From contig CAWEXU010000030.1 in the NCBI GenBank assembly GCA_963813075.1, positions 96,001 to 160,000 on the forward strand: a stretch of 64,000 bases of DNA, in the 5' to 3' direction. Of this stretch, positions 1 through 64,000 are shown piece after piece. The notes under the pieces were generated by a model. That model made no database searches, was not told the origin of the DNA, and saw nothing but the letters and a program-made list of their open reading frames with translations. Each line of letters opens with the position of its first letter. Positions within the stretch are counted from its first letter, which is position 1. A program made the position numbers and the translations under genes. Source of the DNA: Methanotrichaceae archaeon. Its GTDB lineage: Archaea > Halobacteriota > Methanosarcinia > Methanotrichales > Methanotrichaceae.

Positions 1-1490
1 GCAGCCGGGATGGCCGGACATGAGATAGGGGAGGAGGTACTGCTCCTTTCCCGCCGTCTGCGAAGCGGCGGAAAAGCGCTCCCGAAAGGCGTCCAATGCC
101 GCGCGCGGCGGCTTATGCATGCATTCGGTAACCTTTGCGGAGATATGCTCCGGGGCGATTTTGAGGTGGCCGGAGACGTGATGCTGGCAGAGGTCCTCGA
201 GATAAGCAGATCTGTCAGCCATTATCAGGTCATGCCTGATGCCCGAGGCGACAAAAACCTTCTTGACGCCGGGAATGGCCCGAACCTGGCGCAATAGCTC
301 TACCTGGAGGGAGTGGTCCTTGTCCAGGGTGGGGCATTCGGCAGAGCAGAGCCGGTCCGGACAGGCCCCCTGCTTCCAGCGGGGGCAGGAGAGTGCCGTA
401 CATGTTGGCAGTGGGACCGCCCACATCCTGAATGATCCCTTTGAATCCGGGCATCCGGACCATTCTTTTCGCTTCGCGCACAATGGAGCTTATGCTTCTG
501 CTCTGCACAATCCTCCCCTGGTGGTGGGTGAGGGCGCAAAAGGAGCAGGACCCAAAGCAGCCTCTGTGGCTGGTGATGGAGAACCTGACCGGCTCAAGTG
601 CAGGTATTGCTTCCTGATAGGAGGGATGGGCCTTTCGGCTATAGGGAAGCTCGTAGATATGGTCCAGCTCAGCGGTGCTCAGGGGGAGGGCAGGCGGATT
701 CTGGATGATCACCGTCTTGGGATGGGGCTGGACCACCGCCCGGCCTCGATGGGGGTCCTGCTCATTGTAGTGCGCTGCAAAGGCCTCGGGCATACTTCCT
801 TTTGTCCTCCTTGACCTCGGCAAAGCCGGGGATGAGAACCGCATCCTCCCTCGGCTCTCCCGCCAGCGGCGCACCTCCTCTTTTACCACGGTTCCGGGGA
901 CATCCCTGATCTGGGCGATCTCTTCCCCGGCATTCAGGCGCCGGGCCACCTCCAGGATGGGCCTCTCCCCCATGCCATAGACCAGGAGGTCGGCAGGGGC
1001 ATCGGCCAGGATGGACTGGCGCACGGAGTCCGACCAGTAGTCGTAATGGGCAAACCGGCGCAGGCTGGCCTCGATCCCTCCCAGAACGATTGGGACTTTT
1101 GGCGAGAGGGAGTGGACCCGGTCGGCATAGACTATCGTCGCCCGGTCCGGCCGGAGCAGGCGGCCGCCGGGGGAGTAGACATCCCGGCTTCGGCGCTTGA
1201 GGTTGGGGGTGAGGTTGTTGACCATGGAGTCCACGTTGCCCGAGGTTATGCCGAAGAACAGGCGTGGGCCGGCCCAGCCGGAGGAGGTCCTCCTCTTTTT
1301 TCCAGTCCGGCTGGGCGACAATTCCCACGGTGTAGCCCGCATCCCAGAGGACCCGGCCCAGGAGGCCCGCACCGAAGGAGGGATGATCCACATAGGCATC
1401 TCCGCTGACGAGGATGATGTCGAACTGCTCGATGCCGAGGTTTTTGGCCTCCGGCATAGATATGGGCAGGAAAGAGGGTTGCTTGGTCAT
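1..1490 (-). pseudogene. YgiQ/UPF0313-family radical SAM protein; several frameshifts, runs off the window start
   Basis: N-terminus FDIILVSGDAYVDHPSFG in ORF 762..1490. GITSGNVDSMVN, GGIEASLRRFAHYDYWSD, the CxxxCxxC motif RGCFGSCSFC and DVGGPTANMYG are in ORF 230..1399. Frame switches near 1270, 850, 790 and 390 could be sequencing errors. Confidence 0.85.
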
Positions 1491-1589
1491 GGCTGCTTAA
1501 TGAAGGGGCTTGGGGCAACATATACCCTTCGAAGGCTGTTGGGCAATTGTTTTTGTAGAGTCCCGAAATTATTTTCATACTTATCCCGA

Positions 1590-1722
1590 AATCACAAAGA
1601 AGCAAGATATAATCATCGACGAGATCAGGGGCTTGCACCAGGAGATGACCTTCGATGCCGGCTGGAGGGCGAGGATAGAGAGCGATATCCAGGCGATAAA
1701 AGCCAGGATCGGCATCAGATAG
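1590..1722 (+). pseudogene. possible remnant of a coiled-coil C-terminal tail like those of methanogen acylphosphatase-family proteins
   Basis: KQDIIIDEIRGLHQEM...RARIESDIQAIKARIGIR* resembles such tails from memory; no catalytic domain or good start upstream. Confidence 0.3.
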
Positions 1723-1992
1723 ACCAGACCTTAAGACCAATTCAGTCAACAAATCTATGATCTGCAACCATTCGGGCTTTAAGCAAATAGTAAATGCATC
1801 CAAAGGCAAGTTTTAAGTTGCAACTGTCCTTCTGCAGGAGCATTTTGCTGAAACTATTACTGGTCATGCTGCTTTGATCCAGGTTGAGCTCAGAGAGAGC
1901 GAGAAATTATCACATAGATAAGTTTTAAGATAAGAAGAATCATAGTAGTATTTAAATCCAATAGAGACAAAAGAAGCTACAAGGGGAAGGCA

Positions 1993-3140
1993 ATGAGGGA
2001 GATTCGAGTACATCCAGCCATGCTGGCAGTCGCCATCATCATTCTGGCATCCATAGCCGGGGGCACAACTTACCATATCGGACCGGGAGAGAGTCTTCAG
2101 GGGGCCATAAACCGGGCGGATTCCGGAGACACGATAATCGTCCAGGGAGGGGTCTACCGGGAGAGCCTGAACCTCACTAGATCGATCACATTGGAGGGAA
2201 AAGGCCGTCCCCTGTTGGACGGAAGCGCTATCGGCAACGCATTGACCATCAAAGCAGATGGGACAAAGGTATCCGGCTTTGAGATCAGAACCACTCGCCG
2301 CACAGGCATTCATGTTCTATCTGGAGGGAATATAATCGAGAACAATAGCATCAGCGGCTGTCTGGACGGCATCCGACTGGAAGGAGCCCATTCCAACACC
2401 ATTGCCAGTAACAATATTAACAACAATACCAATGGCATAACCCTCTACAGCTCAAATGAAAATCTGATCCAAAATTGCGATATCCGGGACAACAACATAA
2501 ATGAGGAGAGCGACTGCGGCATATTTCTCATCTACTCCTCAGGGAATGCGATCGAAGGCAATCAGCTGAGAAATAACGGCGACACCTCCATATCGCTTCG
2601 CTCGGCCAGTAGCAACTCGATCATAAACAATACCGTCAACGATAACGACTGGTATGGCATCTCTCTGTACCGAGTCCAGCAATACAAACCGATATAGCAT
2701 ACAATAATGCCAGCCAAAATAACGACGCCGGCATATACCTGGACGGCTCCCGCAACAACCGTCTCCTGGGAAACCGGGCCATGGACAACTCCAAGGGAAT
2801 CTATCTCTCCTATGACAGCAATGACAACATCCTGGAAGAAAATTACCTCTGCCAGAATGAGAAAGGCATCTTTCTGGCCAATCACGCCAGCAATAACACC
2901 ATTGTCGGCAACACCGCCCAGGAGAATGGATACGGCATCTACCTGACCTTCTCCTCCCGCTGGGACCTGGTCTATGGCAATCATCTCATCGATAACCTCT
3001 GCAATGCCTATGACCGGGGGGAGAACAACCGCTGGGACAATGGCAGCCAGGGGAACTATTACAGCGATCTGGGAAGGATATTCTACGTTCCCGGGGGCCC
3101 GGGGATTGACAATCACCCCCAGGCCGAGCCCTCCGGCTGA
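1993..3140 (+). CDS. secreted NosD/CASH parallel beta-helix repeat protein, frameshift near 2670
   Basis: Signal peptide, SLQGAINRADSGDTIIV start, Asn-rich GIxLxxSxxNxI repeats continuing in ORF 2781..3140, and a WDNGSQGNYYSD end motif. Confidence 0.8.
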
Positions 3141-3158
3141 ACCTCGCTCGCCCAATCT

Positions 3159-3255
3159 TCTGCACAGACGTCTGCCTAATCGTATGCACAGATGTCTGCG
3201 GAAATCCTATGCACAGCCATCTAGTGAAAACTATGCCGGGCAGTATGCCGAATCA
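3159..3255 (+). repeat. imperfect tandem repeat of about 24 bp (TATGCACAGxxGTCT-like units)
   Basis: tctgcacagacgtctg, tatgcacagatgtctg and tatgcacagccatcta, followed by two shorter tatgccg units. Confidence 0.6.
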
Positions 3256-3329
3256 GTAGAATGGTCAAGAAGCTAAAAGTTTAAAGATATAGGTGGAAAA
3301 GTATTTATCACATCATCAAGTAATATATA

Positions 3330-4352
3330 ATGGGATTTGCGATGTCACTGCAAAGATATGGAGTATTAAAAGGAAAGGCCATAGAGACCAAAAAGGGAAC
3401 TGGGAATACCCCTCATTTCCAGATTCTGGTCAGCGATGACCGACTGCTATTTCGTATCGCAGTTAATGTTGAGTCTCAGGAGCCGCCTTCAGATGTTTTA
3501 TATTTTGTGGACGAGAACTTTCATCATCCGGTTATAGATCTCCTCGCACCATTGCCCATGGGCTACCATCCAGTGGAGAAGGAGGCAGGAGGCATGGCCT
3601 TGGATTTCATCCGCGGGAACCTCTTTGATGCCTCACGGATGGTGGCATTGCCCCATAACATCCCGGGAGAGGATAACGACCTCAATGAATTGGTGCAAAA
3701 ATACGTAGCCAAAGCGATTGCCATGGAATCGAGCGAGATCTATGCCTTTGGCGAGCGCTGGGGCCCGGAAGATGTGCGAGACAAGTTCTTCGGCTTCATT
3801 CCTGGCAATGGCATCCACGACATCCACATGAACCAGGGAAGCTCGGACCGGTTCATGAAATACGATGGCGTATGGCAGGACGGCTGCCTGATCATCCACC
3901 TGCCGGACGAGAACAAGTGGATCGGCATATTCCTCGCCTTCCAGTCCCAGTGCTTCCACACCGATGATATCACCGGCCATCGCATTCCCCATGTCTGCGA
4001 CAAGGTCGTCCCGCCTGAACCCGGTGCGGCCAGGAGTGTATGCATCATCGCCGCCCTGGTGAACCCAAAGGGTGCAGACAAGGGATTGGAGGCGCTCACC
4101 CTCCTGAACACCACCCCAGCAGAGATCGATCTTGCCGGCTGGTCACTTTTGGACAAGAACAAAAAGAAGATGATCCTGGAGGGAAAGGTCAGGGCAGGAG
4201 AAGCGCTATTTGTGCCCCTCTCTGGAAAGGACATTGAGCTATCCAATAAAGGGGGAATCATCACCCTTCTCGATAAGAGCGGCCTGAAGGTGGACGGAGT
4301 CAGCTATACCAAAGAGCAGGCATCAAAGGAGGGATGGACGATAGTCTTCTGA
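3330..4352 (+). CDS. YukJ/DUF2278-family protein with C-terminal lamin-tail-like domain
   Basis: YGVLKG start, GNGIHDIHMNQG and DGVWQDG motifs; C-terminal IIAALVNPKG...IDLAGWSL...LSNKGGIITLLD; upstream TTTATT/TATATA boxes. Confidence 0.85.
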   Translation: MGFAMSLQRYGVLKGKAIETKKGTGNTPHFQILVSDDRLLFRIAVNVESQEPPSDVLYFVDENFHHPVIDLLAPLPMGYHPVEKEAGGMALDFIRGNLFDASRMVALPHNIPGEDNDLNELVQKYVAKAIAMESSEIYAFGERWGPEDVRDKFFGFIPGNGIHDIHMNQGSSDRFMKYDGVWQDGCLIIHLPDENKWIGIFLAFQSQCFHTDDITGHRIPHVCDKVVPPEPGAARSVCIIAALVNPKGADKGLEALTLLNTTPAEIDLAGWSLLDKNKKKMILEGKVRAGEALFVPLSGKDIELSNKGGIITLLDKSGLKVDGVSYTKEQASKEGWTIVF

Positions 4353-4425
4353 TCCATCCCCTCTTTTCCTCCTCTCTTTTCTTTTTAAGATCCAATCTCT
4401 GACCCCCTGGCTGAGGCCAGGGCTC

Positions 4426-6291
4426 TCAGATGAACCTGGGCCTCTCCGAGAGCCTCATTGAAAGAGGCAATCTGCGCCAGGGCTTTCCTTTCGTCTCTCC
4501 TGCGAGCCTCTCTTTGAGCTCATCAGTGGTCATACTCCTCTTTGCCGGGGACTTGGGGGTGGATTCGCTGCGAATGGTGACGGTCAGCTGGCCGGACTCT
4601 AGCTCCTCGTCCCCGATCACTGCCACATAAGGCACCCACTCCCGTCCAGCGTCGCGGATCTTCTTGCCCACGGTCTCGTCCCTGTCATCAATATCCGTGC
4701 GGAAGCCCAGGTCGCTGGCGACAGTCAGTGCCTTCTCCTGGTGGCGCTCAGCCACCGGTATGATCCTCACCTGGGTGGGCGAGAGCCAGGTCTCGAGCAT
4801 GGGCAGCTTGCCCTGCTCAGTCAGTCGGGCCGACTTCTCCAGGATAGCATACATCACCCTTTCTATAGCTCCGGAGGGGGAGCAATGTAAGAGTATGGGC
4901 CGCCTTCTCGCGCCGGACTCATCGATATAGTTGATATCGTAGCGCTCGGCATTCTCCACATCGATCTGGACGGTGGAGAGGGCGCTGGCCTTGTCCATGG
5001 TGTCCACGAAGTTGAACTCGAACTTGAGGACGAAATAGAAGAACCTCTCATCCCACATCTCGATCAAGACCGGCTTTTTGATGATGTCCACCAATCCCGC
5101 TATGAACTCCTGGTTCTCCTTATAGAAGTCTTGGGTGAACCTGATGGCCACCTCGTAGTCGTCAACCTCCAGGCCTACTTCTTTGAGGACATCGATGCTG
5201 GCGAGATACTGCTTCCTGAACTCCTCGATGGCCGAATACATATCCCGGGTCATGGTGTGCATATCGGGCATGGTGAAGGCCCGCAGGCGGCGGATGCCCA
5301 CCAGCTCCCCACGCTGCTCGCGCCGGAAGCTGTATCTGGTCATCTCTATCATCTTCAGGGGCAGGGACTTGTAGGATATGGACATGTCATGGCCCATCAA
5401 GAACTGGCCGAAGCAGGCAGCGAAACGTAAGAAGAGCTTTCTCTTGTCCGAGTCGATCTGATACTGCCGGGCGGGGAAGCGGTCCAGATACTTTTTCAAT
5501 GTGGGGTGCTCCATATCGTACATGATGGGGGTCTCCACCTCCATCGCCCCCATGTCCGCCGCCTTCTCCAGTACCAGGCTCTCCAGGAGGGACTTGACCA
5601 GCCTGCCCTTGGGGTAGTAGCGCATGTTGCCCGAGTCTGAGCCCGGCTCGTAGTCCACCAGCTCCAGCCGTCTCATCAGCTCCACGTGGGGCGGGACCTT
5701 ATCCACTGCTCTGGCCTTGGAGATCTCGTAGTTGGCGAACTTCTGCAGGTTGGTGTGGCCCTGGAAATCGAACTTGTCTGCGTCCACCAGCTTTCCATCC
5801 AGATCCAGGACCCGCCAGTAGGATACCGCTTTGGCCTCGGACTTCAGGGCCTCGGATACCACCTCGCCCTCGCCCAGCCTTATGGATCGGGAGAGCTCGG
5901 AGAGGGGATGGCCCTTGCAGCTTATGGTGAATGCCTTGTACCAGCCGAAGGGAGCACGCATGACCTCATAGTCTCCGGATAGTACATCGGCCATTCCCTT
6001 GAGGATCTTGACTGCCGTGGCCGGGGTGGAGAGGCTGGAACTCAGGTGGGCATAGGGATAGATCATAATGCGGCTGGCCTTGACCTGGCCGGCCACATCT
6101 GCCACCTGCTTTGCCCCCTCGGCGATCACCGCATCGGTGTCGTCCTCATCGAACTTCTCCACGGCGATGAAAGCGCACAGCGCCTCATCGAGGCGGCCCT
6201 TTTTGGCCGATTCTTCAATCTCTTCTGCCAGCTTCGTCGGCCTCTTGGCCTCGAACTCAATGAAATCAGAGTGGATTAATAGCAATTGCAA
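4426..6291 (-). CDS. thrS: threonyl-tRNA synthetase, archaeal type with N-terminal editing domain
   Basis: MQLLLIHSD start, [37 protein letters not shown] and a C-terminal anticodon domain. Confidence 0.97.
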
Positions 6292-6381
6292 TATCGGTCA
6301 CCTGAACTCTATAGGGATAAGTGTGGGTGTAATTCAATGTTTCTATAATAGGTAATTGAGGCCAGAGGATCCCCCTGAATT

Positions 6382-6972
6382 CACTCATAAAATGTTCATC
6401 GAGCCCCAGTTGCTCCAGAGGAGAAAGGCTCCTGCGGCCAGGGTGATCCCCAGAGTCAGGCGATCGGAAGCGGTCCTCGCTCACCCTGCCGAAGGCCAGG
6501 CTTCCGGCAAAAAATCCCAGGAGCATTGCCGGCAGGAGCCTTATGCTATCGATGAGCATCTCTGCGTCAATGAGCCCCACTAGGATGTAGTAGCCGAAGG
6601 TCAGGAAGTCTATGGCCGTGAGGAATATGACGATCAGCCTGCAGAATTCCTTCTTCTCAGGGCAAATCCCATGAAGATCTTAAGCAGTCGATCGCTGGAC
6701 AGTATCAGGACCTCTGTGCCCAGAGGGACTCCCACCAGCGCCGCTGCCAGGAGGGGCCAGGAACGGAATACATCCCCTTTCAGATGCGAGCCCTCTTTGG
6801 CCAGGATCATGATATCGATCAGGCACTCGTAGATCATAATGAAGGGGATGGCGTACTTTGCCCCAAAGAGAATGGAAAGGAGGGGTATGGAGATCAGGGC
6901 GGAGCCAAAGCCGGTCAGGGTCCTGATGAGCATGGCGGCGAGGATTATGAGGAATGCGAACAGGTCGATCAT
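6382..6972 (-). pseudogene. TauE/SafE (TSUP) sulfite-exporter-family membrane protein with internal deletion and frameshifts
   Basis: N-terminal LTGFGSALISIPLL motif; the frame breaks after LKIFMGFAL (about 6660) and jumps to the C-terminal helices LPAMLLGFFAGSLAFGRVSEDRFR; much shorter than a typical TSUP of about 250 aa. Confidence 0.75.
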
Positions 6973-7205
6973 GGCAATGGGAAATGAAGTGTGATTTCAT
7001 TTGCCATATTACACATAAATATTACCGACCGCGGACCCATGACGACGGCAGGCTTCCGGCAAAAAATCCCAGGAGCATTGCCGGCGGGAGCCTTATGCTA
7101 TCAATGAGCATCTCTGCATCAATGAGCCCCACCAGGAGGTAGTAGCCGAAGGTCAGGAAGTCTATGGCCGTGAGGAAGAGGACGATCAGCCTGCGGAACT
7201 CTTCC
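6497..7205. repeat. direct repeat of about 155 bp (6497-6650 and 7049-7205), a duplicated TSUP 3' fragment
   Basis: caggcttccggcaaaaaatcccaggagcattgccgg...tagtagccgaaggtcaggaagtctatggccgtgaggaa...gacgatcagcctgc occurs twice with scattered substitutions. Confidence 0.95.
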
Positions 7206-7497
7206 AGAGTTAAAAGAATTGAAAGGAAGTAAAAGAGGCAATGTCGCGCAGGCTCAATGGAAAAATGGCCGGAGAGAGAATTGCATTTCCCGCCAAGCGG
7301 TCCCGGCACTGCAATTATGTTTATGCCCCATAGAGGATCGAAAACACCCTCCCCGGCAATGAGCAGATAGTTTAAAAGATGAGGAGAGTTAGATATACAA
7401 TTGCCAGTATATCTGGCAGAAGATTACCTCTTAACTTCCTTTCGTATGATACAGCAGTGCATCATTGAAAGGGAAAGCGAAGGGTGGAGTAAATTAC

Positions 7498-8202
7498 ATG
7501 ATACCTATTTCAAAGCGTTTGGCAGCCGAGTTCCTGGGGACCTTCTGGCTGGTTTTAGGAGGCTGCGGCAGCGCAGTTCTGGCCGCCGCCTTTCCGGATG
7601 TGGGAATAGGCCTTCTGGGTGTGGCCCTGGCCTTCGGCCTTACTGTTCTCACCATGGCCTATGCCATCGGTCACATCTCTGGCTGCCACCTGAACCCGGC
7701 CGTATCCATCGGCCTATTGGCTGGCGGGCGTTTTCCCGCCAAAGACCTGTTGCCATACATAATCGCCCAGGTCATCGGTGGAATTGCCGCAGGAGGAGTC
7801 CTCTTTGTGATCGCCAGCGGCAAAGCGGGATTCGATGTCGCCGCAGGGTTTGCCGCCAATGGCTATGGCCTGCACTCGCCCGGTGGCTACAGCATGATGG
7901 CCGCCCTGGTTTGTGAGGTGGTCATGACCCTGATGTTCCTGCTCATCATCCTGGGCTCGACAGACAGGCGGGCCCCGCAGGGATTCGCCCCCATTGCCAT
8001 TGGTCTCGGCCTGACCCTGATCCATCTGATAAGCATTCCCGTCACCAATACCTCAGTCAATCCCGCCAGGTCAACGGGCGTCGCCGTCTTCGTGGGCGAC
8101 TGGGCGACATCCCAGCTGTGGCTCTTCTGGGTGGCTCCGATTGCAGGAGCGATCATCGCCGGATTGATCTACAGATCGCTCTTCGCTGAGGAGGGCACAT
8201 AG
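7498..8202 (+). CDS. aqpZ: aquaporin Z (MIP family)
   Basis: [29 protein letters not shown] and NTSVNPARS (two NPA motifs), WLFWVAP. Confidence 0.95.
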
Positions 8203-8438
8203 AGCATCAATAATGTTTGCCACACGCACTGAAAATTAGTGCCTTTCATTTTTTTATTCGTTCGAATATCACTTTTATAGATGAAAAAATGTAAATTGCC
8301 TTTTTTTAATTCCTCTAAATCTGTTTTAAGATACCACAGGAGGTGAGAACAGATCATCACATTCCTAAAATACTGGGTTCATTTGTCATAAGGTTTTTAA
8401 ATTTCCCCAGATATATTTGAATAGTGAAAGGTGGTAGC

Positions 8439-9326
8439 ATGTCATTGAAGTATGTATTAGCTATCGCTCTATTTGCCCTGATAGGGCTGGGAGCGAGTGC
8501 CGAGCAGCAGCAGAACGAATCAATCAGCAACGAATCAGTCAATGTCAGTGAGCCTGCAACTGAGGAACTGGCAAACAGGCTTCTCCAGGTCGCTTATATG
8601 GGTGGTCCTGAGCTAACCCAGGCCGAGCTTCTGCCCGGAAAGCTGCCCGAACAGATGCCAGTGGATCTTCCCATACCCAACGGCTCCCGAATTGTGGGCA
8701 GCGAGATTCTGGAGGATATAGGAATCACTGTGGTTATGGATGTCGCAATGACTCCTGAGGAGGCTTTGGACTTTTATCGTGATGCTCTGGTCCCCCAGAA
8801 CTGGACAGAGACGGATATAACGGGAATGGAAAGAGGATTTATAGGAGGATCGGGCAGTACTATCTTCTGCAAGGGAGGACGAGATCCCTCAGTGATGGTC
8901 TCGGCCTATCCACTGGAGAATGGAACCGATCTTCGCCTGGACATCAGCACTGACCCCTATTATTCCCCCTGCTCAATGACCGACCAATCCGACTGGATGG
9001 AGCCTATGCCAAAACTGGCTGCTCCCAAGGACGCTGTGATCTCCAATCAGAATTCCATGGGCGGCTGGGGAAATCAGGTGACGGTCTCGGCGGAAATAGA
9101 GACGGAATTAGACAGTTCAGCTCTTGCCATTCACTACGCAGATCAGCTAAAGGCAGCTAACTGGACAGCGGTAAGCTCTGAAGAATGCGGTTCTGCCTCC
9201 TGGAGCACCTGGAGCTTTGAGGACGAGGAAGGCATCTCTTGGGATGGCTTTTTGATCGCGCTGGACTTAGCTGGCAGCGAGGATAAGAGGTTTGTCATGA
9301 TGCAGGCCTCGATGGAAGAGAGCTAG
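8439..9326 (+). CDS. hypothetical secreted acidic protein
   Basis: GGTGG ribosome-binding site, signal peptide MSLKYVLAIALFALIGLGASA, open for about 295 aa. Confidence 0.75.
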   Translation: MSLKYVLAIALFALIGLGASAEQQQNESISNESVNVSEPATEELANRLLQVAYMGGPELTQAELLPGKLPEQMPVDLPIPNGSRIVGSEILEDIGITVVMDVAMTPEEALDFYRDALVPQNWTETDITGMERGFIGGSGSTIFCKGGRDPSVMVSAYPLENGTDLRLDISTDPYYSPCSMTDQSDWMEPMPKLAAPKDAVISNQNSMGGWGNQVTVSAEIETELDSSALAIHYADQLKAANWTAVSSEECGSASWSTWSFEDEEGISWDGFLIALDLAGSEDKRFVMMQASMEES

Positions 9327-9464
9327 ACCTGTGGAACGTTCATGATGAGGCAGATGGCCTCATTTTTCTTATGTGAAGAATAAGGCTTTATCTTTGAGCC
9401 ACCAACTGATCAAAGCAAAGGCAAAGACAGCAGCTTTTCGATAGCATTGCAGATGGTGAATGAT

Positions 9465-10429
9465 ATGAATCGGATTAGAGAATTAGTCATCAGTCTCCTT
9501 ATTTATTCTCGTTATATCGTTGGCGGGAAGTGCCTGGGCAGCGGACGGACCGGGGGTAGAGCTGAGGCCGGGAGAAGCAGAAGCTGAGATGCTTTTCAAC
9601 TATGGGATCGGCGAGAAATGGATAGGGGGCGATCCACCATCTAAGGAAGTCGATTCCATATACGCTCAGTATTACTCGGTCTCTCCCAGCCTCCTACGCC
9701 AAAAGGCATATTGAAGCTCCAAAGAAGAGCGACATCCGGGATCGGACCCCGGACTCAGTCTACTTCAGCTACCAGATGAAGTCCATGCCATTTGATCAAT
9801 ATCAGGCTTATGCCACTTACGCTGGCGGCAATTCGCTGTGGATACAGGGCTCCTCCAGCTGGACTCAGTATGCAAAAGCTCCAAAGGGATCTATTCTCTC
9901 TTTGATTGCCATATCTCCCCCCGGCGGACGGGGAGTTCTCTATGAGATAAATCCGGATGGAAAGCTGAATGAGAATTCCTTTTACTTCTATCCGGGATAC
10001 AATCAGATGGACTTTTATGCCGATTCCATCGGCCAGCACATCCTGCTCTATGTAATTGACGGTCTGGTCAGCAATTCGATCGTTATCGATGTTACGGGCT
10101 ACTACCGGCCGCCATATCAGCAGCCTATTGTATCCGCCTTGCCAGGAAATCAGGTTCAGCCTCCAGAGTCGCAACCATCTCCTGTCGATGCTTATGGATT
10201 GATCGTATCCCAGGGGATGCGCGGATATCAGCTGTTCGTTGATGGCACATTCATCGGCATAGAGGGCAGCGGAGGAGACGCACTGGACGGGAGGCTCAGC
10301 TTTGGAGTGGCGGGCAATCGGAATCATGAAATAAGAGTCTACGACGGCCAGTCCAATTACCTGAATACCATCTACTTCCCCCGAGGGGTGCAAAAGAGGA
10401 TCAATGTGGAGCCTGGATTTACGGCCTAA
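9465..10429 (+). CDS. hypothetical secreted Tyr/Gly-rich surface protein, two frameshifts in the 5' part
   Basis: GGTGA RBS and ATG 9465 (MNRIRELVISLLI); continues via ORF 9520..9714 and ORF 9776..10429 in different frames; T-rich tract after the stop. Confidence 0.6.
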
Positions 10430-10496
10430 ATTCAACCATTTTTTATTATTTAGTTTTTAAATTTTTTTACTGGAAAAAGGAGATGAAATTCCATCC

Positions 10497-11204
10497 TCAT
10501 CCCCGCATGAACTTGTCCCAGCCCTGATAGTTCTCCTTGAGGATGGTGCAGATCTTCTCCATCATGTCATATGGTATTCCCACTACAACCTCCTCATCCT
10601 CCAGGCCTGCGTTTCTCACCGATCCGTCGCAGCCCAGTGAGACGTTAACCTCTCCTTTCAGGTAAGGGGAACTGGTGGCATCAACGCAAAAGGACTGAAT
10701 CCCGGCGGTGTTGAAGGTCATCCGGCCCCCTTCCTCGAACATCGCCGCCTGGACGATCCTCCTCGACTGAAGTGGATTTCCCACGAATATAACCACATCC
10801 GGCCTGACCACCATCTTATCCAGGGGGGCCACATAACTGGCCACAGTGCTGCCGGGAAGGATGCGGGGCATATTGGCGGCGATCATGGCGCCAGCGTCCT
10901 TAGTGGAGCACTTGTGCAGTTTGTCAAAGTACAGAGATCCAGTGCGGATGTTCTCCGGACACTCCACCAGGCCCAGGCCGGAGGCGCCACCCTTACACTC
11001 ATGATAGTCGGCATGGGCGAGATAGCTCTTCCCCTCAAGTCTCGCTCCCTGGACCATTGAGCAGTAGCGGAAGGGCCTCTCCACCATATTCAGGTCCTTG
11101 GGGATCTCCTCCTCGCTCTTGAACAGTCTCACGCCCACGATATTATCCCGTATTCCCAGGGAGGACTTCAAAATGTCCGACATCTCTTCAAGATTCATCA
11201 TCAT
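10497..11204 (-). CDS. DUF169-family protein (Cys-rich, probable metal or Fe-S binding)
   Basis: VGVRL, RYCSMVQGAR, HECKGGASGLG, PDVVIF and SLGCDGS motifs typical of DUF169. Confidence 0.85.
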   Translation of the reverse strand: MMMNLEEMSDILKSSLGIRDNIVGVRLFKSEEEIPKDLNMVERPFRYCSMVQGARLEGKSYLAHADYHECKGGASGLGLVECPENIRTGSLYFDKLHKCSTKDAGAMIAANMPRILPGSTVASYVAPLDKMVVRPDVVIFVGNPLQSRRIVQAAMFEEGGRMTFNTAGIQSFCVDATSSPYLKGEVNVSLGCDGSVRNAGLEDEEVVVGIPYDMMEKICTILKENYQGWDKFMRG

Positions 11205-11426
11205 ACACCGGAAATTAACTGGTGGGCATGAGATTTGGAGCTTGCGCTCTGGAATGCACCCATCACAGGCTCATCATCCTCAAGAGCATCGATATTGGCC
11301 CAGATCGCATGGATGGCACCTCTGTCATTCCTCAAGCACCCTTTTCGCTCTTAATCTGAATCTATGAAGAAGATCATCAGTCCGAAAGATGTATAAGTAT
11401 AAATATTTTGCAGCAAACATGGCCAC

Positions 11427-11873
11427 ATGAATGAAAAGCTGGACAGCGCCGAAGATCAGGCCGGACCTTGCGGAATTCTATGTGGCTCATGCCCCTTGGG
11501 AAGCGCCAAGATAGCCGAGGCTGCGGGCCGGACCAGACAGAACATCGCAGACTGCGATATTCCAAACTGGGCTCCCTTTGTGCCTGGGGGAAAGGCGATC
11601 GATTGGGCGGCAGTGGATCTGGGCCTGGCCTGGATGGAGGAACATGCCCGCTGCGCAGGATGCGAGAACGGCGGAGGGCCTCCCGACTGCACCATCAGGG
11701 TTTGCGCTCGAGAGAAAGGATACGATCTATGCAGCTCCTGCGAGGAATTGGAGGCCTGCACCAGGTTCGAATGGCTCAGAGATCAAGGCCAGATGATAAA
11801 AGATAGGCTGAATGAGAACCGCGGTCTTTCCAGGGAGGAGTACATCAAAAAGATGACCGCACAGATGCCCTGA
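11427..11873 (+). CDS. DUF3795-family Cys-rich protein
   Basis: GPCGILCGSCP, CAGC, CTIRVCAREKG and CSSCEE...C pattern. Confidence 0.85.
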   Translation: MNEKLDSAEDQAGPCGILCGSCPLGSAKIAEAAGRTRQNIADCDIPNWAPFVPGGKAIDWAAVDLGLAWMEEHARCAGCENGGGPPDCTIRVCAREKGYDLCSSCEELEACTRFEWLRDQGQMIKDRLNENRGLSREEYIKKMTAQMP

Positions 11874-11930
11874 GGGGCTTTGTAGGAGGAACGGGCTGGG
11901 GTAAAGATCCGGAGCTCTCACCATTCCAGG

Positions 11931-11945
11931 CGCAAACTATATGTA
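11931..11945 (+). promoter_or_regulatory. putative archaeal BRE/TATA promoter for the downstream structured RNA
   Basis: cgcaaa-ctatatgta lies about 25 nt upstream of the first helix; no ORF is served. Confidence 0.45.
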
Positions 11946-11959
11946 TTAATCGTGCCTAT

Positions 11960-12433
11960 GAGAACAGGCCGCGTTTTGCGCTGCAAGAAGCAGAGATCCA
12001 GCAATCCGACTGGGCTCTCAGGCCAATAGAGAGATCAAAATACGCATCCTACCGTAGATGCGCCGCTCCCCAAGGCCTGGTGAGGTGCTGTCCCGTAAAC
12101 AGCATCTAAAGCTCATATGGGGCTTAAAAGGGCGAGAGAGATATGCACGCCGTGATGGGCGTAGCAGCATGCCCTCAAGCTGGATTGTAATTCCTGCACC
12201 CAGGACGCGACAGGTGCTGATAAAGAGACGAAGAGCAGACCCAGCATCCTTCGGTGTATTGGGTTCCCGTGAGACGGACGCTGTGTGATAGTCCAGTGCT
12301 GTGTCGCCTCAAAGCAGCATGATGTCGAGATCTTGGGCGAGGTCAGGCCTGCCACCGTGGTGGTTCTGGCTCCTGTGAATAGGACGCTGTGGATCGGCGT
12401 TGACCCGCCCGGGAATCGATTGTATTCATTTTT
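11960..12433 (+). ncRNA. candidate large structured non-coding RNA of about 470 nt, family unknown
   Basis: No credible ORF; more than a dozen helices with + strand G-U pairs, a CUUCGG-capped hairpin, long-range pairings and a T-rich end (see findings). Confidence 0.65.
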
Positions 12434-12590
12434 AAAAAAATGCCTCTTGAAACTGTTTACAGATCTAATATAATGGCTCTTTCGGTAACCGGCCTTTCTC
12501 TGACCTCATGAATTAGCATTTCAATTCTATCGCCATCTTGAAAAGAGTTAAATCTATAGCCGCCCTTAATATATTGGTATAGGGAAACAG

Positions 12591-14600
12591 ATGATAGAAC
12601 ATAAATTGCACGATAAGGGCATGGGCCCGCAACCGAGCGAACCTCATAAAACACATCGAGGCAGGCATGAAGGCCATGTAACTGAGGATTTCAAAAGACG
12701 ATTCATAATATGTCTGATTGTTACTATTCCAATCCTCGCCCTCTCAGCATTTATTCAAGATCTGTTTCACTTTAAATTAGAGTTTTCAGGCTCTATTTAT
12801 GCCTTATTCCTTTTATCCACATTTGTTTACTTCTACGGAGGATATCCTTTTCTCAAGGGATTTTTCAATGAAATTAGGGATAAAAACATAGGGATGATGA
12901 CACTGATAGCCACGGCCATCAGTGCAGCTTATTTTTATAGTTCGGCGGTGGCCTTTGGCCTTAAAGGTGAAGTCTTTTTCTGGGAGTTAGCCACACTGAT
13001 CGACATCATGCTTCTCGGTCATTGGATCGAGATGCGATCTGTATTGGGAGCTTCCAGAGCCCTTGAAGAGCTCGTTAGGATCATGCCTTCTGAAGCACAT
13101 TTGATCAAAGATGGCCAGACGATGGACGTCAAAGTCGATACCCTCAAACCTGGAGACCGAGTACTGGTCAAGCCTGGTGAGAAGATACCAGTGGATGGGG
13201 CTGTGATCGACGGGGAGACAAGCGTCAACGAATCGATGCTCACAGGCGAATCCAAGCCCGTTACTAAGAGAGCGCATGATAATGTGATAGGCGGTTCCAT
13301 CAACGGCGAAGGCTCAATCTCCGTAGAAGTTCAGAAAATCGGCTCGGAGACTTATCTCAGTCAGATCATCGAATTGGTCAGGCAGGCCCAGGAGAGCAAA
13401 TCAAAGACTCAGGATCTGGCCGATAATGCCGCTCGCTGGCTCACCATAATATCTCTGAGTGTCGGCGCTATTACTCTTGCCGCCTGGCTCTACTTTGGCA
13501 GGGACTCGGCTTTTGCTGTGGAAAGAGCAGTCACAGTTATGGTTATAGCCTGTCCTCATGCACTTGGTCTGGCGGTCCCTCTTGTGGTTGCAGTCTCGAC
13601 CTCACTCGCGGCAAAATCAGGTCTACTGATCAGAGACAGGTCCGCGTTTGAGAAGGCGAGGGACATTCAGGCGGTGGTCTTCGACAAGACTGGAACTCTG
13701 ACTGAGGGCCAGTCTGGAGTAACTGATGTCGTAGCTCTTGCCGGGCTAAGCCACACCGAGGTCTTAAGAATGATCGCTTCTCTGGAGGCATACTCCGAGC
13801 ATCACATAGCAGCAGGAGTTTTAAGAGCCTCAAAAGAGGAAGGGCTCGATCTTAGTCCTGTTCATGAGTTCAGGGCAATTCCCGGAAAGGGGGTGAGTGG
13901 CCAGGTTGAGGGAAATAGCTGGATGGTGGTGGGCCCGGGCTACCTGAGAGAGAACAATATCGACATAAAGGATGATCAATTGAATAAGCTGGCGGAAGAA
14001 GGAAAGACGGTCGTCTTCTTGCTTAGAGAAAACAGGCCCGTTGGGGCTGTGGCCCTGGCTGATATCGTAAGGAAGGAATCCAGAGAGGCAATTGACAAGC
14101 TTAAGTCGATGAATATCAAATGCATGATGCTAACAGGAGACAATCGTTTTGTGGCCAAGTCGGTGGCGGATGATCTGGGCTTAGACGATTTCTTTGCCGA
14201 AGTGCTTCCTCATGAAAAAGCCCAAACCATAAAAAATGTTCAAAAAGAATATGTTGTGGCTATGGTTGGGGACGGAGTCAATGATGCCCCTGCCCTGGTG
14301 CAGGCAGACGTGGGAATTGCCATAGGAGCTGGCACGGATGTAGCTGTCGAGTCGGCGGACATTGTTCTAGTCAGGAACGATCCAAGGGATGTCGCTGGTA
14401 TCGTTAGTTTATCCAAGAAAACATACGACAAGATGTTCCAGAACCTGTTGTGGGCCACCGGCTACAACGCTTTGGCCATCCCTCTGGCAGCCGGCATCCT
14501 CTATGGCTATGGGATACTCCTAAGCCCTGCCATCGGCGCAATTCTCATGAGCGCCAGCACGGTCATTGTGGCCATTAATGCCAGGCTTCTGAAAATGTAG
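12591..14600 (+). CDS. copB: CopB-type P1B heavy-metal (copper) translocating ATPase
   Basis: His-rich N-terminus, [32 protein letters not shown] and YN/MSAST motifs; the CPH motif indicates the P1B-3 class. Confidence 0.92.
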
Positions 14601-14659
14601 CTGCCGATGGTGTTTGTCCTGGCATATTTGAGATACAATAGTATATAGACAAAAATAGG

Positions 14660-14830
14660 GATCTGAGCGCCAGAAGAATGTGACCACTCCCACCAATAAA
14701 TTGGCAGGCATCTAGGCTTTCGCCACAGACTGTAGCCCCAGTCTGAGAATGTTTATAGCGGCGTTATGGTCCCTATCCAGAGTCAGACCACAGAAAGGAC
14801 AACTATGGACTCTTTCTGATAGATCTTTTT
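14660..14830 (-). ncRNA. predicted TnpB omega/reRNA (right-end scaffold plus flanking guide); 5' limit approximate
   Basis: Follows the established TnpB architecture: the scaffold overlaps the tnpB 3' end and right-end hairpin, and the guide follows TCAC. Confidence 0.6.
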
Positions 14831-15812
14831 GAACCACTTTACCGCAACCAGAGCATATTTGAGATGTGTTTTTGGGATTCACTAGTTCGACACGTTTACC
14901 GGCCCATTCTGCCTTGTAAGATGTGGTAGTTATTAGTTTGCTCCAAGCAGCATCCGATATATGCTTTGCAAGACAATGATTCTTGACCATGCCCTTGATA
15001 TTCAAGTCTTCGAAGGCTATAAAGTCATAGGATTTAACCAGGGATATGGAGAGCTTTTGAACAAAATCATCCCTCTTGTTGGTAATTCTTTCATGAACCC
15101 TATGAACCACTTTTAAGGCTCTAGCCCTTTCCGGTGTTCCTTTTTCTGCATTTGATAGCTTTCTCTGAGCCTTTGCCAGAGCATTTTCTTCATGAACAAA
15201 AAATCTTGGATTATCTACCTGCTCGCCATTTGATAGGGTGATGAAGTTTTTCAAACCCACATCAACGCCTATTGATAATCCGGTATTCGGAAGAGGTTCA
15301 TCCGGTTCAACTTCAACCAGGAAGGATACAAACCATTTTCCGGTAGGCATTATTCTGATATTAAGCCTCTGGATTTCTCCATCTACAGCTCTATGAAGCT
15401 TGATCTTGATATCTCCGATCTTGGATAACCATAGTTTGCCGGGCTTCAGGGAAAAGCCTGATTGAGTATAGGTGAAGCTATCGTACCTGCCATAGCCCTT
15501 GAACCTGGGATATCCCGGGTTTTCTCCTGCCTCGACTCTTCGGAAGAAGGCTTGATAGGCCAAATCAACTCTTTTGACGACTTCCTGTAGAACCTGAGAA
15601 TGGACTTCTTTCAATTCGAGCTTTTCTTCTTTCCATCCTGGCAAAAGCTTCTTGGTATCGTAATAGGAGAGAGATTTGCCTTCTTGCTCGTAAGCGTTCT
15701 TCCTGATGGCTAGTACTTCGTTATAGGTCCATCTGCAAAGCTCCAAGGTGTCAGCCATCTTGGTTCTCTGAGATTTTGTAGGATAGATCCTATAGCGAAG
15801 CACTTTCAGCAA
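14712..15812 (-). CDS. tnpB: TnpB RNA-guided endonuclease
   Basis: YRIYPT HTH start, GYPRFK, RuvC-I GVDVGL, RuvC-II FEDL, zinc finger CSGC/CPFC, RuvC-III DRDHNAAINI. Confidence 0.97.
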   Translation of the reverse strand: MLKVLRYRIYPTKSQRTKMADTLELCRWTYNEVLAIRKNAYEQEGKSLSYYDTKKLLPGWKEEKLELKEVHSQVLQEVVKRVDLAYQAFFRRVEAGENPGYPRFKGYGRYDSFTYTQSGFSLKPGKLWLSKIGDIKIKLHRAVDGEIQRLNIRIMPTGKWFVSFLVEVEPDEPLPNTGLSIGVDVGLKNFITLSNGEQVDNPRFFVHEENALAKAQRKLSNAEKGTPERARALKVVHRVHERITNKRDDFVQKLSISLVKSYDFIAFEDLNIKGMVKNHCLAKHISDAAWSKLITTTSYKAEWAGKRVELVNPKNTSQICSGCGKVVQKDLSERVHSCPFCGLTLDRDHNAAINILRLGLQSVAKA

Positions 15813-15813
15813 A

Positions 15814-16224
15814 TCACTTCACCTTTTGCATCTCTACATATCGTTCTATTACATCCTTGGTAGCATCTCCACAAGTGCCAACATAGTAAGATGGATTCCA
15901 AAGATGGCCATCCCAAAGCTGATCTCTTAGTTCAGGATGCGTTTCAAAGAGCTTCTTTGCCGTAATGCCTTTGAAGATCTTGGCAATGTTAGCAGGAGCA
16001 AATATAGGATGAGCTGTCATGAAGAGGTGAACATGATCCGGCAGGATCTCCTGATTGATCAATGTAATTCCCTTCTGCTTTGCTATCAATTCATGCAACC
16101 AATGAAGGTCTTCGGCGATTGAACCAATAAGAACCTTCCTTCGATACTTTGTTGACCATACGAAGTGATAATACACGTTATAGACGCATCCCCTTGCGTT
16201 TATACAATGCTCTTGCTTAGTCAT
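15814..16224 (-). CDS. tnpA: IS200-type Y1 HUH transposase
   Basis: YHFVWSTKYRRKVL, PDHVH (HUH), LWNPSYYV, catalytic Y in IERYVEMQ. Confidence 0.97.
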   Translation of the reverse strand: MTKQEHCINARGCVYNVYYHFVWSTKYRRKVLIGSIAEDLHWLHELIAKQKGITLINQEILPDHVHLFMTAHPIFAPANIAKIFKGITAKKLFETHPELRDQLWDGHLWNPSYYVGTCGDATKDVIERYVEMQKVK

Positions 16225-16383
16225 TCTGAATTACACATATGGTTACCATATGTATATATATCTATCGATAGGCACGGGCTGTATCCCGCCTTTGAAAAAG
16301 AGGGGATTAGCCCGGAGTTCGTCCTAAACTGGATGTATATCCAGGGGTTATACCAAAGTAGTGGTCGGGTTTGAAGGGCTTTT

Positions 16384-17712
16384 TCATCCCTCTTTTCTCC
16401 AGATCCTCACAATAGTCGCCATTCCCGCCAGGTTTATGACCAGGATCATGACCACCCCCAGAACCCGCCTCATGGCCGCTGGCATGGCCGTCTTTCCTGC
16501 CAGGTCTAAAGCATCATCTCCATCCACCAACACATCCCAGGACATGTCCCCTGCCTTCAGAGTGTACTCTCCCCACTCAAGCCCCCGGAAGACATACTCA
16601 TCATCTCCAGAGGCGTTGGCCAGCCAGGTCCCTCCCTGCCACAGCTCCAGGCTCGCCGGCGCGCCCCTGACCCGCAAAATGCCCCCCTCCCTGACTGGAA
16701 GGACCACACCCTCTGCGGATTTATCCGAGGATATATTCAGCATTGCCAGCACTGTGGGGGCAATATCCACCTCCGACCACCCTCCTCCCAGGTTCAACTC
16801 CTTTATGCCCGGTCCCTGAAAGAGCAGAGGGACCCGCAATGCCTCCAGCTGGGTGGCATACTTCTCTGCCGAGTGGCCGCCCTTTCCTTCCCTGTCCGGA
16901 AAGACCATGCCGTGGTCGGCGGTGACGACCAGCAGGACATTGTTTTTCTTGCAGGCCGCGGCCAGCTGGCCCAGGGGCCCGTCCAGGGCCTGAACCGTCT
17001 CCAGGTAGCCGCTGACGTTCAGATTATGGCCGGCGCTGTCCACTGCTCCGGCATTGACCAGCATGATGAATGGCTTTCCAATGAGGTGCTCTACTGTATC
17101 CGCCGCCGCATCCAGGGCCCAGGCGTTGTAGCCGGCATAGCCAGCCATGCCCTGGGGGGCAGAGTATTGGGCGAACCGGTCCCGCCACTGCAGAAAGAGG
17201 GTGCGCAGGCCCTCGGGGGCATCGGAGCGAAAACCAGGGATCGGCTCAGCACCATGCAGGGCGTTCTCCTCCAGGTACAGGACCGCATCCATGTCCACCA
17301 GGATCGACATCGAGTCTCCCCGCTCCATAATGGCCAGGCATAAATATCCCTCCTCCCTGGCCGCATCGAAGACAGTGGGTCCGAGCTGCTCCCAATCCGC
17401 CTCCGACCTGCCGGTGACCAGGACCGAATGGCTCTTTGAGGTCTCGGGGACGGGCACCCGCACATCCACTGCCCGCGCCCCGCCGCCGGTGAGGTTGAAG
17501 AGCACTGCTTTTTCCAGAGGCGAGCCGTCCAGGGCATAGGCATTGTGCTCCGGATAGACGTAAGAAGACCCCAGGCCGTCTATGACCAGTATGACCGCAC
17601 CCGCGGGCTGAGCCATGGGCCCCACCTGGACTTCCAGAGCGCTGCCGCCGGGCAGCAGTAGCAGGAGCAAGAGGAGGAGATGGGCTGGGATCATCCCTCC
17701 TGGATTGGTCAT
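16384..17712 (-). CDS. membrane-anchored alkaline phosphatase/sulfatase-superfamily metalloenzyme
   Basis: Signal peptide, LVIDGLG, VDSAGH, VTADHGM, VDIAPT and a C-terminal TM helix. Confidence 0.85.
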   Translation of the reverse strand: MTNPGGMIPAHLLLLLLLLLPGGSALEVQVGPMAQPAGAVILVIDGLGSSYVYPEHNAYALDGSPLEKAVLFNLTGGGARAVDVRVPVPETSKSHSVLVTGRSEADWEQLGPTVFDAAREEGYLCLAIMERGDSMSILVDMDAVLYLEENALHGAEPIPGFRSDAPEGLRTLFLQWRDRFAQYSAPQGMAGYAGYNAWALDAAADTVEHLIGKPFIMLVNAGAVDSAGHNLNVSGYLETVQALDGPLGQLAAACKKNNVLLVVTADHGMVFPDREGKGGHSAEKYATQLEALRVPLLFQGPGIKELNLGGGWSEVDIAPTVLAMLNISSDKSAEGVVLPVREGGILRVRGAPASLELWQGGTWLANASGDDEYVFRGLEWGEYTLKAGDMSWDVLVDGDDALDLAGKTAMPAAMRRVLGVVMILVINLAGMATIVRIWRKEG

Positions 17713-17787
17713 CTAAATATTAAAATCTTTCATATGTATCGCTTTAATGGAAAACTCTATTTACTTACAATCCTTACAACATTATCC

Positions 17788-17973
17788 ATGCTTGCTACAA
17801 AAAGAATCCCTGTAACTGAAGCGGTATGGATTGAGCTGTCAGAGCTCAAGTCGGCAGGACAGACCTATTCTCAACTCCTGGAAGAGATGATTGAAGAGAG
17901 AAAGAAGGCTCGACTATTCAGAGATATGGAAAAGATTGAGAAAGAAGGTGAGTTTGTGGAGCTTCCGTGGTAG
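17788..17973 (+). CDS. putative antitoxin (small DNA-binding protein)
   Basis: 61 aa MLATKRIPVTEAVW...TYSQLLEEMI with acidic C-terminus, overlapping the start of the toxin gene. Confidence 0.75.
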   Translation: MLATKRIPVTEAVWIELSELKSAGQTYSQLLEEMIEERKKARLFRDMEKIEKEGEFVELPW

Positions 17974-18257
17974 CCTTTCATATTGTTATCGATAAGGATG
18001 CGTTGGAGTTCATCAACTCGTTGCCCTCTAAGAGCCACCGAATCGTGGTCGAAAAATGCAAAACACTTGCATTCAATCCATTTCCTGGCCAGGGAGACAA
18101 AGAAATTATTCAGCGAAAGGACCATGAAGATATTTATAGGTTGCATATTTCAAGGTCATACACCGCTTTTTACAAAATATATAAAGATGAAAAAATTGTC
18201 AAGATCTTGGACATTATGATTATTGAGCAAGCACACAAAATATATGGTCGAATTTGA
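17967..18257 (+). CDS. RelE/ParE-family type II toxin
   Basis: 96 aa basic protein with IDKDALEFINSL...LAFNPFP...IYRLHISRSYTAFYKI...VKILDI, a RelE-like pattern. Confidence 0.85.
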   Translation: MVAFHIVIDKDALEFINSLPSKSHRIVVEKCKTLAFNPFPGQGDKEIIQRKDHEDIYRLHISRSYTAFYKIYKDEKIVKILDIMIIEQAHKIYGRI

Positions 18258-18360
18258 TGCGTGGATGCTTGTATTTCGAATTTCTTTGTATTATCCGAGC
18301 TGTGATGCCCTAATCGTGACGACATGCAAAAAAAAATTGGATCCCACCAATGCAGGATCT

Positions 18361-19548
18361 TTAAAAGTCGGTCATGACCCTGTACTGATCGATCTCTGTC
18401 TGCTTCAAGCCGGTCAGGAACTGCTCTGTCATGTCGCGAATGTCCCTTGACCTGGTGATCGCCCGGCCTACCACCAGGATGTCCGCGCCCGCGGCCAGGG
18501 CCGCTCCCTGGGTATCGGTGCGAATCCCGCCCGCCACCGCCACCAGAAGCCTGCGTCCCTCCTCGGCCAGGGCTTTGATATCGGGGATGTTCTGCCAGGC
18601 ATGAGCACTCTTCTCCATGTCGATCGCCCGGTGCAGCTCCACCACATCCGGTTTGACATCCAGCCCCTTGAGCACTGCCAGGGGATCTGCCACATTCAGC
18701 ATATCGATTATCGAGTAGATGCCCGTCTTTCTGGCCTCATTTATGGACAGCTCAATGGTCTTCTTGGGAGCGAGCCCGGATATGACCACCGCATCAGCAG
18801 TGGAGTCCGCAGCCAGGCGCACCTCCAGGTTTCCAGTATCCAGGGTCTTCAGATCCAGGATGATAAAAGCCCCCGGCCGGATGGCGCGAATCTCCTTGAC
18901 CACATTCATCCCCAGCATCTTGACCAGAGGGGTTCCCACCTCGATTAGGATGTGGTCGCTATCCGGCAGGGCAGAGAGGACGCGGCGCACCTCGGCCACA
19001 TCCACCAGGTCGAAGGCCACCTGCAGATAAGGCGGATCCCACAGACGGGTGACTCTGAACCCCATGATGGGATGGGTGGAGCGCTCCTTCTCGTAAAGCA
19101 CTTTATCGATATCCGGGAACCCGGCCATCGCCCGCTGGACCGCCAGCTTGGTGGCACCGTAGTTGTAGCGGTATATGGCATCGTAATCAGTAGCCTTGGG
19201 ATCGATGAATACAGATACAATTACCAGCAGATCTTCGGCTCGATCCCGGGGGATGACTCCCTCTTCCACTGAATCTGCCACTGCCTTGGCCACCGCTGTC
19301 TGGGCCGGCCCAAATATTTGAGCCGCCTGGTCCATGTTTTTCACTGTCACTTTTGGAACGATAAGAGTAGAAGGCTTGGGCGGCAGGTTCGGCCTGATGA
19401 CCCCCAGGAGAGGGGTATGCCCGGCCGAAAGCTGGGTCAGCCCGGAGGCAAAAGCCGTTCCCACCGGCCCCTCCTTATCTCCTATGATCAGATCGATATG
19501 TGCTACCTCAGGCCCCTTTCCTATGAGAGCCTCTCCAACTAAAAACAA
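18361..19548 (-). CDS. fae-hps: bifunctional formaldehyde-activating enzyme / 3-hexulose-6-phosphate synthase
   Basis: [14 protein letters not shown] and [11 protein letters not shown] (Fae); [22 protein letters not shown] and VAGGI (HPS); TTG start after GAGGTG. Confidence 0.95.
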
Positions 19549-19606
19549 AACGATACACCTCGCCCACCGAGTGAGCAATCTCTCTATTTTAATCCTTTTA
19601 TGGGAT

Positions 19607-20848
19607 TCAGATGATCTGCCAGTAGATCAGGGGGGCCAGCGCCAGGAGCATCAGCCCGGTAAAAAGCCTCATTCCCACCCGGTGATCCTTGCGGAAGCGG
19701 TCGACCTTTTCCGGGCTCATCCCCAGGGTGAGGAATCCACCCACTACGATGATCGGCAAGATTACCCCCAGATTGAAGAACATCAGGTAGGCGGCACCGA
19801 CGAAGTAGCTTTTGGAGGAGATGAGATCCAGTATGGCCAGATAGAGCCCTCCCACACAGGGGGCCTTCACCAATGAGAATAGCGCCCCCGCTAAAAAGTA
19901 GGTGCTGAACCTTCCCTTTTCCACCCCTGCCTGGAAGTACTGCAGCGCCCAGTCCGTCCGGAAGAGCGACGCTTTTCCCTGTTTTAACTGGATGGCATCG
20001 ATGACCTGAGACAGGCCCGCCGCAACGAGTAGCACAGTTAAAGCATAGCGGAATGAGGCGGCTATGGCCTCCGAATGTAATAATCTCTGCATCCCCAGGC
20101 CGAAGAGAAAGTACATGGTGAAGATGCCTAAGGAGAAGAATACCACCATCATCATCAGCTCCCGCCTCTTTCCGGATACGGAGAGGATGGACGCTGCCAG
20201 GAAGACCAGAATGCCAAAGAGGCAGGGATTGAAGCCGGCCACAAACCCACCCGCAGTGACGGCCAGGGCAGTGGAAAGAGACAGATCCTGCAGATCGTAT
20301 CCGGCCAGAGCATCCTCCCGCCTCTGGGTGGGGCTGGTGTTGCCGGGGAGAGTGATCGAGGGGGCAATCTCAGAATTCCGGCTCAGATTATTCAGTGCCC
20401 GGAGAATCTTATCCTCGAGGATAGCGGTGTCTCCTTGATAGTCCCGGTAGTCTATGACCTCGACCCCGATGATTATGGCCGGTATATCCCGCGCTTTATA
20501 TTGATTGATGATCCGGTGGCCTTCATCAGTATAATAGTAATAGCTGCTGACATTCAGTGGCACCGTCCGGCTCACCTTCTCCAGAGTCCTTTCAGCAGCG
20601 GCGCATTTGGTGCATCCCGGCGAAGCGATGATTATGACCGGCACCGGATCTGCGCCCGAGGTATTGAGGGCCAATTGGCCGGAGGATAAATTATTCCCGC
20701 TCAGGATACCGTTCTTTCCATCCTCTCCCCCGGTAGGAGAGATTCCGCTGCAAATAGATACGAGCACAATCCCCAGAAATATAATAAGCTGAATAGCTCT
20801 CCTGGCGGACAGGATAAAGGAAGGCACTCCTGGACGGTTCAGTGGCAT
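19607..20848 (-). CDS. thioredoxin-like (CxxC) domain fused to a CcdA/DsbD-type transmembrane domain
   Basis: SPGCTKC, then TM domain with GFNPC and KAPCVGGLY. Confidence 0.85.
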
Positions 20849-20956
20849 CAGTCACCTTATGGTATAGAAGTGATATAAAAAAGAGGTCCTCAATGAATGA
20901 GTTTGGCCGGGAAAGGGATGAAAACTCCCTCCCCTCTCGACCAGACTCATATCATT

Positions 20957-21607
20957 TTACTCTTCAGTTATGTACTTCAGGACGGGCATATCCTCTTCTG
21001 ATGCCTCACTGGACACGAATGCCACAGAGACATCGTCCTCTCCCACCAGGACTATGGTGTAGGGGCACCCTTCTGTACAGACCTCGACCGCCTTCTTGAT
21101 GATGGGAGTCACATCCAGCTCAATCGCACTCTCCAGATCATCCTCATCGATCTTTACGGACTCGGATGAGACATTGAAGTCATATTCTACCTTATCCTTC
21201 CAGGTCAGGGTGTCGAATGTCGCTCCCTCCAGGAAGTAGGCCTTGATCTCGCCCTCATCGTCCACCCGGGCTACATTAAGGGTGAGAGTGGCAGACTTGA
21301 TCTGATCCGGATTGAAGATGCCCTGAGATCCGAAGAGGTTCACATAGCTGAGGCGGGTCTCATTTGCAGCGGCATCATTGCCGCCGGAAGCATCATCGTC
21401 GTCGTCATCGTCGTCATCGTCCTGGGAAGAGACCCACAATAGATCGCTATCCGCAAAGGTTTCCTCCGCTTCAGCAGAACTGGCATAGGTGTCCACATCC
21501 ATTTCCACGGCGAAGCTCCCTGCACTGCCGGCAGCCGCCAGCAGAAAAAGTGCGCCAATAATCGCAAGCAAATATCTCAAACTCGATTCCTCCAGTGAAT
21601 TTATCAA
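20957..21607 (-). CDS. secreted acidic protein with DNRLRE-like domain and poly-Asp insert
   Basis: Signal peptide, DTY, IKSATLTL, TLTW, LDVTPII, FVSSEA...PVLKY. Confidence 0.7.
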   Translation of the reverse strand: MINSLEESSLRYLLAIIGALFLLAAAGSAGSFAVEMDVDTYASSAEAEETFADSDLLWVSSQDDDDDDDDDDASGGNDAAANETRLSYVNLFGSQGIFNPDQIKSATLTLNVARVDDEGEIKAYFLEGATFDTLTWKDKVEYDFNVSSESVKIDEDDLESAIELDVTPIIKKAVEVCTEGCPYTIVLVGEDDVSVAFVSSEASEEDMPVLKYITEE

Positions 21608-21763
21608 TACTGCATGTACCGGTCAATCGATAAAAAAGCTTACCTTCATATGTGGGTTATGTTAGATGATTCCCCGCCATTTCAGTCCTGTTTAGGACCT
21701 ATTCAAAGCTTATATGAGCCATGAATCTTTATAAATAGATCAATCATCAGGAGATGGATCTGT

Positions 21764-23290
21764 ATGAGCCTCAATAAACGATCATCAACCCAACCCCGAG
21801 CCGCTGGGAAATTCTATGCTCCGGCTTTTTCGAATGCATGCCACCCCTCGCGGGGCATACGCGTCCTGACCATTTGGGCGGTATCCCTTCTTTATGCTGC
21901 CCTATTGATCTCCTCCGTTGCCAGCGCCGACACCATATCCGTCAGCTCCGACTTGCAAGCGGCAATCGACGCCGCCCAGCCCGGCGACACCCTCCAGGTG
22001 GCCCCAGGGATCTATGAGAAGATATCCATAAGAAAGAGCCTGAACCTGGTGGGCAATGGGGCAGTCATCCAGGCAGGAGAGAGGGACGCCTGCGTGAATG
22101 TTGAGGCGGACGATGTATCCATATCCGGCTTTCTGGTCAGGAACGGATTTTATGGCATAAAGCTGAACGATGTCCAAAGCTGCACTGTGGCCAACAATAC
22201 GGTCATCCGCTGCACCCAGCCGGGAATTGCCCTCCTGTTTTCCGACGGCAATATCATCCAGGGAAACAACGCCAGCTTCAACGGCCTGGGGGGCGAAGGG
22301 TGGTATGGGATATACCTCTCCAACTCCAATGACAATCTGATCCTGGATAATGTGGCCTATGGCAATGGCGCCTACGGCATAAACCTCTTCCCCTCCTGCA
22401 GCAATAACACCATCCGGGGAAACGTTCTGCAGGGAAATATGTACGGCCTGTACATGTTCACAGATTGCAGCAATAATATCATAGAATATAACGACATGTC
22501 CAAAAACACCAACTCCGGCCTGGACCTGCGCTTCAACTGCACAGACAACCTGATCCGGAATAACAGCATGATCGAGAATGTGGTCGCCGGCCTTACCCTG
22601 CTGGATTCTGGATATAACCGCATATCCGGCAATCTGGTAGAGGGAAATGGGCGCTACGGCCTGCAGATCCAGAGCAATTCGAACGGCAATACCATCATCG
22701 ATAACACAATCTCGGACAGCCAGACAGGCATCTTCCTGGACTCGAGCCAGAACCTGATCTATGGAAATAAGATCCTTTATAATGTGATCCAGGCAGAGGA
22801 TAGAGCAGAGAACTCATGGAATGCCAGCTATCCTCTGGGGGGCAACCTGTGGAGCGACTACCATGGAGGCGATGAATACCAGGGACCGGAGCAGAACGTC
22901 CTGGGAGCTGACGGATTTGGGGATGTGCCACATGAGCTGGGCAAAGCGGCCCGCGATCTGTATCCCATTATGGGCGATCAGGTCAAGCAGATAAGCATCG
23001 TCGAGAAGTCTATTGATCCCACCCAGGCCAGAGTGGGAGACGATATAAAAATCACCGTGCGACTGGAGGCTCTGTATGATCTGAACCAGCTGACGGTTAG
23101 AGCATATCAGTCAGGAGAAGAGAGAAAGGGCTATGGCCGTCTGGTAGCTTCTGGGGATGGGTATAAGGGGTCCTTCTCCACCGCTCTCCTGGATCCGGGG
23201 GAGTACGACCTGGTGTTGAGGGTAAATGATGTTCGGGGATTCGAGCTGGAGGAGACCCTGGGAAGCTTCTCCCTCACCCCCCGGAGCTGA
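21764..23290 (+). CDS. secreted NosD/CASH beta-helix protein with C-terminal Ig-like domain
   Basis: LQAAIDAAQPGDTLQV, many GIxLxxSxxNxI repeats, GGNLWSDY, GFGDVP. Confidence 0.9.
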   Translation: MSLNKRSSTQPRAAGKFYAPAFSNACHPSRGIRVLTIWAVSLLYAALLISSVASADTISVSSDLQAAIDAAQPGDTLQVAPGIYEKISIRKSLNLVGNGAVIQAGERDACVNVEADDVSISGFLVRNGFYGIKLNDVQSCTVANNTVIRCTQPGIALLFSDGNIIQGNNASFNGLGGEGWYGIYLSNSNDNLILDNVAYGNGAYGINLFPSCSNNTIRGNVLQGNMYGLYMFTDCSNNIIEYNDMSKNTNSGLDLRFNCTDNLIRNNSMIENVVAGLTLLDSGYNRISGNLVEGNGRYGLQIQSNSNGNTIIDNTISDSQTGIFLDSSQNLIYGNKILYNVIQAEDRAENSWNASYPLGGNLWSDYHGGDEYQGPEQNVLGADGFGDVPHELGKAARDLYPIMGDQVKQISIVEKSIDPTQARVGDDIKITVRLEALYDLNQLTVRAYQSGEERKGYGRLVASGDGYKGSFSTALLDPGEYDLVLRVNDVRGFELEETLGSFSLTPRS

Positions 23291-23350
23291 TGAAACCTTG
23301 CATGCCCAGAAGACGAAGATTATAAATTATAAATGTCCAGGAGGCGGGAG

Positions 23351-24233
23351 ATGAGAGTAATCAGTACCGCAGGCTGCAGCTTGTTGCTGGCGAGCCTTAT
23401 TCATGGTGGCGTTCATTTCGAATGCAACACCCGAGGCTGGTGAGTGGACCTATTGCAATCAATCCAATGCCAGAGGGCCGGGCTTTTCCACAGTTCTGAT
23501 TCCTGTGGAGGAGATCGACCTCTCAGATCGCTCGAATATTATCATCGATATCAGCCCCCGATCGGCAGAGTATATTCCGGGAGCGATCAGCATTCCCTAT
23601 GACCGGTTCATCGATCCCGGAGGGAGGCTCGAGCCGATCAGCCAGGTGGCCGGCATTTTGGGGGAGGCAGGCATATCCGAGAATGATTCAATCATCATTT
23701 ATGGCGAATGCCAGCCCTGCGGCGGCGGCCCCTCGGCAGCGACCTACGTCTTCTGGATACTGAAATACCTGGGGCATGAGGATGTCCGCCTCCTGGACGG
23801 AGGGATAGACGACTGGGTGGCAGGGGCAAATCCCACCGCCCCCGAGCCGGAACGCCTTGCGCCCAGGAATTATACTCCCTCAATCGATGCCGATCTTCTG
23901 GCCACATATGATTTCGTTTGCGACAGCAGGCCCCAGATCATCGATGCCCGAACCGGGAAGGAATTTGAGGCCGGATCGATACCAGGAGCAATCAATATCC
24001 CCTATACCAGCGTTCTTGAGGGTAAAAGATTGCGGAATCAGTCAGAGCTGAATGAGCTCTTCAGGGATCTGCAAAAAGACAATTCGGTGGTGGTCTACAC
24101 CAATACCGGAGTCAAGGCCTCTATGATCTGGCTGCCCCTTACCCTTCTTGGCTATGACGCCAGGATCTATGCCTGGCAGGACTGGACTGCAGATCATTCC
24201 AGTATGGACTGCCAGCGATCCGGGCACTTATGA
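23351..24233 (+). CDS. secreted tandem-rhodanese (sulfurtransferase-like) protein, frameshift in the signal peptide near 23400
   Basis: YIPGAISIP, LLDGGIDDW, IIDAR...GSIPGAINIP; ATG 23351 after GGGAG is out of frame with ORF 23403. Confidence 0.8.
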
Positions 24234-24351
24234 TGTCGGGATCCTGGAAGCGAAAAATGGCATCAACAAGATCTTCCGCCGTGCCTCCAGTTTGAGGTGA
24301 AGTGACACCAGCAAATATAAGAATATTGAAAAATAATATCTGGAGTTAGAA

Positions 24352-26244
24352 GTGAGACCATTGCCCACCAGCCACATCCTCCACCTAGTTCTCCTGCTCA
24401 GCCTGGTCAGCTATGCATCCGCATTTCCGGTGCAAAATGCCCTGGAGAACAATAAAGCCACCGCCTGGTTTCAGAAGGAGTATGATAATTACTTCCGGCC
24501 GAGCGTCGATGACGGCACATCTCCGGTCATCTACGGGGTGAGCGTGAGCCCCTCTGCTCTAAAGACCGGAGACCCCAGGAGCGAGATAAATGCCCTGGTA
24601 AGTGATTCCTCGGGTCTGGAAATGGTCTATGCCGATATCGGCAATCGCATGAACCTGATGCTCGATTTGGACCGGGACGGCACATACACCGGCTATTGCG
24701 GCTCTAATCTGCCTGCGGGCACCTACAATGTGACCATCATCGCCGTAGACAGGTTCGGCAATGCGGCGAAGGACGAATCCAAGAAGATCACCATTCGCGA
24801 TCCCAGGGACCTCAATGGCAATGGAATAGAAGACAGCCTGGAAGAAGAGGAAGCCAGAGATCTGAAGGTCATAGTCCTTCATGAGGACAACCTTAGGGGA
24901 AACCTGACCGGCGTCGCACCCTCTCTGGGAAAGAGGTTCAAGGTCCTGCCCGGCAGCGCAATGACTGTCTCCTCGGATAAACTGGAAGAGATCGCCAGTA
25001 CCGAAGGCGTTCGGGGAGTGTACACCGATCAGAAGCTCACAGTGCTCTCAGCTGACAGCAGGGGCAGCCCAGACCCCGGGCCTTCGATCATAGACGATCC
25101 AAGAAAGATCTCCGGCCCTTTGGGGAAGGGGGTGACTGTGGCTCTGATCGATACCGGAGCAGATGCGGATCACGAGGCCCTGTCCGGGAAGATAGTCGCC
25201 TTCCAGGATTTCGTGAACAACCAGACCGAGCCCTATGATGACAATGGCCATGGCACGCACTGCGCCAGCCTGATCGCCGGCGATCAGGGGATGGGGGTGG
25301 CACCGGGAGCGGAGCTGGTGGTGATCAAGGTGATGGACCGGGATGGAGCATGCTATCTATCCGATGCCCTCAAAGCGCTGGATTGGTGCCTGGAGAATAA
25401 AGATCGCTACGGCATAAAGATAATATCATTCAGCGTGGGCGGAGAGGGCCCATCTGACGGAGCCACCCTATTGGACGAAGCCTGCGACCGGGTGGTTGAG
25501 GAGGGACTGATCATGTGCGTTGCTGCGGGCAACTCCGGACCCGATCCCTATACCATTGTGATGCCCGGCGGGGCGGAGAGGGTGATAACCGTGGGGGCCA
25601 TTGACCGCAGCGGATTGATATTCGACCAATCATCGCGCGGCCCGACACTCACCGGCGAGATCAAGCCGGACCTGGTCACCTTGGGAGTGGACGTCTCAAG
25701 TGCCCTGGCCGGCTCTGAGAATGGCCAGAGTTCAGTGAGCGGCACCTCCATGGCCGTCCCCCAGGTCTCTGGAGCATCAGCTCTTCTACTGGAGACGGAT
25801 CCGGACCTCGAGCCAGCGGATGTCAAGAGGCTGCTCCTTAAGACCGCAGATGAGCTGGGGCCGGAGGGAAAGGATAACCTCTACGGCTACGGAGCGCTCA
25901 ACCTGACCCAGGCCTTAAGAAGCATCAACGCCCCGGAGGAGGGGCTTTATCCTCCAGACCTCCTGGATGTGAGGCTGAACCGGGATGAGGCCACAGAGGG
26001 CGAGCCGGTGATGGTGGAGGCCCAGGCCTCCGGAGAGGTCAAGTCCATAAATACCAACATCATCGGGCCGGACAGAAACCTGGAGATTCCCATGGACGAC
26101 CTGGATGGAAACGGGATATACTCCGCCCGCTGGGAGACGAGCTTCTGGACGGCCGGCGATTATAAGATCTCCGTCGATCTGGAAGGGGGGTTTGGGGAGA
26201 TAGAGTCAATGGCGGTCCCTTTCCGCCTCCTTGAGAGGAGATGA
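24352..26244 (+). CDS. secreted S8 subtilisin-like serine protease with Ig-like flanking domains
   Basis: Catalytic triad IDTG, GHGTH and SGTSMAVP; AAGNSG oxyanion Asn; YGYGALN. Confidence 0.95.
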   Translation: MRPLPTSHILHLVLLLSLVSYASAFPVQNALENNKATAWFQKEYDNYFRPSVDDGTSPVIYGVSVSPSALKTGDPRSEINALVSDSSGLEMVYADIGNRMNLMLDLDRDGTYTGYCGSNLPAGTYNVTIIAVDRFGNAAKDESKKITIRDPRDLNGNGIEDSLEEEEARDLKVIVLHEDNLRGNLTGVAPSLGKRFKVLPGSAMTVSSDKLEEIASTEGVRGVYTDQKLTVLSADSRGSPDPGPSIIDDPRKISGPLGKGVTVALIDTGADADHEALSGKIVAFQDFVNNQTEPYDDNGHGTHCASLIAGDQGMGVAPGAELVVIKVMDRDGACYLSDALKALDWCLENKDRYGIKIISFSVGGEGPSDGATLLDEACDRVVEEGLIMCVAAGNSGPDPYTIVMPGGAERVITVGAIDRSGLIFDQSSRGPTLTGEIKPDLVTLGVDVSSALAGSENGQSSVSGTSMAVPQVSGASALLLETDPDLEPADVKRLLLKTADELGPEGKDNLYGYGALNLTQALRSINAPEEGLYPPDLLDVRLNRDEATEGEPVMVEAQASGEVKSINTNIIGPDRNLEIPMDDLDGNGIYSARWETSFWTAGDYKISVDLEGGFGEIESMAVPFRLLERR

Positions 26245-26852
26245 GTTCGATGCTGGAGGCCTGGCAGGAGATCGCGCAGTTTGGCAGAAAGGTGGTATCT
26301 TCCGGCCTCACAAGCTCTCGATTCGGAAATATAAGCATACGGCGGGATGATAAGATATTCATCACCGCCACGGGATCGATGCTTGACGAGCTGGATTCAT
26401 CCACGGTGGTAGAGGTCACTCTTGACCGCCCCTGCGAGATGGATAAGGTCGCCAGCATAGAGACCTGTGTTCACCGGGCGATCTACCTGAATACGGGGAA
26501 TATGGCCATCATCCATACCCATTCTCCATATGCGGTAGCATTATCCCTGCTGGAGGAGGGGGCGGTAGAGCCAGTTGACAGCGAGGGAGTTCTCATGTTA
26601 GGAGAGATGCCTATAATCGAGGGCCGCCTGGGGACCGATCTGCTCGCCAGCTCCGCCTCAATGGCACTGCAATTGCATAAGGCCTGCATCGCCCGCGGGC
26701 ATGGCGTATTCGCTGCTGGCGGAAGCCTGAGGGAGGCCTATACTGCCGCCTGCATGGCAGAGCACAGCTCTCAGGTGAAATATCTGGTGAATTGCTACCC
26801 TCAGGGGAAAAATTTATATCTTAACCGACACTCACTTAAATTGAGCGGGTAA
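26241..26852 (+). CDS. class II aldolase/adducin-family protein (FucA-like)
   Basis: FGNISIR, ITATGS, ASIETCVH, IIHTHSPYA, RGHGVF. Confidence 0.9.
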   Translation: MSSMLEAWQEIAQFGRKVVSSGLTSSRFGNISIRRDDKIFITATGSMLDELDSSTVVEVTLDRPCEMDKVASIETCVHRAIYLNTGNMAIIHTHSPYAVALSLLEEGAVEPVDSEGVLMLGEMPIIEGRLGTDLLASSASMALQLHKACIARGHGVFAAGGSLREAYTAACMAEHSSQVKYLVNCYPQGKNLYLNRHSLKLSG

Positions 26853-26905
26853 TCCTAGTTTTTAGAATCCACACTGAACCCCCACTCTCCTACCCGCTCA
26901 CTTAA
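26841..26905 (+). ncRNA. candidate small hairpin RNA with a C/U-rich loop
   Basis: TGAGCGGGTA (26842-51) / TACCCGCTCA (26891-900); gaaaaaTTTATAT box at about 26807-26819. Confidence 0.35.
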
Positions 26906-26995
26906 TAAATTAATAATAATAGCTTTCTGCCTGATGACCACTATTTACCTCATAAGTTATCAAAAGACCTATTAATGCCCGAGGGATACTAGCAT

Positions 26996-28105
26996 ATGAT
27001 GAACTCTTCATTGCAGTTAGGGAAGATCATGGGAATCCCGGTGCAACTGCACTGGTCCTTTTTGCTGGTCATCCTCTATATATCCTGGGCCTTCGCCTCC
27101 TTAAGCCAGCAGGTCCTGGGGAGGAGCTATGGCTTTGGTGAGATCGAACCGGTCAGCCTGAGATGGATTTATTCTCTGATCTTCTCCCTCGTCCTCTTCA
27201 GCTGTGTGGCCCTCCATGAGCTGGGGCACAGCTACATCGCCCACAAGAATGGAATCGAAATAAGAAGCATCACTCTCTACTTCTTCGGCGGTGTCTCCGC
27301 CATGGAAGAGATCCCGAGAAATCCCCGCCTGGAGCTGCAGATGGCCTTTGCCGGGCCTTTAGTGAGCGGCATTCTGGGCCTGATGGCCCTTCTCCTCTCC
27401 ACATTGCTGGATGAAGCCAGCCCCCTGGGCATAATGCTCTGGATGCTGGGCTTTTTGAACATCATCCTCATGCTCTTCAACCTGCTCCCTGCCTTTCCCA
27501 TGGACGGGGGTCGCCTCCTGCGGGCCTGGTTTGCCACCCATATGCCCTACATCAAAGCCACCCAGAGGGCGGCGGGCATCGGAAAGCTCTTCGCGATCAT
27601 CATGGCCGTCCTCGGCCTCTTCTCCTTCAACTTCATCCTCCTCTTTGTGGCCTTCTTCGTCTATGTGGGAGCCTCAGAAGAGGAGAAAGCAACCCAGATC
27701 AGCGTGTGCCTGGAGGGGACGAAAGTCATGGACATAATGTCTGAGGATGTGCGCACCGTCGACCAGGATATGAACCTGACAGAACTCAAAGAGCATATGT
27801 TCGAGGAGAAACACCGGGGCTACCCTGTCGTCTCCGGGGATGAGTTGATAGGAGTGGTGACCCTTTCCGACCTGCAGAGGATCCCGGAGAAGGATCGCGC
27901 AGATACCCGGGTAGCAGAGGTGATGACAAGAAAGTTATATGTGATCGGTCCTTCAGAGGAGGCATCTGCTGCGATGATGATGATGAACAGGATGAATATC
28001 TGCCGTCTGCCAGTAATGGAGGACGGCCGCCTGGTGGGCATCGTCTCCAGAGAGGACCTGGTCAGGGCCATTGAGCTATGCTCGGGACAGGACTGGAAGA
28101 GGTAA
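26996..28105 (+). CDS. M50 site-2 protease with CBS domain pair
   Basis: HELGH, AGPLVS, NLLPAFPMDGGR and two CBS repeats. Confidence 0.95.
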   Translation: MMNSSLQLGKIMGIPVQLHWSFLLVILYISWAFASLSQQVLGRSYGFGEIEPVSLRWIYSLIFSLVLFSCVALHELGHSYIAHKNGIEIRSITLYFFGGVSAMEEIPRNPRLELQMAFAGPLVSGILGLMALLLSTLLDEASPLGIMLWMLGFLNIILMLFNLLPAFPMDGGRLLRAWFATHMPYIKATQRAAGIGKLFAIIMAVLGLFSFNFILLFVAFFVYVGASEEEKATQISVCLEGTKVMDIMSEDVRTVDQDMNLTELKEHMFEEKHRGYPVVSGDELIGVVTLSDLQRIPEKDRADTRVAEVMTRKLYVIGPSEEASAAMMMMNRMNICRLPVMEDGRLVGIVSREDLVRAIELCSGQDWKR

Positions 28106-28110
28106 TCGAT

Positions 28111-29400
28111 TTGGATTTGGATAAGACGGAAGCACGGGGCAACTGCCCTGAGCCGACATGCACGATAATAGAGCCTGATTCGGGCGCCGATCTGACTGAG
28201 GGCCCCCGGCATGAGATCATCATCGTGGGGACGGCACATGTCTCTGAGAAGAGCGCTCTGGAAGTGGCCAGCAAGATCGAAGAGACAAGGCCGGACATCG
28301 TGGCAGTGGAGCTATGCCTTTCCCGCTACAAGGCCCTGACCGGCCAGGAGGAGAAGTCTGAGATCGAGATCGGCAAGCTTTTGAGTGGCGGAAAGCTCTA
28401 CCTGTTCCTGGTTCAGTTGCTCCTCGCTTATATGCAGCAGAAGATCGGCGATGAGATGGGGGTCAAGCCCGGCTCGGAGATGCTGGCGGCGATAAAGACC
28501 GCGCAGAACACCGGTGCTCGGGTGGCTCTGGTGGACAGGGACGTGGGAATAACCATTCAACGCTTCTGGTCGGCCATGGGATTTTTCGATAAGCTGAGGC
28601 TGATAGGATCCCTGATCCAGGGGGCCTTTGGAGGGCAGGAAGAGGAGATCGATATCGATACCATCACTCAGGATGATGTCGTCTCCCAGATGATAGGCGA
28701 GTTCCGCAAGATCTCTCCCGGCGCAGCCAGCGTTCTGGTCGATGAGAGGGATGCATACCTTGCCCGAAACCTGCTCAACCTCTCCAGGCAGGGCCGGGTG
28801 CTGGCAGTGGTGGGAGCAGGCCATAAGGAGGGCATAGAAAGGCACCTGAAAAATCCCGAGGCTATTCCTGCCATAGAGAGCCTGAATGTGAAATCCACGA
28901 AGAGGATCTCTTTTGCCAAAGTCTTCGGTGCGGCGGTGACATTGCTCATCGTGGTGATGATCGCTCTGTTGGTGATCACCGCTCAGTCCAGCGAGAGCCT
29001 GATCCTGGCCTTTGCCATCTGGTTTGTGATAACCGGAACTTTAGCCGCCCTGGGGGTAATCCTGGCCCGGGGTCATCCGCTCTCCGTTTTAATGGCGTTC
29101 GGCATCGCCTGGATGACCACCCTCAATCCACTTGTGGCTGCTGGCTGGTTTGCGGGCATGGTGGAAGCCTGGAAGATCAAGCCCACCGTCTCCGACCTCA
29201 AAGAGCTTCCCCAGGCGGAAAGCTTCCGCCAGATGAGGAAAAACCGCCTCTTCAAAGTCCTGTGGGTGGCATCGCTGGCCAATCTTGGGGCCACGGCAGG
29301 CACCTTTATCGGGATCTATGTCATCTGGAATGTGATGGGGCTGATCGATCCGAGAAAGCTGCTGAGCATAGCAATAGAGGCCCTATACGGAATCGTATAA
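28111..29400 (+). CDS. TraB/GumN (PrgY-like) family protein
   Basis: VGTAHVS, VAVELC, PGSEM, LVDRD, ERDAYLA, VVGAGH and C-terminal TM helices; TTG start inferred after GAGGT. Confidence 0.92.
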   Translation: MDLDKTEARGNCPEPTCTIIEPDSGADLTEGPRHEIIIVGTAHVSEKSALEVASKIEETRPDIVAVELCLSRYKALTGQEEKSEIEIGKLLSGGKLYLFLVQLLLAYMQQKIGDEMGVKPGSEMLAAIKTAQNTGARVALVDRDVGITIQRFWSAMGFFDKLRLIGSLIQGAFGGQEEEIDIDTITQDDVVSQMIGEFRKISPGAASVLVDERDAYLARNLLNLSRQGRVLAVVGAGHKEGIERHLKNPEAIPAIESLNVKSTKRISFAKVFGAAVTLLIVVMIALLVITAQSSESLILAFAIWFVITGTLAALGVILARGHPLSVLMAFGIAWMTTLNPLVAAGWFAGMVEAWKIKPTVSDLKELPQAESFRQMRKNRLFKVLWVASLANLGATAGTFIGIYVIWNVMGLIDPRKLLSIAIEALYGIV

Positions 29401-29403
29401 AAT

Positions 29404-30075
29404 TTATTTTGGGGCAGGCGGCTTTTCCGATATTATACTTACCCCTGCCTCTTTGATCTTATTCTTCCGGGCGACATTTAAAAGCATTGGAGTCAGGCTC
29501 TCCACCAGGGATGAGGCAGCCAGAGGGCCTACGAACAGCGGCCTGAGGTTTTTAATCTCCAGGGTCAAGCTCCTGACCATATCCACGGCCTCGGGATCGT
29601 CGCCGCATATCAGGACATCGCCTTTCAACTCCCTATCTCTTGCCTGAAGAGATGCAGCAGGTACGGTGTGAAAAGCGGATACAACCCTGATTTGAGGAGG
29701 AAGGAGCGACCTGGCCTGCAGGGCAGAGCTGCCCTCCTCAGGAGGATTAAAGCGGAAGAACTTGCCGTCGTAGCTCATGGGAACCACGGGGGAGATCACA
29801 ATCTGCTGGTCAAAAGACGAGGACAGATCATAAGTGACTGATTTCAGGTGCTCAGGTGGCACGCAGAGGATGACCGCGTCCGCGGCGGCCACTGCGCTGG
29901 CATTATCCGTTCCCCATACATTTCCGTTAGCGCCCTCAAGCTGCATGATCGCACTGGCGCTCTCCCGGGCCTTATCAGCATTACGCGAACCGATAATAAC
30001 CTCATGAAGGGACATAAAGCGCACAGCAAAGCCTGTACCAATATCGCCCGTCCCACCAACAAGAGCAATCTTCAT
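29404..30075 (-). CDS. npdG: NADPH-dependent F420 reductase
   Basis: MKIALVGGTGDIG, IIGSR, VVSAFHTVPA, DVLICGDD, VESLTP. Confidence 0.92.
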   Translation of the reverse strand: MKIALVGGTGDIGTGFAVRFMSLHEVIIGSRNADKARESASAIMQLEGANGNVWGTDNASAVAAADAVILCVPPEHLKSVTYDLSSSFDQQIVISPVVPMSYDGKFFRFNPPEEGSSALQARSLLPPQIRVVSAFHTVPAASLQARDRELKGDVLICGDDPEAVDMVRSLTLEIKNLRPLFVGPLAASSLVESLTPMLLNVARKNKIKEAGVSIISEKPPAPK

Positions 30076-30139
30076 GAGGGAGACGTTATCCAGCCTATTA
30101 TTACATTTTTGGGTCAGGTCGAATAAGAATGATAAAAAT

Positions 30140-30275
30140 CATAAGAATGAACCAGATCGATTGAATTTTACTTGTAAGAAGGGATGGCACGAGATGCGAA
30201 AGGGAGTAGCAATGAAGGGGGTAATAAACGTCACCTCGTGCCGCGAATTCCTGCATTATCATATCATAATGCAGT
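30140..30275 (-). ncRNA. candidate two-hairpin sRNA or structured leader upstream of npdG
   Basis: Perfect 9-bp inverted repeat 30251-30274; 13-bp stem 30186-30198/30229-30242; TTAATAAA at about 30306-30299 on the minus strand. Confidence 0.4.
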
Positions 30276-30346
30276 TATCACTATTAGGTCTCTTCTCCTT
30301 TATTAAGTTTTAGGTGGAAAAAAAGAATTATGCGTTTTATAAATTT

Positions 30347-31408
30347 TTAAAGATTATTGTCTTTCAGGGCCTCCTCCACCTCTGAAAGAGTAGCATCGGT
30401 CTTTATGCCCAGGCCGGTGAAATGGGTGCGGGAAGCCTGGCGGCCCATAGACTTCAGCCTCAGGATGACACCATCGATTTTCCCGGGGGTGATGCCGAGC
30501 TTTTCACAGATACTATGATGGTCATAATACATGGGCACATCAGCCTCCATCGCGCAGGTGCTGAGGATCTTCGTGGCTCTCCCTCCCAGATCTCCCTGGT
30601 CAAGGGCACGAAAAATGATATCAGGCTCTTGGATCCTGCCCAGCCACAGGGGCCCGGCCAGGGTGGTGAGGGATTGGCAGTGAGGGCACCGCCCCACGGG
30701 ATGTGGCTCCTCCAGGAGACTGAAGCTGCCGCAGCGGTTGCAGTGCTCCACATATCCCAGGGACTGGAGGGACCTGTCCGCCGCCGCTGCTCCTCGGATC
30801 ACGCGAAGGTAAGCGCGTACGTAGTGATCGGTCACATGGGTGAGCAACGGCTCTGTACCCTTGTCCAGCCGGGCCAGCTCACGGGCCGCCAGCCCGAGGA
30901 GGACCCTGGCTCCCATCTCCCGGTGATAATCGGTGCGCAGGGGACGGGCCATATATTTGCGAATACCGCTTTTCAAGTGAGCGCCACATAGAGGAGCGGT
31001 ATCTGTGGCAGTGATGAACAGATACGACCGGGCTGATCTGCTGGCAGCGGAAAGATATGGGGAGGGAGAGCCAAATGGGTCCAGGTCCACGGCCTGAAAA
31101 TGCTCCTGGTGCAAGAGAACATTGGCATTATTCTCAGAGACTATGCAGTTCAGCCTGTTTCTGGACACATTATCTCGCATCAGCTGCACCGCCCGGGGAT
31201 CGAAGTCATTGAGGGTCACCAACTCTACCCCCGCCTCTTTCGCCACCCTCAGCCCCCGGATGCCGCTGGCGGAGAGGGCGTCCAGGTACTCGCTGATCCC
31301 CAGGGCTCTTGTTACGGCCACCCCGATATCACGGTTCAGTTGCATCCTGGGGTTGTAAAAGGCCCCATCCACCTCGAATGTGATGGCGCCTTCTTCATGG
31401 AGAGTCAT
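30347..31408 (-). CDS. trm1: tRNA (guanine26-N2)-dimethyltransferase
   Basis: FYNPRMQLNRD, SASGIRGLR, DLDPFGSP, TATDTAPLCG, GPLWLG, SRTHF...IKTDA. Confidence 0.96.
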   Translation of the reverse strand: MTLHEEGAITFEVDGAFYNPRMQLNRDIGVAVTRALGISEYLDALSASGIRGLRVAKEAGVELVTLNDFDPRAVQLMRDNVSRNRLNCIVSENNANVLLHQEHFQAVDLDPFGSPSPYLSAASRSARSYLFITATDTAPLCGAHLKSGIRKYMARPLRTDYHREMGARVLLGLAARELARLDKGTEPLLTHVTDHYVRAYLRVIRGAAAADRSLQSLGYVEHCNRCGSFSLLEEPHPVGRCPHCQSLTTLAGPLWLGRIQEPDIIFRALDQGDLGGRATKILSTCAMEADVPMYYDHHSICEKLGITPGKIDGVILRLKSMGRQASRTHFTGLGIKTDATLSEVEEALKDNNL

Positions 31409-32869
31409 CTAAAAATCATTCTCTTCCCGGAAGGGTGAACGGCTCACATCCAGCGACTCAGAGTCCCCCCACTGGGGCGGGGAGCTGGGCCGGGGCGAGG
31501 ATATCACCATGATCCCCTCCTCCTGCCGGGCTGCAGGCTCCGACTCCTCCTCCGGCATGAGAGTTGCATACCTTGCGATCAGGTCCCCGATCTCAGCCAG
31601 CCCCAGGCTCCCTTTTCCGAAAGGAAGGATCGAAGGCATAAGGTCAATAGAGCTGGACTCCGGGCCGGGAAGAGAGTAGGGCAAGTCTCCCATGCCGTCC
31701 CGGTTCTCGTCTTTCCCCTGGTAGTCGCTATAGTAGTTTCCGACGGTGGTATTCCAGATATTGCGGCTGAGGTTCTCATAGGCATTGATGTTATTATCCT
31801 GGAAATTATTTGCAAATATGAGGTTATTCCGGTTCTCATTCATCCTTATCCCGTGCTTGTTCTCACTGGCATTGTTGGCATAGAGGGCATTGAACTGGCA
31901 GCCTTTGGAGACCTCCAGGCCGTTGTAGTTCCCCCGGGCGGTGTTTCCCACCACCAGGTTATGGCTGCTGTTCTCCTGCAGGGATAGACCGATGCCAAAT
32001 CCGGCGGTGATCTCCCCTCTGCTGTTATCGATAAGGAGGTTGTCAGTGATATTATTGTAGCTGGACCAGTTGGTCACTAAAATGCCATAGTAGTTGTGAT
32101 CAAGCCGGTTTCTCCTCACCTGATTAGAGGAGGCATTCCACAGGGACAGTCCGAAGGTACACTCAGAGATGGTGTTATCATCGAATACCCCTCCCGTCCC
32201 CTCTCTTAAGAGAATACCGACATTGGAGTTGTTTATGATGCTGCTGTTCTTGACTGCTACCTCGCTGGACCATTCCATGTCCAGGCCGTATTTTCGGCAG
32301 TTTATTATATTGCAGCCAAGGACATCGATCTTCCTTCCCCCATTGACCACCAGGCCCGTATCGCAGCTATCCAATGTGCAATTCTGCAGATTAATCCCCT
32401 CTGCATCCAGGGCATAAACCCCGGCCTGGGCTCCATAGATGCTGCTGTTGATGAGGGCAAAGCCGCTGCCTTCGACAACTATAGCCGAGTTGGGCATATC
32501 CAGGCGCTGGCCACTGGCTGCCTCCCGGTTTTCCATATAATACTCGAACTTGGAAGCGGTATCCTTTCCCACCCCGTGGATATCGAAGCCATCGATGGTA
32601 ACTCCATCGCTTTTTACCGTTACCGCCGGATTCTGCATGGTGGCCTTCAGCACCGCTCTGCCCTCGCCGATCAGGGTTAGCGGCCGGTCTACGGTTATAG
32701 AGCGGTAGGTTCCCGGGCCCACTGCTATGATATCACCCGCCCGGGCGGAGTCTATTGCTGCCTGGATGTCCTCGCCGGAGGGGATGACCTCAGCCGATCC
32801 CTGGCCGGATAAAATAATAGCGGATAATAATAGATAAAGAAGGAGCATCATCAGCCCCAGCTCCTGCAT
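31409..32869 (-). CDS. secreted NosD/CASH beta-helix protein
   Basis: Signal peptide, IQAAIDSARAGDII, Asn-rich repeats, GNYYSDY...DGMGDLPY. Confidence 0.9.
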   Translation of the reverse strand: MQELGLMMLLLYLLLSAIILSGQGSAEVIPSGEDIQAAIDSARAGDIIAVGPGTYRSITVDRPLTLIGEGRAVLKATMQNPAVTVKSDGVTIDGFDIHGVGKDTASKFEYYMENREAASGQRLDMPNSAIVVEGSGFALINSSIYGAQAGVYALDAEGINLQNCTLDSCDTGLVVNGGRKIDVLGCNIINCRKYGLDMEWSSEVAVKNSSIINNSNVGILLREGTGGVFDDNTISECTFGLSLWNASSNQVRRNRLDHNYYGILVTNWSSYNNITDNLLIDNSRGEITAGFGIGLSLQENSSHNLVVGNTARGNYNGLEVSKGCQFNALYANNASENKHGIRMNENRNNLIFANNFQDNNINAYENLSRNIWNTTVGNYYSDYQGKDENRDGMGDLPYSLPGPESSSIDLMPSILPFGKGSLGLAEIGDLIARYATLMPEEESEPAARQEEGIMVISSPRPSSPPQWGDSESLDVSRSPFREENDF

Positions 32870-32872
32870 CCT

Positions 32873-34225
32873 TTAATGTCTGAAATGGCGCATGCCTGTG
32901 AAGACCATGGCCATATCATGCTCATTGGCGGCATCTATCACCTCAGAGTCCCGGATAGATCCACCGGGATGAATCACCGCTGTCGCCCCTGCCTGGTAGG
33001 CCTGGTCCAGGCCGTCCCGGAAGGGGAAGAACGAATCTGTGGCGGCGACTGTGCCCTGTGTGGACAGGCCGTGCTCTTCCGCCTTCTCCGCTCCAAATCG
33101 GGCGGAGTCCACCCGGCTGACCTGGCCGGAACCTATGCCTATGGTCTGGCACTCAGTGGTGTAGACCAGGGCATTGGACTTAACGTACTTGGCTATCTTC
33201 CAGGCAAAGCGGAGCGCTCGGGTCTCAGAGTCTGTGGGAGCCCTTCTGGTCACCACCTTCCACTCCTTGATGTCGCCCGTATCATAATCCTGCAGCATCA
33301 TCCCCCCGAAGATGGTCTTTTGGTAATGGCCCCGGTACAGTTCCCTCTTCCTTTGCAGCAGGTCTCCTATGTCCAGGACCCGGCGGTTGGGCTTCTTCTC
33401 CGTGAGCAGCCTCAAGGCCTCGGGCTCGAAGCCAGGAGCTAAAAGGACCTCAACGAAGCTGTCGCCAATGCTTTTGGCCGTCAACACGTCCACCATTCGA
33501 TTGAAGCCTATCACCCCTCCGAAGGCGGACTTGGGGTCGGTGGCAAAAGAGAGTCTGTAGGCCTCGTCAAGGCTTGAGCCATAGGCCGCGCCGCAGGGGT
33601 TGGCGTGCTTGACGATGACGGACAGGGGCTTCTCGAAAGCCTTTCCATCGTACTCCGATAGGTCGATCAGCATCTCCAAAACCGTTTCCGCATCGACCAT
33701 ATTGTTGTAGGACATCTCCCTGCCGTTCAGCTTCCGGGCGGCGGGCAGCCCCAGGGTGTCATTACTTACATAGAGAGCGGCTCTTTGATGCCAGTTCTCC
33801 CCATAGCGCAGGTCCTGCACCTTCTCGTATGCAGTTGCCACATATCGAGGCAGTCCCTCCGCCCCGGACTGAAGGTCAGCCAGTCTCTGGGCATCCGTCT
33901 GCAGGCAACTGTAGAGCACCTGAGCCTCCATCATATCTCTCGTCTTCCGGCATAGGTCGCCCGTACTCCTGATCTCCTCCAGAACGGTGGGGCAGTTTGA
34001 GTTATACAATAGCACGGGACAGCCTTTTTCCATCGCCTGTCTGATCAGGGCCGAGCCATCCAGGGTTTTTACATATTCCGGATCGCATACTATGAGACAA
34101 TCCTCTCCATGATCTTGAGGAGAAAAGCATTTGCACATCTGCAGGCCAAGCTGCTCTAATCCCCTGGAAATGGAGCAATCAATATGGTTTTTGCCTGCCA
34201 GTACGACGACCTGTTTGATCTTCAT
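32873..34225 (-). CDS. purH: PurH-type AICAR transformylase with shortened, divergent N-terminal domain
   Basis: LRYGENWHQ, MSYNN, VKHANPCG, DPKSAFGG, KSNA, GQVSRVDS, DSFFPFRDG, PGGSIRD, TGMRHFRH. Confidence 0.9.
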   Translation of the reverse strand: MKIKQVVVLAGKNHIDCSISRGLEQLGLQMCKCFSPQDHGEDCLIVCDPEYVKTLDGSALIRQAMEKGCPVLLYNSNCPTVLEEIRSTGDLCRKTRDMMEAQVLYSCLQTDAQRLADLQSGAEGLPRYVATAYEKVQDLRYGENWHQRAALYVSNDTLGLPAARKLNGREMSYNNMVDAETVLEMLIDLSEYDGKAFEKPLSVIVKHANPCGAAYGSSLDEAYRLSFATDPKSAFGGVIGFNRMVDVLTAKSIGDSFVEVLLAPGFEPEALRLLTEKKPNRRVLDIGDLLQRKRELYRGHYQKTIFGGMMLQDYDTGDIKEWKVVTRRAPTDSETRALRFAWKIAKYVKSNALVYTTECQTIGIGSGQVSRVDSARFGAEKAEEHGLSTQGTVAATDSFFPFRDGLDQAYQAGATAVIHPGGSIRDSEVIDAANEHDMAMVFTGMRHFRH

Positions 34226-34350
34226 CGAACCTCTCCCCCTTCATCGCCGACGGTATTTTAACCTTTTCCCAATAACACTCCACCGGCCCAGTCCTTCCAC
34301 CAGGGCAAGAATATCGATAATATTTAAGCTCCAAGGGCAAGATAAAGCGC

Positions 34351-34680
34351 ATGGACTATGCAGATGCCCTCGATTCCCATCCCTCCGGATGCATCATCCG
34401 CTTTGAGGTGGTGCCCGACTCCTCCCGGCTGGCCGTTCCCTCGGGATTCAACCCCTGGCGGAGGTCTTTGGAGGCCAGGCTGACGGAAGAGCCCACTCGA
34501 GGCCGGGCCAACCGCCAGCTGGTCGAGGAGCTGGCCAGAACATTGGGCGTGCCTGAGTCCGGAATCCAGGTGATGAAGGGGGAGAAGAGCGGGCGAAAGC
34601 TTCTGCTGGTGAAGGGGATTAAAAAGGATGTGGCCGTCTCCATTCTCGGGAAGGTGCTGGAGGAGCAGAGGGAAAAGTGA
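34351..34680 (+). CDS. DUF167/YggU-family protein
   Basis: VVPDS...EEPTRGRANRQL...GEKSGRK pattern. Confidence 0.85.
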   Translation: MDYADALDSHPSGCIIRFEVVPDSSRLAVPSGFNPWRRSLEARLTEEPTRGRANRQLVEELARTLGVPESGIQVMKGEKSGRKLLLVKGIKKDVAVSILGKVLEEQREK

Positions 34681-35114
34681 ACAGGCAAAGGGCAAGAGAG
34701 ATGCAGGAGAGCAGAGAGAAGGGGACCTACGATCTGGAGGCCTTGGAAGAGCTCTTGGCGGCCCTCATCGAGGCATCCGGCCAGGGAGCAGCGACCATCG
34801 TTGAGGGAAGGCGGGATGAACTGGCTCTGCGCGCTCTGGGTCTTGTCGGGCCGGTGATCATGGCCTCGCGCCGATCGGCCCTTGAGCTGGCGGAGGATGC
34901 CGCCCGGAGCTACCGAGAGATCATCATCCTCACCGACTGGGACCGCAAAGGGGATGAGATGGCCAGGATCATCGAGCAGCACCTGCGGTCGGTGGGTTCC
35001 CGTCCCGACGGGGAGATTCGCTCTCGCATAAAAAAGCTGGTCCGAAAGGAGATTAAGGACGTGGAGAGCCTGAATCACTATATGGAGAGGATGAGGTATC
35101 TATATGGCCCCTAG
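34677..35114 (+). CDS. small TOPRIM-domain protein
   Basis: IVEGRRD, IILTDWDRKG, IKDVE. Confidence 0.9.
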   Translation: MNRQRAREMQESREKGTYDLEALEELLAALIEASGQGAATIVEGRRDELALRALGLVGPVIMASRRSALELAEDAARSYREIIILTDWDRKGDEMARIIEQHLRSVGSRPDGEIRSRIKKLVRKEIKDVESLNHYMERMRYLYGP

Positions 35115-35613
35115 GATTGCGGTAACCGGCAGCCCAGGCATCGGCAAATCTACTCTGGTAGCAAAGGTGGCATCCAGGACAAAATTGAGCGTGGGCGGGG
35201 TTCTGGCCAGAGACAGGCGCTACAAAGACCGGCGCACTGGCTTTGAGCTGTTGGACCTTTCCACAGGAATGGTGGGGATACTGGCAGATGAGGCCGGGGA
35301 CGGGCCTCAACTGGGAAAGTACCGGGTCCATCTGGATGACCTGGAGCGAATAGGAGCGCAGGCAGTGGAAAACGCATTGAGCTGCGATCTGATCGTGGTG
35401 GACGAGATCGGTCCCATGGAGCTTTCCAGCCACAGCTTCGTACTTGCGGTGGAGAAGGCCATCGCCTCGCCCAAGCCCATGCTGGTGGTGCTGCATGAAT
35501 GGTCCAACCACCGCCTGGCCAAGAAGATCAGAGGATCCTTTCGGGTGGTGACAGTAACCAGGGAGAACAGGGATTCTCTGGTCGAAGAGATCGCCCAGGC
35601 CTTGAAGAACTGA
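35104..35613 (+). CDS. THEP1-like NTPase
   Basis: TGSPGIGKST, RTGF, GKYRV, VVDEIGPMEL. Confidence 0.93.
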   Translation: MAPRIAVTGSPGIGKSTLVAKVASRTKLSVGGVLARDRRYKDRRTGFELLDLSTGMVGILADEAGDGPQLGKYRVHLDDLERIGAQAVENALSCDLIVVDEIGPMELSSHSFVLAVEKAIASPKPMLVVLHEWSNHRLAKKIRGSFRVVTVTRENRDSLVEEIAQALKN

Positions 35614-35636
35614 TCCCGAGAGAAGATGATACTGGC

Positions 35637-36362
35637 TCAATTCAATCCCAGATCGAGGGCGATTCTAGCGGCCTCTTCTGCCTCCCGGTCGCGATGCAAT
35701 GACCGGAAGGCAACGGCCAGATTCTTCCAGGCGACTGCATACTGATTGTCGACCTGGATCGCCTTTTGGAAGCACACCACTGCCTCCTCCTGCCGCCCCA
35801 GAGCGGAGAGGGCCACCCCTTTGTTATTCCAGGGATACAGGTCGAAGGGATCGATCATTATCGCCTCCTCGTAGCTCTCTATGGCCTCCTCATGCCGGCC
35901 CAGGTTATCCAATGCCGCCCCCCGGTTGTTCCAGGCCCTCCTCCCGTCCGGTCCCAGGGGATTCAGCTCAATAGCGCGGGCATAGCTTTCCACTGCCTCC
36001 CCATACCGGCCGAGGAGGTGCAGGGCAAAGCCCTTCACAATCCAGGTCCGGGAGTTGTTGGGGTCGATGGCCAGGGCCTTCTGGCAGGATTTGAGGGCAT
36101 CCGCCCCCCGATCCAGCTGGTTGGAAGCCACAGCATGGTTTCTCCAGGCATCCGCGCTCTTTGGATTCAGGGAAAGGGCCTTGTCCAGGGCGATGAGGGC
36201 CTCTTCATACCGGCCGATCTTGCGCAGAGCCACCCCTTTCCGGTAATAGTGCTCAAAGCTCTCCGATTGCTCGTTTTCCCATCGCTCCCAGGCAGCAACT
36301 GCGCCCTCATAGTCTCCCAGGTGGTAGAGGCTATCCCCGCTTAAGCTGTCATCTTCCGACAT
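35637..36362 (-). CDS. tetratricopeptide-repeat protein
   Basis: About six TPR units (WxNKGxALxxLGRxEEAxxxYxxA). Confidence 0.92.
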   Translation of the reverse strand: MSEDDSLSGDSLYHLGDYEGAVAAWERWENEQSESFEHYYRKGVALRKIGRYEEALIALDKALSLNPKSADAWRNHAVASNQLDRGADALKSCQKALAIDPNNSRTWIVKGFALHLLGRYGEAVESYARAIELNPLGPDGRRAWNNRGAALDNLGRHEEAIESYEEAIMIDPFDLYPWNNKGVALSALGRQEEAVVCFQKAIQVDNQYAVAWKNLAVAFRSLHRDREAEEAARIALDLGLN

Positions 36363-36517
36363 AACACCGCCTGACCTGTTCCATGATAATAAACAATTCC
36401 CAGATTCGAATTAGTAAGTTATATATATTATAAATATTACTAAAGTATTAGCAAATGTAAGGGAGTGGAACGGAGGGAGGTCCGACGAATTCGCAGCGAT
36501 CTGAGATACGGGGCAGA

Positions 36518-36790
36518 ATGATGAATTTCCTCGATCTGGACAGCGACGGTCTCAGGAGGGTGGTTCTTGAGTCCATGGTCCAGTCTCAGGAGTTCACCGT
36601 TTTATCTCTGCATGAAGAGGTATGTAAGGAGGTCAATGTCTCCAGAAAGGTGGTGGCCTCCATGACCGGTTATATCAGTTCCCGCCTGGGGATATTGCAT
36701 GTCAATAAGAAGTCGTATCGGGCACCCAGGACCTATGCCCTGAGGGACGAATATGCAGATATAGCCAGAGCGGTATTGGCTAGCTCATGA
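36518..36790 (+). CDS. DUF2551-like winged-helix protein
   Basis: LDSDGLRRVVL...FTV...VASMTGYISSRLGIL. Confidence 0.7.
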   Translation: MMNFLDLDSDGLRRVVLESMVQSQEFTVLSLHEEVCKEVNVSRKVVASMTGYISSRLGILHVNKKSYRAPRTYALRDEYADIARAVLASS

Positions 36791-37188
36791 CCCATGTGCT
36801 CAAGGCCCCAAGGACGGCCACCACCTTGAAGGTCCGCTCCAAATCGGAGTACGCAATCAGCCATTCGAGAGATCCATATCATGAGCTCATGCTGCGCCTT
36901 TTCCAGGAGGAGACAACGGCGGAGAGGGGACGGCGGTTTCTTTCCATGGTGGAGGAGAGGCAGAAAAGCGGCGATCCGTTGAGAACCAGAGAATGGAAAG
37001 AGCTCTTGGTCGAACTCGACGTGAGCCGATCTGCCTTTTATGCCATGAGAAACAAGCTGCTTGGTGCAGGCATGATCAGCAACAAGGGTGGGGAGTACAG
37101 GCTCTCGGGCATGTTCAGCCGGGATTTGATGGATATGGCCCGATGGTGGTGGACTGCGGTTCTGGCCAATAATCTGGAGAATTTATAA
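36787..37188 (+). CDS. conserved hypothetical winged-helix protein
   Basis: ATGA overlap with the upstream gene; SRSAFYAMRNKLLGAGMI HTH-like segment. Confidence 0.7.
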   Translation: MTHVLKAPRTATTLKVRSKSEYAISHSRDPYHELMLRLFQEETTAERGRRFLSMVEERQKSGDPLRTREWKELLVELDVSRSAFYAMRNKLLGAGMISNKGGEYRLSGMFSRDLMDMARWWWTAVLANNLENL

Positions 37189-37255
37189 TGGACCGTCCAG
37201 GAAATGGACTGTCCTGGTCCGAAAAATCCTGCTCAATAAAATTCCAGGGCAGGTC

Positions 37256-37753
37256 TCATATGCAGTCTTTTAAATCCTTGATCTGCCTTTCTATGGCCTC
37301 TACCACTTTGGCATTCTCCATGTACTCCAGGCTCCCCTGGCAGAAGGGACAGACGAAGTTGGCATCGCTCGCCTCGTCGAATATGAACCTGGCACAGCCC
37401 TCTGTGCAGGCATAAAAGATATTCTCCTTCTCATAGACCAGCCTCTCATCCAGCTTTCTCAGTAGCCTCTTAGCCTCAGACTCCAGCGCTTTATCGAAGT
37501 TCTCCGGACACAGCTGCCACAGGTATGTGAGCCAGCCGGAATCCGGATCACGCTTCCGCCTGTATATGGCCAGCCGGTGCTCATACAGGAGATAAAGAGT
37601 GCGCCTCACTGTGTTAAGGCTGATTCCAGTAAGCTCGGCCAGCCGCTCATCAGTTATCTCTTCTCCCGGAATGCATTCCACAATTCTAAGACCCTCATCA
37701 CCAACAAGCTTGTTTAGATAAGCCCTGTGAATAACCTCTTCAATGACCGCCAA
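37256..37753 (-). CDS. tfe: transcription factor E (TFE alpha)
   Basis: ITDERLAELTGISLNTVRRTLYLLYE, SGWLTYLW, zinc ribbon CTEGC...CPFC; TTG start inferred. Confidence 0.93.
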   Translation of the reverse strand: MAVIEEVIHRAYLNKLVGDEGLRIVECIPGEEITDERLAELTGISLNTVRRTLYLLYEHRLAIYRRKRDPDSGWLTYLWQLCPENFDKALESEAKRLLRKLDERLVYEKENIFYACTEGCARFIFDEASDANFVCPFCQGSLEYMENAKVVEAIERQIKDLKDCI

Positions 37754-38103
37754 TGAACCACTACCATGATACGAACTCTCTGCTATAGGATTATTGCCGA
37801 CCCCTAAAGCCGCATCAGGCCCGACTTTCAACTCTCTTGAATACGGCTGTTCGAATTGATTTTTCTCTTGTTCTTGCATATATCTCCCCGGACAAATGGA
37901 ACACATTGGCCCCTGATTGATTTCATTATTATAGGGTCCTTCTTCTATATAGCCCCATCGTGAAGATGTTTTTTGTATAGTCTGGGGGATTAAAGAGAAA
38001 ACCACAGGACACACAGTACCTTTTTGTGATAAATCATTTGGGAATTTGTGTTGATGAGAACCGGCAGAAACAAGTTAAAAAAATAAAAAAACAATATCCG
38101 CCA

Positions 38104-38493
38104 TCAAACCGTGCCCGCATCACTGAATAGAGACTTCAGCTTCTGGATGGACTGCAATGCCTGATTGGCCTCATTCAGCTTCTCTTGCTCATAGAAATGC
38201 AGGATCTCATCGATGGGCGTCTTGAGGCGGTAGACCTTCATCGGCCTCCCGGTCCCGTCGCTCCTGGAGATCTTCTCTTCGATCCAGTTATTCTTGCGCA
38301 GGGTACGAAGAGCAATGCTCACCTCCGGCTGGCGAAGATCTGAACCCCGCTCGATCTCCCGTGAGGTGGCCTCAGTTCCCCCGGCCAGGAATGCGATCAT
38401 GTTGGAGACCTTCCTTGGCACCCCCAGGCTTTTCAAAGTCTCCACAACCTCGATATCTTTCTCATCAAATCTCATCACAAACGATTCTTTCAT
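38104..38493 (-). CDS. winged-helix transcriptional regulator (methanogen family)
   Basis: TSREIERGSDLRQPEVSIAL, GRPMKVYRL; GGAGG RBS. Confidence 0.88.
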   Translation of the reverse strand: MKESFVMRFDEKDIEVVETLKSLGVPRKVSNMIAFLAGGTEATSREIERGSDLRQPEVSIALRTLRKNNWIEEKISRSDGTGRPMKVYRLKTPIDEILHFYEQEKLNEANQALQSIQKLKSLFSDAGTV

Positions 38494-38658
38494 TGCTATC
38501 TCCTCCATTATTTTTTTCCCTTGTAATAATTGAAAGTGCTTATGATATAAATAGTTTATTAATGTCAATAAATTTCTACTATTATTATTACATGCAGTAA
38601 ACGCTATACAGATAAATAACTTTGTAAAAATTTGCTGTAAATTATGCTAATCGGTTGA

Positions 38659-38790
38659 GGAAAGCGAATTTGATCGCTTCCAGGGTCCGGCAAAGAGCCT
38701 GCTGGATGATGCAGATGTAGAGAGGCAGAACCCGGGGACCGGATGAAGGGATCTCAGTCTGGCATCATCCGGATCTATTCCGGGCCCTTC
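38659..38790 (+). ncRNA. candidate structured small RNA
   Basis: Stems 38659-67/38674-81, 38682-90/38780-88 and 38702-12/38762-72, with G-U pairs on the + strand. Confidence 0.45.
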
Positions 38791-40101
38791 TCAGCCCCTC
38801 CTTATCCTCTGCACAAACCTCTTTTTCTTCTCCACCGCATCTCTGGCCGCCATATCCACTTTCCCGGTCATCTCCGCCACATCCCGCACCGCCTCCTGGC
38901 CGATCGCCTTTTTGATGGGGGTGTAAGCCGCCTCGCGGAAGCGTGGGGAGAAGTCAACAAGCTTTCCATCGACATCAAGATACGCACCCTCGCCTTTCTC
39001 GACTCTGCCGATCTCGTCAATCTCCACCCCAGCACCCCGAATAGCCCTGGAGATGGCAGCCGCTTCCTCCGGCGGGGCGATGATGAGCAGGGCATCGATA
39101 GACACCCCGAGATAGTCGATCTCAAGATCATTGAGCATCTCCAGCACCCGATGGTTGACAAGCCTGCCCATCCTCTCCTCCTCGAAGATCAGCTTCACCC
39201 CGGCGGTATAGGAGATCTCCTTGGCGTCGCCGCGAATGCCGCCGTTGGTGACATCGGTCATGGCATGGATCTTGACATCCTCTTTGAGCAGAGCCTCGCT
39301 CGCCTCCAGGAACTTGATGTTTATAGTTTCATCCACCACTTCATGCCGGTCATAGTACAGGGCGGCAGAGCAGATCGTGCCCCCTCCTGCCCCCTCGGTC
39401 ATCATGATCACGTCTCCTGGCCGGGCGCTCTTTCTGGCGGTGAGCTTACTCGAGACCCCCACCGCACCCACGCATCCGGTCAGCCGGTCTCCGATCACCA
39501 TATCCCCGCCGATGCGCAGGGTGCTGCCGGTGATCAGGGGAACGCCGATCAGTTCTGAGACGGTGGCGATGCCGGCGATATGGTCGAAGAGCTTGGAGAC
39601 GTCCCCGTCATCGGCCAGATGAACATCCGATAGCAGGGCAACCGGCTTTGCACCCATGACATAGACATCGCGCAGTGCCGCTCGGGTTACATGGAATCCG
39701 GCCAAAAATGGGTAGTCGCTCAGCCGGGAGTGCATGCCGTCCACGGTCACAGTGATGTACTTGCCACCGGCCTGGACCACTCCTGAGTCGTCCAGCTGGC
39801 GGGAGTCGACCACCGCTTCTGTGCGGCCGATGACCTCGGCGATCTTGGTGTGGGTATAAAAGTCGCCGGAGCCGCGCGATCCCACCCCAAAGTCCCCCAT
39901 GCTCACCCCCACATTGTTCAGCTGGAAAACCTCTCCCCTGGGATCGAGGGTCGCTTCGGCCTCCATTAAGACCGCTTCCGCCAAAATAGTGGCCCGATCC
40001 GCGGGAATCTCCTTTACCTCTCTGATCAGATCGACGAGCTTGGACTTTATCTCGGAGTCCCGTCTCCTCAGGCCTCGCTTGGCAAATCCTTCCAGATCCA
40101 T
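38791..40101 (-). CDS. AIR-synthase-related (PurM/HypE/ThiL fold) conserved methanogen protein
   Basis: GVGSRGSGDF, VDGMHSRL, RDVYVMGA, HAMTDVTNGG. Confidence 0.85.
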   Translation of the reverse strand: MDLEGFAKRGLRRRDSEIKSKLVDLIREVKEIPADRATILAEAVLMEAEATLDPRGEVFQLNNVGVSMGDFGVGSRGSGDFYTHTKIAEVIGRTEAVVDSRQLDDSGVVQAGGKYITVTVDGMHSRLSDYPFLAGFHVTRAALRDVYVMGAKPVALLSDVHLADDGDVSKLFDHIAGIATVSELIGVPLITGSTLRIGGDMVIGDRLTGCVGAVGVSSKLTARKSARPGDVIMMTEGAGGGTICSAALYYDRHEVVDETINIKFLEASEALLKEDVKIHAMTDVTNGGIRGDAKEISYTAGVKLIFEEERMGRLVNHRVLEMLNDLEIDYLGVSIDALLIIAPPEEAAAISRAIRGAGVEIDEIGRVEKGEGAYLDVDGKLVDFSPRFREAAYTPIKKAIGQEAVRDVAEMTGKVDMAARDAVEKKKRFVQRIRRG

Positions 40102-40149
40102 AAGAGGTCAATTAACCTCCCCATAGATATTATCATCTCCTGCGCATGA

Positions 40150-41862
40150 TCATCTTCTGCCAAAGAGCCGCTCCAGCTGGCTCAAATCCTGGGTAACCAT
40201 CACCGGCCTGCCGTGGGGGCAGGTGGAGGGGTTGCGGCATTGCTCCAGATCTTTCAGCAGCTGTTCCATCTCTTTAAGGGTGAGCTCCTTTCCCGATTTT
40301 ATGGAGCCCCGGCAGGCGAGAAGCTTGAGGATCTCATCCCGGCTGACTGAATCAGGCCCCGGCTTTCCCCGCAGGAACAGGTCTTTTAAGACGTCATGCA
40401 CCGAATCTGCGCTCTCGGTCCTCTGGCCAAGAGCAGGAACGGACCGGACGCTGTAAGACCTCCCTCCAAAGGATGAGATCTCAAAGCCGATCTCCTCCAA
40501 GATCTCCTTCCAGGAACTGAGCATGATCTCCTCGCTGGCCGAGAGCTCGATCGTCACCGGACAGGCCAGCTCCTGGCGGATCGACCTCTTCTGGTACCTT
40601 TCACTCAGCCTCTCAAAGCGAATGCGCTCTGCAGCAGCATGCTGATCGATGAGAACCAGCCCCTGCTCGCTTTCCGCCACAATGTAGAGCCTCTTGATCT
40701 GGCCCAGGATCTTCAGCCTGGGCGCGGCCAATGGAGGCAGGACTTCATCCTGCGCAACCGGTTCAGTTGCCTCCAGGGGAAGAGTCTTCTGCTGGGAGTT
40801 CTGGGCTAGGGTTTCCTCCGAGGCAGCGATCTGAATGCTGGGCTCCAGGCGTTCAGCAGTCACAATCCTGGCATGAGTGGAAAGAGCCTGAGCCGCTTTT
40901 AGGGTGATGGCAGAGCAGATCTCATTCTCATGCAGCAGCCGGATCTCCCTTTTGGCGGGATGGACGTTCACATCCACCAGCTCCGAGCTTATCTGGAGGG
41001 AGAGGACAGCAATGGGGCTCTTTCCCGGGGGGATGATGTTTCTGTAGGCATCTCGCAGGGCAGCGGCCATAGGACGGGATGATACCGCCCGTCCGTTAAC
41101 GAAAATAAAAATCCTGTCCGGACTGCTCCTCAGGCTGAAGGCATCGCCGATCATTCCCTCTATCCTCCAGCCCCGGCCGGATGCCTGCATCGGGGTCAGG
41201 CCTGCCACTGCCTTCAGGCCGAAGAGGCGGGAGAGGACGTCGTCCCAGGAGCTGGATCGGGCTGATTTGAAGTGAGTGCGGGAGCCAGAGAAGAGCTCAA
41301 AAGCGATATCGTAATGGATGATGGCCAGTTCGGTGATGACATCGGTGATATGGACCAGCTCCGCCTCCGCTCCCTTGAGGTGCTTTCTTCTCGCCGGGAC
41401 ATTAAAAAATAGATCCCAGACAGTGATCGAAGTTCCGACGGGACTGCCCACCTCCTTTGCCTCGGCCACCTTCCCCTGCTCCAGGCGAAGATAGCTGCCC
41501 GAGAGAGCATCGCGGGTCTTGGTGCGCACTTCGACCGCTTTCGAGACGCTGGCGATGCTGGCCAGGGCCTCGCCCCGAAATCCCAGGGTGGAGATCTTTT
41601 CCAGGTCCTCCGCCCCGGCGATCTTGGAGGTGGCATGCTTTTGAAAGGCCAGGGGGAGGTCGTCCGGATCTATCCCCCAGCCATCGTCGGTCACCTTGAT
41701 GAAGCTCTTCCCGCCGTCCCGGACCTCGACCAATACCCTGTGGGCCCCGGCGTCTATGGAGTTTTCCACCAGCTCTTTTACCACCGAGGCCGGCCGCTCG
41801 ATCACTTCACCAGCAGCGATTTTGTTTACCGTCTCCTCGTCCAGTGCCCTGATTCTCTTCAT
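40150..41862 (-). CDS. mutL: DNA mismatch repair protein MutL
   Basis: IAAGEVIERPASVVKELVENSIDAG, GFRGEAL, DVNVHPAK, endonuclease motif DQHAAAERI, CPHGRP. Confidence 0.98.
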   Translation of the reverse strand: MKRIRALDEETVNKIAAGEVIERPASVVKELVENSIDAGAHRVLVEVRDGGKSFIKVTDDGWGIDPDDLPLAFQKHATSKIAGAEDLEKISTLGFRGEALASIASVSKAVEVRTKTRDALSGSYLRLEQGKVAEAKEVGSPVGTSITVWDLFFNVPARRKHLKGAEAELVHITDVITELAIIHYDIAFELFSGSRTHFKSARSSSWDDVLSRLFGLKAVAGLTPMQASGRGWRIEGMIGDAFSLRSSPDRIFIFVNGRAVSSRPMAAALRDAYRNIIPPGKSPIAVLSLQISSELVDVNVHPAKREIRLLHENEICSAITLKAAQALSTHARIVTAERLEPSIQIAASEETLAQNSQQKTLPLEATEPVAQDEVLPPLAAPRLKILGQIKRLYIVAESEQGLVLIDQHAAAERIRFERLSERYQKRSIRQELACPVTIELSASEEIMLSSWKEILEEIGFEISSFGGRSYSVRSVPALGQRTESADSVHDVLKDLFLRGKPGPDSVSRDEILKLLACRGSIKSGKELTLKEMEQLLKDLEQCRNPSTCPHGRPVMVTQDLSQLERLFGRR

Positions 41863-44498
41863 CTCTCTTCCTTTCCTCTCTCCTTTTGCATCCGCTGGTA
41901 CTGAGCCAGGCGGTCCAGGGCCTCCCTGGGGGTCATCATGTCCAGGTCCAGGGACACGATCTCCTCCAGGATGCTGTCCGTCTTCACCCTCTCCGCTTCC
42001 GCGGCCTTATTGCCATCATCATCGCCATCAAAGAATATGAGTTGGGTATAGCGAGCAGATCTCTTCTGCCCCCTCTTTCCTGATCCCGGCTGCAGAACGG
42101 CCTCCTTTTCTATCTCCCTCAAGATCTCGTCTGCCCTTCGGGTCACCACCCTGGGAACGCCGGCCAGGCGGGCGACATGCACCCCATAGCTCTTGTCCGT
42201 CGCCCCCGGGACCACTGTCCTCAGGAAGGTGATGGTGCCCTTGTCCTCCTTTACCGCAATGCTGTAGTTTCTCACTCCGGAGAGGATGCCCTCAAGCTCT
42301 GTGAGCTGATGGTAATGGGTGGCAAAGACCGATTTGCATTGAATGCTCTCATGCAGATACTCGGATATGGCCCAGGCCAAAGACAGACCGTCGAAGGTGC
42401 TGGTCCCCCGGCCCACCTCATCCAGCAGGACCAGGCTCTTTTTGGTGGCAGAGGTGAGGATGTGAGCGATCTCCGTCATCTCCACCATGAATGTGCTCTG
42501 TCCGGCAGAAAGGTCGTCATATGCCCCCACTCGGGTGAACACCCGGTCCACCAGGGAGAGTGAGGCATGGGCGGCAGGCACAAACGACCCGGCCTGGGCC
42601 ATGATCACCGCCAGGGCTATCTGGCGCATGAAGGTGGATTTACCCGCCATGTTCGGGCCGGTGAGGATGATCAGACGATTCCGGTCCCGGTCTAAGAGGA
42701 CGTCATTGGGCACAAAACTCCCTCGCATTGCTTTATCCAGGACCGGGTGGCGGCTGGCACGAAGGGAGATTCTGCCCTCCTGGTTGAACTCTGGCCGGAC
42801 CAGGTTGTTCTCCTTAGCGGTGGTGGCCAGGGAGGCAAGCACATCAAGCTCAGCTATTGCCGTGGCCCTCTCCTGGATGGCTGCTGCTTTTCCCGCCACC
42901 TCATCTCTCACCCGACAAAACAGCACCTGCTCCAGGGATACCGACCTCTCCTGGGCGGAGAGGACGCGGGATTCCATCTCTTTCAGCTCCGGAGTGACAA
43001 ATCTCTCCCCATTGGCCAGGGTCTGCTTGCGGATATATTCCGGGGGAACCAGGTGCAGGTTTGGCCGTGAGACCTCGATATAGTAGCCGAAGACATTATT
43101 AAAGGCGATCTTGAGCGATTTGATGCCCGTCCTCTCCTTCTCAGCGCTCTCCAGGCGGCTGATCCAGCCTCTGCCATCCCTCAAGAGCTCCCGGAGCTGG
43201 TCTATCTCCGGGTCATAGCCATCCCGGATCACTCCCCCCTCCCTCAGGTGGACGGGCGGGTCCTCTATTATCGACTTCTCTATCAGGGAGACTATATCAT
43301 CCACCGGGGAAAGCCTGGCCGAAAGATCCAGCAGATATGAGCTTTGAGCCGGGGACTGACCATTCTGGAGGATCTCCTGCAGGCGGGGCAGCCTCTCCAG
43401 GGTGCTCTTCAGGACAGCCAGCTCTTTAGGGCTGGCGGATTTGCATGATATCCGGCCTAAGAGTCTCTCCAGGTCGGAGGCGCCCTTAAGCTCCTCCGCC
43501 AGGCTGCGGTGCAGCAGGGATTTGGTGCAGAGTTCATCTACCGCCTCCAGCCTGCGGGCTATGCCTTCTTCGCTCTGCAGGGGCATTTGTATCCAGCGGG
43601 CCAGGGTTCTCGCCCCCATAGCGGTCCTGGTCTGGTCCAGGAACTCCAGCAGGGTGCCCCGGCGGGAGCGGTCGCGGATGTTTCTGGAGATCTCCAGGTT
43701 TCGCACTGTGACCTCATCCAGGAGCATATAGTCCGATCCCGAGTAGATCTGAACATCCTTCAAGTGCCCCAGGAGGTCGAATCTGGTGGAATTCAGATAA
43801 GAGAGGACGGCTCCGCAGGCTCTCTGAGATAGCTCCCTTTTCTCCAGCCGGAGCTTTTCTTTCCAGTCCGGTCCGTAGCGTTCGGCCAGGGCAGCCACCG
43901 TTTTTTCCCGGGAGAAGAAGGCCTCCTCCAGGAGCTGCTCATTTGTGCTCTCCCAGTGGAGGGGAAAAGAGGATAAGCACTCCGCCGGCCGGAACTTGGC
44001 AAGCTCGGTGTGCAGGCGGTTATGGGGGACCTCCGTGGTCAAAAAATCGCCGGTGGAGACGTCCACAAAGGCCAGGCCCACATTTTCATCCTCTTTCACA
44101 ATCGCCGCCAGGAAGTTGTTCTTGCCCTCCTCGAGCATGGAGGGCTCGATGATCGTTCCCGGTGTCACCACCCGGGTTATGGCTCTTTTCACCAGACCGT
44201 GGGCCTGCTTTGGGTCCTCCACCTGGTCGCAGATGGCCACCTTATGCCCCGCCCGGATGAGCCGGGCGAGATAGACGTCAAGAGCATGGTATGGGACACC
44301 AGCCAGGGGGATCTTCTCTCCCTGGTCATCCTTCTGCCTGGAGGTGAGGGTGATGTTCAGGTCGCGAGCCACGATGACGGCATCATCGGCAAAGGTCTCA
44401 TAAAAGTCGCCCACCCGAAAGAGGAGTAGGGCATCTGGATAGAGCTTCTTGTTCTGGTAGTACTGCTCCATCAGGGGAGAGAGCTTGGCTGGAGGCAT
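41859..44498 (-). CDS. mutS: DNA mismatch repair protein MutS (MutS1)
   Basis: GDFYETF, TGPNMAGKST, STFMVEM, DEVGRGTST, ATHYH, SYGVHVA. Confidence 0.98.
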   Translation of the reverse strand: MPPAKLSPLMEQYYQNKKLYPDALLLFRVGDFYETFADDAVIVARDLNITLTSRQKDDQGEKIPLAGVPYHALDVYLARLIRAGHKVAICDQVEDPKQAHGLVKRAITRVVTPGTIIEPSMLEEGKNNFLAAIVKEDENVGLAFVDVSTGDFLTTEVPHNRLHTELAKFRPAECLSSFPLHWESTNEQLLEEAFFSREKTVAALAERYGPDWKEKLRLEKRELSQRACGAVLSYLNSTRFDLLGHLKDVQIYSGSDYMLLDEVTVRNLEISRNIRDRSRRGTLLEFLDQTRTAMGARTLARWIQMPLQSEEGIARRLEAVDELCTKSLLHRSLAEELKGASDLERLLGRISCKSASPKELAVLKSTLERLPRLQEILQNGQSPAQSSYLLDLSARLSPVDDIVSLIEKSIIEDPPVHLREGGVIRDGYDPEIDQLRELLRDGRGWISRLESAEKERTGIKSLKIAFNNVFGYYIEVSRPNLHLVPPEYIRKQTLANGERFVTPELKEMESRVLSAQERSVSLEQVLFCRVRDEVAGKAAAIQERATAIAELDVLASLATTAKENNLVRPEFNQEGRISLRASRHPVLDKAMRGSFVPNDVLLDRDRNRLIILTGPNMAGKSTFMRQIALAVIMAQAGSFVPAAHASLSLVDRVFTRVGAYDDLSAGQSTFMVEMTEIAHILTSATKKSLVLLDEVGRGTSTFDGLSLAWAISEYLHESIQCKSVFATHYHQLTELEGILSGVRNYSIAVKEDKGTITFLRTVVPGATDKSYGVHVARLAGVPRVVTRRADEILREIEKEAVLQPGSGKRGQKRSARYTQLIFFDGDDDGNKAAEAERVKTDSILEEIVSLDLDMMTPREALDRLAQYQRMQKERGKEER

Positions 44499-44558
44499 TG
44501 TGATCCATTGGTTTTCTGTTCTTTATATTTCAATTGGATAGAGAAAAGAAAATTGTGA

Positions 44559-44580
44559 GGATGCCGGTCTTTTGGCATCC
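44559..44580 (-). terminator. hairpin plus T-rich tract downstream of the 44595 gene
   Basis: GGATGCC-N8-GGCATCC, followed on the minus strand by ttttcttttc. Confidence 0.5.
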
Positions 44581-44594
44581 ATATACTCGCCCAG

Positions 44595-45299
44595 TTATGC
44601 GGTCTTCACTCCCTCAAAGCTTCCCGTCCAGGACTCTTTGCCGGCAGAGAGGGCATTGAACTCTCCATTGGCCATGTCTCCGTTCAGGTTGAGATAGAGC
44701 TTATAGAGGTCTATGGGGTTTATGGTGATGACATCCAGCTCCGCGCTTCCATTTCCATATACCTGTCCCGATACTGCCGCATCGATGGTGCTGTTATTCA
44801 CCCTCATCTTGCCCGCGCCAAAGACCTGGCCGTCATTCTGGAAGAGGGTTAAAGCCATGCTTCTCTGGATGCTGTCATTCAGGGAAAAGGACCAGCTCCC
44901 GCCCAAAGAGGGCAGCGCGACCTCGGCCGGGGGAAGCTCAGTCTCGGTCATCGCGGACGCATTCTCCTCTGCAGGGGGAGTGGTTGTGGGTGCGCTCTCC
45001 TCCTCGCTGCTTGCCGCCTCTGCCTCCGCCCGGGAGTCCAGGGGGTTCTTTGCGGTATCGCTCAGAGTCTTGGGCATAGTCCAGTCCATATCGCTCTTAT
45101 TTTCCTGAAGAGCCCTGGATTGCTGGGGAGTTGCCGGCGTTCCCCCGGGACCGGTGGGTGCGGCATACTCTGTGCCGCTGATCAGTTCATCAGCGCTCAA
45201 TGACTGTTGGCTGCCCCAATCGGCAGACAGTGCCGTCACTGCCAGGAAGGCAATGAAGAGCATGAATAATGCAATTGACGATTTGAATTTCATGGGCAT
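44595..45299 (-). CDS. hypothetical secreted protein with low-complexity linker and beta-rich C-terminal domain
   Basis: Signal peptide, Pro/Thr/Ala/Glu linker, WSFSLNDS...LFQNDGQVFGAG. Confidence 0.75.
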   Translation of the reverse strand: MPMKFKSSIALFMLFIAFLAVTALSADWGSQQSLSADELISGTEYAAPTGPGGTPATPQQSRALQENKSDMDWTMPKTLSDTAKNPLDSRAEAEAASSEEESAPTTTPPAEENASAMTETELPPAEVALPSLGGSWSFSLNDSIQRSMALTLFQNDGQVFGAGKMRVNNSTIDAAVSGQVYGNGSAELDVITINPIDLYKLYLNLNGDMANGEFNALSAGKESWTGSFEGVKTA

Positions 45300-45378
45300 C
45301 TCGACCTTATTTCACATCCGGCATGAGCATTATAGTTGATAAGCTTAATGGTTATACGACAAAGGACGTATCTCTGAT

Positions 45379-45879
45379 CTAGACGATCCTTCCCATGGCG
45401 ATGCCGTTATCAGGCAGAAATAGGGCGCTATAAATATGGTAGTCTCCATAAATTGATTTCCCGTTCATGGAAAGAGATAAGCGGAATAAAGAGAGGTCTT
45501 CGGAGAGGACGTCCAGATACAGCTTGTTTCCCGAGGTCGTACCGCTGGCAGAGACGTTCTGAGCAACGCCTTCCGCCACAATCCTGCCCTTGCCGAACAG
45601 GACATCATTGGATTGGTACATATCCAGCTGCACCGTCCTGTCCAGGCTGTCCTCCAGCTCCAGCTCCCAGCGGACCGAGGGGCTTATGAGACGGGACTTC
45701 GGCCCGGTCGACTCCTGGCCTACTGCCGCTTCCCCCACATTCTTACCCATCAGAACGGGGGTGGCATTGCCCTTCAGGTCCTGTGAGGGTTTGGGGTCAA
45801 GGGCGCTGATGCCTGGTGTGAGCACCGCCGTCAGGAAAAGGAGGATGAGAATAATGATCGGATATCTTATCCATCCCAT
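45379..45879 (-). CDS. hypothetical secreted protein, paralogue of the downstream gene
   Basis: Signal peptide, WELELEDS...MYQSNDVLFGKG. Confidence 0.75.
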   Translation of the reverse strand: MGWIRYPIIILILLFLTAVLTPGISALDPKPSQDLKGNATPVLMGKNVGEAAVGQESTGPKSRLISPSVRWELELEDSLDRTVQLDMYQSNDVLFGKGRIVAEGVAQNVSASGTTSGNKLYLDVLSEDLSLFRLSLSMNGKSIYGDYHIYSALFLPDNGIAMGRIV

Positions 45880-47690
45880 TCCGATCCCGACCTTTGCACC
45901 TCTATTTTCTCTCCCTTCTTAATCCTCTTTATGATCCTCTTGGCCATCTCCGAGGACTTGGCAATGCGGATATCTCCCCGCCGGCCAACCGTAGCGGTGA
46001 AGGCGGGCTCTTCACCCACCAGGACATCCACCGACTCCCCGGCCATGCCGTCCAGCCAGAGGATGATGTGCTTTGCCGTCTCCTCCATCCTCGGCTCGGG
46101 CACCGTCGGATGCTCCTCCTCCTTCGCCCGGACATCGATATGCATCCCAAGGCTCCTCTCGATCTGGTCGATGTTCTTTCCCGCCTTGCCGATAACCCTC
46201 GCCGCATCCTCCTGGGGCACATGGATCACTGCGCGGGAGTCCGTCAGCATCTCCACCTTGAAGGGACCGCGCACATGGTGAGAGATCTCCTTCTCGATCT
46301 CCCTGCTGGCCAGATTCCAAGAGGGCTTCTTTTCCTCTCTGCTGACAGGCATTACCACGATCTCCTCGCCGTAAGAGTACATCTCGTACTCCGCCTGGCC
46401 GGTCTCGAAGTCCTTGACCACGATCACCGGCCGGGCCAAATCCGCCTCCACCATTCCCGAGGGGACCTTGACCACAAACTCCACATCCAGAACCTTGGTG
46501 ACCTCCCCTTTCTCGATGAAGACCACGGTGTCTACCACCTGGGGGATCATGCCCATCTCCACCCGGCCAAGAAGTCGCTGCAGGCTGTCGATGGGCTTGT
46601 TGGCATGGACCACGCCGATCATGCCTACTCCTGCCAGCCTCATATCGGCAAATACCTGGAAGTCGCGCGTCTTTCTGACCTCGTCGTATATGGTATAATC
46701 CGGCCGGACAAGGAGCAGTATATCGGCCGATGCCTCCATACTCCCCTCCAGGGGACTGTACTGGGTGATCTCCGGAGGAACCTGCAGATCGCGAGGGGAC
46801 TCCAGGGTCTTGACCACATAGTTGCAGCTTAAAAGGTACTCGGCAACTCCCGCGGCAAAGGTGGACTTGCCCGATCCCGGCGGGCCGGCGATGAGAATTC
46901 CCCTCTGCCCCTCACGGAGCCGGGTCTTGAGCATGCCGCTATGGCGGTAGGAGTCGAAGCTCACCTTGGCTACCGGCCGGACGGCAGTTATCTCCAGGCC
47001 GTCGGAGAACGGTGGCTTAGCGATGGCGATTCTCATCGGCCCGATCTGAATTATCGCTGCCCCGATCTTCTCCATCTCCACATAGCCATCTGGGTCCGCT
47101 TTGGCCCGCTCATAAATCTCCCGCGAGAGGTCTCTGAGCTCCCTTTCCGAGGTGGGCCGATCGCCCAGCCGGACCAGGGAGAAGTCCCCCACATGGCCCC
47201 TCTTGGCCATGGGAATAGCACTCTCCTTGAGGTGAATGGATAGGGTATCCTCGGTGAAGTACCTCTCCAGGGACAGGGGCTTGACCGCCTCGCGCTGGGG
47301 GCGGACGTACTCCACATCCAGACCCATCGCCTCTGCCACCCGGGATTGGACCTGATCGCTGGTGAGAAAAGACGCGCCCAACTCCAGGGCCACATCCCTG
47401 ATCATGGCATCGATCTCTCCACCACCTGCGAGCTTGATCTGATCCAGGTTTGGCCTGATTCCCACATACTCCAGCTCGATCTTGCCGGCTTTGGCCAGCT
47501 CAGAGAGCTTTCTCAGCTCCTCCAATCCCTTCAAGCCGATCTCTCGGCCGTGGTTGGCCTGGGCCTCCAATTCCGCCACCACCGCCTCAGGAACTACAAT
47601 CCTCCGGCCCTGGAGCTCTCCTGATTTGATCCTGGCAGAGACTCTGCCATCTATTACCACACTGGTATCTGGCACTAGGGGTTGCGCCAT
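45867..47690 (-). CDS. PINA-type ATPase (PIN domain, P-loop ATPase, KH domains)
   Basis: VPDTSVVIDG, GPPGSGKSTFA, YDEVRK, GVVHA, VIGKAGKNI. Confidence 0.93.
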   Translation of the reverse strand: MAQPLVPDTSVVIDGRVSARIKSGELQGRRIVVPEAVVAELEAQANHGREIGLKGLEELRKLSELAKAGKIELEYVGIRPNLDQIKLAGGGEIDAMIRDVALELGASFLTSDQVQSRVAEAMGLDVEYVRPQREAVKPLSLERYFTEDTLSIHLKESAIPMAKRGHVGDFSLVRLGDRPTSERELRDLSREIYERAKADPDGYVEMEKIGAAIIQIGPMRIAIAKPPFSDGLEITAVRPVAKVSFDSYRHSGMLKTRLREGQRGILIAGPPGSGKSTFAAGVAEYLLSCNYVVKTLESPRDLQVPPEITQYSPLEGSMEASADILLLVRPDYTIYDEVRKTRDFQVFADMRLAGVGMIGVVHANKPIDSLQRLLGRVEMGMIPQVVDTVVFIEKGEVTKVLDVEFVVKVPSGMVEADLARPVIVVKDFETGQAEYEMYSYGEEIVVMPVSREEKKPSWNLASREIEKEISHHVRGPFKVEMLTDSRAVIHVPQEDAARVIGKAGKNIDQIERSLGMHIDVRAKEEEHPTVPEPRMEETAKHIILWLDGMAGESVDVLVGEEPAFTATVGRRGDIRIAKSSEMAKRIIKRIKKGEKIEVQRSGSEWDG

Positions 47691-47740
47691 TGTCAAAAAC
47701 ATCCTTTAATTATCAATTATCGTCTAAATCAAAAATAGAG

Positions 47741-48424
47741 CTAGAGATATACTATATCCATCTTTCGCTTTTTAGCAATCCACTCCAGGACATAGTCGAT
47801 ATCAAGCTGTCTTCTGATCTGCATGTTTGCCTTTACCGCCATTGCCGGGCCCTTCTTCAGAGCTTCGGAGATCTTGCGAGATGCCTCCTCGCCGAATTCC
47901 GGGTCAAGCCTCTTTATGATATACAGTCTGATATCGCTGCAGGTGAACCCTCCATCGGTGAGATGCCCAAACTCAATGCAGATCTTCCCCGGATAAGAGA
48001 GCATCCGGAAGGCTACGCTGTAGCTGGCGAATTTGTTTCTGTCGTACAGCTTTCTGTCGCTAAATCCGGTTGTGAGGTCCTCATCTAAAATCTCCTGGCC
48101 CAGCTTCAATAGCTCCTCAGTCTCCTGGCGGGAGTATTGACGGCAGCCGGCCAGCTTCAAAGCGTTCAGATTCTTCAGAGAGGTCTTCTTCTCATGGCAG
48201 TATTCATTGTTGTCCACTGCCCAGAAGTCTCCGCTCAGGGGAAATGATGAGGAAGCATAGTTATCGCAATTTCTGCATTTCAGTCCAGTTATGGCCTCTT
48301 TATCCAGAAACTGTGCAATGCCCTCCAGAGTATCCAGGGCATCAGAGATGCGAAAATCCGCACCCTCTCCTATATGCTTCTTCGCCTCCCGGACGGCAGA
48401 GAGAATTTCATTCGCATTGTCCAT
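47741..48424 (-). CDS. hypothetical protein with CxxC
   Basis: 227 aa ORF with GGAGGGTG RBS and CRNC; no family recognised. Confidence 0.65.
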   Translation of the reverse strand: MDNANEILSAVREAKKHIGEGADFRISDALDTLEGIAQFLDKEAITGLKCRNCDNYASSSFPLSGDFWAVDNNEYCHEKKTSLKNLNALKLAGCRQYSRQETEELLKLGQEILDEDLTTGFSDRKLYDRNKFASYSVAFRMLSYPGKICIEFGHLTDGGFTCSDIRLYIIKRLDPEFGEEASRKISEALKKGPAMAVKANMQIRRQLDIDYVLEWIAKKRKMDIVYL

Positions 48425-48652
48425 ATGCTGCCAACACCCTCCAGGCCCCGTGCCTGGTCACATGAATCCTATAAAGGAAGAGCATCTGAGATAAATAGCT
48501 TGCCGGGAGCCACCTTTAAGATGATTTCATACTAATTCTGAAATTATATCAAATATCCTTTTAATCCCGCCAATTGCAGCTCTAATCGGCAGAGTGCAAT
48601 CAGACATTTTGCTCTAAATGCAGTCTGCCGGCGTAAGTGCAGGTGATATGAT

Positions 48653-49862
48653 ATGCCAATAGACAGCGGAGACACAGCATGGGTCCTGGTATCAACCGCC
48701 ATGGTCATGCTCATGACCCCCGGGGTAGGCCTCTTCTACGGCGGGCTGGTGCGCAGCAAAACAGTGGTATCGATGATAGGCCTCTCCTTCCTGGCCTTCG
48801 CCCTGGCCAGCATCCAGTGGGTACTCCTGGGCTACAGCCTCTCCTTCGGCGCGGATATCGGCGGAGCAATCGGAGGTCTCGAACTACCTGGCCCTGAGCG
48901 GAGTGGGATTGGGCGAAGCTCCCCTGGCGGGAAATCTGCCCCATCTGCTATACGTCGCCTTCCAGATGGTCTTCGCCGCGGTGACCCTGGCCATCCTCAC
49001 CTCTGCGGTGGCGGAGAGGGTGCGCTTGAGCTCATTCATCGTCCTCGCTCTGCTCTGGACCACCCTGGTCTACGATCCCCTGGCCCACTGGGTCTGGGCG
49101 GGCGGCTGGATGGCTCAGATGGGTGCTCTGGACTATGCCGGCGGGACGGTGGTCCACATAAGCTCCGGCTTCTCTGCCCTGGCCATAGCCATGGTGATCG
49201 GAAAGAGGGTGGGCTTCGGCTCCTATGTGATGGAGCCTCATAACATCCCCATGGCCATGCTCGGCGCGGGACTGCTGTGGTTTGGCTGGTTTGGCTTCAA
49301 CGCCGGCTCCGCCCTGGGAGCGAATGGCCTGGCTGCCTCCGCTCTGGTGGTGACCAACACCTCCGCTGCTGCCGGAGCTTTAACCTGGCTCTTTGCCAGC
49401 TGGTATAAAGGGAAGCCCAGCGCCCTGGGAATGGTGAGCGGCGGCATTGCCGGCCTGGTGGCCATAACCCCTGCCGCCGGCTATGTGGATGTGCCAGGAG
49501 CCCTGGTCATCGGAGCGGTGGCCGGAGTCCTCTGCTATATGGCCCTCCTCTTCCGGGTGAGCCGGGGGCTGGATGAGAGCTGCGATGCCTGGGCGGTGCA
49601 CGGCATGGGCGGCCTTTGGGGCGCTGTGGCCACGGGCATATTCGCCACCTCCGCGGTCAACAGCTACACCGGCCTGATATACGGCAACTTTCATCAGTTC
49701 GCGGTGCAGATCATGGCTGCCGGCGCATCTGTGATCTATGCCTTCGTCATGACCTATATCCTGGCAAGGATCGTGGACTCCGTCATGGGCTTGCGGGTCA
49801 CGGAGGACGAGGAATACGTGGGCCTGGATATAGCCCAGCACGGCGAGAAGGCTTATGCCTGA
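48653..49862 (+). CDS. amtB: ammonium transporter, single frameshift near 48885
   Basis: DSGDTAW...LMTPG.GLFYGG in ORF 48653; [27 protein letters not shown] and VHGMGG in ORF 48903. Confidence 0.93.
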
Positions 49863-50213
<351 letters not shown>

Positions 50214-50294
50214 CCTCTTTTTTGATCTTTTATTCTTCAATGAGCTGACAGGAGCCCTAAGGGCAGCCTGGGCACCAGCCAGCGCACAAACTCC

Positions 50295-50380
50295 TTATAA
50301 GACCTTCAGGCCCATTCCGGCTGCCATCCGGGCGGCGGTCGATCCGCGGGCCCTGCACCCACCACAATCAGGTCATACAC
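50295..50380 (-). pseudogene. 5' remnant of a geranylgeranyl-reductase-like FAD-dependent oxidoreductase
   Basis: GGAG RBS and GTG, then YDLIVVGAGPA, a frameshift, and GSTAARMAAGMGLKVL followed by a stop. Confidence 0.75.
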
Positions 50381-50603
50381 GAATATCAATCTCCGTACAA
50401 AGCGAATTGCCCAGATTCGGCAAGAATTGGAGAGAGAGGCATCTCCATAGCTCATTATGCATATCATATATTGCCAGATGATGTTAATAGATTTTTGCCC
50501 AACGGCACATGATGCCGATTCAGTCTCGATTATCCTTGAGATTATCTGGATGAGCCGATCACTCTTAAATAACCCTACCGTGTCAGATGATGCTGGTGAA
50601 GAG

Positions 50604-51887
50604 ATGGGAATAATAGAAGACGCACGAGCAGGCAGACTGACGGAAGAGATGAAGATCGTGGCCGAGGAGGAGGGAAAGACCCCTGAGTTCATACTCCGAG
50701 GGATCGCCAGCGGCAGGATAGTCATCCCTCGCAGCCCTTACCGATACACCAGGCCGGTGGGAATCGGCAAGGGCCTCCGAACCAAGGTGAATGCCTCCAT
50801 CGGCACCAGCAGCGATATCGTTGATGTGGAGATGGAGGTGGCAAAAGCGCGCACCGCCGAAGCAAACGGTGCAGACACTCTGATGGAGCTGTCCACCGGC
50901 GGGGAGTTCCTGGAGATCAGAAGAAGGGTGATTGAGGCCACCACATTGAGCGTGGGCAGCGTCCCCCTCTACCAGGCATTCATCGAGGCCATCAGAAAGT
51001 ATGGCGCAGGAGTGGACATGCCCGAGGACGACCTCTTCCGGGCGACGGAGGAGCAGGCTAAGATGGGAACCAACTTCATGGCCATCCACACCGGCATCAA
51101 TAGCATCTGTATAGAGCGGCTCCGCCGCCAGGGAGGTCGATTTGGCGGCGTCTGCAGCCGGGGAGGGGCCTTCATGATCGGCTGGATGCTGCACAACCAG
51201 AAAGAGAATCCACTCTACCGGGAGTTCGACTACCTCCTTGAGATCCTAAAAGAGCATGAGGTCACCCTCAGCCTGGGCAACGGCCTTCGGGCGGGGGCAG
51301 TGCACGACTCCACCGACCGGGCCCAGATCCAGGAGCTGATAATCAACTCCGAGCTGGCGGATAGAGCCCAGGAAGCGGGGGTTCAGACCATAGTGGAGGG
51401 GCCGGGCCACATCCCCATCGATGAGATCGAGGCCAACGTCCTGGTGATGAAGAGGATGACCGCGGAGCGGCCTTTTTACATGCTCGGCCCTCTGGTCACC
51501 GATATCGCTCCCGGATACGACCACATCGTGGCGGCAATCGGAGCCAGCCTCTCATCTGCCTACGGAGCGGACTTCATCTGCTATGTCACCCCGGCTGAGC
51601 ATCTGGCTCTTCCCAATGTGGAGGACGTGAGGACGGGCACCATCACCGCCAGGATAGCGGCCCATATCGGCGACATGATCAAAAACAACGATCGCCAAAG
51701 GGATCTGGATATGGGAAGGGCGCGGAGGGATATGCTCTGGGAGAAGCAGTTCCAGCTGGCCATCGATCCAGAGACGGCAAAGCTTGTCCGGGCTGACAGG
51801 ACCCCCTCAGACTCTGAGGTCTGCACCATGTGCGGAGATTACTGTGCCCTAAAAATAATAAAAGAGAATATTGACCTTGCCCGTTAG
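50604..51887 (+). CDS. thiC: ThiC-family radical SAM enzyme (HMP-P synthase or Bza-type paralogue)
   Basis: TKVNASIGTS, GADTLMELSTGG, SRGG, EGPGH, LGPLVTD, CYVTPAEHL, C-terminal CTMCGDYC. Confidence 0.9.
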   Translation: MGIIEDARAGRLTEEMKIVAEEEGKTPEFILRGIASGRIVIPRSPYRYTRPVGIGKGLRTKVNASIGTSSDIVDVEMEVAKARTAEANGADTLMELSTGGEFLEIRRRVIEATTLSVGSVPLYQAFIEAIRKYGAGVDMPEDDLFRATEEQAKMGTNFMAIHTGINSICIERLRRQGGRFGGVCSRGGAFMIGWMLHNQKENPLYREFDYLLEILKEHEVTLSLGNGLRAGAVHDSTDRAQIQELIINSELADRAQEAGVQTIVEGPGHIPIDEIEANVLVMKRMTAERPFYMLGPLVTDIAPGYDHIVAAIGASLSSAYGADFICYVTPAEHLALPNVEDVRTGTITARIAAHIGDMIKNNDRQRDLDMGRARRDMLWEKQFQLAIDPETAKLVRADRTPSDSEVCTMCGDYCALKIIKENIDLAR

Positions 51888-52357
51888 CCAAAGAAGATAT
51901 TGTAGCCGAACTGCAGGACTGAGGTGCTGGAGAGAACCGCCTTCAATTTCGCCCTGGCGATCAGATCATTCGCCTCGAAGGTGATCCGGCCAGCATCCCT
52001 CTCTTTTTCGAAGGCTACTATTGGCTCTTTTGACATCCTGATGTTGTTTATCGCCTCCTCTGAGGCATTGATGGTGATGGAGGGATCGGCCCAGCCGCCT
52101 TCAATGGTCCCGTTTATTCGCGCCGATTTCATATCCAGGCCCAACCGGAAGACGCTGGCATTATTCCGGGGCACTTCCAGGTTGATCCTCTCGTCTCCCA
52201 TAATGGTCTTCAGAACTTCTGGCGCTCGATCGATATTCCGGTTATACGAGTCGATATGCTTTTGGGTCTCCGCCATGTCAATGTTAAAGGCACTGACAAT
52301 GGATATCAGGAGCACTAGAGAAATCGCAATGCATAAGATTGATCTTCTCATAGCCAT
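51884..52357 (-). CDS. hypothetical secreted protein (possible SCP2-like fold)
   Basis: Signal peptide and a DPSITINASEE...GRITFE pattern. Confidence 0.65.
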   Translation of the reverse strand: MAMRRSILCIAISLVLLISIVSAFNIDMAETQKHIDSYNRNIDRAPEVLKTIMGDERINLEVPRNNASVFRLGLDMKSARINGTIEGGWADPSITINASEEAINNIRMSKEPIVAFEKERDAGRITFEANDLIARAKLKAVLSSTSVLQFGYNIFFG

Positions 52358-52458
52358 CCATCGCTTTTATTCAAATAAATATTTTTGGGACATAGGCTGC
52401 GCTTTTCTCTTTGTCTGCCACAGAATCATTTAAGTACAATCTTTTCAAATAGTAGACC

Positions 52459-53562
52459 ATGGATGTCCTTGTGCTCTGCATAGACCGGGACAATGACCTG
52501 GGCCGCAAGGGTGGGGTAATTACCCCCGTTGTGGGCAGAGAGGCCAATATAGAGGCCGCCCTGAAACTGGGCATGTCTGATCCGGAGGACTCGGACGTCA
52601 ACACCATCTTCGGAGGCATCAAAGCCCTGGATGAGATCATCGCCTCCGGCAAGAGCGTGGAGATCGCCTCCATTGCCGGAGACCTCAAGGTCGGCCTGAT
52701 CTCAGACAGTAAACTTGCCTCTCAGCTGGAGGATCTGCTGGCGCGCTTGCATCCCCAGGGGGTGGTCGTGGTCTCGGACGGGGCGGAGGACGAGGCAATC
52801 CTGCCCATCATCACCTCCCGGATCAAGGTAGAGGGTGTGCGCCGGGTTTTAGTCAAGCAGAGCCCCAACCTGGAGAGCACCTACTACCTTTTAAAGCAGC
52901 TATTCACCGACCCCAAGCTCAGCCATACCATCTTCATTCCTCCCGCGTTAGCTCTTCTCATGTTCGCCTTCTTCAGTCTGATCGGCTACCCCAGCTGGGC
53001 GATAGTGGCCATCACCGGCTCGGTGGGCCTGTACCTGTTATTCCGCGGTCTGGGACTGGACGACTCCATGGAGGAGGCAAAGCAGACCCTCAAGAAATCC
53101 CTCTATGCCCGGAAGATCGCCTTTATCACCTATATCCTGGCAGCGATGCTGGTGGTCATCGCCACCGTCAATGGGGTGGCATACTTCTGGCAGTACTTCC
53201 ATGAGGCCACCTTTCCCGGATACTTCACCCTGATCATGATCTATCTGTACGAGAGCATCTGGTGGTACATGGCTGCTGCCTTATGTGTGAACCTGGGAAA
53301 AGTTATGGACATGTATCTGGAGGGAGTAAGAGATGCCCGCACCATATCCTATCTCTTCTTCATCCTGGCCACCGGCCTGGTCATCTGGTCCGCCAGCAGC
53401 TTTATCCTGGCGAGCAACGCCGACTTGCAGTTCGGCATCGGCATGGTGGAATCGGTGCAAAAACTGGCTATCTCCGCCATCGGAGCCATCCTGATCACTG
53501 TGGTGGGAGTCAATATATCCAAGCGCATAGCCACCGATAAGGCATTTTTGCCCCTGAAGTGA
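52459..53562 (+). CDS. DUF373-family membrane protein
   Basis: LVLCIDRDNDLG, DPEDSDVN, VSDGAEDE, VKQSPNLESTYY and TM helices. Confidence 0.93.
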   Translation: MDVLVLCIDRDNDLGRKGGVITPVVGREANIEAALKLGMSDPEDSDVNTIFGGIKALDEIIASGKSVEIASIAGDLKVGLISDSKLASQLEDLLARLHPQGVVVVSDGAEDEAILPIITSRIKVEGVRRVLVKQSPNLESTYYLLKQLFTDPKLSHTIFIPPALALLMFAFFSLIGYPSWAIVAITGSVGLYLLFRGLGLDDSMEEAKQTLKKSLYARKIAFITYILAAMLVVIATVNGVAYFWQYFHEATFPGYFTLIMIYLYESIWWYMAAALCVNLGKVMDMYLEGVRDARTISYLFFILATGLVIWSASSFILASNADLQFGIGMVESVQKLAISAIGAILITVVGVNISKRIATDKAFLPLK

Positions 53563-53568
53563 TTCCTG

Positions 53569-54459
53569 ATGCTAAAGGTCCTGGCTTCGGGGGAGAAGTG
53601 CCTTGCCGACAACACATTTGACTTTTACTGGCAGCACCAGGGCTCAAGGCTTTCTATGGATCAGACTGTGGGCGGCATCAGCCTCAGGCAGATCGTGGAA
53701 TCTCTCCGCCAGGGGGAGAAGGTGGAGATCTCAGGCGACGTGGGAAGCCGTTTGGGCTCAAGCTTAGGGGTGGACCTTATCCGGCTGGGGGGAAAGGGTG
53801 GACCAATTGAGAGGACGGGCAGCATCATCGTCGACGGAAACGTGGGCCGGCGCATGGGGATAAGCATGCTCAGAGGGGCGATCTATGTCTCGGGCAGGAT
53901 AAAGGAGCCCATGGGCAATGTACTCGAAGCTGAAAGCGACCTGACCGGATACAGAAAGTTCGTCTCCATAACCGAGGCTCTGGAGAAAGGAATGGAAGTC
54001 CTCCCACCAAACCATCTGGACGGGCAGGATTTGTTCATAGAGGACGGCATTCTCAGGGATACCCTGGGAGCGAGAAATCCCACCACCAAGACCATCCAAT
54101 TAATGGGCGATGCGGGGATGAGCACGGGAATTTTGATGCGCTCCGGCCAGATCATCGTCGAGGGATGCGCTCTGGAGAATACCGCCGTTCTATTGCGGGG
54201 AGGAAGGGTGGTGGTTAAAGGCAGCACAAAGGACTTCACCGGAGCGGAGATGAAAGGGGGCGAGGTGTTCATAGAAGGAGATGCCGGCAGCTTCACCTGC
54301 GCCCGGATGAGGGGAGGGGCGGTCTATGCCCGCCAGGCCCGGCCCCTGCCGCCGGCAAAGATCTATCCCCTGAGCCCGGCAGAGAGAACCATGCTGGCCA
54401 GGGCTCTGAATCTGGGGCCGATGCAGGCCCTGATGTACAGCCGGTTTGGCCTTCAGTAG
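53569..54459 (+). CDS. GXGXG beta-helix protein (FwdC/GltB C-terminal-like)
   Basis: Repeated IxVxGxxGxxxGxxMxGG units. Confidence 0.85.
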   Translation: MLKVLASGEKCLADNTFDFYWQHQGSRLSMDQTVGGISLRQIVESLRQGEKVEISGDVGSRLGSSLGVDLIRLGGKGGPIERTGSIIVDGNVGRRMGISMLRGAIYVSGRIKEPMGNVLEAESDLTGYRKFVSITEALEKGMEVLPPNHLDGQDLFIEDGILRDTLGARNPTTKTIQLMGDAGMSTGILMRSGQIIVEGCALENTAVLLRGGRVVVKGSTKDFTGAEMKGGEVFIEGDAGSFTCARMRGGAVYARQARPLPPAKIYPLSPAERTMLARALNLGPMQALMYSRFGLQ

Positions 54460-55562
54460 ATCTCTTCCATATCCTCCAAATGGGCGAAAGCATCGTCCAG
54501 CTGCTTCCTGGCGCGCGACCTCTTCTCCTTCTCATCCTGCATTCCCCGTGCCGCCTGGGCATAGATGGATTCCAGCTCCGGTGCAGCAGCCATGGTGAAT
54601 ATGGATAGAACCCTTGGCTGGCCCTTCTTAACCACAATTCCTTTGAAAACGTGCCCCGCGCTGGCGGTGATCTTTTCCACCTCTTTGGTGATCTGATCCA
54701 CATCCAGAAGCTCCCGCGAGCCCTGGATGATGACCATCGCCCTGGCGGCGTCATCCGCCACATTCGCCGGATAGAGGAGGTTGTTGGGCTTCAGACTGTT
54801 CTCGATGGCGTCCTTGACCGAGGTGTTCTTCCCGTCAGCCTGATAGTATCCCATGGTGCCTATGCGCAGGCCCCCGTTCATGACCGTCTTGAAGTCGCCC
54901 AGATCTGTAACGGAGAGCATCTCACTGTCTAAAGACTCGATCAGGAACAGCAATCTCTTGGCAATGGTGCTGTTGATCTTGTCATAGGCACTGGCAATGT
55001 CACCGCTGAACCTTTTCATATACTGGTTGTCCGCCAGGATTATGCCCTCCGCGTCCAATTCCATCAGCTCCCTCATGCTGAATGCTGCATTCTGGAGGTA
55101 TATCGAGCCCTCCTCCCGGAAGGGCAGAATGGCGATGGTCACCACAGCGATGTTCGGGTACTGCCTTTTCAGCTCATTTATGAGAAGCGGTGAGAATGAA
55201 GAGCCGGTGCCTCCGGAGGTTGAGGTCAGGACAAAGGCGAGGTCGAAGTCCCCTCTCTTCTCGATCTCTCCCATTATGCTGTCCCGGTTGTCCATGAAGG
55301 CCTGCTTGCCCACGTTCCTGTTGGCCCCCATGCCATGCAGGTTCGGAACGTGCAATCGGTCTTTGGCGGTGGTGTATCTCAGTTCCTTGAGATCATTTAT
55401 CGCCGTATTGATCGCCAGGGTCTCCACCCGGCTGGGGAACTTGGGTCGCAGGCAGTACTTGGCGATCTTCGAGGCTCCTCCTCCACCCATCGCCTCCTTG
55501 TTCACTGCGTCCAGTATTCTATTTCCGCATTGGCCTACACCAAGGATAAGTACGTTAAGCAT
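54453..55562 (-). CDS. tubulin/FtsZ-family GTPase (CetZ-like)
   Basis: GVGQCGNRI, AINTA, GMGAN, signature SGGTGSS, ILPF, ADN, DLGDF. Confidence 0.88.
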   Translation of the reverse strand: MLNVLILGVGQCGNRILDAVNKEAMGGGGASKIAKYCLRPKFPSRVETLAINTAINDLKELRYTTAKDRLHVPNLHGMGANRNVGKQAFMDNRDSIMGEIEKRGDFDLAFVLTSTSGGTGSSFSPLLINELKRQYPNIAVVTIAILPFREEGSIYLQNAAFSMRELMELDAEGIILADNQYMKRFSGDIASAYDKINSTIAKRLLFLIESLDSEMLSVTDLGDFKTVMNGGLRIGTMGYYQADGKNTSVKDAIENSLKPNNLLYPANVADDAARAMVIIQGSRELLDVDQITKEVEKITASAGHVFKGIVVKKGQPRVLSIFTMAAAPELESIYAQAARGMQDEKEKRSRARKQLDDAFAHLEDMEEIY

Positions 55563-55595
55563 GAAATCAGCCTCGCTCTTTACTGTAGAAGTTTA

Positions 55596-56858
55596 TTAAT
55601 ATTTATATTCTTTGTGCCGTCTGTATAGCCAGGCGGCGATAATTATGATTGGGATCAGGAGTAGTAAATATTCATATTTATACTCTCGTTTCAGGACCAC
55701 TACCTCTGCAGATCCTTCTCTGATCGCGGAGCCGTCTCCACCATCGAATGTGGTCTTGAGGTGAATGGTATAGTTCCCTGAATCCTTTCCCGATAACATT
55801 ACGGAGTAATTAACCTCGCTGCCTGGTGGTATCTCAAAGAAGCTCCTCTCAAAGCCCGACGCCTCAAGGCCCACTGGCGGTTTTATGTCCCCTTTTGCCT
55901 CGATCCTGGTGGCAGGCGCCTTTCCAACATTCTCTATGCTGATGTTCACCATTCCTGTGCCGCCAAGAGGTAGCGGTCCGGGAGGTTCCATCCTTATCGC
56001 CAGGTCTGCCACACTCTTTGGATTGATGACGATGTCAAAAGGCTCGGAGCTGTTTGTCTTGACGTTATCCTTAGAATCGGTATAGCTGACATCTATTGCC
56101 GAGACCCGGATTGTGCCCTCTTTTATGGCATTCATCATATATACAGCCGAATCGGACTGCCCTGGGTCCAGGGTATCCTTGATCTTGGGCGGATAGCCGG
56201 CCACATAGGAGAACTCCGGCAGGGGTGGTGCATCATCCAATTTTATGTTCTGCGCTTTTCCTGTGCCCTGGTTCATGATGGTGACTGTGACCTTGACCTC
56301 ATCGCCCACATCCATCTCGCTCTTCTCGAAGCTCTTCTGGACGGTGAGAGCGGGCTTGTCGCCGGCGGATACAGGCCGGTCCGAGGCGCGCCTGCTGGGG
56401 GTTCCCAGGCTCTCCTGGTACTCGATTCGGACCCTGGCCGATCCCTCGTCGATGATATCGACAACCGTAAGGGTAATTCCCCCTTTCTCCGCCCCTCCGA
56501 TGAAGTTATTGGCCCGGTTCTCCAAAAATGCCCTCTGCTCGTCCAGTCCGCCTCCGGTTCTGGATACCTGCAGGACGGCTATGCCGTCGGTAACCGACTG
56601 GATCTCAATGAGCTCGGTTCGATAGTTGCTGATGTCGATTCTGTCGCCAATCCCCAGGGTAAAATCGTTATATGTTACCTGATCCTCATCCTCATCCTCA
56701 TCGTCGTCCTCATCTGCTCCCTGGACTGCTCCAATGCAGGCCATGGACAGCAAAAGAAGAAGGATGGCCAGGCTGACCTGGCTTAGGATATCAAGGCTGC
56801 TTTTGCCCCCATCTTTTTTAGGCCTTTGAGATTTAACTGTCAGCATTCTTGTCACCAT
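55596..56858 (-). CDS. membrane-anchored surface protein with BatD/COG1361-type Ig-like domains
   Basis: Signal peptide, acidic tract, VGDEVKVTVTIMNQG and ISIENVGK repeats, C-terminal TM helix with basic tail. Confidence 0.8.
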   Translation of the reverse strand: MVTRMLTVKSQRPKKDGGKSSLDILSQVSLAILLLLLSMACIGAVQGADEDDDEDEDEDQVTYNDFTLGIGDRIDISNYRTELIEIQSVTDGIAVLQVSRTGGGLDEQRAFLENRANNFIGGAEKGGITLTVVDIIDEGSARVRIEYQESLGTPSRRASDRPVSAGDKPALTVQKSFEKSEMDVGDEVKVTVTIMNQGTGKAQNIKLDDAPPLPEFSYVAGYPPKIKDTLDPGQSDSAVYMMNAIKEGTIRVSAIDVSYTDSKDNVKTNSSEPFDIVINPKSVADLAIRMEPPGPLPLGGTGMVNISIENVGKAPATRIEAKGDIKPPVGLEASGFERSFFEIPPGSEVNYSVMLSGKDSGNYTIHLKTTFDGGDGSAIREGSAEVVVLKREYKYEYLLLLIPIIIIAAWLYRRHKEYKY

Positions 56859-57672
56859 TGTTCTTCATCTCCAGGCTCAAGTCAATCCATCTGGCATTTC
56901 TGGTGAGAGCACCAAGAGATATAACATCTACCCCACTCGCTTTATATTCGGTGATGTTATTCAGGGTTATGCCTCCCGATGCCTCAAGAATCAATTTATC
57001 TCGCAGACCCTCTCTTTCCAGGAGAGCAACGCCTCTAGCGATCTCGTCCGGGTCCATGTTATCGAACATGATGATATCCGCTCCCTCTCTTGCCGCTATG
57101 AGCATATCCTCGAGGCTTTCGATCTCCACCTCTATCTTCTTGGTGAAGCTGGTCAATTCCCTGGCACGGCGCAGGCATTCACTCAGTCCCAGGATCTTTA
57201 TGTGATTGTCCTTGATGAGGACGGCAGAAGACAGATTGAATCTATGGGGGTCGCCCCCTCCCAGATAGACTGCTCTCTTCTCGAATAACCGGAATCCTGG
57301 GGTGGTCTTGCGTGTGGCGGCGACTCGCACCCCTCCTGCCAGGAGGACGCAATTTCGGGTGAGGGTGGATATGCCGCTCATGCGTGCTAAAAAGTTGAGG
57401 ACCAGCCTTTCGGCCTGCAGGATCTTCCTCGCGCTGCCCGAAACCTCCAGAACGGTGCTCCCCAGGGGAGCGAACTCGCCATCATCGAATAGCAGATCGG
57501 CCTTCAGGCCAAAGTACTGGAAGATCTCCTCTGCCTCCGCCAGCCCGGAGATGATGCACTCCTCTTTGGCGATAATTACTGCGCGAACTGGCAAATCTGG
57601 AATAAGAGTGCTGGAATCATCCCATTCGCCCAGGTCCTCGCCTATAAATCGTTCCAGCTCTGACCTCAGCAT
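56833..57672 (-). CDS. nadC: quinolinate phosphoribosyltransferase
   Basis: ERLVLNFL, ATRKTTPG, HRFNLS, LIKDNH, EVEIE, MFDN, EASGGI. Confidence 0.96.
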   Translation of the reverse strand: MLRSELERFIGEDLGEWDDSSTLIPDLPVRAVIIAKEECIISGLAEAEEIFQYFGLKADLLFDDGEFAPLGSTVLEVSGSARKILQAERLVLNFLARMSGISTLTRNCVLLAGGVRVAATRKTTPGFRLFEKRAVYLGGGDPHRFNLSSAVLIKDNHIKILGLSECLRRARELTSFTKKIEVEIESLEDMLIAAREGADIIMFDNMDPDEIARGVALLEREGLRDKLILEASGGITLNNITEYKASGVDVISLGALTRNARWIDLSLEMKNNGDKNADS

Positions 57673-57712
57673 ACCGCAAGGATTTTGATCCTTAATTGAT
57701 TTATAACCTGCG

Positions 57713-58524
57713 ATGCCTCTCAAGATCGGACTGGTGGGATGCGGTGCCATAGGGGCCCAGATCGCCAAAGCAATAGATTCTGGCCTCGTGGATGCGAATC
57801 TGGTTAGTGTATGCGATCACAATCCACAGACTGCCATCGCTCTGATCGAGAGCCTGCAGCATAAACCGAAAAAGACCGATCTAGAGGAGCTGGTGGAGCT
57901 CTCAGATGTGGTGGTGGAAGCAGCCTCCCAGAAGGCGGTACCTGCTGTAGCCAGGGCGGCATTGGCCAAAGGCAAAAGGCTGATGATCATGAGCGTAGGA
58001 GCCCTTGCCGACCCGGAGCTCTTCGGGGAGATAAAAAACCAGGCAACTCTCCACCACACCCAGGTCTATATCCCCTCAGGAGCGATATCGGGCCTGGATG
58101 CGCTCAAGTCCGCTCGCGCCGGTAGGATTGAAAGGGTGACCCTGACCACCACCAAAAATCCCAGTGGCTTGAGGGAGCGCCCTATATCCTGGAGAATAAG
58201 ATCGACCTGGATAGCCTCACGGGGCCGACCCAGATCTTTTCCGGCAATGCAATCGAGGCGGTTCGAGCATTTCCGGCCAATGTGAATGTTGCCGCCACCC
58301 TTTACCTCGCCTCTGGAGAGATGAATGTAGAGGTGAGGATAGTGGCTGATCCAAACATCACCGTCAACCGCCATGAGATCTCTGTGGAGGGAGACTTTGG
58401 GCGATTTACTACCCGGGTGGAGAACGTCCCCTCGCCGAAGAACCCAAAGACAAGCTATCTGGCAGCGCTATCTGCCATCGCCACATTGAAGTCCATTGTG
58501 GAGCCGATCAAGATCGGCACCTGA
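57713..58524 (+). CDS. nadX: L-aspartate dehydrogenase, frameshift near 58172
   Basis: GCGAIG, VEAAS, MSVGAL, PSGAISGLD, then in another frame FPANVNVAATL, NRHEI and NPKTSYLAALS. Confidence 0.92.
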
Positions 58525-58531
58525 TCTCCTC

Positions 58532-59653
58532 CTAAAAGAGGCCGTGAATCTCTCTGATTTTTTTCTTCAGGCCCTCAAGGGTCATGGAGAGTTCTTTATT
58601 GATCCTCTCCTCGGTCTTCGGGCCGACCTTCATCTCTATATCCGGATAAAATAGGGGCTCGTGGCCAGTGAGGTTCATGAACAGCTCCACCCAGTAGGGG
58701 GGCAGATACTCGGGCACCGGCTCGCCTCTCATAATATACAGGACACTGGTCCAGGCGGTGGGCACCACCTCCATGTTATAGCCCCCTCCGCCCAGGGCCA
58801 GCAGCCTGGACCCCGAATGCTTAGCGGCCAGATCGACGATCCGGCGGACCAGTTCGACATAGCCGTTCAGGGTCAGGTTCAGGCTGGTGAGGGGATCGGA
58901 GTAGTGGGTATCTATCCCCAGCTGGGCTACCACCGCCTGGGGCCGGAACCATTCAAAGAGGGAGGGAATGATCTGGTCGAAGGCCCGGAGGTATTGATCG
59001 TCTCCGGAGTACATGGGCATGGGGATGTTCACGCTGTATCCCAATCCCACACCCTCTCCCATCTCCTCTATGAATCCCGTTCCGGGAAAGAGGTACAATC
59101 CGGATTCATGCATGGAGACGGTCAAAACACTGGGATCGGAGTAGAATATTTGCTGAACCCCATCTCCATGATGGCCATCGATATCGATATACAGAACTCG
59201 ATCAAACCTCTCTCTCAGGACCTGGATGGCCAGAGCCGGGTCGTCAAAGACGCAAAATCCGGAGGCAATTGTGGGCAGTGCATGATGCAGTCCTCCTCCG
59301 ATATTAAAAGCGCTGCAGTCCTCAGCTATTATGCGGCGTGCGGCATCGATGGAGGCCCCGGCCAGCATTCTGGATGACTCATATATTCCCTCAAAGACCG
59401 GGGTGTCATCGCTCCCCAGGCCGAAGGCCAGGTCCGGCTCCTCCAATTTCACCGCCGCCAGGTACTCGGGGGTGTGCACCCGGAGAAGATCCTCTTCGCT
59501 CGCCGGGCTGGGCTCAAGCATGCATACCCTCTCGTCGAGTAGCCCCGACTCCTCCATAAGCCTGCAGGTGAGCATCAGGCGGGCGGGATTGAAAGGGTGC
59601 TCCGGACCAAAGTTATACCCTTGAAATTTCTCGCTGTAATATAGGTAGATCAT
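58532..59653 (-). CDS. acuC: AcuC/histone-deacetylase-family protein
   Basis: HPFNPAR, GGLHHA, SGFC, DIDGHHGDG, FPGTG, GGGGY. Confidence 0.92.
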   Translation of the reverse strand: MIYLYYSEKFQGYNFGPEHPFNPARLMLTCRLMEESGLLDERVCMLEPSPASEEDLLRVHTPEYLAAVKLEEPDLAFGLGSDDTPVFEGIYESSRMLAGASIDAARRIIAEDCSAFNIGGGLHHALPTIASGFCVFDDPALAIQVLRERFDRVLYIDIDGHHGDGVQQIFYSDPSVLTVSMHESGLYLFPGTGFIEEMGEGVGLGYSVNIPMPMYSGDDQYLRAFDQIIPSLFEWFRPQAVVAQLGIDTHYSDPLTSLNLTLNGYVELVRRIVDLAAKHSGSRLLALGGGGYNMEVVPTAWTSVLYIMRGEPVPEYLPPYWVELFMNLTGHEPLFYPDIEMKVGPKTEERINKELSMTLEGLKKKIREIHGLF

Positions 59654-59847
59654 TTATAGCCTTTCTCTATCAGGCCGTCGCTCCAGTAGTTGTCACAGCT
59701 CTTGCAGTAATAGATGGTCTCAATCACAATCTTCTTCCAGTTATCTGCGTCCAGAGCCCGCCGGAGGTCTTTATGCTCGCACTCATTGCCGCATTTGGGA
59801 CAGAATGGTACGAAGTGTTCCAGGACTGCTTGGTCCTCATCTGCCAT
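59650..59847 (-). CDS. small CPxCG zinc-finger protein
   Basis: CPKCG...YYCKSC; GAGG RBS; stop overlaps the acuC start. Confidence 0.75.
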   Translation of the reverse strand: MADEDQAVLEHFVPFCPKCGNECEHKDLRRALDADNWKKIVIETIYYCKSCDNYWSDGLIEKGYK

Positions 59848-59909
59848 TAAGTATTCCTCTTTAAAGGCAAAGTGTCGCGGGATAAGGCAAAAAGCTGTCG
59901 GTGCCAGGC

Positions 59910-60791
59910 CTAAAAGGGCGAGACGCCTGCGGCAAGGCAGCCGACTAAAAATCCCAGGATGACTCCTGAGTTCAGAAAAGGAAGGCCGGCCTGGGGACGA
60001 TCACGGGATGTGGTCATCAGCAGGAGAAAGCCGGCGTATGTTCCAAGCATAGCACCGATGCAGGGAAGGTTCAGGCCGAAGATCCCCCCTGATGGAAATG
60101 ACCAGCTGGCAGATATCACCAGGATGGTTGGTATGATGGCATCGCCCAGGCCGAGGAAATAGGCCCCTCTGTCGGTCTTGCCTTTTCCTTCCCCTTTAAA
60201 GATCGCGCCTGCATCCTGCCTTCTGAAGCTGTAGCCTTTGCTTTTAGGGACCACAAATAGCAAGGGAGCCTTCATCTTTATCGCCCCCTCTGCCAGGGAT
60301 ACCATATGGCGGGTCTTGTAGACGGAGATGGCATCGTAGACCGCCAGGATGACCAGCAGGACAACCACGGGCAGGATGGTCATGCTCAGCCCCAAGAGGG
60401 AGCTGATCCCGGCGCAAACCAAAATTCCGAAGGCATCCAGGATATACCACTCCGGATAGTAATGCAAGAGCAGCATAACCGCCACTGTGGGCAGGAGGGC
60501 GAGCCAAATGGGCATAACCGCCGCCAACACAATGAAGATGGTGACGGCAATGGATATCTGGATAAAGGCTTTGACCAGCCACTCTCCCTTAAGCCGGATG
60601 GCCAAGAGGAGAAGGGCAGTGAATATCAGGATGAGCAACACATAGATTATGGGATTGGAGACTGATGACGGATCCTCGAATACCCGGTTGTCTGTCGCGG
60701 ATATGGCCGGAGTTATGGCCAGGGCTATGATCTGCACCGCTACCAGGAATAGGAGCATAACCAGCACATGGAGCTTCGAGATGATGGACAT
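59910..60791 (-). CDS. presenilin-family intramembrane aspartyl protease (PSH)
   Basis: LAVYDAISV (YD), LGLGD (GxGD), PQAGLPFLN. Confidence 0.95.
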   Translation of the reverse strand: MSIISKLHVLVMLLFLVAVQIIALAITPAISATDNRVFEDPSSVSNPIIYVLLILIFTALLLLAIRLKGEWLVKAFIQISIAVTIFIVLAAVMPIWLALLPTVAVMLLLHYYPEWYILDAFGILVCAGISSLLGLSMTILPVVVLLVILAVYDAISVYKTRHMVSLAEGAIKMKAPLLFVVPKSKGYSFRRQDAGAIFKGEGKGKTDRGAYFLGLGDAIIPTILVISASWSFPSGGIFGLNLPCIGAMLGTYAGFLLLMTTSRDRPQAGLPFLNSGVILGFLVGCLAAGVSPF

Positions 60792-60804
60792 TAGATCATT
60801 TCCA

Positions 60805-61344
60805 TTATATCTTCTGTCGGTCCTGCTCAGCTCTTTTCTCCTCCAGCAGCTCCAGGTATGAGCGGCGGATGGTATCCTTCAGCTCGAGCTTTTTCAATAC
60901 CGATAAGACCCGCTCTTTTTCGTTCTCCCAATCCGCCTCCGCCTGGGCCTCCACCTCCAAAAAGGTGCCAAGCCCCTCCACCTCGTCCAGAGCGATGACC
61001 ATCCCCTGATAGGAGTATTTGGTCCTCCTCTTGCGAACCTCGGCGGAAAGGACGAATCCCAGAAAAGAGAGGATCTCCCTCATTTGGGTGGGGTCGTCGA
61101 TTTTCACCGTCAGCTCCCGGCGGGACTTGGTCTGCTGGTCAAGCCTGGGCCCTTTGTAGGTGAGCCGGGCACCATCCTCCTTTATGCGAATGCGCAGGGC
61201 TTCGTCGCTCTGCTTGAAGTCTCTGGAAGGGGAGTTGAAGTACAGATCCCGATGATTCTCCACCCGGAGAGGGGTGGCTCCCAGGGCGGCTATTCTCTCT
61301 ATAGTCTCCTTCTTCGCCCGCGCCTTGACCTCTACCTCGATCAT
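60805..61344 (-). CDS. cyaB: CYTH-domain protein (class IV adenylate cyclase-like)
   Basis: IEVEVK, DLYF, ALRIR, LTYKGP, LDEVEGLGTFLEVE, SYLEL. Confidence 0.93.
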   Translation of the reverse strand: MIEVEVKARAKKETIERIAALGATPLRVENHRDLYFNSPSRDFKQSDEALRIRIKEDGARLTYKGPRLDQQTKSRRELTVKIDDPTQMREILSFLGFVLSAEVRKRRTKYSYQGMVIALDEVEGLGTFLEVEAQAEADWENEKERVLSVLKKLELKDTIRRSYLELLEEKRAEQDRQKI

Positions 61345-63920
61345 CTTCGAACCAGCACTGTGGCATCCTTTGTCTTCAGTATATCCACGGCTTCGCCGGC
61401 GGAGAGGGTCTGGACCTCTACCTCCGCAGCCTCGATCGGAAGCTGGATGATCTCGCCATCCAGCTGGACTGCAATCGAGCCTGCCTCCTTCTGGCGGGCC
61501 ACATCAGCCGGGTCCATGGAGTTCAGAGCGGCTATGATCCGCTGGCTCTTATCTTTAAACCGGGGGCCTATGACCTTCATTTGGGGTTTAACCGCAATGG
61601 GCTTCATCTCCAGCAGGGGATTTCCCGTCCTGCTCTCCACCGGGGAGTTGGCCACCCCGGCCAGGTCCGCGGTCTCCAGGTCAAGGTCGGAGTACACCAC
61701 GATTCCCGGAAGAGGGGAGTTGAGAGCCATTCCCTTCTCTGCCTTATAGCGGCGCAGAGTGGCAGCGACCTCTTTTATCGCCAGGCCGCCTCGGTCTATT
61801 GGCCGATTCAGAGTTACAGGCCAGCTCTGCTCATGGACGCTCTTGCCGGTCAGAGTATGATAAATCTCCTCGGAGAGGAAGGGGGTGAAAGGAGCCATGA
61901 TCCGGGCAAGGGTTTCAAGAGCGGTGAAAAGGGTGTCCTGCGCCGCCCTCTTCTCCGGCCCATCGGAGCCATAGAGCCGGGCCTTGACCAGCTCGATATA
62001 GTTGTCGGCCAGGACATCCCAGGCGAAGGCCCGGATGGCCTTCAGGACCTCATCGAACTGGAATCCGTCCATGGCCTCTGTGGTCTTCTCGACCAGCCGA
62101 TCCAATTCACCCAACAGCCAGCGGTCGACCTGGCCGGGCGCGACATCATTTGGCGCGATCAGGGGCAAAGAGAACCGGAAGATGGACCAGAGCTTCTGCT
62201 GGAATCTGCTGGCGGCAGTTATCTCCTTCCACTGGAATGGTATGTCATTTCCCGGGCTGCCGCCGATCGCCGCCCACTGGCGGAGGGCATCGGCTCCGTT
62301 GCTCTCGAATACCTCCTCCGGGCGGATGAAGTTGTTCAGGGATTTGGACATCTTATGGCCGTCCTCGCCCAGAGCCATGCCGTTGATCAGAATGGCATCC
62401 CAGGGCCGGATCCCTTCCAGGGCTTGTGTCCGGAGGATGGTGTAAAAGGCCCAGGTGCGAATGATGTCGTGCCCCTGCGGCCGGAGCTGGGTGGGCATGC
62501 GCAGATCGGTCCGGTCAGGCCAGCCGGCCACGGCCAGGGCGGAGATGGAGCTGTCCATCCAGGTGTCAAGGACATCCTGCTCTGGAATGAACTCGGTGCT
62601 GCCGCATTTGCATTTCTTCAGAGGCAGGGTCAGGTTGGGGTCCAGGGGGAGCCAGCTCTCCTCCGCCACCAGGGCCTCGTGACACTGGCGGCAGTACCAG
62701 GCGGGTATGGGGGTGGCAAAGATCCTCTGACGGGATATGCACCAGTCCCATTCCATGGAGTCGGCCCAGTTCTCCAGGCGGACGCGCATGTGGGGCGGGA
62801 TCCACTCTATCTCCTCTGCCGTCTTTTTTATCTCCGGGGCATTGATCCGGACAAACCACTGCGGCTCGGAGAGAATCTCAATGGGGGTCTTGCACCGCCA
62901 GCACAGCCCCACATTCTGCTCTAAGGGCTCCTGCCTGAATATTATCCCCTGACTGGTTAGATCCTGAGTGATCCTCTTTTTCGTCTCCTCCACCGATAGG
63001 CCAGCATAAGGTCCGGCGACCGCCATCATCCTGCCGCTGCGGTCGATGGCCTGGCGGAGGGGGAGATGGTGCTCCATCCACCATCTGACATCCTGCTTGT
63101 CCCCGAAGGTGCAGATCATGACGAAACCCGTACCGAAGCTCGAGTCCACCGCCGGGTCGGCAATAACCGGGACCTGATAATCGAATATAGGCACCTTTAC
63201 TGTCTTGCCGATGTACTTTTTATAGCGTTCGTCCTCTGGATTTACCGCCACCGCCACGCAGGCGGGCAGAAGCTCGGGCCGGGAGGTGGCGATCTCGATA
63301 TTGCCGTCCTCGGCACAAAAGTGCATATAATTCAAGGTAGAGGTGCGGGAATCGTACTCCACCTCGGCCAGGGCTATGGCTGTGCCGCAGCGGGGGCACC
63401 AGTTTACCGGATGGTCCTCCCGGTAGATCTGCCCATTCTCATACATGCGCACAAATGAGGTCTGGGTCTTGACATAGTACTCCGGCTTCATGGTGGCATA
63501 CTCATTGGACCAGTCTATAGACAGGCCCAGCCTGCCCATGGACTGGTGGAAGCGCTCGATTGCCTCCTCGGTCAGCTTTTCGCACAGCCTTCTGAACTCC
63601 GCCCGGGGGACCTGGTTCTTGGTGATGTGGTTTAGCTGCTCGACCTTCACCTCGGTGGGCAGGCCGTGGCAGTCCCAGCCCTGGGGGAACATAACATTAT
63701 AGCCTCGCATGCGCTTATAGCGGGCAGCAAAATCTATGTAGCACCAGTTGAGAGCGTTGCCGATATGGAAGTTTCCCGTGGGGTAAGGCGGAGGGGTATC
63801 GATGATATATTGGGGCTTATTCGACTCCCAGTCGAAATAGTAAATGGAACTATCCCAGCTTTTCTCCCATTTTTCTTCTACCTGCTTGAAGTTGTACTCT
63901 TTGGACAGCTCGCTCATCAA
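61341..63920 (-). CDS. valS: valyl-tRNA synthetase
   Basis: DTPPPYPTG, HIGN, GWDCHGLP, DWCISRQR, DTWMDSS, KMSKS. Confidence 0.98.
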   Translation of the reverse strand: MMSELSKEYNFKQVEEKWEKSWDSSIYYFDWESNKPQYIIDTPPPYPTGNFHIGNALNWCYIDFAARYKRMRGYNVMFPQGWDCHGLPTEVKVEQLNHITKNQVPRAEFRRLCEKLTEEAIERFHQSMGRLGLSIDWSNEYATMKPEYYVKTQTSFVRMYENGQIYREDHPVNWCPRCGTAIALAEVEYDSRTSTLNYMHFCAEDGNIEIATSRPELLPACVAVAVNPEDERYKKYIGKTVKVPIFDYQVPVIADPAVDSSFGTGFVMICTFGDKQDVRWWMEHHLPLRQAIDRSGRMMAVAGPYAGLSVEETKKRITQDLTSQGIIFRQEPLEQNVGLCWRCKTPIEILSEPQWFVRINAPEIKKTAEEIEWIPPHMRVRLENWADSMEWDWCISRQRIFATPIPAWYCRQCHEALVAEESWLPLDPNLTLPLKKCKCGSTEFIPEQDVLDTWMDSSISALAVAGWPDRTDLRMPTQLRPQGHDIIRTWAFYTILRTQALEGIRPWDAILINGMALGEDGHKMSKSLNNFIRPEEVFESNGADALRQWAAIGGSPGNDIPFQWKEITAASRFQQKLWSIFRFSLPLIAPNDVAPGQVDRWLLGELDRLVEKTTEAMDGFQFDEVLKAIRAFAWDVLADNYIELVKARLYGSDGPEKRAAQDTLFTALETLARIMAPFTPFLSEEIYHTLTGKSVHEQSWPVTLNRPIDRGGLAIKEVAATLRRYKAEKGMALNSPLPGIVVYSDLDLETADLAGVANSPVESRTGNPLLEMKPIAVKPQMKVIGPRFKDKSQRIIAALNSMDPADVARQKEAGSIAVQLDGEIIQLPIEAAEVEVQTLSAGEAVDILKTKDATVLVRR

Positions 63921-64000
63921 ATGGCTCCCTGCTATTGGCTGGCTAGGGGGTTGAACACAATGTTAATAGGATTATCGGTGGTAATCATCCTTGAATGGAC

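Follow-up and report, generated by a model that had tools for sequence, protein, structure and literature searches.

A candidate class of large structured RNA, built on a duplicated four-way-junction module, in Methanotrichaceae archaea

Introduction

What occupies the gap at 11931-12433, with a DUF3795 gene on one side and a P-type ATPase gene on the other, in the genome of a Methanotrichaceae archaeon? The first-pass annotation of the window, by which we mean the whole 64,000-nt stretch analysed, saw in this gap a multi-domain non-coding RNA transcribed on its own and possibly belonging to a new archaeal class. Large, highly structured RNAs are rare and often prove to be catalysts or unusual assemblies; the available text of PMC5737381 likewise describes them as frequently catalytic. 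The orphan classes described so far, OLE, GOLLD, ROOL and raiA, are bacterial, whereas the Methanotrichaceae RNA is archaeal.

Results

A Pfam scan placed the DUF3795 gene (11427-11873, + strand) upstream and the copB-like P-type ATPase gene (12591-14600, + strand) downstream of the gap, as had been annotated. Both lie outside the RNA unit: the former adjoins the RNA only in the closest relatives, and in place of the latter relatives have other genes. The gap was said to hold no credible open reading frame, and indeed none of the five ORFs of 50-80 amino acids that touch it has a Pfam match. The lengths of 77 homologues were evenly spread over the three frames (27/27/23), and no conserved small ORF was found among the RNA homologues. 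Every short sequence string quoted in the first-pass annotation is present at the position it gave. Further downstream, the start of copB is underlain by a remnant (12463-12618, - strand; 56% identity by tblastn) of an AMP-phosphorylase-like gene (glycosyl transferase family 3), a gene that stands 3' of the RNA in two close relatives. Beyond copB lies a complete IS605-type tnpA-tnpB pair (14712-16224, - strand). Judged by the gene remnant and the IS605-type pair, the region 3' of the RNA is recently rearranged. Elsewhere in the window, directly upstream of a DUF169 gene, a motif at 11205-11255 is kept in nearly all of the 30 loci examined, and the genes beyond it vary.

The RNA is about 453 nt long (11968-12420, + strand) rather than the 470 nt first estimated, and lies between an archaeal promoter (11931-45) and a T-tract. 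The promoter region (11926-11967, + strand) comprises a CGCAAA motif at 11931-36 and a box at 11938-45, which we take to be BRE-like and TATA-like respectively, followed by a conserved spacer up to the start. The box had been pointed out before and is conserved in relatives: across 76 copies whose upstream flanks are unlike, the conserved stretch opens about 5 nt before the BRE and runs to the start, with most positions 80-100% conserved. A 7-bp inverted repeat, degenerate in the window copy and a possible operator, lies within the spacer of most relatives. At the other end, the T-tract noticed earlier is present at 12420-12433 (+ strand) and is likely to be the terminator; RNA contigs stop at 12398-12410.

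Fourteen RNA runs from 10 studies contain more than half of the words of 11874-12590. Metatranscriptome contigs from four runs of four studies, mapped to 11000-13400, covered 11977-12410 and almost nothing of the flanks; the runs were selected for containing the stretch, and such contigs speak to its presence as a discrete piece rather than to strand, ends or level. Mismatch-free contigs span, run by run, 11980-12403, 11982-12398, 11977-12351 and 11979-12365, and the RNA contigs pass through all three domains of the fold without a break. Flank coverage was absent in three of the four runs; in the fourth, an identical contig reached a depth of 1936 versus about 6 for flank contigs of a relative. 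A conserved promoter of its own, together with discrete contigs confined to the unit in RNA libraries of all four studies mapped, supports the independent transcription that had been proposed.

Folding of the single sequence gave z-scores that were not near zero and only modestly beyond shuffled controls, without strand preference (-2.43 on the + strand, -2.88 on the - strand, -2.54 for 11965-12424). Of the almost continuous + strand fold originally described, the multi-domain architecture is upheld by covariation, whereas the single-sequence z is modest and lower on the - strand. We assign the RNA to the + strand because, over 45 core pairs in 211 homologous sequences, G-U cells outnumber A-C cells 1483 to 126. 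Three domains lying next to one another emerge from the consensus fold of each of three subtypes, and again when 11965-12424 is folded for minimum energy. Domain 1 (11968-12211, + strand) is variable, measuring about 120-300 nt in relatives, and is closed by helix P1 (11968-78 with 12201-11). Within it are hairpins at 12043-62 and 12084-106 and a conserved helix at 12144-66 with one bulged A (A12163); four helices of the domain, comprising 31 pairs, are 92.2% paired in 23 sequences, a level that 0 of 500 shuffles reached. Domain 2 (12214-12320, + strand) consists of a long closing stem and a perfect four-way junction, in which stem 12235-38/12299-302 meets arm A (12239-64), arm B (12265-78) and arm C (12279-98; loop consensus UGYNARAKUC). 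Domain 3 (12324-12420, + strand) is a homologous copy of this module, with stem 12341-46/12400-05 and arms A (12347-70), B (12371-84) and C (12385-99; loop UGGAU). In both junctions the branch point has zero unpaired bases. The model of domain 3 matches domain 2, the two domains can be aligned, and one covariance model (R3, built on alignment A6, in which one of 58 rows is out of register) scores both modules, with E-values of 4.5e-14 and 3.4e-11. These comparisons establish domains 2 and 3 as duplicates of one module.

Across 43 sequences, pairing reaches 86.7% over the 72 pairs of domains 2 and 3 (0/500 shuffles; 35-43% in slid controls), and 38 of these pairs show changes on both sides. Because kin inflate plain covariation counts, we counted events on a tree. 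Among 45 core pairs in 211 sequences this gave 42 double changes versus 3-9 in six slid controls, and pair-keeping changes exceeded pair-breaking ones (472 and 265), so the compensatory changes looked for in homologues are there. All 24 positions that are conserved at 97% or more fall within the two junction cores. A tree-based scan of about 20,000 column pairs, a weak test that hardly flagged known pairs, found no pseudoknot or kissing-loop covariation (best P 6e-4); plain mutual information was dominated by phylogeny.

The helices proposed earlier fared unevenly when scored in 23 relatives of the window copy's subtype. Well kept were those at 12043/62 (91% paired), 12084/106 (89%), 12371/84 (87%) and 12383/401 (98%) and the CUUCGG-capped hairpin at 12239/64 (93%). 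At 12129/75, proposed to enclose ACGCC/GGCGU, the inner helix and its extension held (95%) and the enclosing helix did not (45%). Helices 11981/93 (53%), 11993/12019 (56%) and 12109/25 (33%) were poorly kept, the alignment around such helices being uncertain. None of the three long-range helices was supported: 12207-19/12294-307 was 58% paired, a value matched by 489 of 500 shuffles, with one compensatory change, and 12069/12337 (65%) and 11965/12351 (74%) conflict with better-kept helices.

By BLAST, homologues occur in 35 of 36 same-genus genomes, whereas the 24 genomes from other families gave none. The survey was extended with covariance models built on the 3' domain: R1 was positive in 50 of 74 other genomes of the family, and R2 in 80 of 104 other Methanotrichaceae genomes, with between 1 and 12 matches per genome, fragments included. 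Of the 58 other genomes in the same genus, 56 were positive with R2. No RNA was found in 77 other-family genomes of the class or in 146 other genomes of the phylum. The search for homologues therefore yielded a multi-copy family found only in Methanotrichaceae. Within the family, the RNA is dispensable: it was not found in one genus (0/7 genomes) or in three small genera; a weak R2 match in the negative genus was false, lying inside gyrB. Among the matches listed by a GTDB-wide pattern scan, R1 confirmed 38, all archaeal, whereas 42 from bacteria were due to chance, and 12 of 40 further listed entries also matched; covering listed matches only, the scan leaves room for distant relatives. Two of six distinct IMG/VR contigs are genuine carriers, one copy adjoining a tyrosine recombinase and the other ParA, and a BLAST search of phage and plasmid collections returned no copy.

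The source genome has five copies by profile search, one of them divergent, and R3 finds exactly two modules in each. Mean pairwise identity among 77 full copies is 65%, and full copies are approximately 414-508 nt long (89 measured, roughly). Short forms of about 320 nt have a small domain 1, and fragments and deleted copies are numerous. One locus carries an apparent promoter and a single module (L432:1501-1601), a divergent form has long loops on both C arms (L429/L430:1500-1700), and in L088 a deletion has merged domains 2 and 3 into one module. At four further loci (L092:1474-2107, L063, L038, L068) a foreign ORF stands in place of the middle, 5' or 3' part of the RNA.

Rfam 15 gave no match over the window RNA at E-values up to 10, and none over homologues of 4 + 6 loci, short forms included. 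The reported lack of RNase P, SRP, tRNA, group I and group II signatures agrees with this result and with an empty ARAGORN search of the window. The source genome has separate genes for RNase P, SRP RNA and 16S and 23S rRNA, and its rRNAs, RNase P and SRP RNA showed no relationship to the window RNA by nhmmer at E 10 or by R3 at E 1. Suspected likenesses to 23S rRNA helices, the 16S 3' end and SRP were not borne out, and a group I P7-like motif is not conserved in homologues. Several other identities were rejected: a group I or II intron, as the RNA is intergenic with its own promoter and has no Rfam match; a cis-regulatory leader or riboswitch, as there is no fixed class of downstream gene and the T-tract ends the RNA; a MITE or non-autonomous IS, as terminal inverted repeats and target duplications are absent; and a retro-transposed RNA, as the promoter was copied along with the RNA and the 83% complete source genome has no reverse transcriptase above the cut-off. 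On these comparisons the RNA represents a previously uncatalogued large archaeal class of a broad kind, the large structured orphan RNA, that is already known. Our search of the main text of articles, largely outside subscription journals, found no description of such an RNA in Methanothrix/Methanosaeta; large motif screens could list it in their supplements.

A putative separate small RNA lies directly 3' of the large RNA in 69 of 139 distinct copies, in both main subtypes. Its unit comes about 60 nt after the end of the large RNA, where another promoter precedes a small hairpin RNA in which a CCUCCU tract occurs twice; the hairpin has a 10-bp stem, maintained by G-U changes only, and carries the anti-Shine-Dalgarno tract in its loop and again in its 3' tail. 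It forms a multi-copy family in its own right, as a small RNA-like unit of about 60 nt with its own promoter. The source genome has 11 copies (about 11 per 2.7 Mb), of which one lies at G000:C30:15519-15624 on the - strand (L112:1348-1453) and three stand in tandem at C30:89465-89809. The small RNA occurs in 65 of 74 genomes of the family and in 3 of 4 genomes of one sister family; none turned up in 67 genomes searched from the largest sister family, and Rfam had no match. An inverted repeat lies between the TATA box and the start in both its promoter and that of the large RNA (window 11946-11966 and homologues), possibly marking repressor sites. One lineage has a further conserved element, the third, approximately 100 nt beyond the small RNA in 28 distinct copies (L015, L023, L104 and others). 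It includes what may be a promoter, its AGGAGG tract is complementary to the tail of the small RNA, and it could represent either an antisense sponge or an inverted small-RNA relic.

This arrangement raises the possibility that the large RNA forms one half of an addiction or defence cassette made of RNA only, in which the two RNAs would jointly act on translation, one restraining the other. CreTA and type I toxin-antitoxin pairs are models for a two-RNA cassette of this kind. The association is tight for a small RNA with so few copies per genome, its CCUCCU is identical to the end of the source genome's own 16S rRNA, two large-RNA copies in the source genome border a restriction/Mrr island, and the large RNA is patchily distributed, with fragments present. 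We nevertheless think a cassette unlikely: the tail of the small RNA shows no conserved pairing with the large RNA (mean z +0.28 in 37 pairs), the small RNA is also present in genomes that lack the large one, the window copy has no adjacent small RNA and still appears in RNA runs, and a conserved small ORF is absent. Methanosarcina mazei sRNA41 is trans-acting and, in the available text of PMC5867862, proposed to mask ribosome binding sites; its likeness to the small RNA is at the level of description.

Around the 139 distinct copies we found 176 protein clusters, of which 140 were scanned; most were unrelated housekeeping genes, though the set also included a few transposases, one integrase, Mrr and BREX, and no neighbouring protein was conserved across the copies. 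DUF1699, the commonest neighbour (18/139, mostly in one lineage), was rejected as a partner since it occurs in 105 of 105 genomes of the family. It has 1-20 matches in each, and we found no solved relative of it. A tRNA is present in 4 of 135 downstream flanks. The ORF directly after one Methanotrichaceae copy (L160:3424-4413) has a ubiquitin-family match (PF00240, E 1.9e-30). A pair of copies in the source genome, 97.5% alike across a 555-bp stretch that begins 14 nt ahead of the promoter and closes with the final base of domain 3, brackets 2.3 kb of cargo at the island edge. In one relative the same cargo lies between a fragment and a full copy, and another relative has one copy and no cargo. 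The arrangement indicates that copies here multiply as DNA, through duplication and recombination. Next to the two RNA copies, the island itself (G000:C30:1-13000) carries several Mrr genes, partly duplicated, and a restriction-modification gene.

Such mobility could also mean that a recombinase or transposase encoded elsewhere uses the RNA, or its DNA, as guide or attachment part, the unit being a non-autonomous mobile element or integration hotspot. Consistent with this are the flanks of 107 promoter-bearing copies, 76 unlike upstream and 91 unlike downstream (counts inflated by drift at orthologous loci), the left boundary, sharply set 5 nt ahead of the BRE, the bracketed cargo that the single-copy relative lacks, and the tyrosine recombinase and ParA neighbours on the two IMG/VR contigs. 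Even so, this explanation is quite improbable. Terminal inverted repeats and target duplications showed no excess over shuffled pairs (5.32 vs 5.24; 4.93 vs 4.91), no transposase, reverse transcriptase, HNH or IscB gene recurs as a neighbour and no reverse transcriptase passed the cut-off in the source genome, and both ends of the RNA are base-paired, leaving no free guide. Moreover, the Hsp20/tRNA-Gln and HDAC loci are stable across species, and none of 26 relatives without the RNA at the DUF169 locus offers a clean empty site there, synteny being broken.

The arm-C loops invite a third alternative, a tRNA-elbow mimic or ribozyme, in which the loops of domains 2 and 3 would dock and fill a tRNA-binding site, or the junctions would form a catalytic centre. 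On this view the arm-C loop of domain 2 would be a T-loop (UGNNA) and that of domain 3 a D-loop-like GG loop. In 211 sequences the domain 2 loop begins with U (201) and G (210) and has A (186) in fifth place, the domain 3 loop reads U (203), G (210), G (201), A (189), U (203), and an invariant G-C pair closes the arm as in a T arm; the frequency of catalysis among large structured RNAs (PMC5737381, as far as its available text goes) also speaks for this view. Against it, ARAGORN and Rfam gave no match, the arm-C loops do not covary, both loops are of the long type in divergent copies, there is no likeness to the source genome's rRNAs, RNase P or SRP RNA, and RNA contigs run unbroken across the three domains; we regard it as decidedly unlikely. 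Finally, a decayed protein gene or neutral repeat with a chance fold, for which the modest z-scores, no better on the + strand, and the common fragments might be cited, is already refuted by covariation, in keeping with the G-U bias, the evenly filled frames, the lack of Pfam matches and the discrete RNA contigs.

Discussion

Homologues, covariation and RNA contigs agree with the original proposal of a multi-domain non-coding RNA outside Rfam and of a new archaeal class, and the window RNA is almost certainly a functional structured RNA. For its role, our preferred reading, to which we give a probability of roughly 0.45, is that of an abundant trans-acting scaffold or decoy, analogous to GOLLD, ROOL and raiA and not a member of any of these classes. 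The RNA is a stand-alone gene, as its conserved promoter and the contigs confined to the unit show. The polymerase probably starts about 25 nt past the gene's own TATA box and terminates at the T-tract to yield a stable product of about 450 nt, whose exact ends we infer. Covariation shows that this product folds into two copies of a rigid four-way-junction module behind a variable 5' domain. Because there is no fixed neighbour and no variable guide, the RNA would act in trans and by shape, not through pairing with a neighbouring gene. The invariant junction cores and arm-C loops would form a docking surface, perhaps duplicated for avidity, which might bind a housekeeping protein, a machine or other copies of the RNA, as in the scaffold or decoy roles proposed for GOLLD, ROOL and raiA. 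Copies and their promoter would multiply by DNA duplication and recombination, without an RNA intermediate, as seen at one locus and presumed elsewhere. Several points weigh against a scaffold: the tight link to the small RNA is left unexplained, no pseudoknot or kissing-loop covariation was detected (in a weak test), the family does not depend on the RNA, fragments and deleted copies are numerous, and the contigs, from runs chosen for containing the stretch, do not inform on strand, ends or level.

How close is the Methanotrichaceae RNA to known families? The available portions of the comparison literature (PMC5737381, PMC5867862, bioRxiv 10.1101/2024.12.08.627333, PMC12990946, PMC2864571) allow a partial answer. 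GOLLD, as described in the accessible parts of bioRxiv 10.1101/2024.12.08.627333 and PMC12990946, resembles it in being large, multi-junction and non-coding, conserved in its 3' part and variable in its 5' part, and sometimes carried on viral contigs. The window RNA differs in being archaeal, shorter (320-510 nt against 700-830 nt) and without an Rfam match, in its duplicated module and multiple chromosomal copies, in its rarity beside tRNA arrays, and in the lack of any covarying kissing loops found. ROOL is like it in size class, in having several multistem junctions and few invariant bases, and in apparent abundance and dispensability, so far as PMC5737381 and bioRxiv 10.1101/2024.12.08.627333 describe it in their available text. 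ROOL, however, has three pseudoknots and resides in bacterial prophages, and both GOLLD and ROOL cages are built by pseudoknot or kissing-loop contacts, whereas for the window RNA no pseudoknot and no such covariation was detected (again in the weak scan) and Rfam has no match. Nor was the prophage or tRNA-array location of GOLLD and ROOL seen, with two contigs of a viral collection as the sole exceptions. OLE and raiA are likewise abundant structured RNAs of anaerobes, to go by the portions of the literature available; unlike them, the window RNA has no Rfam match and no fixed partner gene such as oapA or raiA. HEARO, the omegaRNA of IscB, is comparable as a multi-copy structured RNA in varied contexts, and HEARO RNAs occur in methanogens. 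The window RNA is set apart from HEARO by a promoter within the conserved unit, hence no flank-derived guide, and by the lack of an Rfam match; no HNH, IscB, IsrB or RRXRR ORF was found beside RNA copies among 140 flank ORFs scanned, and an RRXRR search of the source genome was empty, as was its control. The OLE/ROOL/HEARO comparison drawn at first is therefore right as to size class, and the likeness goes no further.

A bolder extension, which we regard as a long shot, is that the RNA is a polymer of one perfect four-way-junction module, with one, two or perhaps three per molecule, that might assemble into a protein-free multimer and, together with the anti-Shine-Dalgarno small RNA, throttle translation in the dominant acetoclastic methanogens during starvation or virus attack; it would then be the first archaeal large ornate RNA. 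If, on the other hand, the RNA proved to be a GOLLD-like cage, its novelty would be lower than that of a new RNA class. The two homologous junctions and the natural short and single-module forms make the RNA suited to cryo-EM and pull-downs. Its carriers, each with several copies as a rule, are most of the Methanotrichaceae, acetate-using methanogens of digesters and sediments, and the RNA is prominent in their metatranscriptomes.
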